DNA of 64,000 bases from contig NZ_JMCB01000018.1 of the NCBI RefSeq assembly GCF_000737315.1, positions 62,001-126,000 on the forward strand. Reading direction: 5' to 3'. Positions within the stretch are counted from its first letter, which is position 1, and every line of letters starts with the position of its first letter. The stretch is from Hyalangium minutum. GTDB lineage: Bacteria > Myxococcota > Myxococcia > Myxococcales > Myxococcaceae. The notes under the pieces were generated by a model. It was not told the origin of the DNA and searched no databases. It worked only from the letters and a program-made list of their open reading frames with translations. Made by a program: the position numbers and the translations under genes. Positions 1 to 64,000 of this stretch are shown here, piece by piece.

Positions 1-1
1 T

Positions 2-361
2 CTGGTTGCGCACCGAGCCCGAGAACGTCACCAGCCCGCCGTACGCCTCGCCCGACACCGCCGCCACCACCTCCTCCAACCGCAGCGGCCGATCCACCAC
101 CGAGAACAGTCCCGAGCCCCCCGACACCGGTGGGATGAGCGCCAGCTCCGCTCCCGCTGGCACCTCCTCCCCCGTGTCCACGAACTCCTGGTTCACCGCC
201 ACCCGCAGGTGCGGCAGCAGCGGCTTCAGCGAGGCATGGCGCTCGGCCAGCTGGCGCAGCACATCCTGCACCCGCGCCCCCTCGGGCACCTCCAGCGTCT
301 CCCGCTGGGTTCCCACGCGCTCGCGCGCCGCCGCGAAGTAGAGAACGGTGATCGAGCCCAT
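2..361 (-). CDS. moaD-moaE: Molybdopterin synthase MoaD-MoaE fusion, 5' part only (runs off the window; absent from the ORF track)
   Basis: Manual translation from ATG 361 gives MGSITVLYFAAARERVG...VAVNQEF...LALIPPVSGG (MoaD/ThiS ubiquitin-like fold with C-terminal GG). It continues in frame into SGLFSVVDRPL...GGLVTFSGSVRNQ (MoaE N-terminus). Confidence 0.9.
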   Translation of the reverse strand, partial: MGSITVLYFAAARERVGTQRETLEVPEGARVQDVLRQLAERHASLKPLLPHLRVAVNQEFVDTGEEVPAGAELALIPPVSGGSGLFSVVDRPLRLEEVVAAVSGEAYGGLVTFSGSVRNQ

Positions 362-362
362 C

Positions 363-2153
363 TCAGCGCGTCCGAATCACAATCCGCCCCCGCAGCCGCG
401 CCCCACCCTCCTCCGGCGCCAGGTCCACGAAGGCGTGATCAAAGGGCGTCACCTGATCCAGGAACGCTCCGCCGAAGGCTTTCGCCGCCGCCAGCTGCCC
501 CGTGGGCACTCCGGGCACCTGCGTGGGCGCGTCCATCTCCGCCCGCAGCCGCCCCATGTCCACCATCAGCGACAGGTGGCTCGGCCCGAACGCGTTCGCG
601 CTGAAGCGCTCCCGCAGCGCCGTGCCAATGTTCTCCCGTGGCCTCGCGTCCAGCGCCTCGCCCGCCTGCAGCGACAGCCGATCCGGCGCTACGCTCACCA
701 CCATCGGCTGCTCCATCATCCGCAGCCGGAACTTCGTCACGTTCTTCTCCTTCACCGTCTCCACGTTCCACGAGCCCGCCGCGAACGCCTTCGTCAGCGC
801 CGCCACCACCGGCTCCGCCCGCGTCAGCCCCGCCTCCAGCAGCACGGAGCCGCGCGGCTCGGGCCGCTTGTTCGTCAGGAAGTTCCGGTAGAAGGCCGGC
901 GCGTCGAAGTACACCAGCATCGTCACATCCCCCCGCACCGAGCCGATCAGCGCCTCCCCATCAACCCCCTCCTGGCTCCAGCTCGCCAAGGCCTCCGCGC
1001 GGCGCGGCGAGCCCGGAGCCCCCAGGAGCGCCGTCGCCAGCTCGTCCGGAGGAATCGACATCATCGCCGCGGCCACCGGCCCCACCGGCGCCTTCTCCAG
1101 CAGCGCCGGCACCGGGCCCTGCTTCCCCGCCAGCAGCGGCTTCGCCGAGGCCAGGAAGCCATCCACCTCCGCCCTCCCCTCCTTCACCCGCAGCGACGAG
1201 AAGAACCCGGGGAACCCGTCGTCCTTCTCCTTCTTCGGGAAGCTCGAGAAGAGGTACAGGTTGCCCTCCTGCACCTTGCCGCGCAGCTCCATCAGCAGCG
1301 AGGACTCGGACAGCCCCGCGCCCGTGAACCCCTGCACGTACCGGCGCACCCCCTCCGGATCCGGCGAAGACGTCGAGGCCTTCACCGGCTCGCCCGCCTT
1401 GGGCTCGTCCTTCTCCGGCATCGCCAGGTACAGGTAGCCACGGTCCAGGAACGCCAGCACCGGCTCCGACGCGCGCAGCTCGATGCGCGCACTGCCATCC
1501 CCGCGGCGCTGCACCGTGAGCCCCTCGGACTCGAAGTCCTTGACCACCGCCTCCAGCGCCGCCGCCCCGTCCGTCACCCCCAGCACCGCCACCGAGCCCT
1601 CGAACACCGGCACCGAGAACAGCCCGAAGCCCTCGTCCGGATCCACCGCGCTCGCGTCCCCCTTCGCGCTCTGGAGCACCAGGGGCAGGAACGGCGCCTC
1701 GTCAATCTGCCGCAGCGCCACCTCCGGCCCCACCAGCCGCTTGTAGAAGTCCACCATGGGCTCCACGTTGCCGCGCAGCTGGGGCACGAAGAAGGCCACC
1801 GTCGCGTCCGCCGGAATGGCGCGCAGCACCGGCCGGGGCACCACGGTGATCCGCGCGGCCCCCAGCTCCGTCGCCCCCTCCAGCGCCTGCACGGTGAACG
1901 TGCCCGCGCGAGGGAACGCATGGGAGGCCCGCGTGGCCTTCTGGACCGGCGTGCCGTCCCCGAAGTTCCACGTCACCTCGGGCGCGCCCTCCTGCGCCGA
2001 GCCAAACTCCAACGGCACGCCGGCCTCCACCGTGCGGTCCTGCCCCACATCGGGCTTGAGCGCACGGTGGCAGCCCGGGGCCACCAGCCCCACTGCCAAC
2101 ACCGAGAGGACGGACAGCGGGACTTTCAGGGACAGGGACGGGGAAGACCGCAT
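363..2153 (-). CDS. PKD-domain lipoprotein, myxobacterial hypothetical
   Basis: Lipobox LVAPGC; PKD motif VTWNFGDGT...HAFPRAGTFTV; strong GC3 bias; tightly packed with its neighbours. Confidence 0.75.
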   Translation of the reverse strand: MRSSPSLSLKVPLSVLSVLAVGLVAPGCHRALKPDVGQDRTVEAGVPLEFGSAQEGAPEVTWNFGDGTPVQKATRASHAFPRAGTFTVQALEGATELGAARITVVPRPVLRAIPADATVAFFVPQLRGNVEPMVDFYKRLVGPEVALRQIDEAPFLPLVLQSAKGDASAVDPDEGFGLFSVPVFEGSVAVLGVTDGAAALEAVVKDFESEGLTVQRRGDGSARIELRASEPVLAFLDRGYLYLAMPEKDEPKAGEPVKASTSSPDPEGVRRYVQGFTGAGLSESSLLMELRGKVQEGNLYLFSSFPKKEKDDGFPGFFSSLRVKEGRAEVDGFLASAKPLLAGKQGPVPALLEKAPVGPVAAAMMSIPPDELATALLGAPGSPRRAEALASWSQEGVDGEALIGSVRGDVTMLVYFDAPAFYRNFLTNKRPEPRGSVLLEAGLTRAEPVVAALTKAFAAGSWNVETVKEKNVTKFRLRMMEQPMVVSVAPDRLSLQAGEALDARPRENIGTALRERFSANAFGPSHLSLMVDMGRLRAEMDAPTQVPGVPTGQLAAAKAFGGAFLDQVTPFDHAFVDLAPEEGGARLRGRIVIRTR

Positions 2154-2162
2154 AGACGCGGT

Positions 2163-2888
2163 CTAGTAGTCCAAGGCGAGCCCGAACATCCAGTGCCGGC
2201 TGGAGAGAACCAACCCTGGGCCGCCGAAGTTGTTCACTTCAGCGTACGTCCACTCAGCGAAGAGGTAGCTGTGGTTGACGCCCAGGTCCGTGTCGAAGTC
2301 CCGCGCCAGGCGGGGCTCCAGCACGTCCAGCAGGAACGAGGCGCCCAGCGTGAGGCCATACCCCCAGCGGCCTCCCTTGGCCGTGCGGCCCTCCACCACC
2401 TGGGTGCTGTCGCCCTTGTTGCTCCACCACGGCATGTAGATGAGGCCCAGCTTGCCGTAGGGCACCAGCGGAACGCCCCAGCGGAACGCCGCGTAGTCGA
2501 ACTTGTAGAGGGCGTTGAGCTTCAGCGGCAGCACCTTGAGCGCCGTCTTCTCCTCGGCCGCCTCGCCCTCCTCGGTGAGGGTGTCCGCGTACTTCTCGGC
2601 ATAGCCCGCCGAGAAGCCCAGGCCCGCCGAGCCGAAGCGCTGGAAGAAGTAGCGCTGCAGCTCCACCTCGAACAGCAGCATGGACTCGCCACCGAACGTG
2701 TTCTTGTAGGGCGTGTCCTTGAGGCCCTCCTCGGTGTCGATGCGCGGCTTGTAGCCCCCGAACTTCACCTCCACGGCGCCCGTGCGCGGCGAATGGCTGG
2801 ACACTGTGGGCGCGTCGGAGACTTCCAGCGCTTGACTCGGCAGCGCGCCAAGAAGCGCGAGGACGCCGAGGGCCACTGCTCGACTCAT
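2163..2888 (-). CDS. Outer-membrane beta-barrel protein (MXAN_2562-like family)
   Basis: Signal peptide, alternating amphipathic beta-strands, aromatic C-terminus WMFGLALDY; overlaps the upstream MYXO-CTERM gene by 4 nt. Confidence 0.75.
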   Translation of the reverse strand: MSRAVALGVLALLGALPSQALEVSDAPTVSSHSPRTGAVEVKFGGYKPRIDTEEGLKDTPYKNTFGGESMLLFEVELQRYFFQRFGSAGLGFSAGYAEKYADTLTEEGEAAEEKTALKVLPLKLNALYKFDYAAFRWGVPLVPYGKLGLIYMPWWSNKGDSTQVVEGRTAKGGRWGYGLTLGASFLLDVLEPRLARDFDTDLGVNHSYLFAEWTYAEVNNFGGPGLVLSSRHWMFGLALDY

Positions 2889-3760
2889 GACCGGTTTCTC
2901 CTTGAAGACAGCCAGAACCCCAGGACGGCCAGCACCCAGCCGCCCGTTAGCCCACCCGCCGCCGCCCCACAGCCTCCCATCTCCTGCCCACCCGCCTTCA
3001 CGTACTGGTCGAAAAACCCTTTGGTGAAGATGGGCGTGCCCGTCGCGGGCGCGGAGGCCGCGCTCTCGTTGTCCGCCGCGTCAATCGCCGTGGCGGTCAA
3101 CGTGTACGGCACATTGTTCTCCAGGTTGTCCACCCGGAACAGCGGCTGATCCACCGACTGCCGCAGCGAGCGGGCGGAGCCCGTGCCATCCGCGCGGACG
3201 ATGGTGAGCTTCAGCTCGTTGGAATCCGTCGGCGTGGAGACGCGCACGGAGAGCGCCTCGTCCAGCGCGGCCACGTTGTCGATGGTGGGCGCATCCGGCG
3301 GCTTGGAGTCGTAGACGAGCTCGAAGTCGTCCTTCTGGACGGTGGTCGAGTCACACGCGCTGATGGCACCCGTGCCGGACTTGTAGGCCGCGCACACCCG
3401 GTACGCATCCTCGCGGCCCGCCGCGCCACAGGCCAGCTCAGTCGTCCAGCCGGGCAGCTGATTGACCTGGAAGGTCACCGTGGAGGTGCGCTGGGTGGGC
3501 AAGTCATTCTTGTTGATCGTCCCCAGGTCCTTGTAGGTGCCGGTCGGCTCGTCCCCACAGGAGGTTCCGGAGACGAGCCAGAGCCGCAGGTCCGTACACG
3601 CGACGGTCGTCCCGTTGTACGTCCAGGTGACGACCTGGGAGTCTCCGCAGGAGTTCATCCCCACGCGGATGGAGGTCTTATTGGGAACCGACAGCACGAT
3701 GGGCTGAGCCAAAGCCGCGCTGGCGGTACAGAGGGTCAGGGCAATCAGCAGGGAACGCAT
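2885..3760 (-). CDS. MYXO-CTERM-anchored Cys-rich/fibronectin-III surface protein (MXAN_2561-like)
   Basis: Start re-called to ATG 3760 (MRSLLIALTLC). Fn3-like PPDAPTI...VPYTLTATAIDAADNES. C-terminus GGCGAAAGG + hydrophobic helix + RRNRS (MYXO-CTERM). Confidence 0.8.
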   Translation of the reverse strand: MRSLLIALTLCTASAALAQPIVLSVPNKTSIRVGMNSCGDSQVVTWTYNGTTVACTDLRLWLVSGTSCGDEPTGTYKDLGTINKNDLPTQRTSTVTFQVNQLPGWTTELACGAAGREDAYRVCAAYKSGTGAISACDSTTVQKDDFELVYDSKPPDAPTIDNVAALDEALSVRVSTPTDSNELKLTIVRADGTGSARSLRQSVDQPLFRVDNLENNVPYTLTATAIDAADNESAASAPATGTPIFTKGFFDQYVKAGGQEMGGCGAAAGGLTGGWVLAVLGFWLSSRRNRS

Positions 3761-3886
3761 GGACGGTGGTGAACCTAGCAAGTGGGGGGCCAGCTGAAAC
3801 GGGGGGGTGCCCCCTTCATTCCCCCCGCGTACAGCCCTCGATTCCCGCCAAATGGGCAGGCCCGGCCCCGAGGGCTTGCCAAATTG

Positions 3887-4915
3887 TCACGCGGAGCGCT
3901 GCAGCAGCCGCATTCCGGCCTCCACGAGGTTGAGCGCGCCGCCTCGGCCGGCGTTGTCCACCACGGCGAAGAGGGTGAGCCACTCGGGGGCCTGGGGAAA
4001 GGTGCGCAGGCGGCCGACGTGGATGGCTGGGTCCGAGGCCACCAGCATGGGCATGGGGTAGACCTTCTCGGCCGGGGCATCCAGCACCTTGAGGGCGGGC
4101 GACGTCTTCAGCGCAGCGCGGTATTGCTCCACCGGCGCGGGCGTCTTGAGCTGCACGTGGACGCTCAGCCCGTGGCCATAGAAGGTGGGCACCTGCACGG
4201 CGGTGCCGGCGATGACGGGCGTCTCCCCCCGGGCGCCGAACAGCCGCGCCGCCTCGAGCGTCCAGCCGGCCTCCTCCTCCGTCCAGGGCGAGTTGGCCAT
4301 GAACGGGCCCACCTGGGGCACCAGGTTGAAGCCGATGCGCTGCGGAAAGGCATGGGGCTCGGGCTCCCGGCCCGAGAGCAGGCCGGCGGTCTGCTTCTCC
4401 AGCTCCGAGACCCCGATCACCCCCGCCGAGGACGCGCTCACCATCGCTGTGACTTGTGCGCGCACCACGCCGAAGGCCTTCTGCAGCGGGGCGATGAGGG
4501 ACACCAAGGCGGTGGACACCGCGGAGGGCACGCTGACGATGCGGCCTTTGAGGGGGGCGCCGAGCAGCTCAGGGTTGAAGCTCGGGAGCACCAGCGGCAC
4601 GTTGCCGTCGCCTCGGAAGGCGGAGCTGGCGTCCACCACCCAGGCGCCCGCGGCCTGAGCGGCCGGGGCCAACGTGCGAGAAGCGGCCGCCGGAGTGGCC
4701 AGCAGCGCCAGGTTCACGCCCCGGAAGGAGTCGGGGGTGACCTTCTCCACCGCCAGCGTGTCCTCGCCGTAGTCCAGCTCCACCGCCTCGGAGCGCTCGG
4801 AGGCCAGCAATGTGAGCTGCTCGGAGGTGACGCCCTGATCCAAGAGCGCGGAGAGCACCTCGCGGCCCACCACCCCCGTGGCCCCCACCACGGCGATCCG
4901 TACGTTCTCGTTCAT
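3887..4915 (-). CDS. Aspartate-semialdehyde dehydrogenase-like protein (Asd/Usg family) lacking the catalytic Cys
   Basis: Start re-called to ATG 4915. RIAVVGATGVVG, VVDASSAFR, VPLVLPSFNP, FNLVPQ, VPTFYGH and DN..RGGALN all match the Asd fold. The PNC active-site motif reads VPSAV. Confidence 0.85.
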   Translation of the reverse strand: MNENVRIAVVGATGVVGREVLSALLDQGVTSEQLTLLASERSEAVELDYGEDTLAVEKVTPDSFRGVNLALLATPAAASRTLAPAAQAAGAWVVDASSAFRGDGNVPLVLPSFNPELLGAPLKGRIVSVPSAVSTALVSLIAPLQKAFGVVRAQVTAMVSASSAGVIGVSELEKQTAGLLSGREPEPHAFPQRIGFNLVPQVGPFMANSPWTEEEAGWTLEAARLFGARGETPVIAGTAVQVPTFYGHGLSVHVQLKTPAPVEQYRAALKTSPALKVLDAPAEKVYPMPMLVASDPAIHVGRLRTFPQAPEWLTLFAVVDNAGRGGALNLVEAGMRLLQRSA

Positions 4916-5037
4916 GGCGCGTCCCTTTACGCCAGCCGGGCCTCCTACGCGAGCCTCTTGGGGCCTCTGTGTGTGGTAAATAAACGGGCTTCGCGCCCGT
5001 CTACGGTCGCCAGACCCCCATCCCACCGACTGCTCGC

Positions 5038-6636
5038 ATGCGCTCTCCGCTCCAGGTCTCGAGTCTCTCCTCACTCTTCGCCCTGCTGGTCCTCAGCGGC
5101 TGCAACTCCGCCTACCGCGCGGCCATGTCCCGCGCCGAGGAGGCGGCCCAGCGCGGCGACTTCATGACCGCAGCCCATGGCTACCGCGACGCCTGTGCCG
5201 CCTCTCCCGACGATGAGAAGGCTTGCTCCCGCGCCCCCATCTTCGCGCAGAAGGCCACGGATCAGGCCATCGCCACTGCCCGCCCCGCTTGCGACGCGGG
5301 CGATCTGGATCAGTGCCTCCCGCCCCTCCTGGCGGGCTGGGATCTGATCCCCAACCACCCCGAGCTCACCTCGCTGTTCGATCGCGCTGGCCAGGTCCAC
5401 ACCGAGCGCTGCTCTCAGTGGAAGCACGAGGGCGCCGTGGCCCAGGCCACCGCCGGGCTCGCGTGCCTCCAGACCCGCGCCACGCAGATCCCCGTTCAGA
5501 GCTACCAGTCGCAGCTCTCCGGCCGCGCGAACCAGCTCTCCCAGCGCTTCGCAGGGCTGGCCGCCGCGCTGTCCGGAGCGAGCACCGCAGGCGCCGCCAA
5601 CGTGCTCTGGTCCGCGGCGCAGTGCCTCGCGCCGGAGACGAATGTGGCCGGACAGGCCGACTCGGCTCGCCAGAGCTTCCTGGCCCAGAGCGCCATCCCC
5701 GTGGCCATCCGCGTCGAAGGGAAGATCCCCAATCCGATCGCCAGCAACCTCAACGCCTGCCAGAGCCTGGCCGGGAACCTGGCCCCCGCAGCGCGGTGCG
5801 CCGTGGGCAACCCGCTGCCGGGCCAGCCGGAGCCGCTGGAGATCCGCGTCAACGCGCTCATCTCGCACCCTCGGGAGGATGTCGTCGAGGAGGTGCGCAG
5901 CCTGCGCTACCTCGCCAGCACGCGGCAGGTCCCCAACCCCCAGTTCAGGGATGCCCGGGAGCGCCTGAAGAAGGCCGAGTATGAGCTGCAGGTCACCGAG
6001 TCCGCGAAGAACTCCAAGGACCAGGCCTGCGCGCAGTCCCGGCGCAACCCCAGTTCCTCTGGCGGCACCCAGGGTGGCAAGTCGCCCTGCGACGAGGCCT
6101 CGGAGTTCGCCCAGACGCTGGAGGCCCGCGTCAATGAGCGCAACGAGGCGCGCAACTTCTTGAGCAACACCCCCGAGCTGATCACCGAGGAGGTGTGGGA
6201 CAACTTCATGTACCCCGTGCGGACGCACCGCTGGGCCTCCAACTACCGCTTCACGCTCCAGTCGAGCAGCCCTGGCTCGGCTCCTACCCCGCAGCAGGAC
6301 GGAGCGGTGCAGTTCGAGGACCAGGAGCACGTGGGCTTCCCCCCCGGTGGGCTCCAGGCCGATCCGCTGGACGTGCCTCCCGCCCGGGCCTACGCGGACG
6401 GCTTCGTGCAGCAGCTGGCGCCCGCCGTGTTCTCGGAGGTGCAGCGCGAGAGCATCGCCCGCGGCAACACGCGCCGGGCCCAGTGCAACGCCCTGCCGCA
6501 GAACTGGGACGCCACCTGGGTGCAGTGCTGGGCCGAGGCCTCGCTCTGGGGGACCGGGAAGGAGCCCCAGGTGCCCGAGTTCCTCAACATCCTCGCCTCC
6601 AGTGCGGGGGCGACGGCTCAGCCGCAGTGCCGCTGA
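5038..6636 (+). CDS. Hypothetical Cys-rich lipoprotein with TPR-like N-terminus
   Basis: Lipobox VLSGC; helical Ala-rich N-terminus; many Cys; 532 aa with typical codon bias. Confidence 0.7.
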   Translation: MRSPLQVSSLSSLFALLVLSGCNSAYRAAMSRAEEAAQRGDFMTAAHGYRDACAASPDDEKACSRAPIFAQKATDQAIATARPACDAGDLDQCLPPLLAGWDLIPNHPELTSLFDRAGQVHTERCSQWKHEGAVAQATAGLACLQTRATQIPVQSYQSQLSGRANQLSQRFAGLAAALSGASTAGAANVLWSAAQCLAPETNVAGQADSARQSFLAQSAIPVAIRVEGKIPNPIASNLNACQSLAGNLAPAARCAVGNPLPGQPEPLEIRVNALISHPREDVVEEVRSLRYLASTRQVPNPQFRDARERLKKAEYELQVTESAKNSKDQACAQSRRNPSSSGGTQGGKSPCDEASEFAQTLEARVNERNEARNFLSNTPELITEEVWDNFMYPVRTHRWASNYRFTLQSSSPGSAPTPQQDGAVQFEDQEHVGFPPGGLQADPLDVPPARAYADGFVQQLAPAVFSEVQRESIARGNTRRAQCNALPQNWDATWVQCWAEASLWGTGKEPQVPEFLNILASSAGATAQPQCR

Positions 6637-6645
6637 GCGTGGTGT

Positions 6646-7428
6646 ATGCATGGCGAAATGCGCAACGCCATCCATTCACCGCCCTCTCGACACTACGGGA
6701 GGGCGGTGCTCGGGTGCGCGCTCACCCTCGCTTGCGCCGCCACGCCCGTAGCGGATCCTGACATCGCCCGCCCTCGGCCAGGGGAGCCACCTCTGGAGCG
6801 GCTACCTGGGCCGCTCCTTGTGTTCAGCTCTTATCCGAGCGCCCTACTCGGGGCCTGCCAGAAGATCCTCTCGAAGCCAGGCGCCTCCGCGGGTCCACGG
6901 GGGCAGCCCGGGTTCGACGTACGCTGGCGCGTGGGCACCGAGTATTGCGCATGGATCTACTACACCCCTGACGGGAAGTACGTCCTCAGCAAGCTGACGG
7001 ATCAGACCCAGGTCCGTCTTGCGGAACAAGGCAAGCGCTGTCTCCTGCCGTCACACGTCGATGATCCACGGTTTCCGCCCGACAGCATCCAGTACGTCTT
7101 CGCGCTGCACAATCACCTGTACGACGACCTCTTGTCGAAGGACGACCTGTCCTTCATCTTGAACCAAGGGTTCGCGCATGGCTTTACACACGAGACGCAG
7201 GACGGAAGCATCCGCCTTTCCGCCGTTGCGTTCTTCTCGAACGCCCCCGATGCTCCTCAATGCGATGGCTTCTACCAGTACATTCCCCTCACCGGTCAGA
7301 TCCTGAAATGGACGCGCACCCCTCGGTGGGAGTGCAAGCAAACCCACTGGGTCGAGTGGAATGAGGGGCTGGAGATAGCAAGCGTCCGCGAGACAAGCGC
7401 CCCCTGCTTCGAGGACACCTCGCCGTGA
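6646..7428 (+). CDS. Hypothetical lipoprotein with a JAB/MPN-like (DUF4329-like) metal-binding motif
   Basis: Lipobox LTLAC; EYCAWIY (E at 6940) and HNHLYDDLLSKDD (7108-7146) resemble the E...HxH...SxxD JAMM signature. Confidence 0.65.
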   Translation: MHGEMRNAIHSPPSRHYGRAVLGCALTLACAATPVADPDIARPRPGEPPLERLPGPLLVFSSYPSALLGACQKILSKPGASAGPRGQPGFDVRWRVGTEYCAWIYYTPDGKYVLSKLTDQTQVRLAEQGKRCLLPSHVDDPRFPPDSIQYVFALHNHLYDDLLSKDDLSFILNQGFAHGFTHETQDGSIRLSAVAFFSNAPDAPQCDGFYQYIPLTGQILKWTRTPRWECKQTHWVEWNEGLEIASVRETSAPCFEDTSP

Positions 7429-8087
7429 AACATCTCCTGCTCCTGAGCCCCTTGCTTCTCTCGTCCTGCCTGCGGGGAGCCCCTGTGTCTTCTGCCGCTC
7501 CGGCGGACGAAGTCCCATCCATCAAGGTCCCGCAGCTACTCGGAGTCAAAGCCACACCCGTGGGTGTGCAAGACACCCTCTATCGGCTGGATGGGACCAC
7601 CGTCCGCGCCCTGGCCATCGCCACCCAAGACTTCTTCTCCTCGAGCGGCCAGGGGAAGGAATGCTGGCAGAACGCTGGCGGACATCGCTACGAGCTGTTT
7701 CAGCAAGAAGGGATCACGTTCGTCCACATCTCTGCGGATCTCGTCAACTGTTGGCAAGAATTCGCCCCCATGGACTACGGCGTCACGTATGCCATCAGCG
7801 CGGAGGGCCGGATCCTGCGGCGCATCTCTTCGGGCGAGCCCGATGACCCTTATCGATTGCCCGTCCTGGATTCAGGTGGGGCGACAGTTCCCCAAGACAA
7901 GGACTTGTCCGGAATGTTGGGGTCTACCTCGGGCAGTTCCCACATCGCCATCCCGCTGAGCTGGCTCGACGGGGGCTCTCCGCCCCCCCGCGGCGCCTTC
8001 GTGCCGTCCTCATCCATTCCCGATGGTGGGCCACGGCCTGATGGCGGCCTCCCGAGCGAAGCGGGCTCGTCACCCCTCATTCCGTGA
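7425..8087 (+). CDS. Hypothetical lipoprotein, partner of the upstream JAB-like lipoprotein
   Basis: GTG start overlaps the upstream TGA (GTGA); lipobox LLSSC; core LDGTTVRALAIA..DF..C..HRY...VTYAISAEGRILRR; Pro-rich DGG-repeat tail. Confidence 0.75.
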   Translation: MKHLLLLSPLLLSSCLRGAPVSSAAPADEVPSIKVPQLLGVKATPVGVQDTLYRLDGTTVRALAIATQDFFSSSGQGKECWQNAGGHRYELFQQEGITFVHISADLVNCWQEFAPMDYGVTYAISAEGRILRRISSGEPDDPYRLPVLDSGGATVPQDKDLSGMLGSTSGSSHIAIPLSWLDGGSPPPRGAFVPSSSIPDGGPRPDGGLPSEAGSSPLIP

Positions 8088-8114
8088 ACCCATCCGTCTC
8101 ACCGCCTCCCGCGC

Positions 8115-8849
8115 TCAGTCCTCTTTGAGGCGCGCGGTGGGCGCGGGCCCGGGCAGCGGAGGAAACTTCGGATTCCGCTCGGGCTCGGAGGCGCGGACGT
8201 AGTGCGGCTCCAGGGAGAATACGGCCTCCTGAGGCTGTGTCTCCGGGAAGCGCACCAGCCGCGCTAACTCCACTGCGGACGGGAACACCGGCCCCGTCAG
8301 CAACCGCTCGGGCGCCACGCCCGCCTTCTCCAGGGCCGCGCGGTAATCGCCGAGCGCGGGCCCCAGCGCCAGGGCGTGAGGCTCGGCCGCCATCTTCGCT
8401 GCCACTTCCTCGGGGGACATCGCCGTCTCGGGCTCCAGCGACTCCACGCTCCGCCCCGTCCGCCGGTACGCGCCCAGGTACAGATCGTCCTTGCGCGCCA
8501 CCGCGAGGCAGAAGAGTGGCGAACCCTCAGGTCCCTCCAGCGCCACCGCGGCCAGCGAGGACGCCCCCGCCACCTTCAGCCGCGACGCATAGGCCAGCGC
8601 CTTCACCGAGGCCAGGCCGATGCGCAGGCCCGTGAAGGAACCCGGGCCCAGGCCCACGGCCAGCCCCTCCAGGTCCGCCAGCTTCACCCCGTGCCGCGCC
8701 AGCAGCTCACCGATGACACCGGGAAGGATCTCGCTCTGCTTCTGGGGCGGCCCCGCCACCACGTGCTCGAGCACGCGCAGGTCCTCGCCCACGCGCTCCA
8801 CCAGAGCGAGGGACAGCGTCAGCGTCGAGGTATCGAGCGAGAGGAACAC
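8115..8849 (-). CDS. tsaB: tRNA threonylcarbamoyladenosine biosynthesis protein TsaB
   Basis: LSLDTST, GPGSFTGLRIG and C-terminal LEPHYVR motifs. Confidence 0.95.
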   Translation of the reverse strand: MFLSLDTSTLTLSLALVERVGEDLRVLEHVVAGPPQKQSEILPGVIGELLARHGVKLADLEGLAVGLGPGSFTGLRIGLASVKALAYASRLKVAGASSLAAVALEGPEGSPLFCLAVARKDDLYLGAYRRTGRSVESLEPETAMSPEEVAAKMAAEPHALALGPALGDYRAALEKAGVAPERLLTGPVFPSAVELARLVRFPETQPQEAVFSLEPHYVRASEPERNPKFPPLPGPAPTARLKED

Positions 8850-8858
8850 AGCCCTCCT

Positions 8859-9371
8859 CTACCCCGGCTGCGCCTGGAGCGGGATGGAAAAGGCGGAGAC
8901 AGGCCCCTCGTCCTTGCAGCGGTAGACGCGCACCCGCGCCAGCCCCTTCTGCACCATCTCCAGCTTCTTGGCCGCGCCCAGAGACACGTCGATGATGCGC
9001 TCGTCCTTGAAGGGCCCTCGGTCGTTGACGCGCACCTCCACGGACTTGCCGTTCTCCATGTTCACCACCCGCACGCAGCTGCCGAAGCGCAGCGTGCGGT
9101 GGGCCGCCGTCAGGCCGTTCTGGTCGAAGCGCTCCCCGCTCGCCGTCTTCCGGCCGTGCAGACCCGGGCCGTAGTACGAGGCCAGCCCCTCGCCCAGATA
9201 CGTGCGCGAGCCCTTGTCCGGGGTCTCCTCCGGCGCACCGGGACGGGTCTTTCCCGCACTACCGGGGGCTGGGCGATCGCTCGCATCCGGCCGGGCCGCA
9301 CGCGTCGCGCAGCCCGCCAACAGCCCTGCTCCCAACGCCACCGCGAGCAGCCGCACCAACGCCCCGCTCAC
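8859..9371 (-). CDS. rlpA: Septal ring lytic transglycosylase RlpA family lipoprotein
   Basis: Lipobox LLAGC; GLASYYG, TASGERFD, TAAHRTL, VRVNDRGPF and RIIDVS (DPBB fold). Confidence 0.92.
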   Translation of the reverse strand: MSGALVRLLAVALGAGLLAGCATRAARPDASDRPAPGSAGKTRPGAPEETPDKGSRTYLGEGLASYYGPGLHGRKTASGERFDQNGLTAAHRTLRFGSCVRVVNMENGKSVEVRVNDRGPFKDERIIDVSLGAAKKLEMVQKGLARVRVYRCKDEGPVSAFSIPLQAQPG

Positions 9372-10978
9372 CGGGTGATGTCGTTGAAGAACGCCACCAG
9401 CATCAGGGCCACCAGCATCGCCAGACCGATGACGTTGGCCACCTCGCGCACGCGAACCGGAATCGGCCGGCGGCGCACGCTCTCCCAGCCCGCGGCCACC
9501 AGGTGGAAGCCGTCGAGGATGGGGATGGGCAGCAGGTTCATCACGCCCAGGTTGATGGAGATGATGGCCATGAGCTGCAGGAACGAGTCCCAGCCCTGCT
9601 GCGACGTCTTCGCCGCCATCTGGTACATCATCACCGGCCCGCCCACGGAGCTCAGCGGCACGTCACGGGTGATGAGCCCGGCCACGGCCTTCACCGTCTG
9701 CTTGGTGATGGCCGGCACCACGCGCACGGCCTTCCCAATCGCCTCGCCCGGCGAGTAGTCCAGCTGGATCATCTCCGGAGGCGCCGCCGCGTTCCACTGC
9801 ACGACGCCCACGCCCAGGTACGTGTGGGTGTTGCCCAGCGCGTCCGTGCTCTTCAGGGTGGAGCGCGCCAGCTGGGTGGTGTGCTCACCATCAGCCCCCC
9901 GCCACGTCAGCTGGAAGGGCTTCTCCTCCATCCCACCGAGCTTCACCTGGAAGAGGTGGAAGGACTGGAGCGGATCGCCATTGAGGGCCACGAGCCGGTC
10001 GCCGGACTTCAGGCCCGCCTTCTGCGCCGGGCTGTCCTGCGCCACCGACGCGATGTAGAGGTCCACCGGCTCCGCGCCCAGGGCCGCGAACCCCTCCCCC
10101 GGCTGCTTGTTCACCTGGAGCTTCACCTGCTCGGGAGCGCGGACGGTGATGGCGCCCACATCCAGCACCGGCGAGCGCAGCACCACCAGCTCCAACGGGC
10201 CCTGCTGCTTGTCCATGACCTGGTACAGCGTGGCCACGTCCGGCACGTACGTCCCGTTGATGGTGAGGATCCGATCGAAGGTCTTCAGCCCCGCCTGCTC
10301 CGCCGGCGAGCTGGGCGGGACACCCAGGGTGGGCAGCTGCGAGTACGGCTCCGCGCCCAGCACGCCCCGCTCCACCGTCTCCACGGGCGAGGACTCCACC
10401 TTCTTGAGCGGCGTCACCTCCACAATCATCTGCTTGCCATCGCGCTCGACGGTGAGCGGCACCGGGCGCTCGAAGCGGCCGATGAAGGCCTCATCCACTT
10501 CCTTGTCCGTGCGGACCTTCTCGCCATCCACCGCGAGGATCCGGTCTCCGGGGCGAACCCCCGCGACCGCCGCCGCCGAGCCGGGCGCCACGTAGCCCAC
10601 CCGGGAGGACACGTCCTCGTACGGCCCGAGGAACACGAAGAAGTAGACCAGGACGGGGAACGCCAGGTTGAACGCCGGTCCGGCGAGCACGATCAGCATG
10701 CGCTTCCACGGCGGCTGCGCCAGGAAGCCCCGGTGGGCGTCCTCGGGCGCCAGCTCCTCGCCCGGCACATCCCCCGCCATCTTCACGAAGCCGCCCAGGG
10801 GCAGCAGCGCGAGCTGGTATTCCGTGTCTCCCTTGGTGAAGCCCAACAGCTTGGGCCCGAACCCAATGGAGAACTTGAGCACCTTCACCCCGCAGGCCTT
10901 CGCCACGAGGAAATGGCCCAGCTCGTGCACCGTCACCAGCACCCCGAGCAGGAGCGCGAAGAACCCGAGACTCTGCAT
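9368..10978 (-). CDS. rseP: RIP metalloprotease RseP (M50) with three PDZ-like domains
   Basis: HELGH, GGFVKM, AGPAFN and NLLPIPILDG motifs; three S(P/A)A..AG(L/V)..(G/F)DR(I/L) PDZ signatures. Confidence 0.95.
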   Translation of the reverse strand: MQSLGFFALLLGVLVTVHELGHFLVAKACGVKVLKFSIGFGPKLLGFTKGDTEYQLALLPLGGFVKMAGDVPGEELAPEDAHRGFLAQPPWKRMLIVLAGPAFNLAFPVLVYFFVFLGPYEDVSSRVGYVAPGSAAAVAGVRPGDRILAVDGEKVRTDKEVDEAFIGRFERPVPLTVERDGKQMIVEVTPLKKVESSPVETVERGVLGAEPYSQLPTLGVPPSSPAEQAGLKTFDRILTINGTYVPDVATLYQVMDKQQGPLELVVLRSPVLDVGAITVRAPEQVKLQVNKQPGEGFAALGAEPVDLYIASVAQDSPAQKAGLKSGDRLVALNGDPLQSFHLFQVKLGGMEEKPFQLTWRGADGEHTTQLARSTLKSTDALGNTHTYLGVGVVQWNAAAPPEMIQLDYSPGEAIGKAVRVVPAITKQTVKAVAGLITRDVPLSSVGGPVMMYQMAAKTSQQGWDSFLQLMAIISINLGVMNLLPIPILDGFHLVAAGWESVRRRPIPVRVREVANVIGLAMLVALMLVAFFNDITR

Positions 10979-11053
10979 AGCGGCAAGACTAATCGTGCCT
11001 TGGCGCTAGGACAACGCACATCCGTTTACACTGCTCGGTCAAGCACACGGGCG

Positions 11054-11881
11054 CTACGACAGCCAGCCCCGCACGAACTGCAGGTAGATGAACACCAGCG
11101 GGGCGTTGAACAGCAGCGCGTCGATGCGATCCAGGATGCCGCCGTGCCCGGGGATGAGCTTGCCCGAGTCCTTCACCCCGTAGGCCCGCTTGAGCATGGA
11201 CTCGCACAAGTCCCCGATAGGACCGGCGATTCCGCCCAGCACGCCCAGCACCAGACAGTCCACGCCGGTGAACTCGGGGAAGAAGCCCGCCCGGGCGATG
11301 AACATGCCGCCCACCGAGCCCACCATGCCCCCGAAGAAGCCCTCCCACGTCTTGTTCGGGCTCACCTCCACATACAGCTTGTGGCGGCCCAGGAACCGGC
11401 CGGCGAAGTAGGCGGCGGTGTCATTGGCCCAGGTGATGACGAGCGCACAGATGACCCAGGCGTTGCCCCCTTCCCGCATGCGCAGGGCGGACAGCGCCGT
11501 GAGCCCCACCGCTCCATAGAGGTACCCGGTGATCAGGTGGGCGGCGCGCAGGGGCGCCTCGGGCAGGGGGCCGCGGATGAGGTGGTACGTCCACGCGAAG
11601 AAGAACAGGCCCGCAGTGACCCAGAAGCCCACCTCGCCCACGTGCTCCGGGCTGCGCAGCGGCAAGAAGGGCAACAGCCCCGCCAGCACGATGCCCACCC
11701 ACGTGGCCGGGTACAGCTGCTTCAGGGTGATGGTGTAGTACTCGCTGGCACAGGCGGCCGCCGCCACGCCAAAGAGCACGGCGCTCCAGATCCCTCCCTT
11801 CCACAACAGGAAGAGGACCACCGGCAGCAACACCACCGCCGAGACAATTCGAAGGACGAGGTTCTTGTTCTTCTCGTTCAC
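11054..11881 (-). CDS. cdsA: Phosphatidate cytidylyltransferase
   Basis: DTAAYFAG, SPNKTWEG and GDLCESMLKR...KDSGKLIPGHGGILDRID signature. Confidence 0.96.
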   Translation of the reverse strand: MNEKNKNLVLRIVSAVVLLPVVLFLLWKGGIWSAVLFGVAAAACASEYYTITLKQLYPATWVGIVLAGLLPFLPLRSPEHVGEVGFWVTAGLFFFAWTYHLIRGPLPEAPLRAAHLITGYLYGAVGLTALSALRMREGGNAWVICALVITWANDTAAYFAGRFLGRHKLYVEVSPNKTWEGFFGGMVGSVGGMFIARAGFFPEFTGVDCLVLGVLGGIAGPIGDLCESMLKRAYGVKDSGKLIPGHGGILDRIDALLFNAPLVFIYLQFVRGWLS

Positions 11882-12666
11882 GCCTTGGCCCGCTGGGTTT
11901 CCTCACGCTGGAGCTGCGCGGAAGTCAGCCCGAAGCGCCGCTCCCGCTGCTGGTAGTGTGAGAGGCTGCGCAGGAACGCCTCTGTCCGGAAGTCCGGCCA
12001 CAGCACATCCGCGAAGTACAGTTCAGCGTACGCCATCTGCCACAGCAGGAAGTTGGACACTCGGAACTCCCCACTGGTGCGTACCATGAGATCCAGCGGC
12101 GGCAGCCCCTGCGTCCACAGGTGGGACTCGATGTCCTTCTCGCCAATGCGCGCCGGATCCAGCGTGCCCGCCGCCACCGCCTGCGCAATCTCCCGGGCCG
12201 CGTGGATCAGCTCCTCGCGGCCGCCGTACGACAGCGCCAGCGTGAGCACCATGCCCGTGTTGTGGGCCGAGTCCGCCCGGAGCTTGTCCAGCGGCTCGCG
12301 CACGTAGCGCGGCAGCTTGTCCACCTCGCCAATCGCGTGCAGGCGGATGCCGTTGTCGAGGATCTCCGAGCGCTCGGTCTGCAGGAACTCGCGCAAGAGC
12401 TCCATCAGCCCGGCCACCTCGTCCGCAGGGCGAGCCCAGTTCTGAGAGGAAAATGCGTACAAGGTGAGCGCGGAGACGCCCACGCGGCGGGCGACGCGTG
12501 TCACCTCGCGGACGCTGGTGGACCCCTCACGGTGGCCCTCCAGGCGGGCCAGGCCGCGGATCTCCGCCCAACGGCCATTGCCGTCCATGATGATGCCCAC
12601 ATGACGGGGCAAGGGGCGGGCCTTGACCTGTTGTTCGAGCGCGATGAGGGCAGAGGGGCGTTCCAT
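11878..12666 (-). CDS. uppS: Undecaprenyl diphosphate synthase (isoprenyl transferase)
   Basis: Start re-called to ATG 12666 (MERPS). [30 protein letters not shown] and [15 protein letters not shown] motifs. Confidence 0.96.
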
Positions 12667-12873
12667 GGGTCGATGCACCTTAAAGGCCCGGCAGGGCGCC
12701 GTCCACGACGGTGTAGCCCAGCGGTCGCCGCAGGGCCCCGACCGGTCGCCCGGTGGGGGTGGGCGGCGCACATCCGCGAGGTGCCCGTAAGGACAGGGTT
12801 TCCACGGGACGTGAGCGGGCCTCCGAGCTTGTTTGACCATGGAGCGACCTGCTCCGTAGGATCAGAGCCGCTC

Positions 12874-14028
12874 ATGCCCCCCAAGTTGATTGGTCCCTAC
12901 CGCGTGATGGAGACGCTCGGTAGCGGAGGTGTAGGGACCGTGTACCGGGCCCTGGACCGCCGCACGAGCGATCCTGTGGCGCTCAAGCTGCTCTCGGCCG
13001 GTCCAGCCCTGGACACGCGCGCGGCGCGCCGGCTGGCCCGCGAGTACGAGACACTGGCGGACCTGTCCCACCCCAACGTGGTGCGGGTGTTCGACGTGGG
13101 TGTCTTCCAGGGCTACCCCTACCTGGTGATGGAGCTGATTGAAGGGCTGACGCTGCGCAACTACTTGAATCTCCGAGGCGCGGACCTGCTGTCACCCTCG
13201 GGCTCCTTCTCCACGCCGCGCTCGCGCTCCCTGCCGGACGACTTCGACTCGTGGAGCGATGAGGACGAGGCCGCCTCCCACGCGGACGATGACGACGAGG
13301 AGAGCGGCCCCTCCCCCTTCAACCTGTCGGCCTTCTCCGAGGAGGAGCCCAGCGAGGACATGAGCCTCCACGCGGGTGCTGAATCGGTCCGGGCCCTGGC
13401 GGACGCGGCGGATGAGCCGGACACGGGGGAGCTCGAAGCCTTCGAGGAGCCGCTCGAGGTGCCAGATCCGAAGGTCCAGCTCGTCGAGCGCCGCATCCAG
13501 GAGGCCCGCACCGAGGATCTCAACCGCCCCGAGCGCATGGGCAAGCTGAAGGACGCGATGCTTCAGGTCTGTGAGGCGTTGGCCTACATCCACGGGCACG
13601 GGCTGATGCACCGGGACTTGAAGCCCTCGAACATCATGGTGGACGAGGACCGGCAGGTGCGGCTGATGGACTTCGGGCTGGCGAAGTTCCTCGCGGACGA
13701 CGCGGGCCTGACGGCGGACGGGCGCATGGTGGGCACGTTCCGGTACATGGCCCCGGAGCAGATCCTCGGCGAGCCGCTGGACGCCCGGGCGGATCTGTAC
13801 AGCCTCGGGGTCATCCTCTACGAGCTGATGACGGGTCGGACTCCTTTCGACGCGAAGACTCCGAGCGCCCTCTGGCAGCAGGTGCTAGAGGTGGAGCCGG
13901 CCCCCATCCTGGGCATCAACCTGAAAGGCGATCCTCAGCTGGCGCGCGTGGCCCACAAGCTGCTGCGCAAGGAGCCGGATGACCGGTTCCAGACGGCCGA
14001 GGAAGTGTACGAGGCATTGGCCGAGTGA
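12874..14028 (+). CDS. Cytoplasmic Hanks-type Ser/Thr protein kinase with a long acidic insertion
   Basis: Start re-called to ATG 12874. [41 protein letters not shown] and DLYSLG all present; no TM segment. Confidence 0.92.
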
Positions 14029-14969
14029 GCTCCGAGAAGATGCATACGCTGACAGTGGACGCCTCGAAGGCGGGCCAACGGGTGGATCTCTTCGTGGGCG
14101 AGGCCCTGGGCCTGTCGCGGGCGAAGCTCAAGCGGCTCTTCGAGGAGGGCGCCATCAAGGTGGGCGGGCGCCCCGCGAAGAAGGGCCTGCTGGTGGCCGC
14201 TGGGCAGACCATCACCGTGAAGTGGGAGGAGGAGACGCGCGAGGCGGTGCCGGACGCGGACTTCCCGCTCGTGGTGCTGCACGAGGACGCAGCGGTGGTG
14301 GCGGTGGACAAGCCGGCGGGGCGGCCCTCGCATCCGCTGCGGCCGGGAGAGACGGGCACGGTGGCCAATGCGCTCGTGTCTCGCTACCCCGAGTGCGCGC
14401 AGGCCTCCGAGGACTCGCGCGAGGGCGGCCTGTGCCACCGGCTGGACATCGAGACCTCGGGCGTGCTGCTCGCGGCGCGGACTCGGGAGGCGTGGCACAC
14501 GCTGCGCGCGGCCTTCGGCGGCCGGAGCGTGGACAAGCGCTACCTGGCGCTGGTGACGGGCCCCCTGTCCGACGAGGGAGAGATCGATCTGCCCCTGCGC
14601 CACCACCCGCGCCACCCGGATCGCGTGGAGCCCGCGGTGGATGGGACGGAAGGGGCGCGCGAGGCGCATTCGCTCTTCCGGGTGCTGGCGCGCTCGGGCG
14701 AGTACAGCCTCGTGGAGGTGCGGATCCTCACCGGCGTGCTGCACCAGGTGCGCGCGCATATGGCGGGCGTGGGCGCGCCGCTCGTGGGCGACACGCTCTA
14801 CGGCGGGCGCGAGGAGCCGGGGCTGTCGCGCTTCTTCCTGCACGCGCGCTCGCTCGGGTTCACGCACCCGGTGACGGGCAAAGAGCTCTCCGTGGAGAGC
14901 CCCCTGCCGCCGGAGCTCATGAGCGTCCTGCAGAAGCACGGCCTGTCGCTGCCTGCGGCCCTGAACTGA
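14025..14969 (+). CDS. rluD: RluA/RluD family 23S rRNA pseudouridine synthase
   Basis: N-terminal S4-like domain, [15 protein letters not shown] (catalytic Asp), [10 protein letters not shown] and GDTLYG. Confidence 0.88.
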
Positions 14970-14995
14970 GGCGCGGCCCCGGGCGGCCCTTGGGC

Positions 14996-16336
14996 TCACC
15001 CGCGGTGGCGCTCCGCCGCGCGGTAGAGCTGGGTGAGCGAGAAGTCCAGTAAGGACTGTTGTGAGCCCATGTACCTGTGTGCCCGGAGAAAGGGCAGCCA
15101 CACGCGCGAGCCGACACGCACTTGAGACTCCTCCACCTTCTGGCGGGGAATCCAGTGGCCGCCGAGGTTTCGCACCAGCACCTCGCCCAGGTAGGCGCCG
15201 ATGAGAGGCACCAGATGGGTATCCACCCGGTCTCTCTCAAACATCTCCGGAAAGCGGAAGGCCCAGAAGTGAAGATCCGCGTCGGTGAGAGACTCGGAGG
15301 TCTGCTCGAAAACGGAGGGCACGTCGGAGTGCAGAATGGCCACCAGGGACTCGGCCATGAGCGAAGAGTGCTCCAGGGCCTTCTTCATGTCCGGCACGTC
15401 TGAGGGCAAGGCCTCGTTGGCGGGCAACCACTCCTCGGGTTCAGGGAACGGGTGAGCATTGAACTCGGCGATCCTGCGCTGTCGCTCGCCAATGAACGTG
15501 CGGTCCAACAGCCGAAAGAGCAGGGGCGCCACATCCGGGGGGAAGTGGGGCTCCACGGGGGTAAGGGCGGCGTTGCGCTCGTGGAGGGAGCGCAGCACGG
15601 TGTCGAAGTCCAGTTCCGGGCGCAAATGGACGAAGGCGTGGGCCTGAGCCAAGCGTGCCTCGGGGCGGGCGAAGGCGGCGGCGATGGGCCAGGTGACGAG
15701 CAGCACACAGCCGTTAGGCAACTCCTCTAGCCGATGGGCGGGAGTGGACAGGAGGCGCTCGCGGCCCACCAGGCTCACCAACTGGGGGCCGAAGACGTTG
15801 AGCCAGAACACTTCGTAGAGCTGGTCGAACCCATCGCGGATGCTGGTCTGCATGTCCCGGCCAAAGCGGGGAGCGTCTGCCAGCTGACTGTCGGCATAGC
15901 TGCCTGCGCAGGCATGGGAAACGGGATAGTGGCAGGCCCAGACGCGCACCAGTTCCACCAGCTCACGGCAGCGCTCTTCTTGCGCGAAGAAGGCGAAGGG
16001 CTGCCCACGAAGAGTGATGGTCACCTTGCCGGGTGTCTCTGCCCGAAAGAGCGCGATCTCCATGGACATCGCAGGATCGGTGGGACGCTCCAGGTAAACA
16101 GTCGGAACATTCCTCTCCGACCTGTCTTGGAGTGCCGCCCAAAAGGCGTCTCGGGAGTAGGTGCGCCGCCGCTTGCCTTTGACATGGCTCGGCATCCACT
16201 GCCCCGCGTACTGCTCCAGCGCCTGGAGGAACGGCTCCAGCGCGTGCTCTACCTTCGCATTCGCGTCATACGTCCCTTCGAACTGCAGGTAGAGGGAGTC
16301 CGCCTGCCTCAAGGCTTCGACCGTCAACAGCTTCAT
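14996..16336 (-). CDS. Putative immunity protein of the upstream lipoprotein nuclease toxin
   Basis: Real start is ATG 16336, overlapping the toxin TGA (ATGA, 16333-16336). 446-aa soluble protein with no signal peptide. Immunity role is inferred from position. Confidence 0.65.
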   Translation of the reverse strand: MKLLTVEALRQADSLYLQFEGTYDANAKVEHALEPFLQALEQYAGQWMPSHVKGKRRRTYSRDAFWAALQDRSERNVPTVYLERPTDPAMSMEIALFRAETPGKVTITLRGQPFAFFAQEERCRELVELVRVWACHYPVSHACAGSYADSQLADAPRFGRDMQTSIRDGFDQLYEVFWLNVFGPQLVSLVGRERLLSTPAHRLEELPNGCVLLVTWPIAAAFARPEARLAQAHAFVHLRPELDFDTVLRSLHERNAALTPVEPHFPPDVAPLLFRLLDRTFIGERQRRIAEFNAHPFPEPEEWLPANEALPSDVPDMKKALEHSSLMAESLVAILHSDVPSVFEQTSESLTDADLHFWAFRFPEMFERDRVDTHLVPLIGAYLGEVLVRNLGGHWIPRQKVEESQVRVGSRVWLPFLRAHRYMGSQQSLLDFSLTQLYRAAERHRG

Positions 16337-17890
16337 TGAATCACCACCTCCACTCCCTTCACCTCTCTCTGAACTCTCAAGACGGCTGGGTCCAGAACGC
16401 TCGGCTCGGGGATGAGGCTGCCCCCCTGGTAGACGAGACGGATGCGCTGCACGCGCACACTGCTCTTGAGCGAGGAGCGCCGGATGTCCACTGTGCCGCC
16501 GTAATAGTCCAGCGCAGCCTGTGCATCCATCCGGAGGGGAGCTTCCAACGCTTCTCCCGCGAGATGCTGAAGGTTCCTGCTCTTGAAGCTGAAGGTCTCC
16601 ACGAGGGGAACCTGGCCAGGAGGAGGCCGCTGCTCCATGACGAGCACGTCCGCGAAACGCATGCCGGGTACATTGGGTTTGGACAGGCCCACGTGCACCT
16701 CGATGCGCGGCAGGGTGAAGGCGCTCAACCACTGGCGCTGAGCGGGCGGCAGGGCCGCATCCTCGCGCAGCACGGAGATCATCAGACGCTCGAAGGCCAG
16801 CCCTCGGGCGAAATCACCGCGCAAGCGCTCATAGGCCGCCCAGCGCAAGGGGCCCTTGGCGGAGTTGCCCTCTTCCAAGAGCGCCAGACGCGTGCGCCGG
16901 TAGGCGAGATAGTCGTTCTTCCCGAGCGGCCTGCTCGTACTGTCCCTGCTCCAGCGATTGCAGCCCGTGCACGGTGCCCGCGCCCAGGAGGTAGAAGCCC
17001 AGAGGCACCCCGAACGTCAGCTGGTCAAACGCTCCCAGCGCCATCGGGCCTGGCGCGTGGTGCTCCTGTGCCAGCGCCTGCTCCAGCTGGCGCTGGGCCT
17101 GTTGGTAGGGCCATGGCATCTGCTGGGCCTGAGCGCTCATGCGCAGGTAGCGCGACCCATCACTCACCGGGGAAGTGTTGAGCGCCTCCCGGCCCGCACG
17201 TCCCAAGCCCCGCAGCACATCCCCCGCCTGCTCGCCACGCTCGGCGAAGGAAGAGAGCGGCAGCCCCCGGCGCTCCAGTTCCCGAAGTGCCACGGGCATA
17301 GTGCCCAGCGTCTGCGTCAGCTGCTTCTCTCGCGCCAGGAGGGTGAGAAGTCCTCTCAGCTCGTCATCGCACGCGGAGTGGATGATGAAGAGGGCGAACA
17401 CCTGCGCATAGGCGCCATAGTCCTCGGTAGCCCTGAGCAGGAAGGAGGCGCGCTTGAGGGTCAGCACCTCGGCGGCGCGGCTGTCTCGCAACGGCCCCAG
17501 TGCCCCCAGGCGCACAGCGCTCCAGTCCCCCAGCCCCTGGAGCACCTGGGCCATGTCCACCGAGCTCTGCACCTGGAGAAAGCCTGCAGCCGAGCCACAA
17601 GCCAGCAGTGGCGCCAGCACCTCCTCGTCGCTGCCAGCCCGTGCAGGCCACCCTTGCGGCACGATGGGACAGTCCTCCGGGCGCGGCGCTTGCGCCTTCT
17701 CCAGGCGCCGAAGCTTGCGGCCCCGAGGCCTGTGCTGAAAGTCCAGGGGAGTGATGCTGGGGTTGAACAGCAGGGCGGGAGCCGTACCGTGAACCGGGAC
17801 GCAGCCGCTCACCAGCAGCACCACGCTCAAGAGCAGCCGTCCCCCGCTCTGTCTCAGCTGTTGCCAGGCCAAGGCCCGCGCCGTGCTCAT
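16333..17890 (-). pseudogene. SitA-like lipoprotein polymorphic toxin with C-terminal PD-(D/E)xK-type nuclease, split by a frameshift/internal deletion near 16920
   Basis: N-terminal frame (ATG 17890, lipobox LVSGC) reads ...GQYEQAARE, then drifts into nonsense and stops at 16829. A second frame reads KNDYLAYRRTRLALLEEG...RFADVLV...ETFSFKSR to stop 16333. The frames switch at about 16920. Confidence 0.75.
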
Positions 17891-17935
17891 GGGAACCTCC
17901 TCTCTCCGAGAGGCCTTCAAAAAGGCCCCAGGGGG

Positions 17936-18349
17936 CTACTCGCCCATCACCTTGAGGATGACGCGCTTGCGGCGCTGGCCATCGAACTCGGCGTAGAACA
18001 CCTGCTGCCAGGGCCCGAGGTCCAGCTTCCCCGCAGTGACGGGGATGATCACCTGGTGGTGGATGAGCAGGGACTTCAGGTGGGCGTCGCCGTTGTCCTC
18101 GCCCGTGCGGTGGTGCCGGTAGTCGGGCCCGTGCGGCGCGAGCTCCTGGAGCCACTCCCAGATGTCCTCGTGGAGCCCGGACTCGTCATCGTTGACGAAC
18201 ACACCCGCGGTGATGTGCATGGCGGACACCAGCACCATGCCCTCCTGGATGCCACTCTTGCGCACCAGGCCCGCCACAGTGTCCGTGAGCCGGACGAGCT
18301 CCCGCCGCGACTTCGTCTCGAACCAGAGGTATTCGGTGAGGGTCTTCAT
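17936..18349 (-). CDS. yjbQ: YjbQ / UPF0047 family protein
   Basis: [20 protein letters not shown] and [14 protein letters not shown] motifs. Confidence 0.92.
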
Positions 18350-18391
18350 TCCCGTGCCCCGTCAGGAAGGTCCGCTACAGTGACGGACGTC

Positions 18392-19594
18392 ATGCGCGCC
18401 ATCATCCACGTCGACATGGACGCCTTCTACGCATCCGTCGAGCAGCGGGACAACCCGTCTCTGCGTGGCAAGCCTGTCATCGTCGGCGGGCATGCACAGC
18501 GCGGTGTGGTGGTGGCCGCCTCGTACGAGGTGCGTCCCTTCGGCGTCCGCAGCGCCATGCCCATGGCCCGCGCGGTAAAGATGGCGCCCCAGGCCATCGT
18601 CGTCCCGCCCCGGTTCTCCGCCTACTCCGAGGCCAGCGAGCAGGTGTTCGCCATCTTCGAGCGGTACACCCCGCTCATCGAGCCGCTCTCGCTGGATGAG
18701 GCCTTCCTGGATGTGACGGCCTCCGTGCGCCTGTTCGGCGCGCCCGCGGAGATCGCCCGCCGCATCCGCAAGGAGATCGCCACCGAGCTGAACCTGCCGG
18801 CCTCGGCCGGAATTGCCCCGGTGAAGTTCGTGGCGAAGATCGCCTCGGACCTGGCCAAGCCCAACGGCCAGCGCGAGATCCGCGCCGAAGAGGTGGTGCC
18901 TGTCCTCGCGAAGCTCCCGGTGTCGCGCCTGTGGGGCGTGGGCCCGAAGACCGAGGAGGTGCTCACGCGCGCCGGGCTGAAGACGATCGGCGACGTGGCG
19001 GCGCGAGACGTGGCGTGGCTGGAGAACCGCCTGGGCTCGCAGGGGCGCCACCTCTGGGAGCTGTCCCAGGGCATCGATTCCCGCGAGGTGGTGCCAGATC
19101 GCGCTGCCAAGAGCGTGGGCGCCGAGGACACCTTCGAGGAGGACCTCACGGGCCTGGATCTGCTGCGCCCGCACATCCACGCCCAGGCGCTCCGGGTGGG
19201 ACGGCGGCTGCGCCGGGCCGGCGTGAAGGGCCGCGTGGTGCAGCTCAAGCTGAAGTTCTCCGACTTCAACGTCATCACCCGGCGCACCACCCTCTCCGCG
19301 CCGACCGATGATGGGCAGGCCATCTACCGCGCCGCGCTCGAGCTGCTGGAGCGCGCCCACGAGGGCAAGCCCCTTCGGCTCACGGGAGTGTCCGTGCAGT
19401 CCCTGGGCGAGCAGCAGGAGCCGCAACAGCTCGGGCTCTTCCAGGCCCCGGCGGCGCCTCCGCCTCGCAGCGCGAAGCTCAACGCTGCGTTGGACCGCAT
19501 CGCCGAGCGCTTCGGAACCAAGGCCATCACCACCGCCGATCTCGCCGAGAGCGGTGGGACGGCGGACGACGAAGATCCGTGGGAGCGGCCGTGA
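18392..19594 (+). CDS. dinB: DNA polymerase IV (Y family)
   Basis: Start re-called to ATG 18392. IIHVDMDAFYASVE, ASYEVR.FGV.SAMP, SLDEAFLD, AKIASD..KPNG and LWGVG motifs. Confidence 0.96.
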   Translation: MRAIIHVDMDAFYASVEQRDNPSLRGKPVIVGGHAQRGVVVAASYEVRPFGVRSAMPMARAVKMAPQAIVVPPRFSAYSEASEQVFAIFERYTPLIEPLSLDEAFLDVTASVRLFGAPAEIARRIRKEIATELNLPASAGIAPVKFVAKIASDLAKPNGQREIRAEEVVPVLAKLPVSRLWGVGPKTEEVLTRAGLKTIGDVAARDVAWLENRLGSQGRHLWELSQGIDSREVVPDRAAKSVGAEDTFEEDLTGLDLLRPHIHAQALRVGRRLRRAGVKGRVVQLKLKFSDFNVITRRTTLSAPTDDGQAIYRAALELLERAHEGKPLRLTGVSVQSLGEQQEPQQLGLFQAPAAPPPRSAKLNAALDRIAERFGTKAITTADLAESGGTADDEDPWERP

Positions 19595-19598
19595 AACT

Positions 19599-19640
19599 CG
19601 GCTCCCCCGCCCCTCCCCCTGGATAAGGGCGGGGGAGCCG
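19599..19640 (+). terminator. GC-rich hairpin downstream of dinB
   Basis: Perfect 14-bp inverted repeat cggctcccccgccc (19599-19612) / gggcgggggagccg (19627-19640), 4 nt after the stop; no U-tract. Confidence 0.55.
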
Positions 19641-20042
19641 CACAGCTCTGCTCATCCCACAAAGCGCCTCGAACCCGCCCGGTCCTTCCGACGGCTTGCC
19701 TTTCCTCCCGCAACGAGAGCGATGGCGGGAGAAAGAGCCTAGGGCTTTGCCATAAAGAGGGACCGCGTCGCACGTTGTCCCAAAAAACCGTACTGCAACC
19801 TACATTTCCTGGTTCCGGTTTTGTCCCTCCAGACGAAGAGTTCCTGAGGTTTCAAGCGGTTACGGGGGCGCAAGGCTTCAGGAGTGCGCTCGCTGCCCGT
19901 GCCTGAACTTCTCCAGACGGCGCTGCATGCGCACCGTCGTCGATGGGCCGAGGGGGCAGCGGAACCGGCCCACACTGGCACCGCGCATCCCTCCCTCCTG
20001 TGTGCCGTGAGTGACCGGCGCGCCCTTCCCTCCGGAGGATGC

Positions 20043-21824
20043 ATGAAACGACACGAAGCGGTCATCCCGGTCCTGGCTGTGGCGCTGGGCCTCTTGGCGC
20101 CCCAGTTCAGTCGAGCAGAGGAGACCTCGGGCTCCTGTCCCGCTGACGCCGCGTTGACGGCCATCTCCACCATCCAGGGCAGCGGAGCCTCCAGTCCGCT
20201 CGCCGGGCGCACGGTCACCACCGCGGGCGTCGTCACCGGTGACTTCCAGCCTGCGGAGCTTCAGAGCGGGTTCTTCCTCCAGTCCGAGCAAGGTGATGGC
20301 AATCCCGCCACCAGCGAGGGGCTCTTCATCTACGTGCCTGGAGCCAACCCGCTGTCGCGCATCGAGGTGCGCCCGGGCGATCGCGTGCGCGTGAGCGGCA
20401 CTGTCAAGGAGTACCGCACGGGCAGCGGCACACTCACGGAGCTCGATACCATCAGCGCGCTTACCGTCTGCTCGACGGGCCCGGAGCTCGCACCCGCTCT
20501 CGTGTCGCTGCCGGTGGAGGCCATCACGGATCTGGAGGCCTACGAGGGCATGCTCGTCACCTTCCCGCAGGTGCTCACCGTGACAGAGACGTACAACCTG
20601 GGCCGGTATGGAGAGCTGCTCCTGTCCAGCGGCGGGCGCCTCTTCCACCCCAACAACGGCCAGGGTGGCTCTCCCGAGGAGTACCCGCTGCGGAGCATCC
20701 TCCTCGATGACGCCAGCTCGCGGCAGAATCCGGCTCCCCTGCCCTTCCTGTCTTCGCCTGGCGTGGATGGCACTCGGCGCGTGGGGGACACCGTGAGCGG
20801 GCTGACCGGCGTGCTCTCCTTCCAATTCAGCGAGTACCGCGTCTACCCCACCGCCGAGCCCGCCTTCGTCAACGCCAACCCGCGAACGGCCGCGCCGGAG
20901 CGCATCGCGGGTGAGGTGAAGGCCGCCAGCTTCAACGTCCTCAACTACTTCACGACCCTGAACTCCCGCGGAGCCAACTCGGCGACGGAGTTCGCGCGGC
21001 AGAAGGCGAAGATCGTGGCGGCACTGAAGGCGCTCGACGCGGATGTGGTGGGCCTCATCGAGGTGGAGAACAACGGCACGGTCGCGCTCCAGGATCTGGT
21101 GGATGCGCTGAACGCCGCCTACGGAGCGCCCGTGTACGCTGCCGTGCCGGATCCCGCGACAGGTACCGGGAGTGACGCGATCAGGGTGGCCCTCATCTAC
21201 AAACCGGGCTCGCTGAGCCTCACGGGCGAGTCCCTCAGCTTCCCGGATCCGATGTTCGATCGGTACCCAGTCGCGCAGACCTTCCGCAGGAACACAGGCA
21301 GCAACCAGACCAGCACAGACTTCACCGTGGTCATCAACCACTTCAAGTCCAAGGGCTCCTGTCCCTCGAGCGGGGACGTGGACCAGGGCCAGGGCTGCTG
21401 GAACCAGAAGCGCGTCGAGCAGGCGCGGAAGCTCCTTCAATTCGTCGGGGAGTTGCAGAGGCGCTCGGGCGATCAGGATGTGCTCGTGATCGGCGACTTG
21501 AACGCCTACGGCGAGGAGGATCCAGTGCAGACCCTCGTGGCGGGCGGGCTGGAGCACCTGAGCCTGCGGATCCCCGCCGCGCAACGCTACAGCTTCGTGT
21601 TCGACGGCCAGTCAGGAGAGCTCGACCACGCACTGGCCACTCCGAGCCTCGCTGCGAGGGTGCGTGGCATCACCCCGTGGCACATCAACGCGGATGAGCC
21701 GGCGGTGCTCGACTACAACACCGAGTTCAAGACGGATGACCGCTACGCGCCCACGCCGTTCCGCTCGAGCGACCACGATCCCCTGCTCATCGGAATCGAC
21801 CTGGGCGCCGTGTGCCCGAGGTGA
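20043..21824 (+). CDS. ExeM/NucH family extracellular endonuclease (OB fold + EEP domain)
   Basis: Start re-called to ATG 20043. Signal peptide; ISTIQG, GFFLQ, SEGLFIY, SFNVLNYF, NHFKSK, GDLNAY, LDHAL and SDHDP motifs. Confidence 0.92.
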   Translation: MKRHEAVIPVLAVALGLLAPQFSRAEETSGSCPADAALTAISTIQGSGASSPLAGRTVTTAGVVTGDFQPAELQSGFFLQSEQGDGNPATSEGLFIYVPGANPLSRIEVRPGDRVRVSGTVKEYRTGSGTLTELDTISALTVCSTGPELAPALVSLPVEAITDLEAYEGMLVTFPQVLTVTETYNLGRYGELLLSSGGRLFHPNNGQGGSPEEYPLRSILLDDASSRQNPAPLPFLSSPGVDGTRRVGDTVSGLTGVLSFQFSEYRVYPTAEPAFVNANPRTAAPERIAGEVKAASFNVLNYFTTLNSRGANSATEFARQKAKIVAALKALDADVVGLIEVENNGTVALQDLVDALNAAYGAPVYAAVPDPATGTGSDAIRVALIYKPGSLSLTGESLSFPDPMFDRYPVAQTFRRNTGSNQTSTDFTVVINHFKSKGSCPSSGDVDQGQGCWNQKRVEQARKLLQFVGELQRRSGDQDVLVIGDLNAYGEEDPVQTLVAGGLEHLSLRIPAAQRYSFVFDGQSGELDHALATPSLAARVRGITPWHINADEPAVLDYNTEFKTDDRYAPTPFRSSDHDPLLIGIDLGAVCPR

Positions 21825-21827
21825 GCA

Positions 21828-22505
21828 CTACGGGCGGACGTCGTCGAAGCTGTGGGCCACGGGGTGAGTCCCCGGATCCACTGCGGGTCCCTCGCCTCGC
21901 ATGAGGCACCACGTCCGCAGTCCCGAGGCACGGGCTGCGTCCAGCTCCTCGCGCACGTCCGAGAGGAACAGGACCTCATCCGCGGGAAGCCCCAGCTCCC
22001 GGACGATGGCGGCATACGAGGGGGCTTCCTTCTTGCCGCCCACTCGGGTGTCGAAGTAGCCGCTGAACAGCGGCGTGAGATCACCAAAGGGCGTGTATCC
22101 GAAGATCAGCCGCTGCGCGTGCTCCGAACCGGACGAGTACACATAGAGACGCAGGCCCTGCAGATGCCATTCGCGCAGCCGCCGTGCCGCGTCCTCGTAG
22201 ACGTGGCCCTGGAAGTCGCCTTGTCGATAGCCCTCCTCCCAGAGCAGCCCCTGCAAGCCCTTGAGGGGCGCGAGCTTCTGATCCGTCTCGATCCACTTCA
22301 GCAGGACACCCACCAGCCCCTCATCGTCCACCGTCCCGCCCGCCAGCTTGCGCGCCTCGTCGAGCAGCTGGCGCACCTCGGGACGGTGTCCCTGAGACCG
22401 CACGAAGTCCGGAAGGTGGCGCGTGGAGTACGGAAACAGCACCTCCTTCACGAACGACAGGCTCGTCGTGGTGCCCTCGATGTCCGTGATGATGGCTCGA
22501 ACCAT
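21828..22505 (-). CDS. mtnC: Enolase-phosphatase E1 (acireductone synthase)
   Basis: DIEGTTT HAD motif, LKGLQG..W..GY, VYSSGS and FLSD...ELDAA. Confidence 0.95.
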   Translation of the reverse strand: MVRAIITDIEGTTTSLSFVKEVLFPYSTRHLPDFVRSQGHRPEVRQLLDEARKLAGGTVDDEGLVGVLLKWIETDQKLAPLKGLQGLLWEEGYRQGDFQGHVYEDAARRLREWHLQGLRLYVYSSGSEHAQRLIFGYTPFGDLTPLFSGYFDTRVGGKKEAPSYAAIVRELGLPADEVLFLSDVREELDAARASGLRTWCLMRGEGPAVDPGTHPVAHSFDDVRP

Positions 22506-22509
22506 GTCG

Positions 22510-23052
22510 CTAGGCCGCCAGGTACGGGAAGCGCGTGGCGATGTCGTTGCCCGTGAAGTGCGCCACCCAGCCCTCCGTGTTCGTGAACAGGCGGATGGCG
22601 ATGAAGTGCGGCCGGGGCCCCATGTCGAACCAGTGCGGCGTGCCGTCCGGAACGCCGATCAAGTCGCCCTTCTCGCACCGCACCGCGAACACCTTGCCCT
22701 GCCGGTGGATGTTGAAGAGCCCCTGGCCCTCCACGAAGAAGCGCACCTCGTCCTCGCTGTGCGTGTGCTCGCTGAGGAACTTGTTGCGCAGCTCCTCACT
22801 CTTCGGGTGGTCCGGCACCATCTTGATCACGTCCACCGACCGAAACCCCTTCTCCGCCATCAGCCGATCCACCGAGTCCCGATACGCCGCCAGGATGTCC
22901 GCCTCGCCCGCATCCGGCGACAGCGGCCGGTTGGCCGCCCAGCGCTCGAAGCGGATCCCCGCCGCCCCCAGCTCGCGCTGAATGGACGCGAAGTCCGTGT
23001 AGACGCTCGTCTGACTGGAATCGTGGTCCGGGTACACCTTCAGCTCGCTCAT
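22510..23052 (-). CDS. mtnD: Acireductone dioxygenase
   Basis: FLSEHTHSEDEVRFFV cupin motif; PDGTPHWFDMG. Confidence 0.95.
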   Translation of the reverse strand: MSELKVYPDHDSSQTSVYTDFASIQRELGAAGIRFERWAANRPLSPDAGEADILAAYRDSVDRLMAEKGFRSVDVIKMVPDHPKSEELRNKFLSEHTHSEDEVRFFVEGQGLFNIHRQGKVFAVRCEKGDLIGVPDGTPHWFDMGPRPHFIAIRLFTNTEGWVAHFTGNDIATRFPYLAA

Positions 23053-23678
23053 CGCGACAACCTCCTCATCTCGATCTCACAGGCCAACAGGAACTCGAAG
23101 GCCTCCACGTGCCGGCACGCCTCCTCCACGCTCCGTCCCCACGTGTACAGCCCGTGTCCCGCAATCAGGTAGCCGTGCATCTCCGGGTGCTCGGCCATGT
23201 ACTCCTGCACCCGCGCCGCCAGCCGGGGCACGTCCTGGTCGTTCGGAAAGATGGGCACCTCCACCCGGGCCTCGTGGGTGCCAATGCCTCGCAGTGCCTT
23301 GAGCACCTCGTAGCCCTCGAGCACCAGCACGTCGCGGTGCAGGCGGGACAGCAGCGTGGCGTTCACCGAGTGCGTATGGAGCACGGCGCCCAGCGACTCG
23401 TCGCGCTGGTAGATCTGGAGGTGCAGCGGCAGCTCCGCCGAGGGCCGCTTGCCCTCCGAGCGCACCTGCCCCTCCACGTCCACCACCAGGAAGTCCTCGG
23501 CGGTCAGCTCGCCCTTGTGGCGGCCGGAGACCGTGATGGCCACGTGGCGCTCGTCCAGCCGGGCGGAGAAGTTGCCCGCAGTGGCTGGGACCCAGCCGCG
23601 CTCGAAAAAGAAGCGCCCGGCGCGAATCAGCTCCGCGGCCCGGGTACTGAAGGTGTCCTCAGAATGCACGGACACCAC
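23049..23678 (-). CDS. mtnB: Methylthioribulose-1-phosphate dehydratase
   Basis: GWVPATAGNFS, PSAELPLH, HTHS and GHGLYTWG class II aldolase motifs. Confidence 0.95.
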   Translation of the reverse strand: MVSVHSEDTFSTRAAELIRAGRFFFERGWVPATAGNFSARLDERHVAITVSGRHKGELTAEDFLVVDVEGQVRSEGKRPSAELPLHLQIYQRDESLGAVLHTHSVNATLLSRLHRDVLVLEGYEVLKALRGIGTHEARVEVPIFPNDQDVPRLAARVQEYMAEHPEMHGYLIAGHGLYTWGRSVEEACRHVEAFEFLLACEIEMRRLSR

Positions 23679-23698
23679 TCTATGCGGTCCCCGCGCGC

Positions 23699-25249
23699 TC
23701 AGCGAAGCCCCACACGGAGCCCACCGAAGGTCATCTGCTCCGCCCCCGCGCTGTCACCCGAGTGCGTCATCGGAGCCTCCGACACCCCCAGCGCCACGAC
23801 GGCCCCGTCCCACGTATCCACGGTCAGCAGGTGGAAGTGCCGCGCTCCTCCTCCAAGTCCCACACTCCGCGTCCGCACAGCTCCCCCATCCCCTGGAATG
23901 AAGGCGAGCAGGGGTCCGGCACCGCGAGAGACGCTCATCCCGCCGTTCCAGCGATCCCAGTCCGCCGCCCCTGCGGCGAGCAGCCCCTCTTCCGTCCAGC
24001 GGAGCGCGGCGAAGTACTCGGCACGGCCCTCGTCGACGTAGACCTCGGATCGCAGAGCTCCCGTGGCCCGATCGAGAACCGCCACGTAGCCATCGTAAGG
24101 GAGCATGATGGGCTCGGCGCTGGGCGAGGCGGCGTAGTACTTGACCGTGCCGTCCTCCTGGAACCGGACGGCCGTGCCAGCGACGGCCACCTCCTCACCG
24201 CGGAGGGCCATGTCGAACACGACGAACTCCTCCAAGCCCTCGGGAGCCAGGACATGTGTTCCCTCGCGCGCCCCCTCGGGAGAGAACGAGGTGAACGCAA
24301 ACGGCTGATACCGGTGCGGGCTGTTACGCATCCCCAGGATGCGGCACTCGGTGGACGAGAGCTCCTGGAAGGTCTGGCTCAGAGCGGTGCAGCGACCCTG
24401 GCTCAGGGCCCGCCCGACGATCACGCGCCCCTCGGGGCTGACGGCCAGCAGCGGCTGCGTGGCCGCATCGAGCCAGTGGAACTCGTCGTACTGCCAGGCC
24501 ACCTGAATCAGCGAGTGCAGTCCGTCGACGACCCGCGCCCACTGCTCCGTGTAGCGGCCGCCCGACCACTGGAGCGCCATCACCCCCGAGGCGAGGGCCT
24601 GGGTGCCACTCTCATCGCCCCGATCCACATACGAGAGGAAGGCCACGGCGAGTTCCTCCCCTCGGGCCTCCAGCCGCACCCACGGCAGCCACTTGCCGAC
24701 ATGCGAGCCCGCGGGCACGGCCTTCATGAGGAAGGGCGAGGCAGGCAGGAGTCCTAAATCTCCCGGGGGCAGCGTCTCGGGCGCCGGAAGCCGCTGCCGC
24801 GCAAGCACCGCGCCGTCCACCGACAGGCGCACGAGCTCGAACGTGTCACGCACCTCGTCCGTGTGCTCCACGCTCAGGCTCACCTCTCCCGAGGGGTGCA
24901 CGGTGAAGTCCATCAACAGCTCTTGCGGCTGTTCCGTGAACTGCCAGAGCACCTGGCCTTGCGCGGCATAGGCCACGAACCGGCGAGTCTCCACGGCGGC
25001 TGTGTCGCGAGTGATCTCGAGCGCGTACGAGCGCTCCCCCGCCATGCGCAGCTTGAGCCCGCCGTACCCCACGCGAGGCGAGCTCTGGTGGGCCACCCCG
25101 CCGCTCTCGAAGGCACGTGCCAGCGGGCCGCTGGCCACCGGGTTGGGGCGCTCCACCTCACCGCTGCAAGCGGAAGCCAGTCCGAGCACCCACACCCTCA
25201 TCAGGAGCGTCCGAGGCAGCATCGGCCGCGCTCCCCGCGAAGTCTTCAT
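23699..25249 (-). CDS. Hypothetical lipoprotein, probably beta-propeller-rich
   Basis: Lipobox LASAC; repeated short beta-strands with W/D (W..VVDG, VL.R.TG, DTWDG); start uncertain (25249, 25222 or 25201). Confidence 0.7.
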   Translation of the reverse strand: MKTSRGARPMLPRTLLMRVWVLGLASACSGEVERPNPVASGPLARAFESGGVAHQSSPRVGYGGLKLRMAGERSYALEITRDTAAVETRRFVAYAAQGQVLWQFTEQPQELLMDFTVHPSGEVSLSVEHTDEVRDTFELVRLSVDGAVLARQRLPAPETLPPGDLGLLPASPFLMKAVPAGSHVGKWLPWVRLEARGEELAVAFLSYVDRGDESGTQALASGVMALQWSGGRYTEQWARVVDGLHSLIQVAWQYDEFHWLDAATQPLLAVSPEGRVIVGRALSQGRCTALSQTFQELSSTECRILGMRNSPHRYQPFAFTSFSPEGAREGTHVLAPEGLEEFVVFDMALRGEEVAVAGTAVRFQEDGTVKYYAASPSAEPIMLPYDGYVAVLDRATGALRSEVYVDEGRAEYFAALRWTEEGLLAAGAADWDRWNGGMSVSRGAGPLLAFIPGDGGAVRTRSVGLGGGARHFHLLTVDTWDGAVVALGVSEAPMTHSGDSAGAEQMTFGGLRVGLR

Positions 25250-25337
25250 CAACGCATCCCCCCTTGGGGGGCGCGAGATAACAGTCGAGGGGCCAGCCCG
25301 GCACGAAAATCACGCGCCGACCCGCTCGGTCCGCGGC

Positions 25338-27056
25338 TCAGTCCTCGTCCGCCGCGTCCGGCTCGTCCGGCCCATCGGTGTCGGGGCCGCTGTCGTCCTC
25401 GGCCTCCGCGCTGCTGCCCGAGGCCTCGGCCTGAGGCGAGGAAGAAGCGGCCGCCTCGCCATTCCCACCCTGGCGCCCGGATCCATTCCGGCGGCGGCGG
25501 CGGCGGCGGCGCTTGCGGCCCGGCTCTGCGCCACCCTCGGCCGAAGCCCCCTCGGGGCGCGCCGGAGGCAGCTCTCCGCCCTTCCACGCCTCGAGCGCCT
25601 CGCGGAACTCGCCCGTGGCCTCCACGGAGATCTCGAACACCGTCATCGCCTCGCCGAAGAGCGGGTGCCGACGGAACGCGCCGGTGCGGCGGCGACGCTC
25701 GCCCGTGAGCGTGCGCTGGGCCAGCAGGAGCAGCCGACACCGCTCGGCAATGCGCCGGGGCAGCCGCGCCGTCTGAACGAAGCTGGCGAGCAGATCCTCG
25801 ATGGCCTGGGACACCGAGGGCCGAGCCCCAGGCTCCTGGGACTCCACCGGCGGCGGCGCCGCGCGGCTGATAGGAACCAGCAGCGTGGCCAGCAGGATCG
25901 CGTCATCCAGCGGCTCGCCCGAAGCCACTCGCCGATCCAGCGCCTCGGCGAAGGCGTAGAAGGTCTTCTCGCCCTCCTTGCCATTCTGCTTCAGGTAGGC
26001 GTCCACGGGCGGCAGGAGGATCTTCAGCGCGTCCAGCGCCGACAGCAGCTTGAGGCTCGGCGCCGCCACGCTGCCGCGGATGAGCCGGAACGTCTCCTCC
26101 AGCAACCGGGCCGGGGCGCAGCGCGGCAGATCCTCCACCGCGCCCTCCATCGCCGCGTAGGTCCGCGACTCGAGGTCGAAGCCCAGCTTGCTCGCGAAGC
26201 GCACGGCCCGGAGGATGCGCACCGGATCCTCGCGCATGCGGATCTCCGGGTCGCCGATGGTGCGGATGTACTGCTCGTCCAGGTCCCTCCGGCCCCGGAC
26301 GTAGTCGATCACCCGGCCCTCGGTGACGTCATAGAACAGGCCGTTGATGGTGAAGTCGCGGCGGCGCGCATCCTGCTCGGCGGTGCCGAACACGTTGTCG
26401 TGGGTGATGAGCAGATCCTCATCCCCGTTGCCATTGCCGTTCTCTCCGCCCTCCTCCTCGCTGGGAGGGCTCTCCATCATCAGCTCGGTCGGGTTGGCGC
26501 GGAAGGTGGAGACCTCGATGATCTTCCCACCCTTGAAGTAGACGTGCGCCAGCCGGAACCGGCGGCCGATGAGGCGGCAGTTGCGGAAGGTGGCGCGCAC
26601 CTCGCCCGGGTGGGCGCTGGTGGCCACGTCGAAGTCCTTGGGCTTGCGCTTCAGCAGCAAGTCTCTCACGCACCCGCCTACCAGATACGCCTGGTGGCCA
26701 TGCGCGTGCAGCCGGAGGACGACCTTGAGCGCATCCGGGTCCAGCTCCCGAGGGTCGATCTCGGCGGGCTCTCCGGTGCGGGTGGTCGTTGGAGCAACAA
26801 GCTCAGGGTCAGCGGAGGCAGGCTCGGGGGCCAGGACAGGGGGTACTTCGGGCTCGGGCCGGGGCTCGGGGGGCTCGGTCGGCAGCGGCAGACCCATTGC
26901 GTCTGCCTGCAGGTCCAGCTCTGCGGTCATCGGGGATTCCTCGTGCGCCGCCGCAGGGACCGTCAGGGCCTCTGGTGAGGCCACCTCGCGCGCGTTGTCG
27001 GGCGCAGGTTCTGGAGGTCCGCCTGCAGGCGGCGTTTCAGTAGAGTCTCGCGTCAT
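25338..27056 (-). CDS. pcnB: Poly(A) polymerase I
   Basis: VGGCVRDLL, KDFDVAT, RRDFTINGL and EDPVRILRA, plus the PAP-specific signature LIGRRFRLAHV. Start uncertain (27056 or 26930). Arg-rich/acidic C-tail. Confidence 0.93.
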   Translation of the reverse strand: MTRDSTETPPAGGPPEPAPDNAREVASPEALTVPAAAHEESPMTAELDLQADAMGLPLPTEPPEPRPEPEVPPVLAPEPASADPELVAPTTTRTGEPAEIDPRELDPDALKVVLRLHAHGHQAYLVGGCVRDLLLKRKPKDFDVATSAHPGEVRATFRNCRLIGRRFRLAHVYFKGGKIIEVSTFRANPTELMMESPPSEEEGGENGNGNGDEDLLITHDNVFGTAEQDARRRDFTINGLFYDVTEGRVIDYVRGRRDLDEQYIRTIGDPEIRMREDPVRILRAVRFASKLGFDLESRTYAAMEGAVEDLPRCAPARLLEETFRLIRGSVAAPSLKLLSALDALKILLPPVDAYLKQNGKEGEKTFYAFAEALDRRVASGEPLDDAILLATLLVPISRAAPPPVESQEPGARPSVSQAIEDLLASFVQTARLPRRIAERCRLLLLAQRTLTGERRRRTGAFRRHPLFGEAMTVFEISVEATGEFREALEAWKGGELPPARPEGASAEGGAEPGRKRRRRRRRRNGSGRQGGNGEAAASSSPQAEASGSSAEAEDDSGPDTDGPDEPDAADED

Positions 27057-27212
27057 CGCGTTGACGCCCCAGCCTTGGAACTTCGGGGGGCAGCCGTCTA
27101 TACCGCATCCTCGCGCCGCGCGCTCCAAACGTCATGCTATTGACAGCGCGGCCGAGTCAGCACTCAATCGCCCGCCAACCCCCCATCCGTCCGTAGAAAG
27201 CAGGAAATATTA

Positions 27213-30200
27213 ATGAAGAGTTGGGTCAAGTCGCGCGCTCGTAAGGCCGCGTCCGGCGTCAGAACCTTTGCAGCCCTGGTCCTCGGACCAGCCCTGGCAC
27301 TGCAAGGCTGCGCGAAGGAAGAGCCTCAAACCCCCACCCCTCCCTCTCAGGAGGCCCGAGCTGCGGGCAGCCTGCGGACGCTGCGCGCCGAGAATGGCGC
27401 GGAATACGTGCCGGGCGAGCTCCTGGTCCGCTTCAAGCGCGACGCGGGCTTGAGGGCTCTGTCGGCCCACAAGCAGGCAGGCGCGAAGGTGCAGCACACC
27501 TTCCGCACGATGCCGGAGCTGCAGCTGGTCACCGTGAATGAGTCCTCCCTCGAGGACGCCATCATCGCGTACCAGAAGGACCCCACCGTCGAGTACGTGG
27601 AGCTCAACTACATCTACCGCGCCAGCGCCACCACGCCCGATGACTCTGTCTTCGGGCAGCAGTGGGGCCTGAACAACACCGGCCAGGCCGGCGGCGTGGC
27701 CGACATCGACATCAACGCCCCCGAGGCGTGGGATCTCACCACGGGCAGCGCCTCGAACGTCATCGCGGTGATCGACTCGGGCGTGGACTACAACCACCCG
27801 GATCTCGCGGCGAACCTCTGGACGAACCCCGGGGAGATTCCGGGCAACAACCTGGACGACGACAACAACGGCTACGTGGACGACGTCCACGGCATCAACG
27901 CCATCACCAACACCGGCAACCCGCTGGATGACGGCACCCACGGCACGCTCGTGGCGGGCACCATCGTGGCCCAGGGCAACAACGGCCGGGGCGTGGCGGG
28001 CGTGAGCTGGTCGTCGCAGATCCTCGCCTGCAAGTTCCTCGACGCGAGCGGCAACGGCACCGCGGCCAACGCCCTCAAGTGCTTGGACTACGTGCACGCG
28101 CTGAAGACCCGGACGAGCAACCCGGTCAACATCATCGCCACTAACAACTCGTGGGGCAACACCGCCTCCTCGCAGGCCCTGCTGGACGGCATCATCCAGC
28201 AGCGCAACGACGGCACCCTCTTCGTAGCGGCGGCGGGCAACACCACCGCGAACAACGACACCACCACTGCGTACCCGAGCGGCTACTTCGTCTCGAACGT
28301 CATCGCCGTGGCGGCGCATGACCGCAAAGGCAACCTCGCCAGCGACACGAACACGGGCCGGCGCACGGTGCACCTGACGGCGCCGGGCGTGGACGTGATG
28401 AGCACCGTCCCGAACAACGGGTACCAGGCGGCCAGCGGCACCTCCATGGCGGCCCCGCATGTGACGGGCGTCGTGGCGCTGCTCGAGGCGCAGGACCCGA
28501 GCCGCGACTGGCGCCAGCTGAAGAACCTGGTGCTGGCGGGCAGCGTGAGCTCCGCTTCGGCCACGGGCAAGACGCTGACGGGCAAGCGGCTGCGCGCCGC
28601 GGACACCAACGGCCAGGGCGCGCTCACTTGCAACAACCAGCTCTTCTCCGCCCGCGTGCGGCCCATCGCGGACACCGTCACGGTGAACGTGTACGACCAG
28701 GTCCCGCTCGCGGCCTACCACGTGAACTGCGGCGCTCCCGCGGGCGTGGCCACCGTCACCGTCTCTCCGGGCGGACAGACGTTCAACCTGTCGGACAGCG
28801 GCGTGTACGGCGACGAGGCCGCCAATGACGGCCTGTTCGTGGGCGCCTTCGAGCCGACCGCGCCCGGCACCTACACCCTTACCTTCCCGGGCGGTGACAC
28901 GCTCACCGTCACCGCGGTGGTGCCGCCCCAGGCGTACGTGAAGACGTCGGTGCCCTACGCGTGGCGCACCATCACCGGCACCAGCCTGGTGCTGACGGAC
29001 GAGAGCGTCGCCAACTTCACCTCGCCCTTCCCCATCCCGTTCGGCGGGGGCACGGGGCAGACGACGGTGCGCGTGGGCATGAACGGCGCCCTCAAGCTCG
29101 AGTCCGCCGGCGCCATCGGCCTCACCAACGCCACGCTGCCCTCCTCCAGCCACACGACGCTGGTGGCCCCGTTCTGGGATGACCTGTACCCGGGCCCCAC
29201 GAGCGCGGACAACGTCTTCTGGGGCGTGCTGGGCACGGCGCCCAACCGCGAGCTGGTGGTGGAGTGGCGCAACGTGCACCACTACAGCACGCGCACGGGC
29301 TCCAACACGCTGAGCTTCCAGGTGGTCTTCTCCGAGGGCCGCCCGGACATCCTCTTCAACTACAAGGACGTGGTGGTCGGGAACGCCTCGTATGACAAGG
29401 CCGCGGCCGCCACCGTGGGCGTTCAGACCAACTCCACGACGGCCACGCAGCACAGCTACAACACGGCGTCGCTGAACGACAACACGGCGTACCTGTTCGC
29501 CATCCCCGTGGCCACCCAGCCGCCCGTGGTGAGCGCCATCACCGCCCAGCCCACCACCCTCAACGAGGGTGACACGCTGACGGTGGACGCCGCCTTCAGC
29601 GATCCGGACGGCGCCTCGGATGGCCCGTGGAAGGTGGAGATCGACGCGAACTACCCGGGTTGGTTCACCACGGACGTCACCCTGAACACCGCCACCCAGG
29701 GCACCGTCACCGGCACCACCCCACTCCTCCACAGCGGCAACCTGACGGTGGCCGCCCGCGTCCAGGACAAGGGCGGAACCCGCTCGGCCGTGGCGCAGAC
29801 GCAGATCACCGTGAACGACGTGCCGCCCGCGCTCAGCGCCCTCACCCCCACCGGCTCCATGGGTGAGCGCCAGCCGGTGACGATCTCCACCTCCTTCACC
29901 GACCCGGGCCTGGACTCGCCGTGGCTCGTGGAGTGGGACTTCGACTACGACGGCACCACCTTCACCGCCGATGCCGTCACGCGCGCCACCACGCCGGGCG
30001 CCATCAGCACCGTCTACGCCTTCCCCAACGACGGCACCTTCACCGTGGCCGCGCGCGTCACCGACAAGGACGGCGTGCAAAGCGCCCTCCAGACGGTGCA
30101 GCTGTCCATCGCGGACCTGCGTCCCACGCTGACGGGCATCGCCGGCAACTTCACGCTGGTCGAGGGCAGCCACTACGCCCTCGAGTCGAACTTCATCAAC

Positions 30201-32582
30201 CCGGGCGACAACTCCCGGCCGTGGCGGGTCCAGTGGGACTTCGACTACGACGGCACCACCTTCGACGTGGACGAGGAGGACGAGCGCTCGACGGACGGCG
30301 CCATCCTCCTGAGCCGCTTCGCGCGGGACTCCGGCAACCGCACCTTCGCCCTGCGCGTGGTGGATGCGGATGGCAGCATCTCCGACGTGAAGCAGGTGGT
30401 CATGGACATCGCGGAGGCCCACCCGGTCCTCAGCCCCATCGCCATGGAGGTGCTGACGGGCGGCAGCAACGAGCCGTCCACGGTTCAGTTCGACCTGTCG
30501 GCCAACAGCGGCGCCGAGGAGCCCTCCGCGGATCCGCTCCGCGCCTTCCTGTGGGACTTCGACGGTGACGGCACGTACGACTACGCGAGCATCTCGCCCT
30601 ATGCCGTGTACACCTACCGCGACAACAAGGCCGGTGGCGGCGCGTTCACCGCTCGCGTGCGCGTGCTCGACGAGGACTCGTACTCCGAGGAGACGATCTC
30701 CGTCGCCATCGCCAACGTGGCGCCCGTGCTCACCGCGCCCGCCGCGCAGACTGCCTGGTCCGGCAACCTGCTGGCCCTGCGCCTGACGGCCACGGATCCC
30801 GGCGCGGACGTGCTCACCTTCTCGGCCTCGGGTGCTCCCGCCGGCCTGACGGTGTCCGCGGACGGCCTGCTGCTGTGGGCCCCGTCCCGCTCGCAGGGCA
30901 GCCGCCAGGGCCGCGCGTACACCGTCAACGTCACTGTGACGGATGACGACGGCGCCTCCGACACCAAGGCCGTCACCCTGACCGCGAAGTGGGTGGACGC
31001 CGACAACGACGGCATCGAGGACAGCTGGGAGCTGGAGAACGGCCTGGATCCCACCAACGCCAACGACGCCGCGGGCGACCGCAACGGCGACGGCATCAGC
31101 AACGCCGCCGAGTTCCGCAACGCCTACGACGGGTTCGCGCTGCCGGCGCAGGCCGCTGTCCAGGGCCCGCTCACCGACACGCTGGTGAAGGCCCCGCAGA
31201 TCACCCTCACCACGTTCAACGTGGCGAGCCGGGGCGACCTGGCCACCGTGAAGTACGAGTTCCAGCTCTTCTCGGGCACCACGCTCGCGACGCAGCTGTG
31301 CTCCACCACGGTGGACGAGTCTGCCTCGGGGCGGACGTCCGCCACCATTCCGAGCGCGACGGGCTCCTGCTCCAGCGTGACGCTGGCGGACGATCAGGCC
31401 TACACGTGGCGCGTGCGCGCGACGGACGGCGACAAGCTCCAGGGTGCATGGAGCCGCGTGCAGACGTTCAAGCTCAGCACGCAGAACGATGCCCCGGGCC
31501 TGGCTCGGGCCTCGCAGCCGGTGCCGGGTGCGCAGATCGCCGTGGCCGTCCCGGTGCTCACGGTGGACAACGCCCTGGACGTGGATGACACCCAGCTCAC
31601 CTACACGTTCAAGCTGGCCACGGACGCGGCCCTGACGCAGGACACCGTCGTCTCGGATCCGATCGCGGGCGGCGCCAGCGGGAGCACCTCGTGGACGGTG
31701 CCCTCCGCGCTCAAGCCGTTCACCACGTACTACTGGCGCGTGACGGTGAAGGACCCGGAGAGCGCCGAGAGCAGCAGCGAGGTGGCCTCCTTCACGTACC
31801 TGGGCCGCCCGTCCAACCGCGAGCCGAGCCTGCCCGAGGCCGTGGAGCCCGCCGCCAACGGCAAGGTGGCCACGCTCACGCCGACGCTCGTCATCAAGGC
31901 GGTGACGGATGCGGACGGCGACGAGCTGCTCTACACGTTCGAGGTGGACACCAGCCCGGCCTTCACCAGCCCGTCGCGCAAGGCCTCCACCGCCCTGAAG
32001 GCCGAGGCGGATGGCACTGTGCGCTGGCAGACCGAGGGCCTGACCGAGGACACGCTGTACTGGTGGCGCGCGCGCGCGAGCGACCCGTACAGCGCCAGCG
32101 ACTGGGTGGTGGGCTCGTTCCAGGTCAACGCCCAGAACAACGCCCCGTCCGCCCCGCTGGCCCTCAACCCGTCCGACGCCATCATCTTCACCCGGACGCC
32201 CACCCTCATCCTCCAGAAGTCGGTGGACCCCGAGGGCGATGCCATCACTTACTCCTTCGAGGTGAAGTCGGCGGATGGCGCCGTGGTGAGCTCGGGTGAC
32301 GTGGCCACGACGGCCAATGCCCAGAACAGCCAGGTGTCCTTCAAGGTCACCAAGGAGCTGGAGCCGGGCGTCGAGTACATCTGGACGGCTCGCGCGAAGG
32401 ATGCGGCGGGCGCGGTGAGCGCGGCCTCCGCGGACGCTCGCTTCCAGGTCTACAAGGAGCCCACCCTCCCTGAGCCCGAGAAGGACGGTGGCTGCAGCAC
32501 CGGCGCGGGCGCGCTGGGCGGCCTCCTGCCGCTGCTGGCGATGGCGATGGGCCTGCTCCGCCGCCGCGGCAACCGGGTGTAG
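27213..32582 (+). CDS. MYXO-CTERM-anchored S8 (subtilisin-like) serine protease with PKD/Ig/Fn3-like repeats and a Ca-binding DxDxDG segment
   Basis: Lipobox LQGC; I9-like propeptide YVPGELLVRFK; catalytic triad VIDSG / HGT / GTSMAAPHV; repeated WDFDYDG PKD motifs; DADNDG..DRNGDG; C-terminus GGCSTG + TM helix + RRRG. Confidence 0.93.
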   Translation: MKSWVKSRARKAASGVRTFAALVLGPALALQGCAKEEPQTPTPPSQEARAAGSLRTLRAENGAEYVPGELLVRFKRDAGLRALSAHKQAGAKVQHTFRTMPELQLVTVNESSLEDAIIAYQKDPTVEYVELNYIYRASATTPDDSVFGQQWGLNNTGQAGGVADIDINAPEAWDLTTGSASNVIAVIDSGVDYNHPDLAANLWTNPGEIPGNNLDDDNNGYVDDVHGINAITNTGNPLDDGTHGTLVAGTIVAQGNNGRGVAGVSWSSQILACKFLDASGNGTAANALKCLDYVHALKTRTSNPVNIIATNNSWGNTASSQALLDGIIQQRNDGTLFVAAAGNTTANNDTTTAYPSGYFVSNVIAVAAHDRKGNLASDTNTGRRTVHLTAPGVDVMSTVPNNGYQAASGTSMAAPHVTGVVALLEAQDPSRDWRQLKNLVLAGSVSSASATGKTLTGKRLRAADTNGQGALTCNNQLFSARVRPIADTVTVNVYDQVPLAAYHVNCGAPAGVATVTVSPGGQTFNLSDSGVYGDEAANDGLFVGAFEPTAPGTYTLTFPGGDTLTVTAVVPPQAYVKTSVPYAWRTITGTSLVLTDESVANFTSPFPIPFGGGTGQTTVRVGMNGALKLESAGAIGLTNATLPSSSHTTLVAPFWDDLYPGPTSADNVFWGVLGTAPNRELVVEWRNVHHYSTRTGSNTLSFQVVFSEGRPDILFNYKDVVVGNASYDKAAAATVGVQTNSTTATQHSYNTASLNDNTAYLFAIPVATQPPVVSAITAQPTTLNEGDTLTVDAAFSDPDGASDGPWKVEIDANYPGWFTTDVTLNTATQGTVTGTTPLLHSGNLTVAARVQDKGGTRSAVAQTQITVNDVPPALSALTPTGSMGERQPVTISTSFTDPGLDSPWLVEWDFDYDGTTFTADAVTRATTPGAISTVYAFPNDGTFTVAARVTDKDGVQSALQTVQLSIADLRPTLTGIAGNFTLVEGSHYALESNFINPGDNSRPWRVQWDFDYDGTTFDVDEEDERSTDGAILLSRFARDSGNRTFALRVVDADGSISDVKQVVMDIAEAHPVLSPIAMEVLTGGSNEPSTVQFDLSANSGAEEPSADPLRAFLWDFDGDGTYDYASISPYAVYTYRDNKAGGGAFTARVRVLDEDSYSEETISVAIANVAPVLTAPAAQTAWSGNLLALRLTATDPGADVLTFSASGAPAGLTVSADGLLLWAPSRSQGSRQGRAYTVNVTVTDDDGASDTKAVTLTAKWVDADNDGIEDSWELENGLDPTNANDAAGDRNGDGISNAAEFRNAYDGFALPAQAAVQGPLTDTLVKAPQITLTTFNVASRGDLATVKYEFQLFSGTTLATQLCSTTVDESASGRTSATIPSATGSCSSVTLADDQAYTWRVRATDGDKLQGAWSRVQTFKLSTQNDAPGLARASQPVPGAQIAVAVPVLTVDNALDVDDTQLTYTFKLATDAALTQDTVVSDPIAGGASGSTSWTVPSALKPFTTYYWRVTVKDPESAESSSEVASFTYLGRPSNREPSLPEAVEPAANGKVATLTPTLVIKAVTDADGDELLYTFEVDTSPAFTSPSRKASTALKAEADGTVRWQTEGLTEDTLYWWRARASDPYSASDWVVGSFQVNAQNNAPSAPLALNPSDAIIFTRTPTLILQKSVDPEGDAITYSFEVKSADGAVVSSGDVATTANAQNSQVSFKVTKELEPGVEYIWTARAKDAAGAVSAASADARFQVYKEPTLPEPEKDGGCSTGAGALGGLLPLLAMAMGLLRRRGNRV
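29932..30263 (+). repeat. Exact 32-nt intragenic direct repeat, 300 nt apart (tandem 100-aa PKD-like modules)
   Basis: agtgggacttcgactacgacggcaccaccttc at 29932-29963 and 30232-30263. Confidence 0.9.
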
Positions 32583-32616
32583 TGACTCCGGTAGCCACTG
32601 CTAGCGTCTGAAGTTC

Positions 32617-32657
32617 AGGAGGCGCCGCACCGATGCAGGGTGCGGCGCCTTCTCTTT
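32617..32657. terminator. Probable bidirectional terminator between the convergent S8 protease and phosphatase genes
   Basis: 12-bp perfect stem aggcgccgcacc (32620-32631) / ggtgcggcgcct (32639-32650), 7-nt loop, followed by tctcttt. Confidence 0.7.
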
Positions 32658-32688
32658 GAGCGTCCCTGGGGCCGGCTTCGCGTCCGCG

Positions 32689-33723
32689 CTACTTCTTCCG
32701 GTCTTTGTGAGTCCGCGGCAGTGCGTGGGAGATGAGGGCCACGTAGTCCACGGCCTGTGCACGCGGCGGCGCTGGGGGCGTGCCCAGCGCGGCGAGCCGC
32801 TTGGTGAAGGCGGCGATGATGTCCGGCACGGGGCGGATCGCCTGGATGAGCCCATTGGGGCCCTCCAGGGCTTGCGAGAGCGCGAGCGCGGCCTGCTGCA
32901 GCGGCAGTCCCCGGCGCAGCAGATCCTGGAAGGAATTGGAGAGGGTGATGATGTTGTGCCCGGCCGTCTGCACCATCTCCACGGCGATCTTGATGACCTG
33001 GGGCGCGGTGAGGTGGCCGTCCGCCAGCAGCACGAGCGCCGCCTGGAAGTAGTTGAAGATGGGCACCACGCGCGGGCCGTAGGGCGCGAAGTGGGCCGGA
33101 GGCGTCAGCCGGTCCAGGTGGATGAAGATGCGGCGCACCGGATCCGCGATGGGGATGCGGCGCCACGCGCTGCGCACGCGCTCGGCGTCATCCGGGTAAA
33201 CGCCTCCGGCGTCGAGCACCTGCGTCAGCACGCGCTCATCCACGCGCCCGGCGATGAGGTCCGCGAAGAGCGAGTAGATGAACGCGTCCGCCTCCGCGTC
33301 GTCCCCGAAGAGGACCTCCTCGGCCTCGATGGGAGCGCTCACGCGGCTCTCGAGGATGGCGGGGAGCTTGTAGCCCACCTGCCCTCGCAGGGCCCGGAAG
33401 CGGCCGCGCAGCAGGTTGCCCACATTGTCCTTGAGGACAAACTCGTCCCACTTCACCCCGTCCAGCTTGAGCTTCTCCTCCAGCACCGCCCGCATCTGCT
33501 TGGGGCTGCCGGAGACGATGCACAGCCGCGAGTCCCCGTTGGCCGCCAGCTCCCTGATGAGCGCCGAGGCCCCCGGCACGGCCACCTTCTCGTGGGCCTT
33601 CTGGAACGCCGTGCGCACCAGGTCCCTGAACGAGTCGAAGTCCGTCCGCAGGTACGTCTTGTCCAGATCCCACCGGTAGATCCGCCTGGGCGGCCGGGGA
33701 TCGATCCGGTCCAGAAGGCTCAC
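32689..33723 (-). CDS. HAD-like phosphatase, App1/DUF2183 (phosphatidate phosphatase-like) family
   Basis: DLDKT (DxDxT) motif, IVSGSP and LFGDDAEAD; 4-nt overlap with plsX. Confidence 0.75.
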   Translation of the reverse strand: MSLLDRIDPRPPRRIYRWDLDKTYLRTDFDSFRDLVRTAFQKAHEKVAVPGASALIRELAANGDSRLCIVSGSPKQMRAVLEEKLKLDGVKWDEFVLKDNVGNLLRGRFRALRGQVGYKLPAILESRVSAPIEAEEVLFGDDAEADAFIYSLFADLIAGRVDERVLTQVLDAGGVYPDDAERVRSAWRRIPIADPVRRIFIHLDRLTPPAHFAPYGPRVVPIFNYFQAALVLLADGHLTAPQVIKIAVEMVQTAGHNIITLSNSFQDLLRRGLPLQQAALALSQALEGPNGLIQAIRPVPDIIAAFTKRLAALGTPPAPPRAQAVDYVALISHALPRTHKDRKK

Positions 33724-34763
33724 TTCGCGAGGCCTTCCTGGATGGTGGTGCCCAGCTGATGCGCCACGGCCTTGGCAGCCACCTTCCCCGCGTTGGTGAT
33801 GGCGCGCGCCTTCGAGCGCCCATGTGCCTTGATGAAGATCCGATCGAACCCGAGGATGGGCGCGCCGCCGTACTGCTCCCAGTCGGTGATGTCCTTGATG
33901 CGCTGGATGCCGCTGGAGAGCATGGCCAGGCCCGCGCGCCAGCGCAGCTTCTCCTTGTAGGCGTAGCGGGCGAGATCCATCACGGTCTCATGGACGCCCT
34001 CGAGCATCTTCAGGCACACGTTGCCCACGAAGCCGTCCGTGACGATGACGTCCACGGTGCCCTTGGGAATCTCCACGCCCTCCACGTTGCCCACGAAGTG
34101 GATGCCCTCCATGGAGGACAGCTTCGCGTGCGCATCCACCACGCGCGGCGGGCCCTTCTGCGGCTCCACGCCGTTGGAGAGCAGCGCCACTTTGGGGCGC
34201 TCGTTCCTGGAGATGATGCGCGCGTACGCCGAGCCCATCACCGCGAAGGCCACCAGATCCTCCGCCGTGGCCTCCACGGTGGCGCCCACGTCGAGGATGA
34301 GTGAGAACGGATCCTGCTTCTCGCCGCGCGTGCCACGCGTGGGGTACACGGCCGCCAGCGCGGCCCGGCGCACCCCGGGAATCAGCTTGAAGTGCCGCGC
34401 GCACGCCAGCACGCCCGCCCCCGTGTTGCCCGCGGAGACCAGGGCCTGGGCCTCTCCGTCGGCCACCAGCTGGGCGGCCACGGCCACCGAGGCGTTCTTC
34501 TTGCGGGCCAGCGCCTCGCCGGGCTTCTCGTCCATGCCCACGAAGTCCGGGGCGTGTTGCACGGAGATTTGCTCGGCGCGGTGCTTGGTGTCCGCCAGGG
34601 CCGCGTCAATGAGCTCGCGGTCGCCCACGAGCAGCGCGTGGATGTGGGGCGCCTCGATGGAGAGCTGGGCGGCGCCGCGCACCACCTCCTCGGGGCCGTG
34701 ATCACTCCCCATCACGTCGAAGGCAATGGTGATGTCCTTGAGCTCCTGAGTCGTCCCCGCCAT
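33720..34763 (-). CDS. plsX: Phosphate acyltransferase PlsX
   Basis: IAFDVMGSDHGP, VSAGNTGA, LDVGA, GNVEG, VTDGFVGN..LK..EG and IKAHG.S motifs. Confidence 0.95.
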   Translation of the reverse strand: MAGTTQELKDITIAFDVMGSDHGPEEVVRGAAQLSIEAPHIHALLVGDRELIDAALADTKHRAEQISVQHAPDFVGMDEKPGEALARKKNASVAVAAQLVADGEAQALVSAGNTGAGVLACARHFKLIPGVRRAALAAVYPTRGTRGEKQDPFSLILDVGATVEATAEDLVAFAVMGSAYARIISRNERPKVALLSNGVEPQKGPPRVVDAHAKLSSMEGIHFVGNVEGVEIPKGTVDVIVTDGFVGNVCLKMLEGVHETVMDLARYAYKEKLRWRAGLAMLSSGIQRIKDITDWEQYGGAPILGFDRIFIKAHGRSKARAITNAGKVAAKAVAHQLGTTIQEGLAK

Positions 34764-34772
34764 GGGCCTATC

Positions 34773-36083
34773 TTACGAGCTTTGCCCGACGCTCGCGCCC
34801 GGCATTCGCACCCGGGCCGCCAGGACGACTCCCACCAGGGCCCCCGCCCCCATCAAGGCCGCCGCCGTGCCGTACGGCGCCCCTGGACCGAAGCCCGTGA
34901 AGAGCCAGCCACCCAGGGCGGGGCCGAGGATTCGCCCCAGCGAGCCGCACGCCTGATAGCTCCCCAACACAGCCCCCAGCCGGTCGGCCGGGGCATGGAG
35001 GGAAACCAGGGCGGACAGGGAGGGCGTGGTGCAGGCGGAGCCCACCGCGAGCAGCCCCATGACGGGGAAGAGCCAGGCGTAGCTGGGAGCCAGCGGCAGC
35101 AGGGCCAGCCCCAGCCCCGTCACCGTGAAGCCCGCCACCAGGAGCCGCCCCTCGCGGACCGGCTGGTACCCGGGCTCGGCACGGCTGCTGGACGACAGCA
35201 GCCGGGGGAGAATCCCGCCCTGGAGGAGGGCAGACACCACGCCCACCACGGCGAAGAGCCCACCCGTGCGCAGGCTGGCCTGGGAGAGCTGCTCGGCCGA
35301 GGCGCGGGCGGAGAGGAACAGCGTCCCGCCCTCCAGCGGCACGGGCCCGGAGGAGAGGAAGCGCGACAGGAGGTACACCGAGAAGGTGCCCTCCATCTGC
35401 GAGAAGGCCGTGTTGAACAGGAGGATGAGCACCAGGCACAGGCCCACGACGGGCAGCCGCAGCGAGGACAGCGCCCCGCTCATCCGGCGCCCGGAGGCCG
35501 TGGCAGGGCTGCCCGGCTTGCGGGACTCGGCCAGGAAGACGAAGGTGAACCCCAGGTTGAGCGCTGCCAGTCCCGCGGCGAACAGGCCAATGGCCCGGTT
35601 ACCGCCCCAGGCGCCCAGGAAGCCGCCCAGCGCCGGGCCCAGCACGAAGCCCAGGCCGAACGCCGCGCCAATCAGCCCCATGCCCTTGGCGCGCTCCTCG
35701 GGCTTGGTGACATCGGCCACATAGGCCTGCGCGGTGGCGATGTTGCCCCCGCTGATCCCATCAATGACGCGCGCCAGGAAGAGCAGCGGCAGTGAGTGGG
35801 CGAAGGCAAAGAGCAGGTAGCCCGTCATCGAGCCCGTGAGGCTCAGCAGCAGCACCGGCCGCCGGCCGTACCGGTCCGACAGCCGTCCCAGCACGGGGGC
35901 GAAGAGGAACTGCATCAGCGAGTACACGGAGAGCAGCAGCCCCACCGTGAACGGTGAGGCGCCGAACTTCACTCCGTACACCCCGAGCTGCGGGATGAGG
36001 ATCCCAAAACCGATGAGATCCAGCGTGACGATACCGAAGACGACGCGCAGCGAGGCGCGCCGCCGGTCTGCTCCCTCCTCCAT
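34773..36083 (-). CDS. MFS transporter, TetA/DHA1-like
   Basis: About 12 TM helices; motif A GRLSDRYGRRPVL; motif C GFVLGPALGG; AQAYVADVT. Confidence 0.9.
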   Translation of the reverse strand: MEEGADRRRASLRVVFGIVTLDLIGFGILIPQLGVYGVKFGASPFTVGLLLSVYSLMQFLFAPVLGRLSDRYGRRPVLLLSLTGSMTGYLLFAFAHSLPLLFLARVIDGISGGNIATAQAYVADVTKPEERAKGMGLIGAAFGLGFVLGPALGGFLGAWGGNRAIGLFAAGLAALNLGFTFVFLAESRKPGSPATASGRRMSGALSSLRLPVVGLCLVLILLFNTAFSQMEGTFSVYLLSRFLSSGPVPLEGGTLFLSARASAEQLSQASLRTGGLFAVVGVVSALLQGGILPRLLSSSSRAEPGYQPVREGRLLVAGFTVTGLGLALLPLAPSYAWLFPVMGLLAVGSACTTPSLSALVSLHAPADRLGAVLGSYQACGSLGRILGPALGGWLFTGFGPGAPYGTAAALMGAGALVGVVLAARVRMPGASVGQSS

Positions 36084-36095
36084 ACACCCCGCCGC

Positions 36096-38126
36096 TTACA
36101 GCGACGACGCCTCACGCGCCTGGGCGTCCCGGTTGGCGGTGTCGCGCTCGATGCAGCCCTTGGTGAGCGTGTACTGGTAGGTGCCCAGCTCGTCGCGCCA
36201 GTACTCACCCTCGTACGGCCAATAGAGTTGATCATCCGCCACGGCCACGGTGTACCGGTACTTCTTGACGATGGCCGTCTTGCCGCCCGCCTTGAGCTGC
36301 TCCTCGAGGAACTCCTTCTCCTTCGTCGTCGTCTCGAACTTGATGCGCAGGCCGTTGGCCAAGAGCTGCTTCAGGGCAATCAGCTCTGTCTCCAGCTTGC
36401 CCTTGGACATGATGCCCGCCTTCTGGATGAGGCCGGTGCGCTGCTCCTTGAGCCCCTCCAGCAGCTCCTTCGAGAGCTCCGAGTACTTGAAGGTGTCGCC
36501 CTTCGCGCCGAAGGCATCCAGCTCACCCTCCAGCTCGAGGATGGAGTCGTTGGTCTTCTTCAGGTCCTGGTCCGTCAGGGCCAGCCGGAGGATGCGCTCC
36601 AGGATCACCTCGGTGCCGGACAACTTCTCCTTGTCCTTCTTCTGCACGTCGGCCAGCACGCTGTAGTACTCGCCGGCCTCCATGTTCTTCTGCACCAGCA
36701 GCTGCAGCTGGTCGTGCACCGGCAGGTAGGTGCGCTCGAAGTCCTGGAGAATGAGGCTGGACTCACGGTAGCGGCAGTTCTCGTAATAGATGACCGCCTT
36801 GAGGATGAGCGCCTCGGGGAAGTACTCGTCCCGGAAGAAGGGCGAGGACAGGGTGATGAGGTTGCCCAGCGCCTGCTCGTACTGGCCCACGCGGTAGTTG
36901 GCCCAGCTGGCCTCGAACATCGCCTCCAGCCACTGGGTGGTGCCGCGCTCGATCTTCCCGAAGTAGAAGATGGCGTAGCGGTTCTGCTGCATGCCGTAGT
37001 GCGTGCGCGCCAACTGCATGAAGGCGAGCTCGCGCAGCGACTGGTCCAGCTTGGCCTCCTCGCCCGTCTTGCCGCCGGGACGCGTCAGGCGCACCACTTC
37101 CTTCATGGCCTCGATGGCCGAGGCCATACTGGTGTCCGAGCGCCGGGCCTCCGCCGACCGCACCTTGTTGCCGTTGCGGAAGTACGCCAGGCCCTCCAGG
37201 AACTTGGCCCGGGGGTAGAACGCGTCGCTGCGAGGAATCAGCGTGGTCAGCCGCTTCACCTCCTCGAAGCTCTTGTCCGCCTGATCCTGCTGGCCCACCT
37301 GGTCCAGCGCGCGGCCGCGCACGAAGTGGTAGCGCGCCAGCAGGTAGTGGAACTCGCTGCGGAACTTCTCGGGGAACTCGTAGTTCGCGTAGCGGGCGAT
37401 CTCATCGAGGATCACCGTCTCGTTCTTCGTCTTGCGGCTGATGAAGAACAGCCACTCCAGACTGGTCTTGAAGAACTTGGTCTGCGGGCCCACCGCGAGG
37501 ATCTTCGAGAACTCGCCCAGCGACGAGTGGTACAGCCCCATGCGGTACAGGGCCTTGGCCACCACGTAGCGGGCCTCGACATGGTTGCCCGCCTGCTGCT
37601 GATCCTTGAGGACCTCGTAGGCGGCCATGGCGGCCTGCTCGTACTCGTCGTTCTTGAAGAGCGACACGGCCACGTCGAGCTTCTGGCGGTCCGTCGACTT
37701 GCCGGACACATCCACCGCCTCGAAGGTCATCCCCCCGGACTGGGGCTTGTTGGAGTTGCCGCTGCCGGTGAGATCCAGCCCCAGGCCACCGCTCTGCGTG
37801 TCCTGGGCTGCGGGCGTCGCGGGCGCGGAGACCGGGTTGGGCGCCTCGGTGGGCGCAGGCGAAGGAGCCGTCTCGGTCGCGGTATCCGTCGCCGCGGGGA
37901 CGGTGGGCGTCGTCTCGGTGGGCGCCACCGACGAGGACTCCTCATCAGAGGAGGAGCCCTTCTTGCCCTTCTTCTTCTTCTTGCTCGACGTGCTGGCCTT
38001 GCCCTTCTTCTTCTTCTTGGAGCTGGACGTGTCGAGGCCCTCGAAGCTCTGAGCCGGGGCCGGCATGGCCCAGACGAGCGCGAGCCCGAGGAGCGCGAGG
38101 CGGAGGAGTCGGAGGGAGCGGGTCAT
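36096..38126 (-). CDS. gltC: Adventurous gliding motility TPR protein GltC
   Basis: Start re-called to ATG 38126 (676 aa). Signal peptide, TPR helices, C-terminal YWPYEGEYWRDELG; position in the cglC/gltB/gltA/gltC locus. Confidence 0.85.
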   Translation of the reverse strand: MTRSLRLLRLALLGLALVWAMPAPAQSFEGLDTSSSKKKKKGKASTSSKKKKKGKKGSSSDEESSSVAPTETTPTVPAATDTATETAPSPAPTEAPNPVSAPATPAAQDTQSGGLGLDLTGSGNSNKPQSGGMTFEAVDVSGKSTDRQKLDVAVSLFKNDEYEQAAMAAYEVLKDQQQAGNHVEARYVVAKALYRMGLYHSSLGEFSKILAVGPQTKFFKTSLEWLFFISRKTKNETVILDEIARYANYEFPEKFRSEFHYLLARYHFVRGRALDQVGQQDQADKSFEEVKRLTTLIPRSDAFYPRAKFLEGLAYFRNGNKVRSAEARRSDTSMASAIEAMKEVVRLTRPGGKTGEEAKLDQSLRELAFMQLARTHYGMQQNRYAIFYFGKIERGTTQWLEAMFEASWANYRVGQYEQALGNLITLSSPFFRDEYFPEALILKAVIYYENCRYRESSLILQDFERTYLPVHDQLQLLVQKNMEAGEYYSVLADVQKKDKEKLSGTEVILERILRLALTDQDLKKTNDSILELEGELDAFGAKGDTFKYSELSKELLEGLKEQRTGLIQKAGIMSKGKLETELIALKQLLANGLRIKFETTTKEKEFLEEQLKAGGKTAIVKKYRYTVAVADDQLYWPYEGEYWRDELGTYQYTLTKGCIERDTANRDAQAREASSL

Positions 38127-38968
38127 GACTCGGGGAGAGCGGTGGGGAGGAAGAAGGAGACACCCAGCTCGAACATCAGCTGGTTGCGCAGGGTGGTGGC
38201 CGGAAGGATGGCCTTCTCCACGTAGATGAGGTCTCTCACCTCCGTGCGCAGCGTCATGTAGCGGTTGAGGAAGAAGCGGAAGCCAACGCCCACGTTGCCG
38301 CCCGCGGTCATCCGCGAGGTGCTCTGCACCCCGGCGGTGTCCGGCGGCCCCTTGTACTGCACCAGGGAGGCGCCCAGGACGCCGTACATGTCGAAGTGGG
38401 CGAAGCTCTCGGCCAGCAGGGAGATCTTCCCGTAGATGGGCGCCCACTGCACGTCCACGCCACCCAGCAGGGTGAGCTGGCCGGGCGCGGCGCCGTCGAG
38501 CTGCTCGAAGGTCGGCGCGTTGCAACCCCGGCTCACGCCGCCGGAGCCGCTATCAGTGAAGGTGCAGATCTGCGCCGCGCCGGACACCGTGGGGATGGAG
38601 TAGCCGGCGCGCAAGCCGACGCCGAACGTCTCCGTGGGGAAGTAGGTGAACGTGGCCCCGAAGATGTACTTGCGGAAGAAGGCATCCCGCAGGGAGATGG
38701 TGGCCGACGGGCTGATCTCGAAGCGGCCGCGCTTGAGGAACAGGTGGCCGGACACCGGGCGGATGCGCTCGCGCAGAGGGCCCAGGTCGTCCTTGTCCAC
38801 CTCGGAGACGTCACCGGCCTCGGACTCCGAGGAGCCCGTGGAAGACGCCGGCCGGGGGGCCGCCGCGGGCTTCTCGGCCGCAGGCTTCTCGGCCGCGGGC
38901 TTGTCGGTCTGGGCCTGCGCCACCACGGGCAGCAGGCTGAGGGCCAGGAGCAGGCGAAGGAGTCTCAT
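38123..38968 (-). CDS. gltA: Gliding motility outer-membrane beta-barrel GltA
   Basis: Start re-called to ATG 38968 (TGATG overlap). Signal peptide; barrel motifs GRFEISP, WAPIYGK, FDMYG, FELGVSFF. Paralogous to the upstream gene. gltA versus gltB assigned by gene order. Confidence 0.75.
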   Translation of the reverse strand: MRLLRLLLALSLLPVVAQAQTDKPAAEKPAAEKPAAAPRPASSTGSSESEAGDVSEVDKDDLGPLRERIRPVSGHLFLKRGRFEISPSATISLRDAFFRKYIFGATFTYFPTETFGVGLRAGYSIPTVSGAAQICTFTDSGSGGVSRGCNAPTFEQLDGAAPGQLTLLGGVDVQWAPIYGKISLLAESFAHFDMYGVLGASLVQYKGPPDTAGVQSTSRMTAGGNVGVGFRFFLNRYMTLRTEVRDLIYVEKAILPATTLRNQLMFELGVSFFLPTALPES

Positions 38969-39789
38969 CACTCGCTCTCCCGTCCCGTGGACCGCAGCGG
39001 GAAGAACAACGAGATACCGGCATTGATCGTCATGAGGTTCTGAACGGCACCCTTGCTGGTGCCCAGTGGCTGGTCGACGTACGAGGTGTTGATGAGCGCC
39101 ACGTTCACGGCCAGGAAGTCCTTGGCCACGAAGCGCATTCCCAGGCCCAGGTCCGCGCCGATGCTGATGGAGCGGCCCTCCAGCGCGGAGGTCTCCGTCT
39201 TCACCACGCCCGCGCCGCCCAGCAGGTAGCCGTCGAAGTGGAGGATGGAGTTGAGGAAGGCCACCTTTCCATAGAGCGGCGCCCACTCCACATCCGCCAT
39301 GCCGGACCACTGCGGCACCGAGTGGTAGATGCGGCTCTGGAAGGCGCGCTTGGCGGTGCGCACGTCATCCGACGGGAGCACCTGCATCACCGAGCCGCGC
39401 GCGGAGATGGCCAGTGTGTCCGCGAAGTAGTACGCGCCACGCAGCGACGCGCCGAACTTCGAGTAGTACGGATCATTGATCGAGAGGCTCACCAGCGGCG
39501 TCAGCTCGAAGCGTCCCTTCTTCAGGTACACCTTGCGCTGGACGCTCTTGACGCGGTCCTCGTTGGTGATGTCGGTGGGCAGCAGCTCCTGCCCCGGAGC
39601 GGGCGTTGCCACGCTCGGCGTGGGCGGCGGCTCTGCGAGTGGAGGGGTCTCAGGAGAGGATTCGGGCTGCTCCTCGGGCTTGCTGGCGTCGTCCTGTTGG
39701 GTGAGGTCCAACCCCATCCCTTGATCTTGGGCGAGCGCCAGCGCGGGCCAGAGGCAGAGCGCGAGCAGAGTGGCCTGGAGGCGATTCAC
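38968..39789 (-). CDS. gltB: Gliding motility outer-membrane beta-barrel GltB
   Basis: Signal peptide; GRFELTP, WAPLYGK, FDGY and INAGISLFF; divergent from cglC as in the M. xanthus locus. Confidence 0.75.
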   Translation of the reverse strand: MNRLQATLLALCLWPALALAQDQGMGLDLTQQDDASKPEEQPESSPETPPLAEPPPTPSVATPAPGQELLPTDITNEDRVKSVQRKVYLKKGRFELTPLVSLSINDPYYSKFGASLRGAYYFADTLAISARGSVMQVLPSDDVRTAKRAFQSRIYHSVPQWSGMADVEWAPLYGKVAFLNSILHFDGYLLGGAGVVKTETSALEGRSISIGADLGLGMRFVAKDFLAVNVALINTSYVDQPLGTSKGAVQNLMTINAGISLFFPLRSTGRESE

Positions 39790-40045
39790 TTCCGGAAGCT
39801 CCGTGTGTGGTGGGGCGACGAGCCGCCTGCGAAAATTCGGAGTGTCAACGGCTCGGGCATCCTATCCGCCGCAGTGCCCCTCCTCAACCAATCCGAACCT
39901 GCCTGCTCATCATCTATCCCTGCGCCATTTTTGAACAATTCCGTTCTGGGCACCCGCTCCACGAGTCGGTTGGCAGCGCGAACCCCTGTGGTACGGTGCA
40001 GTCCTCTCTGTGCATTCCCCTCTCATCATGAGGTGCGAGCTGATC

Positions 40046-40540
40046 ATGTCCGTGCGTCTGGCCATCTTCCTGAGCGCCGCCGCCCTGCTGGCCAGCGGGT
40101 GCGATGTCACCACCCAGCTGGGCGTTCCCTGCGTGCTGGTGAAGCGCGATCCCACCTCCGACAGCACCACGGGTGTGCGCTCCACCCCCGTCCTGGAGGG
40201 CGAGATCGCTGAAAACCAGGACTTCATCTCCTTTGGATCCACGGACTGCGAGGACCTCATCTGCGTCCGGGATGCGGATGCCCCGCGGGACTCGGACCCG
40301 AACGCGCCGGCCCAGGGCTACTGCAGCCAGGAGTGCGTGGCGGGCTCGTCCTCGTGTGAGGTGACGGACACCAGCGTGGACGAGGTGCTGCGCAACCGGA
40401 TGGATTGCCGCCCGCTGCTGCTGGACCAGGCCTCGCTGGAGCGCCTCAAGCGGGACGATCCGGTCACCTACCGGAACACCTTCGGGGAGACGAACTCCCC
40501 GTATTTCTGCGCCGGCAAACTGTCCGCGCAGCCGGAGTGA
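40046..40540 (+). CDS. cglC: Adventurous gliding motility lipoprotein CglC (AgmO)
   Basis: Start re-called to ATG 40046. Lipobox LASGC; Cys-rich C.LVK...DFISFG..DCEDLIC...GYCS..C; divergent from gltB. Confidence 0.82.
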   Translation: MSVRLAIFLSAAALLASGCDVTTQLGVPCVLVKRDPTSDSTTGVRSTPVLEGEIAENQDFISFGSTDCEDLICVRDADAPRDSDPNAPAQGYCSQECVAGSSSCEVTDTSVDEVLRNRMDCRPLLLDQASLERLKRDDPVTYRNTFGETNSPYFCAGKLSAQPE

Positions 40541-40545
40541 CATAC

Positions 40546-40580
40546 TGGCGCGCGGCCCTTTAGACCTTTTTCGCGCGCCA
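40546..40580. other. Inverted repeat between cglC and the vWA gene
   Basis: tggcgcgcg (40546-40554) / cgcgcgcca (40572-40580) with a 17-nt pyrimidine-rich spacer; hairpin or protein-binding site. Confidence 0.4.
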
Positions 40581-40622
40581 TTCGTCTGATGCAGGGCCTG
40601 CTGCTTCCAAGGAGCCCTGCCC

Positions 40623-42065
40623 ATGAACAAGACGTCCACCTTCCTGGCCCTGGCCGGTACCCTGGCGCTGGTGGCCCTGGTGTTGGGGATGCCGCGCGCG
40701 GTGTCCCCCACCCCGCCGGCCCCGCCCCAGCCGCACATCGCCACCCCCGTTCCGCCGACGCCCCCTCCTCCGCCTACACCTCCGGCACAGGCGTCGAACG
40801 GCTCTCTGACGATGACGAGCCGGCTGTCGCACCCCTACATCACCCTGGGCAGCTCGGATGAGTTCGTCACGGTGGACGTGACGGGGGCCGAGGTCCCGGG
40901 CTCGCAGCGCAGCCCGGTGAACCTGGCGCTGGTGATTGACCGGTCCGGCTCCATGAGCGGCTACAAGCTGGCGCAGGCGAAGCAGGCGGCGCGTCAACTG
41001 GTGAACCTTTTGAGGGACGAGGACCGGCTGTCCATCGTCCACTACGGCTCGGACGTGAAGGCGCTGCCGAGCATGGCGGCCACGTCCTCGAATCGGGCGC
41101 GGATGCTCCAGTACATCGAGGGCATCTGGGACGAGGGCGGCACCAACATCAGCGCGGGCCTGACGACGGGACAGAACCAGGTGAACACCGCGCGCCGTGA
41201 GTACAAGGTGAACCGCATCATCCTCATCAGCGACGGGCAGCCCACCGAGGGCGTCACGGATGAGCAGAGCCTGAAGCAGGTGGTGAAGAACATCCGCGCG
41301 CAGGGGGTGACGGTGAGCTCCATTGGTGTGGGCACGGACTTCAACGAGGACCTGATGCAGGCGTTCGCCGAGTACGGCGCGGGGGCGTACGGCTTCCTGG
41401 AGGACGCGGGCAAGCTGGCGGGCATCTTCCAAAAGGACTTGCAGCAGGCGGCCACGCTGGTGGCGCGCAACGTGGAGCTGTCCTTCGAGCTGCCGGACGG
41501 CGTCCTCTTGGGCGAGGTGCTGGGCTACCAGGCGCACCAGGCCGGGCGCACGGTGCGCGTGGCGATGCCGGACTTCTCCGCGGGCCAGACGGAGCGCGTG
41601 GTGGCGCGGCTGAAGGTGACGGGCTCGGCGGTGGGTCAGGCGGTGAACGTTACGGGGCTGAAGCTGACGTACACGGACCTGCTGAAGGACGGGACGGTGG
41701 AGAGCACGGCGAGCCTGTCGGCGATGGTGACGGACCGGATGGAGGAGGTGGCGGCGAAGCAGGACAAGGACGCCACGGTGTACGCGGTGCGGGCGCGCAG
41801 CGCGGCCAACCTCCAGAAGGCAGCCGAGGCCCTGAAGGTGGGCCGCCGGGACGAGGCGCGGCAGCTCATCCAGCTGAACCAGGAGATGTTCAACGAGGCA
41901 GCCTCGGTGGCGGGCGCTCCGGCGGTGGCCGCGGACATGGCCGAGCAGAAGGCGGCCTACGACGAGTACGAGCAGGCCCAGAGCAGCGAAGAGGTGAACG
42001 CGGCGGTGAAGCGCTCGAAGTCCAAGGCGCTCAAGGACTTTGGGCGCATGGGCTCGACGTACTGA
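40623..42065 (+). CDS. vWA-domain protein with N-terminal anchor and Pro-rich linker
   Basis: MIDAS DRSGS, GGTN and ILISDG motifs; poly-Pro stalk after the hydrophobic N-terminus. Confidence 0.88.
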   Translation: MNKTSTFLALAGTLALVALVLGMPRAVSPTPPAPPQPHIATPVPPTPPPPPTPPAQASNGSLTMTSRLSHPYITLGSSDEFVTVDVTGAEVPGSQRSPVNLALVIDRSGSMSGYKLAQAKQAARQLVNLLRDEDRLSIVHYGSDVKALPSMAATSSNRARMLQYIEGIWDEGGTNISAGLTTGQNQVNTARREYKVNRIILISDGQPTEGVTDEQSLKQVVKNIRAQGVTVSSIGVGTDFNEDLMQAFAEYGAGAYGFLEDAGKLAGIFQKDLQQAATLVARNVELSFELPDGVLLGEVLGYQAHQAGRTVRVAMPDFSAGQTERVVARLKVTGSAVGQAVNVTGLKLTYTDLLKDGTVESTASLSAMVTDRMEEVAAKQDKDATVYAVRARSAANLQKAAEALKVGRRDEARQLIQLNQEMFNEAASVAGAPAVAADMAEQKAAYDEYEQAQSSEEVNAAVKRSKSKALKDFGRMGSTY

Positions 42066-42242
42066 GCCTGGGGCAGGCTCCCGAGGCAGGCACGCATGCG
42101 AGGGCTCCGCTGGGAACGGCGGGGCCCTCGGTGTTTTCGGATGGACGTCCCGCGGTTCTGGGTTGACCGATGGAATCCCCCGGCCCTATCTCCGCGTTCT
42201 TCCTGCCCTGCTGGCGGGAGAGCGCAGGAGGCGCGACACGGC

Positions 42243-42740
42243 ATGGCGAGCGCGGACACCCCATGGGTTGGGGTCATCATGGGCGGCAAGAGCGACCTCG
42301 AGTACCTGCGCCCGGCAATCGACATCCTCACGGAGCTGGGGATTCCGCACGAGGTGCGGGTGGTGTCGGCGCACCGCACGCCGGACTGGATGATGGAGTA
42401 CGCGTCCACGGCGGAGGCCCGAGGGCTGTCAGTCATCATCGCGGCGGCGGGAGGGGCAGCCCACCTACCCGGCATGGTGGCGAGCAAGACGCTGCTGCCG
42501 GTGCTGGGGGTGCCGATGCCCACCACGCTGCTGGCGGGATTGGATGCGCTGATGTCCATCGTGCAGATGCCCAAGGGCGTGCCGGTGGGGACGCAGGCGA
42601 TTGGCAAGCCGGGGGCAGCGAACGCGGCACTGCATGCGGCGTCGATCCTGGCCCTCAAGTATCCGGAGCTTCGGGCGCGGCTGGCGGCGTGGCGGCAGGC
42701 GCGTACCGACGAGGTGCTCCGGGATCGGGTGCTCTCATGA
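42243..42740 (+). CDS. purE: N5-CAIR mutase
   Basis: Start re-called to ATG 42243. [24 protein letters not shown] and [11 protein letters not shown]. Confidence 0.96.
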
Positions 42741-43873
42741 AGACGGTTCTGCCGGGTGGGACGATTGGGATTCTGGGGGGCGGGCAGCTCGGGCGGATGA
42801 TGGCGCTGTCGGCGCGCACGCTGGGGTTCCAGGTGCAGGCGCTGGATCCGGATCCAGCGTGCCCGGCGCGCTGGGTGGTGGACCAGTGCTACACGGCAGA
42901 CTTCGGGGACACGCGGGCGGCGGCGCAGCTGGCGCGGGCGTGTGATGTGGTGACGCTGGAGATCGAGAAGATTCCCCTGGCGTCGCTTCGTGCGGCGGCG
43001 GAGCAAGCGCCGCTGCGGCCCTCGGCGGCGGTGCTGGAGATGGTGCAGCACCGTGGACGGCAGAAGGCATGGCTGGCGAAGCAGGGCTTCCCGCTGGGAC
43101 CGTGGCAGGAGCTGAACGGCGCTGCGGAACTGGGCACGGCGGTGGCGGCACTAGGAGGCAAGTGCTTCGTGAAGTCCTGCGAGGGCGGCTACGACGGGCG
43201 CGGGCAGGTGGTGGTGAAGGCCGCGACGGAGGCAGGGCAAGCGTGGAAGGACTTGGGCGAGAGCGCGGTGGTGGCCGAGGCCACGCTGGACCTGGAATCC
43301 GAGCTGTCCGTGCTGGTGGCGCGAAGCCCGAAGGGCGAGACGGTGGTGTACCCACCGGCCTACAACCACCACGAGGAGCGGATCCTCGCGTGGTCACTGT
43401 TGCCGGGGCCGGTGCCGCCGCAAGTGGCGGCGAAGGCGGCGGAGATCGCGCGGGACATGGCGAACGCGCTCCAGGTCGAAGGGCTGCTGGTGGTGGAGAT
43501 GTTCCTGCTGAAGGACGGGCGGCTGCTGGTGAACGAGCTGGCGCCGCGTCCGCACAACAGCTTCCACGCGACGGAGGTGGCCTGCCTCACGAGCCAGTTC
43601 GAGCAGGCGGTGCGAGCGGTGTGCAACCTGCCCTTGGGCTCGGTGGAGGTGGTGCGGCCGGCAGCCATCGTGAACCTGCTGGGAGACCTGTGGCTGACCG
43701 AGGGCGGCCCGCGCTTCGAACAAGTGCTGGCGATGCCGGGGGTGCGGCTGCACCTGTACGGCAAGCGGGATGCACGCAAAGGCCGGAAGATGGGGCACCT
43801 GTCGGCGGTGGGGACGACTCCCGAGGAGGCGCTGGCGCGGGTGAAGGCGGCTTCTCGAGCGCTGGGGATGTGA
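42737..43873 (+). CDS. purK: N5-CAIR synthase (ATP-grasp)
   Basis: Start re-called to ATG 42737. [33 protein letters not shown] and HLYGK...RKMGH. Confidence 0.96.
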
Positions 43874-43877
43874 CGCT

Positions 43878-44354
43878 GTGAAGACGAACGCTGCCCGCCT
43901 GCTGGACACCCTTGGGGTGAAGTACGAGCTGCGCGAGTACGAGGTGGATCCCGAGGACCTCTCTGCGGAGACCGTCGCCGCGAAAGTGGGCCTGCCCGCG
44001 GAGCAGGTCTTCAAGACGCTGGTGGCGCGCGGAGACCGGACGGGCGTGCTGATGGCGGTGGTGCCAGGCGACGCGGAGCTGGACCTGAAGGCGCTAGCGA
44101 AGCTGAGCGGAGACCGGAAGGTAGACACGGTGCCGCTCAAGGAGCTTCAGCCACTGACGGGCTTCATCCGAGGCGGTGTGACAGCCATCGGCGGCAAGAA
44201 GGAGTACCCGGTCTTCGTAGAGGAGACAGTGGAGCTGTTCGATGTGATCTCGGTGTCCGCAGGCATTCGCGGCACGCAGATCCTCATGGCCCCTGCGGAC
44301 TACTTGAAGGTGATCAAAGGCAAGGTCGGTCCCATCTCCCGCCCTAAGAGCTGA
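43878..44354 (+). CDS. ybaK: Cys-tRNA(Pro) deacylase
   Basis: KTNAARLLD, QVFKTLV, TGFIRGG and ISVSAG.RG motifs. Confidence 0.93.
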   Translation: MKTNAARLLDTLGVKYELREYEVDPEDLSAETVAAKVGLPAEQVFKTLVARGDRTGVLMAVVPGDAELDLKALAKLSGDRKVDTVPLKELQPLTGFIRGGVTAIGGKKEYPVFVEETVELFDVISVSAGIRGTQILMAPADYLKVIKGKVGPISRPKS

Positions 44355-44401
44355 GGGCTTCGGAACTGAACCTCAGCCGACCGGTCTTGTAGAAGACGAA
44401 G

Positions 44402-45340
44402 GTGCCAAATCCGTCTTATGCTCGCTTCGCGAAGATGCGCGCGGAGATGATCGAGCAGGTCGGAATCCCGAAGTACCGGCGTATCGTCTCCTTCCTCAAG
44501 CTCCTGCCACCGACCGTTCCGGTGCTCGCAACGACAGCCACGGCGAACGCACGAGTCGTCGAGGACGTCCAGGAGCAGTTTGGCGGAAAGCTCCATGTCA
44601 TGCGGGGGCCGTTCGTCCGCGAGAGCCTCAGGCTCCAAACGCTCCAGTTCCCGAAACAACCGGCCCGGCTGGCATGGCTCGTGAAACACCTGGGCAAGCT
44701 TCCTGGCACTGGCATCATCTATTGCCTCACGGTGCGGGACGCGCGCCGCGTGAGTGAATGGCTTGAGCGCAACGGCATTGCCGCGCCCGTCTACTCTGGC
44801 CAGATGGATGACTCGCAGCGCCCCGTGCTCGAGCAGGCGCTGCTGAACAACAAAGTGAAGGCCCTCGTCGCGACGTCAGCTCTGGGGATGGGCTTCGACA
44901 AGCCTGACATGGGCTTCGTCGTCCATTTCCAGCGACCTGCCTCCGTCGTCCACTACTATCAGCAGGTCGGCCGCGCGGGGCGAAAGCTCGACAGCGCGGT
45001 GGGCATCTTGCTCGGCGGCGCTGAGGACGACGAGATCGCTGAGTACTTCATCGAGTCCGCCTTCCCACCCGCAGCACAAATGAAAGCGGTACTCGCCACA
45101 CTGGAGCAGATCGACGACGGTGCCTCCATTCCAGAGCTTCAGGCGTCACTCAACCTTTCCCAAGGAGCACTCGAGAAGGTCCTGACTCTTGCGGAGACAC
45201 TGGTGCCCGCTCCAGTAACGAAGCAGGGCTCCCGCTATAAGCGCACTCCGGTGCATTACGCCCATGACCCAGAGCGGATCAACAAGCTCCTCGCGCTGCG
45301 CAAGGAGGAGCAACGCGTCATGCAGGTGTACATGAGCACA
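44402..45340 (+). pseudogene. Internal fragment of a RecQ-like helicase (PsyrT/RqlH-like), lacking the 5' end and the C-terminal domains
   Basis: Homology starts just after where DEAH would lie (PKYRRIV...VLATTATAN). Then GIIYCLT, LVATSALGMGFDKPD and YYQQVGRAGR. No Walker A or DEAH. Homology ends at EQRVMQVYMST (~45340). Confidence 0.8.
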
Positions 45341-45344
45341 CTCG

Positions 45345-45959
45345 GGGCTGGACGCTGGGGGCGTAGCCATTGTGGGTTCGCGAGCTGCAGACGTCGCAGC
45401 GCTTCAGTTCACCCAACGGCTCGCGCAGCGCTGCGCCAGGGCTGGACTGGTGACGATCTCGGGGGGCGCAAAGGGGGTGGACCGGGAGGCGATGACAGCG
45501 GCGCTCGCCGCAGGGGGACACGTGCTCGGCGTCCTCCCAGGAGATCTGGAGCGCGCGGCGCTGGAGAAGACCTTCCGGAAGGCGCTGGAAGACGAGCGAA
45601 TGACGCTGCTATCGCCATACGATCCTGGTGCGCGCTTCACGGTCTGGAGCGCCATGGATCGCAACAAGGACGTCTACGCGCTCAGCGACTTCGGCGTGGT
45701 TGTGAGCTCGGACTTTGACAAGGGCGGAACATGGGCGGGGGCGCTGGAGAACCTCCAGGCGCGCTGGGTGCCACTCTTCGTCCGAGCCGGGCCAGGGACG
45801 TTGGAGGGAAATCCCCGCCTCGTTGAGCGTGGCGGCATACCGCTCAACTTGGAGGACCTGGAGGGAGCATCGGATTGGGGCACATGGCTCCGCCGTAAGT
45901 CCACGGTGGCGGGCGAAGCCCCCTCTTTCCCGCCTGAGCAGTCCGATTTACCCATCTGA
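45345..45959 (+). pseudogene. 5'-truncated DprA/Smf-like protein (PsyrA/RqlI-like)
   Basis: Frame reads GLDAGGVAIVGSR...ISGGAKGVD...GVLPGDL...LLSPY...AMDRNKDVYALSD...GGTWAGA; in-frame stop at 45333 just upstream; no start context. Confidence 0.78.
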
Positions 45960-46133
45960 GAACCAGCCCAGCCTTCCAAAGCCTGAACGGCAGGCTCAGG
46001 GACAGCCACTGCTGGAGCAGTTGGGCAGAGTGGATGGGCTGCGCCCGAAGCTGTCATTCGAGGAGGTGTCACTGCAGGCGCTGGATGCAGAGCGGGTGTT
46101 GAGCAGCCTGGGGGAGTGGCTGCGGCACGCTCT

Positions 46134-49100
46134 TCATTGGACCGCGAACACCAAGTCATCCCGGTCGTCGTACGAGCCGGTCGTGCACGTTCCGGCGCTG
46201 CCTCCGTACCGGAAGTTCCCCCGGACCGCTTGCAAGGTCCCCGAGGGGAGGACGTACGTCGCTGAGAGCACCCGGGAGCCGGTGGCCGTCGGCGTCAACG
46301 TCGTCAGGTAGGTCCAGACGGGGTTGGTGGCATCGCTCGCGTAGTACAGGTCCAGCTTGTCCGAGCCGCCGGCGGTGTAGGCCCAAACGGTGACGTCGAT
46401 CTGCACGGTCTTGCCGGGAGCGAAGGGCGTCCCGTCCAGCGTGTAGATGGCGATTTGGTCGAGGGACTCGTCCCCGTGGTAGCTCCCTGTGGTGCCGTCC
46501 GCACAGGAGCCCTGGAGGGTGTTGGGCGCGTTGGTCTCCGGGCCAAGGTTCGCGCGGCCGCTCAGGAGCGCCCCCGAGTCACACCTCGCCCCGGTGGCTC
46601 CGCACTTGGGAGCCTTGAGCACCGGATCGTAGCTCGCCCCGCCGGGGTTGTTGACGGTCACGCTCAGGGTGGCCGTGCCCACGTTCCCGGCCAGATCGGA
46701 GACCGTCGCCGTCAGGGAGTACGTCCCATTGCCCCCCTGGAGCGTGTTCCAATCGATGCCGTAGGGGGCAGACGTATCCGTCCCGAGCAGGGTGCTCCCC
46801 CGGTAGAAGTCCACTTTCTGAACGCCCCGGTCGTCGCTGGCCGTGGCGGTGATCGTGACGGTTCCCGCCACCGTGGCGCCGCTCGTGGGGGAGGTGATGG
46901 ACACCGTGGGCGAGGTGACGTCGTTGTCCACGAGCACCGTGACCGCGGCGGAGGTCCCCACATTCCCAGCCGCGTCATAGGCCTTGGCGGTCAGGCTCCG
47001 GATGCCATTGGCCACCGTCCGGCTGTTCCAACTGAGGCTGTACGGAGCGGCCGTGTCCGTGCCGATCAAGGTGGTGCCTTGATAGAGCTCGACCCGAACG
47101 ACGCCGCGATCGTCGCTGGCCGAAGCCTGGAGAGAGACCGTCCCGCTCACCGTCGTGCCCGCGGTGGGGGCGGTGATCGACACCGACGGCGGGGTGAGAT
47201 CGTTGCTCACGGTAACCGTGACCCCCGAAGAGGTCCCCACATTCCCCGCCGCATCGTAGGCCTTGCTGGTGAGCGTATGGCTTCCGTTGCCGTCCGTCAG
47301 GGTGTTCCACGAGAGAGAGAAGGGCGCGCTGGTGTCCGTGCCAGCGAGCCGCGCCCCCACATAGAACTCGACCTTGGTGACGCCGCGAGCGTCGCTGGCC
47401 GAGGCGCTCAGCGTGACGCTCCCGCTCACCGTCGCGCCCGCGGCGGGAGCGGTGATGGCGGTGGCGGGGGGCGTGGTGTCAGGGACCGACTGGACGGCGA
47501 AGACGAGATCGTCGTGGTCGTCGTAGTCGTAGGTGGTGCACGGGAGGGTATCCGTACCGTACCGGAGGCTGGCGCGAATGGCCTGGAGGCTCCCGCTAGG
47601 CAGCGCATACGTCGTCCGGAAGACTTGGGTGGTGTTGGTGGTACCGATGGGCGAGAGCGTGGTGATGAGCTGCCAGGAAGGGTTGGCGGCGTCCGCGGCC
47701 TTGAAGAGGTTGAGCTTGGCGGACGAGTTGGCCCAGACCTTCGCCTCGATCGTCACGGTCTTCCCGTCCGCGAAGCTGGTCCCGTCCGCGGTGTAGACCT
47801 TCAAGGAGTCGATCGAGAGACCCACGTGGTAGGAGTCACCGCTCTCGGTGGCGCACGACCGGTTGAGGGTGTTGGGCCACCGGAACTCCACAGTCCCCCG
47901 GCCGTCGACGAGGACCCCGGAGAAGCAGCTGTTGCCCACCGTGCCGCACTTGGGGGCCTGCAGCGTGGAGTCGTAGCGAGCCTCCTGTCCGCAGTTCGGT
48001 GCCGTGCAGGCGGCCCCATCGTCCTGGAGGAGCTCGGCGTCGTAGAGGTTCCCCCAGATGCCACTGCCGCCGGCCACCAGGATCTTGTCCGTGCCCACGA
48101 GCGCGGCGGCGGAGAAGTCGCGCACCCGCTGCAGCATGCCGATGACCTCCCAGGTGCCGCTGGAGGCGACATAGCGCTCGACACTGCCGACCGGGGTGTC
48201 GTTGGAGCGGCCTCCGAAGAGGATCGCGTGGCCGAGGGGCGAAACCATCACATGGTGGAATTCGCGTGGGGAGAACGGCGCCTGGGTGTCGCTCCAGGTC
48301 CCGGTGGCCGGATCGTAGAGCTTGGCCGTGGACCAGGTAATCATCAGGACCTTGCCGCTCGGGAGCAGGGTCAGGCTCGTGAAGAGCGCGCTGGCGATGG
48401 AGGTGTTGCCGGTCTGAGACCAAGAGTCGGAGACCGGGTCGTAGAGCCAGGCATCGCTGTAATAGGTCTGACTGCCGTTGGTGCCGCCGGTGATCAGGAC
48501 CCGCCCGTCGGCGAGGCGAGCGGCGGCGTGGCGCCTCCGGGAGACCGCCGTGAAGTGCGTGGATTGCGTGGACTGCCAGGTCCCAGTGGCGGGGTTGTAG
48601 AGGACGGACTGCGCGAAGGTGGATCCCCAGTCGTCCACGCCTCCCACGACCAGGACCTTGCCATTGGGGAGGAGCGTCGCGGTGTGCTCGCGGCGCACGT
48701 TCATGGCTCCCGTAGCGCTCCAGGTGCCGGTGGTGGGATCGTACAGCTCGCACGTATTGGTGCTCGCGCCTCCGATCACGAGGACCCGTCCGTCATTCAG
48801 GAGGGTGGCCGTGTGGGTGGAGCGCGCCGCGCTCATGGAGCCCGTGGGGGTGAAGGTCCCGGTCGCAGGGTCGTAGAGCTCGCTGGATTGCAGGTTGCCG
48901 CTGTTGTAGCCGCCCGCGATGAGCACCTTGCCATTCTGCAGGCGAGTGGCGGTGGCGCCGGTCCGGTACGCGGACATCGAGCCAGTCATCGTGGAGGTGA
49001 GACTGCTTCCCGTCGTCCCCAGGGGCTCTTCTCCGGGAGAGAGGGGAGGCTGTCCGCACGCGAGGTGCAGAGCCGCCAGCACCGCGACGTACCTGACGAG

Positions 49101-49139
49101 GCCACTTCCTGGGTTCGCGCCGACGTCCTGGGTCTTCAT
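46134..49139 (-). CDS. Kelch-repeat + 3x bacterial Ig-like + 2x Cys-rich module lipoprotein
   Basis: Lipobox HLAC; about six Kelch blades (HTATLL.(D/N)G(R/K)VL..GG..E.YDP.TG.W); three D.T.P...IT.P..G.TV.G.V Ig repeats; two APKC...DLVFAVQ modules. Confidence 0.88.
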   Translation of the reverse strand: MKTQDVGANPGSGLVRYVAVLAALHLACGQPPLSPGEEPLGTTGSSLTSTMTGSMSAYRTGATATRLQNGKVLIAGGYNSGNLQSSELYDPATGTFTPTGSMSAARSTHTATLLNDGRVLVIGGASTNTCELYDPTTGTWSATGAMNVRREHTATLLPNGKVLVVGGVDDWGSTFAQSVLYNPATGTWQSTQSTHFTAVSRRRHAAARLADGRVLITGGTNGSQTYYSDAWLYDPVSDSWSQTGNTSIASALFTSLTLLPSGKVLMITWSTAKLYDPATGTWSDTQAPFSPREFHHVMVSPLGHAILFGGRSNDTPVGSVERYVASSGTWEVIGMLQRVRDFSAAALVGTDKILVAGGSGIWGNLYDAELLQDDGAACTAPNCGQEARYDSTLQAPKCGTVGNSCFSGVLVDGRGTVEFRWPNTLNRSCATESGDSYHVGLSIDSLKVYTADGTSFADGKTVTIEAKVWANSSAKLNLFKAADAANPSWQLITTLSPIGTTNTTQVFRTTYALPSGSLQAIRASLRYGTDTLPCTTYDYDDHDDLVFAVQSVPDTTPPATAITAPAAGATVSGSVTLSASASDARGVTKVEFYVGARLAGTDTSAPFSLSWNTLTDGNGSHTLTSKAYDAAGNVGTSSGVTVTVSNDLTPPSVSITAPTAGTTVSGTVSLQASASDDRGVVRVELYQGTTLIGTDTAAPYSLSWNSRTVANGIRSLTAKAYDAAGNVGTSAAVTVLVDNDVTSPTVSITSPTSGATVAGTVTITATASDDRGVQKVDFYRGSTLLGTDTSAPYGIDWNTLQGGNGTYSLTATVSDLAGNVGTATLSVTVNNPGGASYDPVLKAPKCGATGARCDSGALLSGRANLGPETNAPNTLQGSCADGTTGSYHGDESLDQIAIYTLDGTPFAPGKTVQIDVTVWAYTAGGSDKLDLYYASDATNPVWTYLTTLTPTATGSRVLSATYVLPSGTLQAVRGNFRYGGSAGTCTTGSYDDRDDLVFAVQ

Positions 49140-49252
49140 GAGAAACAGATTAAACCAATTTTACAATAATCACATAAAATTCTGCCATGGCAGCTTTACC
49201 TGCGAGTCGGATTCCTTGCTAGAGAGCTGAGGACTGAGGGCCTCCGCCTCCG

Positions 49253-50299
49253 TCATCTTGAGCCGCTGTCTTCGTGCCTCATAGCGGCTCCGGGCGTGAA
49301 GAACACCTTGCCCGCCGTCATGTCCGAATTGGCCATACGCAGCGCCTCTGACGCCGAGTCCAGTGGCAGCTTCGCGCGCACCTGCGTCTCGAACTCCTTG
49401 CCCAGCAAGAGCGGCACGTCCACCAGCGCCCGGACCCGATCCTTGCCGAAGCCACCCTTGAAGAAGTCCGCGAGCCAGAAGCCCTCGAGCTTCTTCTGGT
49501 GAAAGATGAACTCGCTCGGACGGATGCGACACTCCTGCTCGGAAAGTCCTCCGACGACGATCACCGTGCCCCCGTCCACCAGTGCTCGCGCCAGCTGCCC
49601 CGTCATCGGCCCCGCCACCGAGTCGAACGCCAGCGACACACCCAGTTCCTGACACCGGAGCCGCAGCCGCTCCTCGAACTCGGGCTCGCTGCTGTTGAAC
49701 ACGTGCTCCGCGCCAAGCTTGCGCAGCATCTCCTCCTGCTCGGCCCGGCGCACCACGTTCACCAGCGGAAGCTTCTCCTTGCGCGCCAGCTTCTGCACCA
49801 TCCGCCCCAGCGTGCTCGCCGCCGCGCTCTGCACCAGCGCCTGGTGCTTGCCCCGCCGCGCCAGCTCCATCAGCGCCCAGGCCGAGAACGGGTTCACGAA
49901 GAAGCTCGCGCCCTGCTCATCGCTGATGCGCGGCAGCAGCGGCAGGCATTGCCCCAGCGGCACCACCACGTACTCGGCCCACGTTCCGTCCGTGCCCGGA
50001 GTAGGAATGCACCCCACCCGCCTCCCCACCAGGATTCGCCCCGCCAGGCTCCCCGCCGCCACCACCGTCCCGCTGCCCTCGAAGCCCGGCACCGCCGGCA
50101 GCGGCTTCTTCACCCCGTAGAGTCCTCTGACGAACATCAGATCCGACGGGTTGATGGGCGCCGCCGCCACCCGGACCAACACCTGCCCCGGACCGGGCTT
50201 CGGCACCGGCATCTCCGTCACTCGCAGCGACTCGGGCCGGCCGTCGTAGGCCGTGAGGCACAGCGCTCGCATCGTCTCGGGGAGGGCGGAGGTCGTCAT
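49253..50299 (-). CDS. Medium-chain dehydrogenase/reductase (NADPH:quinone/enoyl reductase-like)
   Basis: VRVAAAPINPSD, PGFEGSG, GTWAEY and QSAAASTLG; no catalytic Zn ligands evident. Confidence 0.88.
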   Translation of the reverse strand: MTTSALPETMRALCLTAYDGRPESLRVTEMPVPKPGPGQVLVRVAAAPINPSDLMFVRGLYGVKKPLPAVPGFEGSGTVVAAGSLAGRILVGRRVGCIPTPGTDGTWAEYVVVPLGQCLPLLPRISDEQGASFFVNPFSAWALMELARRGKHQALVQSAAASTLGRMVQKLARKEKLPLVNVVRRAEQEEMLRKLGAEHVFNSSEPEFEERLRLRCQELGVSLAFDSVAGPMTGQLARALVDGGTVIVVGGLSEQECRIRPSEFIFHQKKLEGFWLADFFKGGFGKDRVRALVDVPLLLGKEFETQVRAKLPLDSASEALRMANSDMTAGKVFFTPGAAMRHEDSGSR

Positions 50300-50370
50300 C
50301 CGCAGACCTTTTTATTCGCCCACGCGTTCCAACGGGAACCTTTCTCTCGCCCGCCGCGTCGGAGTTCCCG

Positions 50371-51573
50371 ATGTCCGCCACTGTCCTGCAGCTCCACCAC
50401 CGCGAAAGTTTTGAGCGAAACGTCTCCCGAGCGCTCGCCGCTGGAGCTGGCGCCGGCCTGCTGCACCTGGCCACCCTCAAGGCCGGTGTGCCCCTGCCCC
50501 TGGCCTACCTCGCCATCGCCTGCACCCTGCTCGCCGTAGCCCGAGGCGACAAGTGGGACCGGCTCCTGCTCTCGGGCCTCGGCGTGGTGCTGCCCGCCCT
50601 CCCCTACGCGCTCGGCATGGCCCCCGCGTGGACGGCGGGACTGAGCGCCTCGGCGGCCGGAGCCCTGCTGGTGCGCGCTCACCTCAATGAGCGGGGCGAG
50701 GAGGGCCAGGTGGGCGAGCGGCGCCCCACCCTCGTCAACTACGTGCTCGGAGCGCTCCTGTGCTCCGCGCTGACGCTGGGAGGCGTGGAGGTGGCGCGCA
50801 TCCTCGCCGCACGGCTGGTGGAGCTGGCCACCCCGCTGCTGCTCGGCGCGAGCGTGGCCGGGGCCGTCGTGGGCCTCTTCGTCGGCCTGAGCTCCGTGGC
50901 CGCGCACCTGGCACTGTCCTCGGATCCCGTGGAGGCCCGCTGCGAGGAGCTGCTGCCTCAGCTCTCGGGAGACTTCCACACCCTGGCCGAGCGCGCCCTG
51001 ACCCTCTACCGGCAGTGCGGCCGCTCCCTGGCGCAGCTCCCCCGAGAGCCCGCCCGAGAGGAGCTGGCCCGGACCATCGCCAAGATGACGAAGGACGCCG
51101 TGGAGCTGGCCTCGGAGTGGGCGGGCGTGGAAGCCCAGCTCGAGGAGCGTGCTCAGACAGAGCTTCAAGCGGAGCGTGAGGAGCTGATCCGCGCCGCGAA
51201 GGCGTGCATCGACGAGGTCGCTCGCCGGCAGCTCGAGTCCGCCGCGGCCTCTCTGGCCGAGGAGATGGAGCGCCTGGGAGAGCTCAAGCTGCGCCGGGAG
51301 CGGATCCTCGCGCGGCTGCGCGCTCAAGTGGCCCAGCTCGACCGGGCCCGCGTGGCGCTCCTGTCGCTGCGCAGTGGACACGCCCAGATGAAGGCAGCAG
51401 AGCTGTCCGCGCTGACCCGCCGATTCCGGGCACTCTCCGCCACCCAGCTCGACGAGGGCCAGACCATGGATGCCGTGGCCGCCCAGGCCACACTCGCACA
51501 GATGGCGCCGATCACTCCCATCGCAGACAGCACGCCCTCGACGGCGCCGATGGAGCCACAGCGGGAGTCCTGA
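50371..51573 (+). CDS. Hypothetical membrane protein with C-terminal coiled coil
   Basis: About 5-6 hydrophobic helices in the first ~180 aa, then heptad-rich E/L/A/R helices. Confidence 0.75.
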   Translation: MSATVLQLHHRESFERNVSRALAAGAGAGLLHLATLKAGVPLPLAYLAIACTLLAVARGDKWDRLLLSGLGVVLPALPYALGMAPAWTAGLSASAAGALLVRAHLNERGEEGQVGERRPTLVNYVLGALLCSALTLGGVEVARILAARLVELATPLLLGASVAGAVVGLFVGLSSVAAHLALSSDPVEARCEELLPQLSGDFHTLAERALTLYRQCGRSLAQLPREPAREELARTIAKMTKDAVELASEWAGVEAQLEERAQTELQAEREELIRAAKACIDEVARRQLESAAASLAEEMERLGELKLRRERILARLRAQVAQLDRARVALLSLRSGHAQMKAAELSALTRRFRALSATQLDEGQTMDAVAAQATLAQMAPITPIADSTPSTAPMEPQRES

Positions 51574-51611
51574 GCGTCACCTTGATGCTCCGGCTGCACA
51601 TGCAGTAGAGC

Positions 51612-52574
51612 GTGGGTGGCATGAATCCACCAGATGGAGCCCCCGCCTCAGCCGCAAGTCCGCAGCCCCAGGACGAGGCCAGTGTTCAGGATGTCTCCGC
51701 CAGGCTCCGCTCGCTGGAGGTTCGCTTCCGCGAGTTCGAGAAGGCCTTTGGGCCCGAGCTCGTCACGGATACAGCGTTGCTGGGTTGGACTCGCGATTTC
51801 GAGACCCTGGTGACCCTGATGGAGGAAGGCCGGGCCAACATTGCGCAGTTGGGGCCGCATGCGGCCAGGGTGGACAACATCCGGCTCAACGGGCGTCAGG
51901 CCATCGCCAAGCTCATCCAGACGACTCCTTGGCTCACCGCGGAGACCCACGGCGAGATGCAGGCCATTGTGGATCGGCTCCCTGCCTACCGTCAGGTGGG
52001 CCCGTACCGCTTTTCGTCCGATTGGATGTCGAAGTGCGAGCCCGACTGGCGCCGCGTCCTCGCGCCCCTCATGGGCCGCCCGGAGGTGCGAGCGCTGGAG
52101 ATCGGCTCCTACGAAGGCCGCTCCGCCATCTGGCTGCTCGAGAATGTGCTCACCCATGAGACCAGCCGCATGGTCTGCGTGGACCTGTTCGCCGCGCCTT
52201 ATGGCCAGGTGTTCGACGAGAACCTCGCCGCCAGCGGCGCTTCCCAACGCGTGGAGAAGCTCGTGGGCCTCTCGGGGAGCGCGCTGCGCCGCCTCCCCCC
52301 AGAGCCCACCTTCGACCTCATCTACATTGATGGCTCTCACAAGGCCTTCGATGTGCTCGAGGACGCGGTGCTGAGCTGGCGGCTGCTGCGGCCAGGCGGC
52401 GTGATGATCTTCGATGACTACGAGATGGCGGCCCACCACGTCCCGAGCAACAAGCTCGACCGGCCTGACATTGGGATCGACGCGTTCCTGAGCGCCGCCG
52501 CGACTCAGTCCGAGGTCGTCCTCAAGGCCTTCCAGGTCATCGTCCGCAAGAAGGAACTGACCTCACAGCCGTAA
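51612..52574 (+). CDS. Class I SAM-dependent methyltransferase (Methyltransf_24-like) with N-terminal helical extension
   Basis: LEIGSYEGRS, CVDLF, FDLIYIDGSH and LRPGGVMIFDDY. Confidence 0.85.
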   Translation: MGGMNPPDGAPASAASPQPQDEASVQDVSARLRSLEVRFREFEKAFGPELVTDTALLGWTRDFETLVTLMEEGRANIAQLGPHAARVDNIRLNGRQAIAKLIQTTPWLTAETHGEMQAIVDRLPAYRQVGPYRFSSDWMSKCEPDWRRVLAPLMGRPEVRALEIGSYEGRSAIWLLENVLTHETSRMVCVDLFAAPYGQVFDENLAASGASQRVEKLVGLSGSALRRLPPEPTFDLIYIDGSHKAFDVLEDAVLSWRLLRPGGVMIFDDYEMAAHHVPSNKLDRPDIGIDAFLSAAATQSEVVLKAFQVIVRKKELTSQP

Positions 52575-52600
52575 GCTCCCACTCCACGGCCAAGGGTAGC

Positions 52601-53284
52601 TCACGGCTTGCGCTGCCCTGGCGTGTACCCCAGTTCCCGAAGCGCCGCTGCGGTACGGGGGGCAACGGCCTCGCCTCGCTGCAGCATGCCGTGCAGCCTG
52701 TCGAGATCCTCTGGCTGGTCCACGTCGAACCAGGGCTGGAGGATCGTCACACTGGCCCCCAGGTTCCTCAGGTCGCCGATGATCTTTGTCGTCTCGGGCC
52801 CCTTCAGAAACGAGAAGCCCCCGTACCTATGTCTCGCCTCGCGCCGGACACCGATCAGATAGGGGATGTCTGAGTGATCCGCGCCGAGCACCACATCCTG
52901 ATACTGGAGCGCGTGGTATGCGGCTTCGAGCCGGCTCACCGGCATGCCGGGAATGTCGCTGGGGCACAGAATGAAGAAGGGAGCCTCCTCCAAGGCGCGC
53001 TCCATGGCCCAGAACGCGACCTTCTCGACGCTCTGCTCGAGTGCCCAGACATCAACCTCCCCCTCCAGCTGCAAGTCCTCGCGTCCCCCTACTCCCATGA
53101 CGATGACGGGGCGCGCCCACGTCAGCGCATGAAGGGGAGCCCAGATGTCCTGGAGGAAAGCGTTCGCGAGAACCCCCGCCCCCTCCCCTCCCACGGCGGG
53201 AGTGAGGCGCGTCTTGGCCACTCCCGGCCGAGGGGGCTTGGCGAGGATGAGGATGTAGCCACGCTGCGTCGAGCCGCTCTCCAA
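52601..53284 (-). CDS. DUF2064 / TIGR04282-like (CofC-related) nucleotidyl/glycosyltransferase
   Basis: Start re-called to TTG 53284 (GGAGG RBS upstream). AKPPRPGVAKTRL, SDIP, DVVLG and WFDVDQPEDL. Confidence 0.8.
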   Translation of the reverse strand: MESGSTQRGYILILAKPPRPGVAKTRLTPAVGGEGAGVLANAFLQDIWAPLHALTWARPVIVMGVGGREDLQLEGEVDVWALEQSVEKVAFWAMERALEEAPFFILCPSDIPGMPVSRLEAAYHALQYQDVVLGADHSDIPYLIGVRREARHRYGGFSFLKGPETTKIIGDLRNLGASVTILQPWFDVDQPEDLDRLHGMLQRGEAVAPRTAAALRELGYTPGQRKP

Positions 53285-53530
53285 GACGTTCTCCCTCCAG
53301 GGCCGAGGATGGTGCGGACCATCGTGCACCGTCCGGTATCCTGAGAGAATCGAGATCCGCGGGACCTGGAGTGTCCAAGATCTGTCCACACTGGACAGGG
53401 GCTTGCTTCCCTGGCTGCCCATCCCCCAGGGAGGAGACAGCCAGCCGCCACACTTGCATCACTGGCTTGTTTCCGTCCCCTCACACGGCAGGCGTAGGGC
53501 GGTCAGAGGGATCCGCTACATCTTGTGAGC

Positions 53531-55276
53531 ATGAGCCATTCCTCGATCAGTGGTGCCGCTGAGCCCCCTGCCTGGCTCTGGAATGGGGAGGAGCCTCGGA
53601 TCATCTCCGCCTTCCAGCCCATCGTGGACCTGATGACCGGGGAGCCGATTGGCTTCGAGGTGCTCTCCCGAGGCATGGACCCTGTGCAGGCCGCCCACAT
53701 GCTCTTCAGCAAGGCGCGGGTCGAGGGCGTCACCTTCGAGCTGGAGCGGGCGTGTTGGACAGCGGCCGTCCGCCAGATTGCCCTCCTTCCGCTGGAGGCC
53801 AAGCGCGTCCCCTTCTTCTTCAACGTGGGGCCCGAGGTGCTGAGCGATCCGCGCTTCCACGATGGCTCCGTGCTGGAGCTGCTCGCCCGGTACGGCGTGA
53901 GCCCCCGTCAAATCGTCCTGGAGATCACCGAGACAAGCACCTTCGCGGACTCGGAGCAGCTCAGGCAGATCACCCGCCAGTGCATCGGCCATGGGTTCGG
54001 CATCGCGCTGGATGACTTCGGGGCAGGACACTCGGGGCTGGTAACGCTGGTGCACAGCGCGCCGCAATTCATCAAGCTGGATCAGGCGTTGGTGCGGGAC
54101 ATCCACCGGCACGGCTACAAGCAGCACTTGGTGAAATCGCTGGTCGCCTTCGCCTCCAGCGTGGACAGCACCCTCATCGCCGAGGGCATCGAGACCTGGG
54201 ACGAGATGAACGTGCTGCTGCGGCTGGGCATCCGCCACGCGCAGGGCTTTCTGGTGGCACGGCCCGCGAGCCAGCCGCCCCGCCCCTCCGAGGAGTTCCA
54301 GCGCCACCGCCGCGAGGCCCTCCGCGCGCTCCACTACCAGAAGGACGAGGACGACGAGACGGTGGGCGGCATCGTCATCCGCCGCCTCTGCCTGGACGCG
54401 GGGACGAAGACCGAGGAGTTGGACCAGCTCTTCCGGCGGACTCCCGGCCTGGATCACGTGGTGCTCCTCGCGGGCGACCGGCCCCACGCCTTGGTGATGC
54501 GCCACCGCTCGGAGCTGACCGCGAACGAGCGGCCGCTCGTGGTGGAGGACACCTTGAAGATCCCCGCCCTCGCGAGGGCGGCATTGGGGCGCGCGCCCGA
54601 GTCGCTCTACGAACCGGTGGTGGTGACGAATGCACAGGGACGGTTCCTGGGCACGGTGACGATGAAGCAGCTCATCGCCCGGGCCACGGACCTGGAGGTG
54701 CACGCGACCACAGGCGCCCACCCGCTCACGCAGCTCCCGGGGAACCGGATGATCGAGCGATGGATCCGGCAAGCCCTGCGCGGCTCCTCTGGGTTCACCG
54801 TCATCTACGCCGATCTGGATCGGCTCAAGGAGTACAACGAACGCCACGGCTTCCCTCGGGGAGACCAGCTCCTTCGCCTCACGGCGCGAGTGCTCTCCGA
54901 GAGCCTGCACCTGCTGCCCTCGGGAAGCCATCTGGGCCATGTGGGCGGGGACGACTTCGTGCTCGTGTGCCCTGGCGAAGTGAACCCCGAGGCGCTGGAG
55001 GCCCTCTGCCAGCGCTTCGATGAGGAGAAGCGCGCACTGTTCGACCCGGGCGAGTTGGAGCGAGGGTTCTTCGAGGCCACGGATCGGAAGGGCAACCGCG
55101 TGCAGGTTCCCCTGGTGACGCTGAGCCTGGCGGTGCTCGACAGCCGGCGGATGGGCGGGACCGTGCACCCGGCCTCGCTCTCCGGCCTGGCGGCCTCGCT
55201 GAAGAAGAAGGTAAAGGAGCAGGCCGCCACCTCGCGCACCAGCGCGTTCATGTTCGAGCGCCGCGCACAGGTGTAA
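53531..55276 (+). CDS. EAL-CBS-GGDEF c-di-GMP metabolising protein
   Basis: FQPIV, EVLSR, EITE, DDFGAG, IKLD, AEGIET and QGFL (EAL); YEPVVVT...FLGTVT (CBS-like); DLD..K.YN..HG...GD and GGDDF. Confidence 0.9.
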   Translation: MSHSSISGAAEPPAWLWNGEEPRIISAFQPIVDLMTGEPIGFEVLSRGMDPVQAAHMLFSKARVEGVTFELERACWTAAVRQIALLPLEAKRVPFFFNVGPEVLSDPRFHDGSVLELLARYGVSPRQIVLEITETSTFADSEQLRQITRQCIGHGFGIALDDFGAGHSGLVTLVHSAPQFIKLDQALVRDIHRHGYKQHLVKSLVAFASSVDSTLIAEGIETWDEMNVLLRLGIRHAQGFLVARPASQPPRPSEEFQRHRREALRALHYQKDEDDETVGGIVIRRLCLDAGTKTEELDQLFRRTPGLDHVVLLAGDRPHALVMRHRSELTANERPLVVEDTLKIPALARAALGRAPESLYEPVVVTNAQGRFLGTVTMKQLIARATDLEVHATTGAHPLTQLPGNRMIERWIRQALRGSSGFTVIYADLDRLKEYNERHGFPRGDQLLRLTARVLSESLHLLPSGSHLGHVGGDDFVLVCPGEVNPEALEALCQRFDEEKRALFDPGELERGFFEATDRKGNRVQVPLVTLSLAVLDSRRMGGTVHPASLSGLAASLKKKVKEQAATSRTSAFMFERRAQV

Positions 55277-55291
55277 GAACCGTCCCGGCCC

Positions 55292-56248
55292 ATGCCGAGC
55301 CCCACCGAATCCGCCCCCCGCCCGCGGCGCTTCCACGACGAGCCGCTCATCCTCATCCACCACCACCTGAGGAAGTCCCTCGACGCTGGCCGCACGTGCA
55401 TCGAGGTGCCCGACCCGGACCTCGGCCGTGGCTGCTATCCGGGAGAGCGCGTGGGGCCGGGCGGTGGACTCGTGCACCGTCCGCTGCGCAGTTGGTGCGA
55501 TTTGGCCGAAGGCCTCGCGTGCCGGCTCCTCACGCCTCGCGCCGTGGACGAGACCCATGTGGCGCTCACCTTCGAGCGGCTGGGGCCCGAGGCGCCCTGG
55601 CATGCGGGCGGAGAGGACGCTGGCGAAGCCCTCCCATCGCACGAGCGCTATGGCTCGGACTCCGCATTCGCCCGGCTGCGCAAGCTCGAGGACGCGGGCT
55701 TCCTCCTGCCCTGGCTCGAGGCGCTCGGGCGCATCTCCCTGCCCGCAGGCGCACGGGTCCTGGACCTGGGCGTCAACCGCGGGGATGAGCTGGCCGCCTT
55801 CGCGTGGCTCGACGGCTCACCGGAGGTCACCTTCGTCGGGGTGGACCACAGCGCCAGTGCGCTCGCCGAGGCCCGCTCGCGCTTCCCGGACGCGCACCAT
55901 GAGTTCTTCCTCGCCGACCTCAACGCCCTGCCGGACGGGCTCGGGCGCTTCAGCCTCGTGCTGTCGGTAGGCACGCTGCAGAGCCCGGGCGTGGACGATC
56001 ATGCGCTGCTGCGGAGGCTCGTGCAGGAGCACCTGGAGCCACAGGCGGCACTGGTGCTCGGCTTCCCGAACTCGCGCTTTCGCGATGGAGAGGTGGTGTA
56101 CGGCGCCCGGGTGCGCAACCTGCGCGAACCGGACCTCTCCCTGCTGGTGAAGGACCTCGCCTTCTATCGCCGCTATCTGCACCAGCACGGCTTCCGCACC
56201 TTCCTCGGCGGCAAGTACGATCTGCTGCTCACCGCGATCCGGTTCTGA
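55292..56248 (+). CDS. Class I SAM-dependent methyltransferase with uncharacterised N-terminal domain
   Basis: VLDLGVNRGDE (motif I), GVDHS, ADLN and LVLSVGTLQSP. Confidence 0.8.
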   Translation: MPSPTESAPRPRRFHDEPLILIHHHLRKSLDAGRTCIEVPDPDLGRGCYPGERVGPGGGLVHRPLRSWCDLAEGLACRLLTPRAVDETHVALTFERLGPEAPWHAGGEDAGEALPSHERYGSDSAFARLRKLEDAGFLLPWLEALGRISLPAGARVLDLGVNRGDELAAFAWLDGSPEVTFVGVDHSASALAEARSRFPDAHHEFFLADLNALPDGLGRFSLVLSVGTLQSPGVDDHALLRRLVQEHLEPQAALVLGFPNSRFRDGEVVYGARVRNLREPDLSLLVKDLAFYRRYLHQHGFRTFLGGKYDLLLTAIRF

Positions 56249-56288
56249 TAATCGGTGGGCCCGCATCAGGAAGGCGGACACGGAGCAC

Positions 56289-57770
56289 GTGCGGTTGCAA
56301 AGCTGGCACAAAGCCTTGGCTTGGAGCGTGGCGCTGGCGTTCGTCGGTATCACGCTGGCCCGGCTCTACCCGGACAGCTACCAGCAGGACGGGGGCGCGC
56401 ACTATGCGCTCACCCGCTGGGCCTTTGATCATCCGTGGTTCTTCGTGAAGGTATGGGCCCGTCCCCTCTTCGAGGCCGTCTACGCGGTGCCCGCGCAGTG
56501 GGGCCAGCCCGTGGCGAAGCTCGTCACCGTCGCCGTGTGCCTGGCCACCGGCTGGCACACCTTCCGGCTCGCCGAGCAGCTCGGGCTCGCCCGGCCCCAC
56601 CTGGCCATTCCGCTGGTGTGGTTCCAGCCCTCCTGGCTGCTGCTGTGCTCCGAGATGATGACCGAGCCCCTCTTCGCGCTCGTCTTCGTCCTCGCGTTGA
56701 GGCTCCACCTGGCGGGCCGCGTCGTGGCGGGCCTGTGGACCGCCTCGCTCCTGATCCTGGCCCGGCCCGAGGGCTTCTTCCTCGGCATCCTGTGGGGCCT
56801 GTGGATCCTCCTCGACCGGCGCGATCCCCAGCCCCTGTGGAAGCGGCTCCCCTCCACCCTGCGGCTTGCCGCAGGCTTCGGGCTGTGGTGGCTGGCCTCG
56901 GTCGCGATCACAGGCAACCCGCTGTTCATCCTCGATGACTGGCCCAGGGACTGGGACGCGACCAACGGCGCCTACGGCACCGAGCCGTTCTGGAGCTACG
57001 CCCTTCGCCTGCCCGAGATCGTGGGGCCCCTGTTCGCGATCCCGTTCCTCCTGGGGCTGGGCCTCCTGCTCTTCCGCCGCCAGCTCGGGACGCTCACCTC
57101 GTCGTTCCTCCTGTTCTTCCTGCTGCACTCCGTGTTCCGGACCCTGGGGGTGTTCGGCGAAGCGGGCTATCCGCGCTACTTCGTCAGCGTGGCACCCGCC
57201 ATGGCCCTCATCACCCTGATCGGATGGAACACGATCACCGGGAAGCTCTCTCTCCCCCTCTTCACGGGGACGCTGGGAGCGCTCGGGCTGGGCGCCTCGG
57301 CCGCGGCGGCGTTCATCTACGTGGATGCCGCCGAGTCGTCTCGCGACGCATGGGCCATCGACGCCACCCTGGCCCGCTTCCGCGAGTCGCCGCGCGAGGT
57401 GCTCCGGATCCATGCCAGCCATCGCTACATGTACGCCGTGCTCGACTACGACCCCAAGCTGGCACCGGCATTCACAGCGGATCGGGAGCACAACCAGAAG
57501 GTCCTCCGAGAAGCTCCCGCGGGCACGCTCGTTGTCTGGGAAGACCACATTGGCCCCTCCTGGTACCACCTGGAGGAGAAGGACATCGAGGCGCTGGGCT
57601 ACACGCTGCTGCGCTCCGATACCTCCGTGCTCACGGGCAAGTGGCTGAAGGACTCACCGGGTCTCTTCTTTGACTACGGTAGCGGCGTCTTGACGCGGGA
57701 GCGCTCGAGTTGGCCCGGCTTCGGCGGGCCTCGCACCGTGAGGGTGTCGCTCCTCTATAAGGAGCACTGA
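56289..57770 (+). CDS. Polytopic membrane protein, GT-C (ArnT/PMT-like) glycosyltransferase-like
   Basis: More than 10 TM segments; first loop QQDGGAHY...W.RPLF; MTEPLFA, ARPEG and GYPRYF; soluble C-terminal domain. Confidence 0.65.
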   Translation: MRLQSWHKALAWSVALAFVGITLARLYPDSYQQDGGAHYALTRWAFDHPWFFVKVWARPLFEAVYAVPAQWGQPVAKLVTVAVCLATGWHTFRLAEQLGLARPHLAIPLVWFQPSWLLLCSEMMTEPLFALVFVLALRLHLAGRVVAGLWTASLLILARPEGFFLGILWGLWILLDRRDPQPLWKRLPSTLRLAAGFGLWWLASVAITGNPLFILDDWPRDWDATNGAYGTEPFWSYALRLPEIVGPLFAIPFLLGLGLLLFRRQLGTLTSSFLLFFLLHSVFRTLGVFGEAGYPRYFVSVAPAMALITLIGWNTITGKLSLPLFTGTLGALGLGASAAAAFIYVDAAESSRDAWAIDATLARFRESPREVLRIHASHRYMYAVLDYDPKLAPAFTADREHNQKVLREAPAGTLVVWEDHIGPSWYHLEEKDIEALGYTLLRSDTSVLTGKWLKDSPGLFFDYGSGVLTRERSSWPGFGGPRTVRVSLLYKEH

Positions 57771-57971
57771 GCCGCCTCCACCGTGACACCGCAACGTGAC
57801 CGCCTGGTTGCTCCTTCGCCAGACGTTCGCGACACGCTGCGGCACGAGTTGATCGCACGAGAAGGCTGGGTGAAATCTGCCCCCATCCGCGAGGCATGTG
57901 GCGGGATGCGGACAGTCACCCTCCCCGGATAACCTCCCGCCCCTCTCCAATCCGGAAGAGGAACGCACGAC

Positions 57972-59966
57972 ATGATGAAGATTCGAACGGGTCGCACGCT
58001 GCAAGCGGCACTTCTCGCGGGCTCACTGTCCCTGGCGGCGTGTACCGGCGATCAAGGTCCTCAAGGGGCACAGGGTCCCGTGGGAGACGTAGGAACCCCC
58101 GGCCCCGTAGGCCCCGTAGGCCCTCCGGGCGATCCGGGCCCCGCGGGCACCATGAAATGGCTCTCTTTCGCGGACGTGGGCTTCCCCCGCACCAATGCGG
58201 AGAAGCATCAGGTCCGCGCGTCGTCGCGGGTCAACGTCAACGGCACCGAGCACCCCATCAGCTTCACGACGATTCTGCGCGGCGGCCAGGACCCGGCGCG
58301 GCCCGAGCGCCAGTGCGATCTCGTCAACAGCCCCAACACCTGCCTGAACGTCCTGCTGTCGCGCACGGGCCAGCCGCTGCGCGATGACGCGGGCCAGGTC
58401 ATCATCACCAACGCCCACGACAACACCTCGTTCATCCAGGTGGGCGGCAAGACGTTCATGTACAGCTCCACCGAGTCGTACCCAGCGAACATGTTCGTGA
58501 CGTCCATCAACCAGGACGCCAACGGCAACCTCTCGGCGACCGCGACGAAGGCCCTCGACACCTCGCCCATCGACGGCTTCTGGTACTCGTGCGCGGGCTC
58601 GAAGTCGCCGTGGAACACGCACATGGCCTCCGAGGAGTTCCCGCCGGACGCCCGCTTCGTGCAGGAGCGCACCAGCTGGAGCGACCTGAAGGCGAGGGCC
58701 ACCTCGCCCACGTTCGCCGAGTTCAAGCTCATGGCGCAGTACTTCGGCGTGAACCTGACCGACGCGGACATGGACGGCGTGCCGGATGGCGACTACCGCA
58801 CCACCTTCCTGTCGACGTTCTCGCCCTACTTCGCCGGCTTCCCGGTGGAGATCACCCTGGACGAGAACGGCAACGGCTCGCTCAAGAAGCACTACGCGAT
58901 GGGGCGCGGCTCGGTCGAGGTGCCGTACGTGATGCCGGACAACAAGACGGTCCTGCTCACGGATGACGGCGCGAACGTGGGCCTCTACATGTTCGTGGCG
59001 GACACGGAAAAGGACCTGAGCGCGGGCACGCTGTACGCGATGCGCGCCTACCAGACGAGCCCTCGCGGCGGGGCGATCTTCACCGCCGACATCGAGTGGA
59101 TCAACCTGGGCCACGCGACGAACGACCAGATTCGCGCCTTCATCCACCCGTCGAGCGGCGCGCGCATCACCTTCGCGGACATCTTCGAGGCGGAGACGCC
59201 GAACGGGGATGGCACCTGCCCGACGGCGGGCTTCAAGGCGGTGCGCGGCGCGAACTCGGAGAACCTGGAGTGCCTCAAGCTGAAGGCGGGCATGGAGCTG
59301 CCGGCCTCGCGCTTCGAGACGCGGCGCTACGCGGCCCTGCTCGGCGCCACCACCGAGCTGAACAAGGAGGAGGGCCTCACCTACGATCCGGACTCGCACA
59401 CGGTCTACATCGCGCTGACGGAGATCGCCAAGGGCATGATCACGCAGCCGGGCGGAGATGATCACATCAGCGTGGCGGCCAACGCGTGCGGCGGCGTGTT
59501 CGGGCTGAACGTGGGCTCGTACACCAACGCGGACGGAGCGGTGGTGACGAAGTACGCGCCCCTCAACTGGTACCCCATCATCATGGGCGTGCCCGTCAGC
59601 TACCCGGCGGGCAGCGAGTACACGGGCAACTCGTGCAGCGTCAACGGGCTGGCCAGCCCGGACAACGTGACGTACCTGCCCGGGTACAACACGCTGATCA
59701 TCGGTGAGGACACCAGCGGCCATCAGAACGACGCCATCTGGTCGTTCAACACGGTGACGAAGAAGCTCGAGCGCATCATGACGACGCCTTACGGCTCGGA
59801 GACGACCTCGCCGTACTGGTACCCGGACCTGAATGGCCACGGCTACCTCATTGGCGTGGTGCAGCACCCGTACGGTGAGACGGACGCGGTGCGTATCTCG
59901 GATCCCGAGGCGACGGGCCGCGCCAGCTACGTCGGCGTCTTCGGTCCGTTCCCGCCGCTGAAGTAG
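57972..59966 (+). CDS. phoX: PhoX-family (DUF839) alkaline phosphatase lipoprotein with a collagen-like stalk
   Basis: Lipobox LAAC, then (Gly-X-Y)~11 GDQGPQGAQGPVG... PhoX-like motifs CAGSKSPWNTHMASEE, MGR.SVE, TDDG, SPDN, GED and VVQHP. Confidence 0.8.
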   Translation: MMKIRTGRTLQAALLAGSLSLAACTGDQGPQGAQGPVGDVGTPGPVGPVGPPGDPGPAGTMKWLSFADVGFPRTNAEKHQVRASSRVNVNGTEHPISFTTILRGGQDPARPERQCDLVNSPNTCLNVLLSRTGQPLRDDAGQVIITNAHDNTSFIQVGGKTFMYSSTESYPANMFVTSINQDANGNLSATATKALDTSPIDGFWYSCAGSKSPWNTHMASEEFPPDARFVQERTSWSDLKARATSPTFAEFKLMAQYFGVNLTDADMDGVPDGDYRTTFLSTFSPYFAGFPVEITLDENGNGSLKKHYAMGRGSVEVPYVMPDNKTVLLTDDGANVGLYMFVADTEKDLSAGTLYAMRAYQTSPRGGAIFTADIEWINLGHATNDQIRAFIHPSSGARITFADIFEAETPNGDGTCPTAGFKAVRGANSENLECLKLKAGMELPASRFETRRYAALLGATTELNKEEGLTYDPDSHTVYIALTEIAKGMITQPGGDDHISVAANACGGVFGLNVGSYTNADGAVVTKYAPLNWYPIIMGVPVSYPAGSEYTGNSCSVNGLASPDNVTYLPGYNTLIIGEDTSGHQNDAIWSFNTVTKKLERIMTTPYGSETTSPYWYPDLNGHGYLIGVVQHPYGETDAVRISDPEATGRASYVGVFGPFPPLK

Positions 59967-59972
59967 CTTCCG

Positions 59973-60003
59973 GGTCCGGGCCGTCCTCGTGACGGCCCGG
60001 GCC
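59973..60003 (+). terminator. Hairpin between phoX and the CxxCH lipoprotein gene
   Basis: ccgggccgtc (59976-59985) / gacggcccgg (59991-60000), 5-nt loop, extendable by 3 bp; no U-tract. Confidence 0.55.
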
Positions 60004-60041
60004 TTGGAGTGGTCCCCCCTCTCACAGGAGCTCGTTGAAGG

Positions 60042-61847
60042 ATGTGGATGCCGCCGCGTGACTTGCTGTTGCCGCTCTCGCTGCTCCTCGCGGTCTGTGC
60101 CTGCCGTGGCACGGAGTCCAAGACCCCGGATGCGGGGACCCCAGGCGCTCCCAGTGCCGATGCGGGGCTGGCCCGGGTGGCATCACCGGATGATGTGCTC
60201 ACGCACGTCACGCCTTACATCCCACCGCAGTGCTACACGAAGACCCAGGGCGAGAAGGGGCGCACGCACAACCCCTGCTTCGTGTGCCACCAGGGCTCTC
60301 GCCCTCCCAACTACATCGATGACGCCGCGGTGCAGCTCGACTTCGCCTTCCCCCGAGCGGCGAAGCGCAACCCCTGGACGAACCTCTTCGTGGATCGGCG
60401 CCAAGCGGTCGCGGCCATGCCGGACGAGGAGATCCTCGCGTACGTCCGCCAGAGCAACTACCTCGATCCCGACAGCTCGCCGATCCTCGCGCGCACGCTC
60501 CAGCAAGTCCCCAAGGAGTGGGACGCGGATCACAATGGCCGCTGGGACGGGTGGGTGCCGGACCTCGCGTTCTCCTTCGACGCTCGCGGTTTCGATCGCC
60601 GGCCGGATGGGAGCCTGACGGGCTGGCGCGCGTTCGCGTACTACCCCTTCCCTGGCACCTTCTGGCCCACCAATGGCTCGTTCGGGGACGTGATGATCCG
60701 CCTCCCCGAGTCCTTCCGTCAGGACGAGAGCGGCCAGCCGGACACCGAGGTGTATGGGCTCAACCTCGCCATTCTCGAGTCGCTGGTGGCCCGCCGGGAT
60801 GTCCCCATCGCTCCGGTCCAGGAGACCAGGCTCGGCGTCGATCTCGATGGCGATGGCAAGCTCGGGACGGCCAAGCAGGTGAAGTTCACGTGGGCACCAC
60901 CTCAGCGCACCATGAGCTGGGTGGGCCGTGCGCGCACGCTGCAACAGAAGGACGAGCTCCACCTCGCGGCGGGCCTCTTCCCGGAGGGGACGGAGTTCGC
61001 GCATACCGTGCGCTACCTCGACGTGGTGGACGGAAAGCCCCGGATGGCGGCGCGGCTGAAGGAGCTGCGCTACATGGTCAAGAAGGGCTGGCTCCGGTAC
61101 GGAGAGCTCATGCAGGCCTCCGGGCGCGAGGCGCTCGAGGCGGTGCAGAGCCCCGACAAGACGCGCAGCATCGGCGGCAGCACCGAGCAGGGGATCGGCA
61201 ACGGCTCGGGCTGGCGTCTTCAGGGCTTCATCGAGGACGCCAGCGGCCAGCTGCGCCCCCAGACGCGCGAGGAGCACGCGTTCTGCATCGGCTGCCACTC
61301 GGGCATTGGCGCGACGGATGACAGCGTCTTCTCGTTTGGCCGCAAGCTGCCCGCTTCGGAGTTCCAGGCGGGGTGGTTCCACTGGTCCCAGCGCGGACTG
61401 GAGGGTGTGCGCGAGCCGGTGCGAGCGGACGGCCAAGGTGAGTACACGTACTATCTGGAGCACAACGGCGCGGGCGACGAGCTGCGCGCGAACACGGAGG
61501 TGCTGGAGCGCTTCTTCACCCCCGAGGGCGCGCTCCGGCCGGAAGCCACCCAGGCCCTCCGCGCCAACATCTCCCCTCTGCTCCTGCCGAGCCCCGCTCG
61601 GGCCCTGCAGTTGGACAAGGCGTACAGGCTGATCGTCCGCGAGCAGAGCTTCACACGCGGGCGGGATGCCACCGTGGAGCCCGCCAGCAACGTCCACCGG
61701 GAGCTCCCGGCCGAAGACAAGGCGCTCGAGACGGGCGTGGAGGATCCGCTGCCCGGGCCTCACGAGGGCAAAGTCGCCCGGTATCCAGGACTCCCGGGGG
61801 CGGCGCGGCCCGCTCCGAAGCCCGTGAGCGCCAAGTCCTCGCCCTGA
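60042..61847 (+). CDS. Uncharacterised lipoprotein with two CxxCH haem c-binding motifs
   Basis: Lipobox AVCAC; CFVCH at 60276-60290; CIGCH at 61284-61298. Confidence 0.8.
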   Translation: MWMPPRDLLLPLSLLLAVCACRGTESKTPDAGTPGAPSADAGLARVASPDDVLTHVTPYIPPQCYTKTQGEKGRTHNPCFVCHQGSRPPNYIDDAAVQLDFAFPRAAKRNPWTNLFVDRRQAVAAMPDEEILAYVRQSNYLDPDSSPILARTLQQVPKEWDADHNGRWDGWVPDLAFSFDARGFDRRPDGSLTGWRAFAYYPFPGTFWPTNGSFGDVMIRLPESFRQDESGQPDTEVYGLNLAILESLVARRDVPIAPVQETRLGVDLDGDGKLGTAKQVKFTWAPPQRTMSWVGRARTLQQKDELHLAAGLFPEGTEFAHTVRYLDVVDGKPRMAARLKELRYMVKKGWLRYGELMQASGREALEAVQSPDKTRSIGGSTEQGIGNGSGWRLQGFIEDASGQLRPQTREEHAFCIGCHSGIGATDDSVFSFGRKLPASEFQAGWFHWSQRGLEGVREPVRADGQGEYTYYLEHNGAGDELRANTEVLERFFTPEGALRPEATQALRANISPLLLPSPARALQLDKAYRLIVREQSFTRGRDATVEPASNVHRELPAEDKALETGVEDPLPGPHEGKVARYPGLPGAARPAPKPVSAKSSP

Positions 61848-61848
61848 C

Positions 61849-62393
61849 TCAGGGGACGATCTGGATCTGGGCGATGCCCTCGAACTCGACGGCGCTGCCC
61901 TTCGTCACGCCCACCGACTGGCTCCAGCCAGCGGGGACCTCGAGCACGTACTGGCTGGGGGCACCCACCGAGCGCGCCGTGAGCGTGCGCGGCTGGGCCC
62001 GCTCGACAATGCCTGCCACCTTCATCTGCGAGTTGATGAAGATCATGTCCAGCGAGATGAGCGTGTTGCGCATCCAGAAGCTCTGCACCTCTTCGTCCGG
62101 GAAGAGGAAGAGCATGCCCTTGCCAGCCGCCATCTCCGTGCGCCACATCAGCCCGCGGGTGCGCGCATCCGGAGTCGCAGCCACCTCCACCTCCACCCGG
62201 TGCACTCCTCCGAAGGCGTCGTGCAGGCGCACGAACGCTCGCGGCAGCGTCGGCATCACATAGTCCTTCGCGGTCACGTCCGTTGGGGGAGGAGTCGGGG
62301 CCGGCGGCGGCTTGCCCTGGGCCTCGGGCGCCTGGCAGGCCAGCACCAACAGCAGCGCGGCGCCCACCGCATGCACGGAAGCGCGGCGCAGGC

Positions 62394-62397
<4 letters not shown>
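61849..62397 (-). CDS. DUF192 family lipoprotein
   Basis: VEVAATPDARTRGLMWR, GMLFLF, FWMRNTLISLDMIF and YVLEVPAG. Confidence 0.92.
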
Positions 62398-62786
<389 letters not shown>

Positions 62787-62811
62787 GCTGGCGCGGAGTA
62801 TAGGGGAGCCT

Positions 62812-63999
62812 ATGCAGCAAGTCCTGTGGTCCCGCGCTTCTGCCCTATTGCGTCGCCCCGCCGTTCTCATTGTGGCGGGTGTGATGGCCCTGGGGGGCTC
62901 TTGCCTTGTCTTCCTGCCGCTCTTCGGGCTGCCGGGCTTCGAGCTGGGACTGGCCCTCTCGATCGCCGTGGGCCTGCTGGGCGGTGGGGTGGGCATCGCC
63001 GCCGCGGCCCAGGAGCGCCGCGTCATCCGGGGCGAAGAGCCCCGCCTCCAGACGCTCCCCCGCCCCGAGCACCGGGGACAGGCGGTGGCCCTGGCCCTTG
63101 GCACCGCGCTGCTGGTGAACGGGGCCGTCCTCGTGCCCCCCTTCCTCAGTTCCACCCTCTTCGCGCTCTTTTCAACCCAGTGCGATCCGTTCGAGCTGGT
63201 GGGCTTCTACCCGCTGCTCACCGTGCCCTCTGCGGTGCTCTCCGCCGCCGCGGGCGTCCTCTGCGGCTTCTGGATCCGGCGGCCCGGCCGGGCCGTGCTC
63301 GCCTACATCGGGCTGGTGCTCCTGTCCGGGGTCCACACCGCGTGGCCCATCATCGCCGGGCCCCAGGTGTACGCCTTCAACCACTTTCTCGGACATCTCC
63401 CCGGCCCCCTCTATGACGAGGCGCTGGCGGTGACACCGAAGCTGCTCTGGTTCCGGCTGGAGACGGTGCTGCTGGCCGGGCTGCTCGCGCTGCTCACCGC
63501 CGTGAGCCTGGACGTGAAGGAAGGACGCCTCACCCGGCCGCGCCCCTCACTCGGAGGCTGGGTGCTGCTGGCGCTGCTGGTGGGGGCTTTGGCCCTCCTG
63601 GAGGGGAACGGGCCGGCGCTCGGGCTGCGGATGACGCACGAGTACCTGGCCGAGCAGCTCGGCGGGGTGCGCGACACGGAGCACTTCCGGCTGCACTACC
63701 CGCGGGGCATGAATCGCGAGGCGGTGGAGCGGATGGCGAGGGACCTCGAGTTCCGCCACCACCAGCTCTCCCAGTTCCTCGGCGGTGGACCTGCGGAGCG
63801 GATCCGCGTCTACCTCTATAAGACGGAGGAGGAGAAGCAGGCACTGGTGGGTGCGGGCCGGACGCAGTTCGCCAAGCCGTGGCTCGCCGAGCTGCACATC
63901 AACGACAAGCCCTTCCCCCACACCAGCCTGCACCACGAGCTGGCGCACGTGATGGCGGGCCCGGCGGGGAGCGGCCCATTCCAGGTCACCACGCGCCTG
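62812..63999 (+). CDS. Membrane protein with an extracytoplasmic HExxH zinc-peptidase (MA clan-like) domain, 3' end beyond the window; absent from the ORF track
   Basis: Manual translation from ATG 62812: MQQVLWSR..., about 7 TM segments, then EHFRLHY...RIRVYLY...QFAKPW.AELHI...LHHELAHV; frame open to the window edge. Confidence 0.8.
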   Translation, partial: MQQVLWSRASALLRRPAVLIVAGVMALGGSCLVFLPLFGLPGFELGLALSIAVGLLGGGVGIAAAAQERRVIRGEEPRLQTLPRPEHRGQAVALALGTALLVNGAVLVPPFLSSTLFALFSTQCDPFELVGFYPLLTVPSAVLSAAAGVLCGFWIRRPGRAVLAYIGLVLLSGVHTAWPIIAGPQVYAFNHFLGHLPGPLYDEALAVTPKLLWFRLETVLLAGLLALLTAVSLDVKEGRLTRPRPSLGGWVLLALLVGALALLEGNGPALGLRMTHEYLAEQLGGVRDTEHFRLHYPRGMNREAVERMARDLEFRHHQLSQFLGGGPAERIRVYLYKTEEEKQALVGAGRTQFAKPWLAELHINDKPFPHTSLHHELAHVMAGPAGSGPFQVTTRL

Positions 64000-64000
64000 T

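Follow-up and report, generated by a model that had tools for sequence, protein, structure and literature searches.

Two overlapping lipoprotein genes of the myxobacterium Hyalangium minutum, together with their many relatives in the Myxococcaceae, are most similar in behaviour to an unannotated cell-envelope module of toxin and antidote. We propose that they encode an envelope-acting hydrolase effector and its cognate lipoprotein immunity protein or inhibitor, a reading to which we give an even chance. The effector, protein 1, would leave the cytoplasm through the Sec pathway, receive its lipid at Cys30, contain three disulfides, and attach to the outer membrane on its periplasmic face. A zinc-dependent amide-bond hydrolase of the JAB/MPN+ type is its most likely identity. 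Protein 2, translated from the shared mRNA through coupling to gene 1 and lipidated at Cys15, would share the compartment of protein 1, and its small disulfide-bonded alpha/beta core would bind protein 1 and leave the producer unharmed. Each genome has its own repertoire of diverged pairs, and the enzyme would harm recipients without the matching partner, either kin competitors or prey, by attacking a periplasmic target such as peptidoglycan or envelope protein links.

The pair lies in a window of 64,000 nt, the whole stretch of DNA analysed, which covers positions 62,001-126,000 of the forward strand of NZ_JMCB01000018.1 (assembly GCF_000737315.1). All coordinates refer to this window, and the features are as follows.

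5038-6636: upstream neighbour, a hypothetical lipoprotein gene (532 aa)
6646-7428, plus strand: protein 1 gene (ORF1), 260 aa, lipoprotein with a JAB-like putative catalytic motif, from the ORF list and the sequence, with an alternative start at the ATG of 6658
6646-6735, plus strand: protein 1 signal peptide and lipobox, ...ALTLA/C30; the Cys30 codon (6733-6735) encodes the predicted lipidated residue
6940-6942, plus strand: Glu99 codon, within E-Y-C-A-W-x-Y-Y, where a beta strand begins
7108-7146, plus strand: H155-N-H157-x6-S164-x2-D167 block, with H155-N-H157 at 7108-7116, S164 at 7135-7137, and D167 at 7144-7146
7411-7415, plus strand: GAGGA, a Shine-Dalgarno-like site for protein 2 within the 3' end of gene 1, 9 nt before the ORF2 GTG
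7425-7428, plus strand: GTGA overlap, 4 bases common to the ORF1 stop and the ORF2 start, read from the sequence
7425-8087, plus strand: protein 2 gene (ORF2), 220 aa, small lipoprotein partner, from the ORF list
7425-7469, plus strand: protein 2 signal peptide and lipobox, MKHLLLLSPLLLSS/C15 (...LLLSS/C15); Cys15 is invariant in alignment A2
7512-7829, plus strand: protein 2 globular core, approximately residues 30-135, one helix and a four-stranded sheet (alignments A2 and A4)
7830-8084, plus strand: protein 2 tail, disordered and Pro/Gly/Asp-rich, pLDDT ~50, with a recurrent W-x-D-G-G / P-D-G-G motif (A2)
8115-8849, minus strand: downstream neighbour, tsaB (TIGR03725, E = 5e-42)

The original prediction had described a translationally coupled pair of lipobox genes between a hypothetical gene and tsaB, and its coordinates are confirmed, as are the lipoprotein signals and the coupling. 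It had also noted more A/T-ending codons than in the flanks, and composition agrees: the protein 1 and protein 2 genes have a GC content of 63.1 % and 63.8 % and a GC3 of 0.77 and 0.74, against 68.5-72.1 % and 0.89-0.94 in five flanking genes of the window, and a GC trough of 58-64 % spans from ~6900 to ~7950. In the deposited annotation (GCA_000737315.1, JMCB01000018.1), protein 1 is called from V96 (165 aa) and protein 2 from V21 (200 aa), which removes the signal peptides of both proteins. Because homologues conserve the N-terminal parts left out of these calls, we take the longer ORF1 and ORF2 to be the real ones; judged by this conservation, both gene starts are mis-called in the deposited record.

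The two-gene arrangement is not due to chance, as it recurs in 80 independent genome loci. A protein-2 homologue lies directly downstream of 82/86 protein-1 homologues, so that, seen from the protein-1 side, the genes do not occur apart; the pairing extends to a distant Myxococcus stipitatus branch and to a metagenome contig. A 4-nt ATGA/GTGA overlap joins 29/71 homologous pairs, and gaps of 1-56 nt separate most of the remainder. Similar pairs do recur in myxobacterial genomes, as the original prediction had suggested, with 138 matches, all unnamed hypotheticals, in a set of one genome per species. Copies range from 1 to at least 9 per genome and fall into ~19 subfamilies, of which each genome holds a different patchy subset. 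These subfamilies are old, common to several genera, and not hyper-polymorphic, and the pair is found in the Myxococcaceae only. A word search found 66 homologues of protein 1 and a profile search 90 representatives, and the protein 2 family comprises 168 proteins, none with a Pfam domain; all members of both are unnamed, and neither family has a Pfam or NCBIfam name.

Neighbourhoods vary across loci, and no secretion or delivery genes are linked to the pairs; both observations count against an effector-immunity system. A functional link to the genes beside the window copy was rejected: the upstream TraC-like gene is present in 0/80 genome loci and recurs only in a close syntenic metagenome contig (L084), and adjacency to tsaB is a feature of one lineage, where the copy is stable in three related genomes. 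Phage carriage was likewise rejected, given that 2.9 million viral contigs held no relatives. Scans of 41 members with PHROGs and PADLOC returned noise only, and the spanin matches among them reflect lipoprotein signal peptides.

Both proteins carry the marks of export. The lipobox of protein 1 is a conserved [LG][GA]C column in 80 homologues. Protein 1 has six conserved cysteines (C71, C101, C132, C206, C230, C254) and protein 2 has two, sets that, as expected, fit oxidised, exported proteins. Protein 1 is a stand-alone lipoprotein of 260 aa, whose single family is conserved from end to end. Within it, the residues E(6940) and HNH-x6-S-x2-D (7108-7146) stand exactly where they had been placed before, and their conservation is strict: Glu99 is invariant in the protein 1 alignment (A1), and the E-H-H-[S/T]-D residues, Glu99 included, are retained in 80/80 complete paired homologues, across ~19 subfamilies with 40-60 % identity between them. 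In a JAB-type enzyme, the general base would be Glu99, the metal would be bound by His155, His157, and Asp167, and the intermediate would be stabilised by Ser164.

Membership of protein 1 in the JAB/MPN group, for which the motif and its secondary-structure setting speak, is likely, although every match lies below threshold. JAMM/MPN+ isopeptidases (AfJAMM, Rpn11, CSN5, AMSH) and RadC-like JAB proteins have the same motif order, E...HxH...S..D, with the motif at a strand end and in the next helix, and head the list of structural neighbours of protein 1, at scores short of significance. In the AF2 model of protein 1 (pLDDT 89, pTM 0.83), the HxH ends strand 149-156 and S164 and D167 stand at the beginning of helix 165-178, so that the motif residues occupy the secondary-structure elements that carry them in JAMM enzymes. 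The contiguity of the three residues H, N, and H in a JAB-like strand-helix setting also led us to reject an HNH endonuclease as the meaning of "HNH". The motif follows the JAMM/MPN+ signature named in the original prediction, except that the spacing from the second His to the Ser is x6 as opposed to the canonical x7. Protein 1 differs further in being exported, predicted to be disulfide-bonded, and furnished with extra N- and C-terminal beta elements; roughly half of its length, residues 31-95 and 181-253, falls beyond any JAB core.

Similarity searches point the same way at scores below significance. Foldseek against the PDB placed mostly MPN-domain proteins or MPN-carrying chains at the top (Rpn8-Rpn11, Prp8 Jab1, the 26S proteasome, COP9), with no match significant (best E = 0.038, TM 0.21-0.28), and against BFVD a phage "JAB domain-containing protein" ranked second (E = 0.15). 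A Pfam scan of 41 members matched more than one member only with DUF4329 (8 members) and Prok-JAB (6 members), all JAB-clan matches lying below the curated thresholds (best E = 0.028 and 0.0047, respectively). On window protein 1, DUF4329 (PF14220) covers residues 96-122 around Glu99 with 13.6 bits against a cut-off of 28.6; the weak Prok-JAB matches, in distant members, map to the HNH...S..D block. Two JAB-clan models cover the two motif blocks in the correct order, both sub-threshold. Neither the full-length profile (A1) nor one restricted to the core (A6) matched any PDB sequence at E <= 10, and when hhalign compared the family profile with E. coli YicR, a RadC-like JAB, the HNHP...S..D block alone was aligned, at a probability of 0.8 %. 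The fold comparison proposed earlier gives the MPN/JAB fold weak support: MPN proteins lead in rank, with neither Foldseek nor Pfam reaching its threshold.

These sub-threshold matches and the x6 spacing count against the effector-immunity reading, and they are the natural footing for the view that protein 1 is not of the JAB type: E, HxH, S, and D might bind a metal or ligand for structural or sensing purposes, or belong to an unrelated fold, in a non-catalytic outer-membrane complex. The large portion of the protein outside a JAB core favours it as well. We nonetheless regard it as improbable, since the five motif residues persist in 80/80 members while the remaining sequence drops to 40 % identity, and since the secondary-structure placement, the order of the two Pfam models, and the lead of MPN proteins in the Foldseek list likewise tell against it. 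A quite different use of the same chemistry, also raised in the original prediction, is that of an exported deubiquitinase-like enzyme acting on eukaryotic ubiquitin conjugates of prey or hosts. The JAMM-like motif is the one observation in its favour, and nothing else points to it: no deubiquitinase family match is significant, a cognate lipoprotein partner made where protein 1 is made speaks for a target in the bacterial envelope, and toxin-type JAB domains do not conserve the residues of the ubiquitin-tail tunnel (PMC3482391). We consider such an activity extremely unlikely.

The core of protein 2 contains the motif Y-A-I-x-x-x-G-R-I-L-R-R and two invariant cysteines, C80 and C109, and the AF2 model gives a pLDDT of 80-95 across residues 50-140. 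A fold search found no meaningful match (the best, to WRKY, SMC, LolA, and DUF2874, all had E > 0.06) and no significant PDB match. A fused, tandem double-domain form of protein 2 occurs at L001/L085, in P0069-P0071 and P0073. Prokaryotic JAB enzymes cut after Gly-Gly, and JAB peptidases trim ubiquitin-like tails; the recurrence of W-x-D-G-G / P-D-G-G in the disordered tail, combined with strict pairing and translational coupling, could accordingly mean that protein 2 is a substrate or cargo whose Gly-Gly-containing tail is processed, or an escort that helps protein 1 to fold or localise. There is little chance, in our judgement, that this is the role of protein 2. Some subfamilies have a tail-less protein 2 that is still paired (L066, L074, L087, L088), the core of one helix and four strands is not a beta-grasp, and the survival of protein 2 after loss of protein 1, described below, is hard to explain on these terms.

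Between pairs, the identity of protein 1 co-varies with that of protein 2 (r = 0.69, Mantel p = 0.001). Protein 2 diverges faster than protein 1. Across loci, GC is 58.6 % in protein 1 and 62.4 % in protein 2 against 69.1 % in the flanks, and protein 1 is at least 3 GC points under its flanks in 80/82 loci. At a syntenic asd...tsaB locus in a related metagenome-assembled genome, protein 1 is 66 % and protein 2 43 % identical to the window pair, with a dS of 2.3 and 1.4, respectively, against 0.33-0.52 for the flanking genes. The dN/dS is 0.1-0.4 for both genes, and gene-wide positive selection was found in neither.

Part of this pattern would suit an enzyme directed at its own cell. Protein 1 could remodel the peptidoglycan or envelope proteins of the producer, for instance, as cells grow, glide, sporulate, or lyse in development, under the control of protein 2 as its own regulator, comparable to lipoprotein-controlled cell-wall hydrolases, and the copies would then be specialised paralogues and not weapons. 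Purifying selection on both genes, old subfamilies common to several genera (both of which count against an effector with its immunity protein), the lack of a linked delivery system, and the stability of the window copy beside tsaB in three related genomes are all in keeping with such a role. Other features are at odds with it and unusual for housekeeping: the subset of subfamilies is patchy and different in each genome, at 1 to at least 9 copies; GC lies 7-10 points under the flanks in 80/82 loci; dS at the syntenic locus is 3-6 times as high as in the adjacent genes; and several lineages have lost protein 1 outright. On balance we find the self-directed role unlikely, while taking it seriously.

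At four loci (L017, L078, L044 in its second pair, and L090), protein 1 is a pseudogene or deleted and protein 2 is intact, and where protein 1 is broken or deleted, protein 2 is under purifying selection (dN/dS 0.16). Conversely, no catalytically intact protein 1 without protein 2 was found among the loci examined; the unpaired protein-1-like genes lack E, H, H, and D (L003/L004/L006, by alignment, and, on visual inspection, the third gene of L088). Decay is thus one-sided, as fits a toxin that is never kept without its immunity and an immunity that outlives its toxin, in a small sample in which chance would give four loci against none roughly once in ten. The earlier proposal of an enzyme with a cognate partner or inhibitor is consistent with this asymmetry, and held back by the frequency with which chance alone would yield it. 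A one-sided decay would be no less expected of any dangerous hydrolase under an inhibitor, including one directed at the producer.

Several known toxin systems resemble the proposed effector-immunity pair in part. Cell-wall hydrolases neutralised by small periplasmic or lipoprotein immunity proteins are familiar from amidase and peptidase effectors of type VI secretion (T6SS), Tse1/Tsi1 and Tae/Tai, and orphan immunity genes are retained after effector loss in systems of this type. These effectors are injected and have no signal peptide, unlike protein 1, which is predicted to be Sec-exported and lipid-anchored and has no T6SS genes nearby. A published precedent in design, although not in sequence, is Tox-JAB-1 with the immunity lipoprotein Imm65, described by Zhang et al. 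in 2012 from polymorphic toxins of Bacteroidetes (PMC3482391). There too, an exported JAB-type domain with E, HxH, S, and D stands beside a small alpha+beta partner with a lipobox, comparable to the lipoprotein directly downstream in 82/86 cases here. Tox-JAB-1, restricted to Bacteroidetes, sits at the C-terminal end of large RHS proteins, and the functions of both Tox-JAB-1 and Imm65 are themselves only predicted (PMC3482391); the present domain, by contrast, is a stand-alone lipoprotein of the Myxococcaceae. At E <= 10, DUF4329, the Tox-JAB-2 domain (PF14220), was the sole Pfam match for the two window proteins, with a score far below its cut-off, and the Tox-JAB-1 and Imm65 models were unmatched. 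DUF4329 toxins have Rhs, T6SS, or T7SS carriers and a cytoplasmic Imm-NTF2-2 partner (PMC3482391), as opposed to the lipoprotein partner seen here. With Tox-JAB-1/Imm65 and Tox-JAB-2 in print (PMC3482391), exported JAB toxin domains are already published, and the suggestion that an exported JAMM would be unusual does not stand.

A further similar system comes from the same bacterial group. SitA/SitI are lipoprotein toxins and immunity proteins of Myxococcus, the toxins being delivered by TraAB outer-membrane exchange (PMC8546572). They resemble the present pair in having a toxin lipoprotein, a partner gene directly downstream, and many diverged copies per genome, in repertoires that vary from strain to strain. 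SitA combines an N-terminal escort domain with a swappable C-terminal nuclease that acts in the cytoplasm, and its immunity protein is cytoplasmic and not transferred (PMC8546572). Protein 1, in contrast, is one conserved full-length family, and its partner, too, is an exported lipoprotein.

Research on bacterial kin recognition, cooperative predation, and outer-membrane protein sharing relies chiefly on myxobacteria as its model, and all toxins known at present to move by such sharing are nucleases that need entry into the cytoplasm. If our reading is right, the pair would add an envelope-acting arm to the arsenal of outer-membrane exchange and provide a tractable experimental system for JAB-type toxin domains, whose activity has so far been only predicted. 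Independently of this, the analysis delineates two protein families that are new and absent from current domain libraries, and corrects two mis-called gene starts. A bolder version, which we hold to be doubtful, is that the pairs form an unrecognised class of myxobacterial weapon: a JAB-like hydrolase carried as an outer-membrane lipoprotein, handed to neighbouring cells through TraAB exchange or to prey through vesicles that fuse, would attack the recipient envelope from the periplasm, and the immunity lipoprotein would decide survival. If true, outer-membrane exchange would gain its first cargo that acts in the periplasm, and kin discrimination a second layer next to the SitA nucleases.

TraAB exchange may be the route of delivery. 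A Lys at position +2 after the lipobox Cys is an inner-membrane signal (PMC3222651). In protein 1 the +2 residue is S or A in 73/80 homologues and K in none; in protein 2 it is V/L/A/G/P/I, again K in none, and +3 is mostly R. As neither carries the +2 Lys, both are expected in the outer membrane, and outer-membrane exchange would therefore carry the antidote together with the toxin, a co-movement that counts against a role of the pair as effector and immunity. A +7 Ala, the matrix-sorting signal, is present in the window protein, yet in only 15/80 homologues.

The two overlapping genes of the window belong to a new, unannotated two-lipoprotein family that is specific to Myxococcaceae. The original prediction had described an overlapping lipoprotein pair with a JAB-like motif, and each of its elements was recovered: the open reading frames (ORFs), the four-base GTGA overlap on the same strand, the lipoboxes, the distinct composition, and the motif, whose Glu99 codon and HNH..S..D block lie at the predicted bases. 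The features are as follows.

5038-6636, plus strand, gene for a 532-aa lipoprotein, upstream neighbour of protein 1
6646-7428, plus strand, protein 1 gene, 260-aa ORF
6940-6942, Glu99 codon of protein 1
7108-7146, H155-N-H157-x6-S164-x2-D167 block of protein 1
9 nt 5' of the protein 2 GTG start, GAGGA sequence, read from the sequence
7425-8087, plus strand, protein 2 gene, 220-aa ORF
8115-8849, minus strand, tsaB, downstream neighbour of protein 2

Both N-termini resemble lipoprotein signal peptides (...ALTLA before C30 in protein 1 and MKHLLLLSPLLLSS before C15 in protein 2), and the lipobox Cys column is kept in the alignments of each family. The deposited gene calls (GCA_000737315.1, JMCB01000018.1) begin at Val96 for protein 1 (165 aa) and at Val21 for protein 2 (200 aa); these starts are too late. 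The stretches left out, 6646-6930 and 7425-7484, hold both signal peptides and, in protein 1, also a conserved N-terminal region of 60 residues. The pair is set apart by composition, since its GC (63-64 %) and GC3 (0.74-0.77) fall below those of five flanking genes (68.5-72.1 % and 0.89-0.94); the low-GC trough is limited to approximately 6900-7950 of the window. Window positions 1-64000 yielded neither tRNA nor tmRNA genes, nor any Rfam family at or above its gathering threshold.

A word search returned 66 close relatives of protein 1, and a profile search only 90 among 1.84 billion representatives. All are without a name, and every named source belongs to the Myxococcaceae: Myxococcus, Corallococcus, Hyalangium, Archangium, Cystobacter, and Vitiosangium. 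Protein 2 seemed rare in an initial search (7 matches); tblastn placed a homologue directly 3' of the protein 1 homologue in essentially every genome locus, and a profile search gathered a family of 168 proteins, none of which carries a Pfam domain. In a one-genome-per-species collection, 138 stretches encode a protein 1 relative; among the best 80 of these 138 loci, Hyalangium versicolor has at least 9 copies, a Hyalangium MAG at least 7, and Vitiosangium at least 6. The approximately 19 subfamilies at 55 % identity are in many cases spread over several genera, and their subset differs from genome to genome. No relative was found on any of 2.9 million viral contigs.

Protein 2 lies directly downstream in 82 of the 86 protein 1 matches. 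An ATGA or GTGA overlap joins the genes in 29 of the 71 pairs whose protein 2 start could be scored, and most others are spaced by 1-56 nt. Pairing is also kept in a distant branch, only ~25 % identical (with Myxococcus stipitatus CP004025 and a metagenome contig among its members), and, apart from the pair itself, gene neighbourhoods vary from locus to locus. Across pairs, identity in protein 1 tracks identity in protein 2 (r = 0.69, Mantel p = 0.001), with quicker divergence in protein 2. A related MAG encodes, at its syntenic tsaB locus (L001:6771-7871 / L085:8699-9802), a 367-aa protein 2 in which two protein 2 domains are fused; double proteins of 346-369 aa also occur in metagenomes (homologues P0069-P0071 and P0073).

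Averaged over 82 loci, GC is 58.6 % in protein 1, 62.4 % in protein 2, and 69.1 % in the flanks, and in 80 of the 82 protein 1 lies at least 3 points under its own flanks. The gene order asd ... protein 1 - protein 2 - tsaB - rlpA-like - rseP is common to three genomes. Relative to the closer syntenic genome, proteins 1 and 2 of the window are 80 % and 78 % identical, and flanking genes 87-97 %; relative to the syntenic MAG, their identity drops to 66 % and 43 %, and their dS is 2.3 and 1.4 versus 0.33-0.52 for flanking genes. The MAG comparison suggests replacement of alleles at a fixed locus, as opposed to a mere relaxation of constraint. The dN/dS of 0.1-0.4 indicates overall purifying selection on both genes.

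Glu99, His155, His157, Ser/Thr164, and Asp167 of protein 1 are kept in 80 of 80 complete paired homologues. Its AF2 model is confident (pLDDT 89) and places the HxH at the end of a beta strand and the S/D at the start of the next helix, a JAMM-like placement; the segment E-Y-C-A-W-I-Y-Y resembles the E-x-x-G-hydrophobic strand of Rpn11 and AMSH. The best Foldseek matches in the PDB are mostly MPN proteins or MPN-carrying chains (Rpn8-Rpn11, the Prp8 Jab1 domain, the proteasome lid, and COP9) at sub-significance values (E >= 0.038, TM <= 0.28), and in BFVD the second-best match is a phage "JAB domain-containing protein", also below significance. When 41 members were scanned against Pfam, the sole families matched more than once were DUF4329 (8 members, Glu block) and Prok-JAB (6 members, HxH..S..D block), both sub-threshold (for DUF4329, 13.6 bits against a cut-off of 28.6). 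PDB sequence searches with protein 1 were empty, hhalign against E. coli YicR aligned the motif alone, and the His-to-Ser gap is six residues versus the canonical seven. We therefore regard protein 1 as a probable JAB-like hydrolase that has diverged strongly, with three predicted disulfides and additional beta elements at its N- and C-termini; its membership of the JAB/MPN+ superfamily is putative.

The protein 2 model is confident only for residues ~50-140. This region is predicted to form a four-stranded sheet with one helix packed against it; C80 and C109 are invariant there, and it carries the motif Y-A-I-x-x-x-G-R-I-L-R-R. The structural neighbour search returned nothing significant. The tail (7830-8084) is disordered, rich in Pro, Gly, and Asp, and missing in several subfamilies that stay paired. 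In most subfamilies, not all, it carries a recurrent P-x-x-W-x-D-G-G followed by P-D-G-G / D-A-G repeats.

In the mechanism we propose, both proteins would be exported and lipidated. Lys at +2, the mark of inner-membrane lipoproteins in M. xanthus (PMC3222651), is present in neither, so both should arrive at the outer membrane. As a zinc hydrolase, protein 1 would cut an envelope amide bond; protein 2, produced in step through translational coupling, would bind and silence it, and cells given protein 1 but no cognate protein 2 would suffer damage. Delivery could proceed by outer-membrane exchange, by vesicles, or not at all; an outer-membrane antidote that moves along with the toxin is a real difficulty for the exchange model.

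At four loci, protein 1 is inactivated and protein 2 is intact.

L017:6229-6231, Myxococcus, invariant Trp103 codon of protein 1 changed from TGG to TGA
L078:5070-5072, Hyalangium MAG, subfamily unrelated to that of L017, identical TGG to TGA at the Trp103 codon
L044, second pair, in-frame TGA in protein 1
L090:3867-4570, Pyxidicoccus caerfyrddinensis, protein 1 reduced to a C-terminal remnant of 23-46 aa, followed by an intact protein 2

The converse, a catalytically intact protein 1 that lacks protein 2, did not turn up at any of the loci examined. This direction of decay would be expected if protein 2 protects against protein 1; in so small a sample, chance would give a 4-to-0 split in roughly one case out of ten. 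Between L017 and L090, the orphan protein 2 genes show a dN/dS of 0.16. Two more loci are harder to read: L038 has a frameshift at the end of a contig, and in L042 both genes are decaying. In L017 and L078, the remaining protein 1 reading frame and protein 2 are intact. Because UGA, the leakiest of the stop codons, is misread as Trp, the Trp103 TGA could mean attenuation rather than loss; alternatively, its sharing is a coincidence at a mutable codon. The L090 protein 2 sits just 3' of two MacB_PCD/FtsX permease genes, LolC/E-like by domain content.

The sole unpaired protein-1-like genes are without the Glu, both His, and the Asp: an orthologous set (L003:9210-10103, also L004 and L006) and, in the M. 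stipitatus locus, the third gene (L088:7123-7776), directly 3' of a predicted active pair. These paralogues retain the cysteines without a protein 2 of their own, and may be decoys, pseudo-enzymes, or decaying copies.

The main rival, a self-directed envelope hydrolase with its own regulator, accounts equally well for the pairing and the decay pattern; it fits the patchy repertoires, low GC, and locus-specific hyper-divergence less well. We consider the pair best read as a variant of JAB-type effector-immunity pairs, a reading to which we give an even chance. Tox-JAB-1 with the lipoprotein Imm65 in Bacteroidetes has the identical design, predicted there too (PMC3482391), and the SitA lipoprotein toxins of myxobacteria offer a parallel (PMC8546572); membership tests for Tox-JAB-1/Imm65 and for SitA were negative for both families. 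The original interpretation is supported in part: eukaryotic ubiquitin does not hold as a target, nor does the claim that exported JAB domains are unprecedented, the Tox-JAB-1/Imm65 design having already been predicted.

The upstream 532-aa lipoprotein gene stops 9 nt before protein 1, and may therefore share a transcript with the pair. Its product matches the NCBIfam model for TraC, an outer-membrane-exchange accessory lipoprotein, weakly and far below threshold (56.9 bits over residues 7-324; cut-off 500). Not found in any of 80 other loci carrying the pair, the gene has normal high GC and is kept at 89 % in L084, a close syntenic metagenome contig.

Follow-up and report, generated by a model that had tools for sequence, protein, structure and literature searches.

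Why should a gene for a PhoX-type phosphatase be followed, on the same strand and after a gap of 75 nt, by a gene for a large lipoprotein with two c-type haem motifs? The question arises from a window of 64,000 nucleotides of the Hyalangium minutum genome, i.e., the whole stretch of DNA that was analysed, in which a first-pass annotation had described both open reading frames just as they are recovered here (Table 1) and had suspected a redox-assisted phosphatase system.

Table 1. Features of the PhoX-like/Aq_1262 gene pair, with positions counted from the first letter of the window
Feature	Position	Strand	Remarks
PhoX-like gene	57972..59966	+	664 aa; PhoX-type beta-propeller preceded by a lipoprotein signal and a collagen-like linker
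Sec/lipoprotein signal peptide of the PhoX-like protein	57972..58043	+	lipobox Cys24 (LSLAAC); no twin-arginine motif
Collagen-like G-X-Y linker, aa 25-60	58044..58151	+	Pfam Collagen 25 bits, below cut-off
Span of motif residues identical in P. fluorescens PhoX	58590..59867	+	HMMER and hhalign alignments
Intercistronic GC-rich hairpin	59972..60004	+	14-bp stem, 5-nt loop, no T tract
Aq_1262-family (PF27085) di-haem c lipoprotein gene	60042..61847	+	601 aa; ORF, motifs; predicted haem binding
Cys64 in PPQCYTKT (QCYT)	60231..60233	+	100% conserved
Putative haem-binding motif 1, C79-F-V-C82-H83 (CFVCH, aa 79-83)	60276..60290	+	invariant
D267-L-D-G-D-G272, DxDxDG-type loop	60840..60857	+	putative Ca2+-binding site, judged by its motif; D267, D269, G272 invariant
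Beta-rich domain holding haem motif 2, weak cytochrome P460/c'-beta likeness	60909..61331	+	Pfam, Foldseek
Putative haem-binding motif 2, C415-I-G-C418-H419 (CIGCH, aa 415-419)	61284..61298	+	invariant

The Shine-Dalgarno sequence of the second gene, GAAGGA (60037-60042), abuts the ATG at 60042 and is better spaced for the ATG at 60048, and 599 aa is the length of several of the nearest homologues, the best match among them, which makes ATG 60048, and hence a protein of 599 aa, the probable start. The hairpin reported between the two genes by the earlier annotation exists, its arms (59972-59985 and 59991-60004) forming 13 Watson-Crick pairs and one G.U pair, and an 86-nt stretch that holds it folds with -41.6 kcal/mol (z = -2.4). 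It is kept at the same position in the loci L001, L002 and L003 though both arms have changed, L006 has another, different hairpin there, and a comparison with the Archangium loci reveals none at the intercistronic position. Judged from these sequences, the hairpin is restricted to the closest Hyalangium-like relatives and is not a general trait of the gene pair.

The upstream protein matches the Pfam family PhoX (PF05787, DUF839) over aa 197-621 with 57.9 bits, for a gathering cut-off of 24 (E 1.4e-15). The AF2 model (pLDDT 87.8, below 50 at aa 1-59) finds the PhoX of Pseudomonas fluorescens as top Foldseek match (3ZWU_A; E 3.9e-20, probability 1.00, TM 0.52-0.58), the runners-up reaching only about 1e-6. 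PhoX is also retrieved from the PDB by the family profile A2 (3ZWU/4AMF, E 1.8e-15), and hhalign relates the family to Pseudomonas PhoX with a probability of 98.4%. The residues identical to motif residues of the P. fluorescens enzyme comprise C207 (=Cys179), E221/E222, E293, K306, R312, E316 (=Glu273), D331/D332 (=Asp291/292), E467, N504, D564, E610, T612 and Q631-H632, all of them invariant in the 25-sequence alignment A2; Arg385 is replaced by Lys465, and this lysine is invariant in the clade. We take Cys179, as a thiolate ligand of the iron, Glu273, Asp292, Arg385 and others to be the residues of the metal and phosphate site, roles that were reportedly assigned by Yong et al. in 2014. With its match to 3ZWU and its conserved Cys179, Glu273, Asp291/292 and further motif residues, the protein appears to be a true PhoX-type catalyst and is a candidate Fe3+/Ca2+-dependent phosphomonoesterase. 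Its linker region (aa 24-61), which is matched by collagen chains of the PDB, differs in length among the Myxococcota homologues.

The downstream protein has more than 3659 homologues; all 120 of those listed carry PF27085, an uncharacterised family named "Aq_1262" in Pfam, and some of them are 88-91% identical to it over 100% of its length. The two CxxCH motifs and the extra cysteine, which the first-pass annotation had already picked out, are invariant in alignments of 15, 60 and 129 sequences, so that they are not chance matches. Cys64 is the sole free cysteine of the mature protein, since C19 and C21 belong to a signal peptide of the lipoprotein type ending in LLAVCAC21, and is a candidate axial ligand of a haem or a candidate catalytic thiol. 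Taken together, the motifs, the Sec export and the conservation predict a c-type cytochrome with covalently bound haem, with a low haem density of two motifs in about 570 aa.

As the first-pass annotation had judged, the protein does not resemble MauG, the CCP family or the small cytochromes. Pfam yields neither a CCP_MauG nor a cytochrome c match, with no hit to PF03150 (CCP/MauG) at E <= 0.01, and PDB sequences are matched neither by the single sequence nor by a profile. The AF2 model (pLDDT 84, pTM 0.85) has no significant fold match in the PDB, and the 50 best Foldseek matches include no CCP or MauG structure. Profile, PDB sequence and Foldseek searches alike thus give no sign that the protein belongs to the CCP/MauG family. 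The top Foldseek matches in the PDB are cytochromes of the P460/c'-beta type (E 0.05-1, TM(target) about 0.43, not significant), and the Pfam family P460 (PF16694) is found at aa 387-430 only, with 19.8 bits under a cut-off of 27. According to the model, the fold is novel apart from this weakly P460/c'-beta-like domain around haem 2.

The association of the two genes was followed in 80 genome loci that encode an Aq_1262 homologue, from Myxococcota, Alpha-, Beta- and Gammaproteobacteria, Campylobacterota, Desulfobacterota and Acidobacteriota (Holophaga). A PhoX-like gene lies directly upstream on the same strand in 74 of the 80. Three of the six other loci end at contig ends, leaving 77 informative loci, and in one (L062) the order is PhoD - ORF - Aq_1262 - PhoX, so that PhoX-like and Aq_1262 genes are adjacent in 75/77; adjacency to DUF839, the relation singled out by the earlier annotation, is thus anything but rare. 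The spacing is tight or overlapping, the pairing is kept in L088 and L089 although Aq_1262 has added domains there, and no third conserved gene was found across the paired loci. Conversely, when three PhoX-like genes (those of Alcanivorax, Microbulbifer and Thalassolituus) were taken as the starting point, each had a PF27085 gene downstream. The two families also co-evolve (r = 0.77 over 69 pairs, for a permutation maximum of 0.15). It is strongly supported that the two genes form a functional unit and are not chance neighbours. The near-constant recurrence of the pair in several bacterial phyla makes it very probable that the cytochrome is dedicated to the PhoX-like phosphatase.

With respect to export, all of the more than 70 partner PhoX proteins possess Sec SPI or lipoprotein signals and none a Tat signal, in agreement with the Sec export first supposed for the Hyalangium protein; canonical Pseudomonas PhoX has the Tat motif SRRGFI, Tat export being usual for the characterised PhoX enzymes of bacteria, and no haem-protein gene occurs beside it in that one locus. 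Both partners share the same status, lipoprotein or soluble, in about 54 of the 60 loci classifiable by eye. In the literature, Tat export is viewed as allowing PhoX to bind its metals ahead of export (PMC12594817). A PhoX exported unfolded by the Sec route, here as a lipoprotein, would have to assemble its active site outside the cytoplasm.

The role that we tentatively prefer for the cytochrome, granting it somewhat less than an even chance, is that of a periplasmic redox partner by which the Fe3+/Ca2+ cofactor is assembled or kept intact in a PhoX exported in the unfolded state. The two genes would then constitute a self-contained, co-transcribed periplasmic module for phosphate scavenging, in which the oxo-bridged Fe3+/Ca2+ site of a PhoX-type phosphomonoesterase receives its metals outside the cytoplasm. 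One haem of the cytochrome would be P460/c'-beta-like and perhaps open-coordinate, the second perhaps ligated by the invariant Cys64, and the protein would supply or remove the two electrons that are required to make the di-ferric PhoX cofactor from periplasmic Fe2+ or, alternatively, would prevent the reduction of that cofactor in reducing habitats. MauG oxidises tryptophan residues to give the TTQ cofactor, and the scheme is drawn by analogy with the action of MauG on methylamine dehydrogenase and with the MauG-like protein paired with the Flavobacterium PhoX. The action on the metal site, the direction of electron flow and the ligation of the haems are what we infer. Since the hosts include likely strict anaerobes (Trichlorobacter, Desulfobulbaceae), an oxidation driven by O2 or H2O2 could not be general. 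In addition, the PhoX clade has a green-algal homologue (P0178, E 7.6e-182). The PHOX enzymes of algae are secreted and active as phosphatases, and c-type cytochrome maturation is not known from the eukaryotic secretory pathway; if this holds for the green-algal enzyme, the PhoX clade can work without a haem partner.

The cytochrome might be unneeded for assembly and act instead as a protective peroxidase or redox buffer that keeps H2O2, sulfide or other redox-active compounds away from the Cys-ligated iron of a PhoX exposed in the envelope. The conserved cysteine ligand of the iron, the many hosts living at oxic-sulfidic interfaces and the affiliation of the Flavobacterium partner to the di-haem cytochrome c peroxidase family (PF03150) would suit such a role; we consider it quite improbable, as a generic protectant needs no place beside its client in nearly every genome and Aq_1262 has no detectable peroxidase similarity.

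The conservation of the cytochrome itself counts against a maturation role. Being more conserved than its supposed client (mean identity of 54.8%, versus 50.4% for the PhoX-like partner), with about 80 invariant residues over 550 aa, it resembles an enzyme that acts on a substrate of its own more than an assembly factor. Moreover, in the metagenomic protein P0376 Aq_1262 is fused to a PF04185 phosphoesterase, whose fold is unlike that of PhoX and which is not known to use iron, a fusion that ties Aq_1262 to phosphoester metabolism in general and not to the Fe-Ca cofactor. Aq_1262 might be a haem enzyme in its own right within the phosphate-starvation response, working alongside phosphoesterases and not on them. 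It could be an oxidase or peroxidase by which organic phosphorus is unmasked, or else could reduce Fe(III) minerals and so release their phosphate and iron. Besides the fusion to an unrelated phosphoesterase family, the enzyme-like conservation and the low haem density suggest a substrate of its own, the P460/c'-beta-like domain suggests a ligand-binding haem, and PhoA or PhoD co-occurs in some loci. Yet co-regulation alone rarely yields an adjacency of about 97% in at least six phyla together with r = 0.77, no substrate or transporter genes accompany the pair, and the Flavobacterium analogue is of the MauG/CCP type, whose known roles are protein maturation or peroxide reduction; an independent enzyme therefore seems unlikely to us. 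The two informative loci that have Aq_1262 without an adjacent PhoX gene (L018 and L048) are in keeping with such an enzyme, and they also weigh against cofactor maturation.

The surroundings of the pair evoke phosphate acquisition. PhoA, CHAD and a TonB receptor adjoin it in Microbulbifer, and PhoD is a neighbour in L062. At a shuffle p <= 0.05, about 14 independent loci have an upstream Pho-box-like site (11/14 matches), for about 4 expected (binomial 1.6e-5), the enrichment being that of the proteobacterial loci, which suggests that the module may be under Pho regulation. This context bears on a further possibility, a stable two-subunit periplasmic oxidoreductase, in which a PhoX-like Fe-Ca site would oxidise reduced or unusual phosphorus compounds (e.g., phosphite or hypophosphite) and the two haems would pass two electrons to the cytochrome pool, the cytochrome being part of the catalytic machinery and not a maturation factor. 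Such an enzyme would account for the near-obligate pairing with tight or overlapping spacing, for the high conservation of the cytochrome and for the number of haems, which fits a two-electron oxidation; in addition, Aq_1262 is joined in some proteins to beta-propeller domains, cd1-type ones among them (P0365 and P0405 with Cytochrom_D1, PF02239, E around 1e-71 to 1e-75), and such fusions mimic redox enzymes made of a cytochrome and a propeller. Many hosts are lithotrophs or phototrophs using inorganic electron donors, and the PhoX of P. fluorescens has a measurable but very low phosphite-oxidising activity (PMC12704751). However, the phosphoryl-transfer motif residues of PhoX are all kept and no remodelled active site is seen in the alignments, the neighbours and upstream motifs indicate phosphate scavenging rather than energy metabolism, and neither reduced-phosphorus transporter nor ptx/htx genes were seen near the pair in the examined loci. 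Many other hosts (Hyalangium, Archangium, Alcanivorax, Microbulbifer) are ordinary aerobic heterotrophs, and the algal members of the clade would have no obvious use for such a partner. We regard the oxidoreductase as rather unlikely, and retain the tentative assignment of the cytochrome to the PhoX cofactor.

Compared with known systems, the pair recalls cytochrome cd1 in that Aq_1262 generally accompanies propeller proteins, some of them fused to Cytochrom_D1, but the propeller is here of the PhoX type and on a separate polypeptide, with no evidence of a d1 haem. The beta-sheet domain with the second CxxCH at its end matches cytochromes of the P460/c'-beta type (6HIU, 9HRK, 7EAD and 2JE2), the only structural matches of the cytochrome in the PDB, although these are non-significant and cover about 140 of 600 residues. 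Canonical P. fluorescens PhoX (3ZWU/4A9V/4ALF/4AMF) shares the beta-propeller fold and motif residues including Cys179, Glu273 and Asp291/292, but the identity is only about 17%, an invariant lysine replaces its Arg385, its Tat signal contrasts with the Sec/lipoprotein signal of the Hyalangium minutum protein, which also has an added N-terminal region and the collagen-like linker, and no haem gene adjoins it.

MauG, an established oxidative maturation catalyst encoded beside the propeller-containing methylamine dehydrogenase (cited in PMC8812569), is likewise a periplasmic di-haem c protein neighbouring a beta-propeller enzyme; Aq_1262 is not homologous to it, and the proposed target is a metal cluster instead of tryptophan residues. 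The closest counterpart is the lipoprotein PhoX of Flavobacterium johnsoniae (Fjoh_2478), whose operon also encodes the MauG-like di-haem peroxidase Fjoh_2477 (PF03150); both are strongly induced by Pi depletion, the PhoX is inactive when expressed alone in P. putida, and Lidbury et al. suggested that Fjoh_2477 is needed for PhoX function (PMC8115612, PMC8812569). The Hyalangium pair has the same layout, a Sec-exported, lipoprotein PhoX-like propeller distant from canonical PhoX and co-oriented with an adjoining di-haem c gene, in what is probably a phosphate-scavenging setting as well. However, the host phyla differ and the partners (PF03150 there, PF27085 here) have no sequence or fold similarity, so that a different haem-protein family is also paired with a lipoprotein PhoX. 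The first-pass remark that no such system was known thus holds only in part, since the pairing of PF27085 with PhoX has one published parallel, in Flavobacterium, with an unrelated haem-protein family.

The PhoX-like gene and the cytochrome gene that follows it form, almost certainly, a functional unit. A genome-wide scan over about 185,000 species genomes recovered relatives of the haem protein, which belongs to the Pfam family Aq_1262 (PF27085), in at least 442 species genomes, the hosts including myxobacteria, methanotrophs, purple bacteria, sulfur oxidisers and marine degraders of hydrocarbons. Pairing was counted in the best 80 loci, which are distributed over the Myxococcota, the Alpha-, Beta- and Gammaproteobacteria, the Campylobacterota, the Desulfobacterota and Holophaga. 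A PhoX-like gene occurs immediately upstream, on the same strand, in 74 of these 80 loci; three of the six exceptions end at contig borders, another one (locus L062) carries PhoX immediately downstream of Aq_1262, and PhoX is absent beside Aq_1262 only in loci L018 and L048. The first-pass annotation had proposed counting the adjacency of the homologues to DUF839 (PhoX, PF05787) across phyla, and the two genes adjoin each other in 75 of the 77 informative loci. In the reverse direction, PF27085 follows the PhoX-like genes of Alcanivorax, Microbulbifer and Thalassolituus (three of three). Between the PhoX stop codon and the PYIPPQCY motif conserved in the haem protein there are mostly 130-350 nt, and since most of this stretch is signal-peptide coding sequence, only short gaps separate the genes; those of Alcanivorax overlap. 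In addition, the pairwise identities of the two partners are correlated over 69 loci (r = 0.77, with 500 label permutations giving at most 0.15). All-against-all clustering of the ORFs around the 80 loci revealed no third conserved gene, only shadow ORFs and within-genus synteny, which led us to reject both a larger operon and a dedicated transporter. Two Thiomicrorhabdus loci (L050, 6055-9827; L063, 228-4022) contain two tandem PhoX-like paralogues in front of a single Aq_1262 gene.

In the window, whose G+C content is about 68%, the pair is embedded in the surroundings listed below, and both proteins have their best homologues in Hyalangium and related Myxococcaceae.

Coordinates of the gene pair, its internal elements and the neighbouring genes in the window
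Feature	Position	Strand	Remarks
EAL + degenerate-looking GGDEF protein	53525-55276	+	flanks the region
Multi-pass membrane-like ORF	56289-57770	+	493 aa; directly 5' of the PhoX-like gene
Conserved upstream blocks	57850-57960		5' of the PhoX-like gene
PhoX-like ORF	57972-59966	+	664 aa
Collagen-like tether	58044-58151	+	aa 25-60; between lipobox and PhoX propeller
SD-like GAAGGA	60037-60042		
Cytochrome ORF	60042-61847	+	601 aa; 75 nt after the PhoX-like ORF
DxDxDG loop of the cytochrome	60840-60857		aa 267-272 (GVDLDGDG)
DUF192 (PF02643) gene	61849-62397	-	convergent with the cytochrome gene, 1-nt gap
PilZ-domain protein	62394-63155	-	flanks the region

The initial description of both ORFs and of the hairpin between them was accurate in every detail checked. 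The cytochrome gene probably starts at the ATG at 60048, because the SD-like GAAGGA abuts the ATG at 60042 and lies 5 nt before the second one, and the best match, like several others among the closest homologues, is 599 aa long. The DUF192 gene is considered to lie outside the module, since its position is kept only in the related loci L001 and L003. The 493-aa ORF, devoid of any match in Pfam or NCBIfam, has a counterpart of 74% identity at the same position in L001, the other loci lacking it. The EAL/GGDEF and PilZ genes belong to c-di-GMP signalling and are unconnected with the PhoX/cytochrome finding.

The genomic context is suggestive of phosphate scavenging. Genes for PhoA, a CHAD protein and a TonB-dependent receptor come after the pair in Microbulbifer, and in L062 the gene of the phosphatase PhoD comes before it. 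Upstream of the PhoX-like gene, Pho-box-like sites that agree with CTGTCAT-N4-CTGTCAT at 11 of 14 positions occur at a shuffle p <= 0.05 in about 14 independent loci for about 4 expected (binomial 1.6e-5), a result which does not speak to the myxobacterial promoter. In the window and its three closest loci (L001-L003), the region 5' of the PhoX-like gene shares conserved blocks, e.g., GGCTGGGTGAAATCTGCCCCC and CCGGATAACCTCCC, which are possible promoter or regulator sites; a sigma-70 promoter scan found nothing. For the intergenic hairpin, tuning of stoichiometry or separation of the two genes had been named as possible roles. It is real and is kept, with both arms changed, in the three closest Hyalangium-like loci, but a different hairpin occupies the same place in L006, a further compared locus, and the Archangium loci have none, so that it is confined to the closest relatives and stands outside the core module. 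No canonical intrinsic terminator occurs at the hairpin, which lacks a T tract. In our reading it is an intercistronic stem-loop specific to this lineage, which might act as an mRNA stabiliser or a partial terminator.

According to the alignments and the predicted structure, the protein encoded upstream is a true, if atypical, PhoX. Its score against the Pfam PhoX/DUF839 family is 57.9 bits (cut-off 24), a clade profile of 25 sequences matches the PDB entry of the Pseudomonas fluorescens PhoX with an E-value of 1.8e-15, and hhalign gives a probability of 98.4% with a full-length Pseudomonas PhoX. Among the structural matches of the AlphaFold2 model (pLDDT 87.8), the P. fluorescens PhoX leads by a wide margin (E 3.9e-20), the next ones being generic propellers at about 1e-6. 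In alignments with the P. fluorescens enzyme, the clade-invariant residues C207, E316 and D331/332 are the counterparts of Cys179, Glu273 and Asp291/292, and E221/222, E467, D564, E610, T612 and Q631-H632 are also matched, whereas Arg385 is replaced by an invariant Lys465. The matched residues of the P. fluorescens enzyme are taken by us to be ligands or phosphate binders of its Fe3+2/Ca2+3-oxo cofactor, and on these alignments we reject the idea that the protein is no more than a generic propeller whose active site has been lost. The window protein nevertheless differs from canonical PhoX by an identity of about 17% only, by a lipoprotein signal (LSLAAC24) instead of a twin-arginine motif, and by a disordered collagen-like G-X-Y tether. 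Such tethers, of the G-X-Y or GTDGxxG type and of very variable length (L003-L010, L024, L042, L067, L070), are present in the Myxococcota and in part of the Gammaproteobacteria and Campylobacterota, and they suggest a flexible stalk keeping the enzyme off the membrane. A protein of 1148 aa from the green alga Parachlorella kessleri (P0178), made of two tandem PhoX domains, matches the window protein at E 7.6e-182 with 33% identity, and the PhoX clade consequently takes in eukaryotic algal phosphatases.

Export route is the feature that discriminates the haem-paired PhoX from the canonical one. The Sec export assigned to the phosphatase at first sight was borne out for the window protein and its counterparts: the signals of all partner PhoX are of the Sec type I or lipoprotein class, none of them contains a credible Tat motif, and lipoprotein or soluble status matches between both partners in about 54 of the 60 loci classifiable by eye. 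The control was a Pseudomonas PhoX that shares about 90% identity with the crystallised enzyme; it carries the Tat motif SRRGFI and has no haem-protein neighbour. PhoX has been treated as a Tat substrate loaded with its metals before export, and at least one survey limited its PhoX model to sequences with a Tat signal, other PF05787 proteins being considered there as paralogues (PMC12594817). For a Sec-exported PhoX, cofactor loading in the cytoplasm would be impossible. The most likely mechanism, which we favour tentatively, is that the cytochrome serves as a redox partner or activase of PhoX: it would oxidise periplasmic Fe2+ and would thereby build or maintain the di-ferric, oxo-bridged cofactor. 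Complications come from the module's occurrence in probable strict anaerobes, from the cytochrome being slightly more conserved than its PhoX-like partner and from the algal tandem PhoX in the same clade.

To judge from sequence comparison and the predicted model, Aq_1262 is an uncharacterised haem-protein family with a novel fold; its name derives from an uncharacterised Aquifex ORF. More than 3659 homologues of the cytochrome were retrieved, with PF27085 precomputed in all of those among the matches listed, and an exhaustive profile search, which yielded 711 clusters at 50% identity, uncovered no remote superfamily. Across phyla the identity of the family reaches 50-60%, with about 80 invariant positions among 60 sequences. 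These include both CxxCH motifs, whose loss had been named at the outset as telling against the proposal, His321, His447, the DxDxDG loop, and Cys64 of the QCYT motif, the sole free cysteine of the mature protein. The loop is a possible Ca2+ site by its sequence, which deserves attention because both the CCP/MauG enzymes and PhoX depend on Ca2+. The initial impression that the cytochrome resembles neither MauG/CCP nor small cytochromes held good, as no similarity to CCP/MauG or class I cytochromes was found in Pfam, PDB sequences or structure comparisons; a protective peroxidase, as another role for the haem protein, seems improbable, the least probable of the roles considered here. Searches of the PDB by single sequence and by profile gave nothing meaningful. 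The Foldseek comparison suggested beforehand was run with the AF2 model (pLDDT 84, pTM 0.85) and revealed no significant match among PDB structures, the search against viral structures being uninformative. The nearest, non-significant structures are cytochrome P460 and c'-beta, over a beta domain of about 140 residues ending in the second CxxCH, in line with a sub-threshold Pfam P460 match. One haem may thus occupy a P460/c'-beta-like, possibly ligand-binding pocket, and the other may be His/Cys ligated, Cys64, His321 and His447 being the candidate haem ligands. The pair could also be a two-subunit oxidoreductase acting on reduced phosphorus, which is rather unlikely. Less likely again is its narrower form, a new periplasmic oxidoreductase whose oxo-bridged Fe/Ca cluster would be wired to two c-haems, oxidise reduced phosphorus (phosphite or hypophosphite, for example) and hand the electrons on to the respiratory or photosynthetic chain.

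No fusion of PhoX to Aq_1262 was found when such proteins were looked for, the two candidates P0147 and P0178 being tandem PhoX duplications. Other fusions exist. Aq_1262 is fused C-terminally to a cd1-type (PF02239) propeller in P0365 (L088, 6001-8961) and P0405 (L090, 3-2738), and to a PD40/Tricorn-type propeller in P0092 (L089, 6001-9063; likewise C-terminally) and P0367. PhoX still adjoins the fusion gene where flanks are readable, i.e., for P0365 (divergent) and P0092 (upstream), P0405 beginning at a contig end. Moreover, P0376 (L087, 827-3988), one metagenomic ORF on a single short contig, combines a PF04185 phosphoesterase (PLC/AcpA family) with a complete Aq_1262 that keeps both CxxCH motifs and the conserved cysteine, and this arrangement links the haem domain with an enzyme of another fold that hydrolyses phosphoesters. 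It agrees with an independent haem enzyme of phosphorus starvation at least as well as with Fe-cofactor assembly. We regard such an independent role as rather unlikely. Two Aq_1262 paralogues with an N-terminal DUF7151, P0095 (L018, 9269-11557) and P0065, have no adjacent PhoX; on the contig of the former there is, in addition, an ordinary PhoX-Aq_1262 pair (L023).

PhoX ranks among the main bacterial enzymes freeing phosphate from organic matter, and its need for iron has been used as an argument for an iron-limited acquisition of phosphorus in the ocean. If the cytochrome acts as a redox partner or activase, a large PhoX clade meets its cofactor problem otherwise, by means of a dedicated periplasmic haem protein. 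The pairing would account for the possible inactivity of such PhoX enzymes expressed alone, and would make testable how a Fe3+/Ca2+-oxo cluster is assembled or kept oxidised outside the cytoplasm, besides giving a first functional handle on PF27085, an uncharacterised and highly conserved haem family. Were the pair a redox enzyme for reduced phosphorus instead, the phosphorus redox cycle would gain a new reaction, a cytochrome-linked oxidation that differs from the routes by PtxD, alkaline phosphatase and C-P lyase.

The first-pass annotation knew of no described system of this kind. No description of the PhoX-Aq_1262 pair was found in the literature searched, and the module as such appears to be undescribed; an analogous and unexplained pairing of PhoX with a MauG-like protein has been noted in Flavobacterium, the sole precedent for a haem-paired PhoX found in that literature. 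In Flavobacterium johnsoniae, Fjoh_2478 and Fjoh_2477 form one 'PhoX' operon, and depletion of Pi strongly induces both genes; Fjoh_2478, a PhoX-like lipoprotein enzyme that belongs to neither the PhoXI nor the PhoXII clade, retains 9 of 10 active-site residues, and Fjoh_2477 is a MauG-like di-haem protein of the PF03150 family (Lidbury et al., PMC8115612). Expressed by itself in Pseudomonas putida, the Fjoh_2478 PhoX was inactive, and the authors suggested that the MauG-like protein is perhaps needed for a functional Flavobacterium PhoX (PMC8812569). As in the window, a Sec-exported PhoX is associated with a di-haem c protein, but the haem family is unrelated to Aq_1262, and the flavobacteria appear to have come independently to the same solution. 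Because two unrelated di-haem families pair with Sec-exported PhoX, the haem partner may well act on PhoX itself, and the Flavobacterium and Aq_1262 pairings together would provide the strongest indirect argument for such an action.
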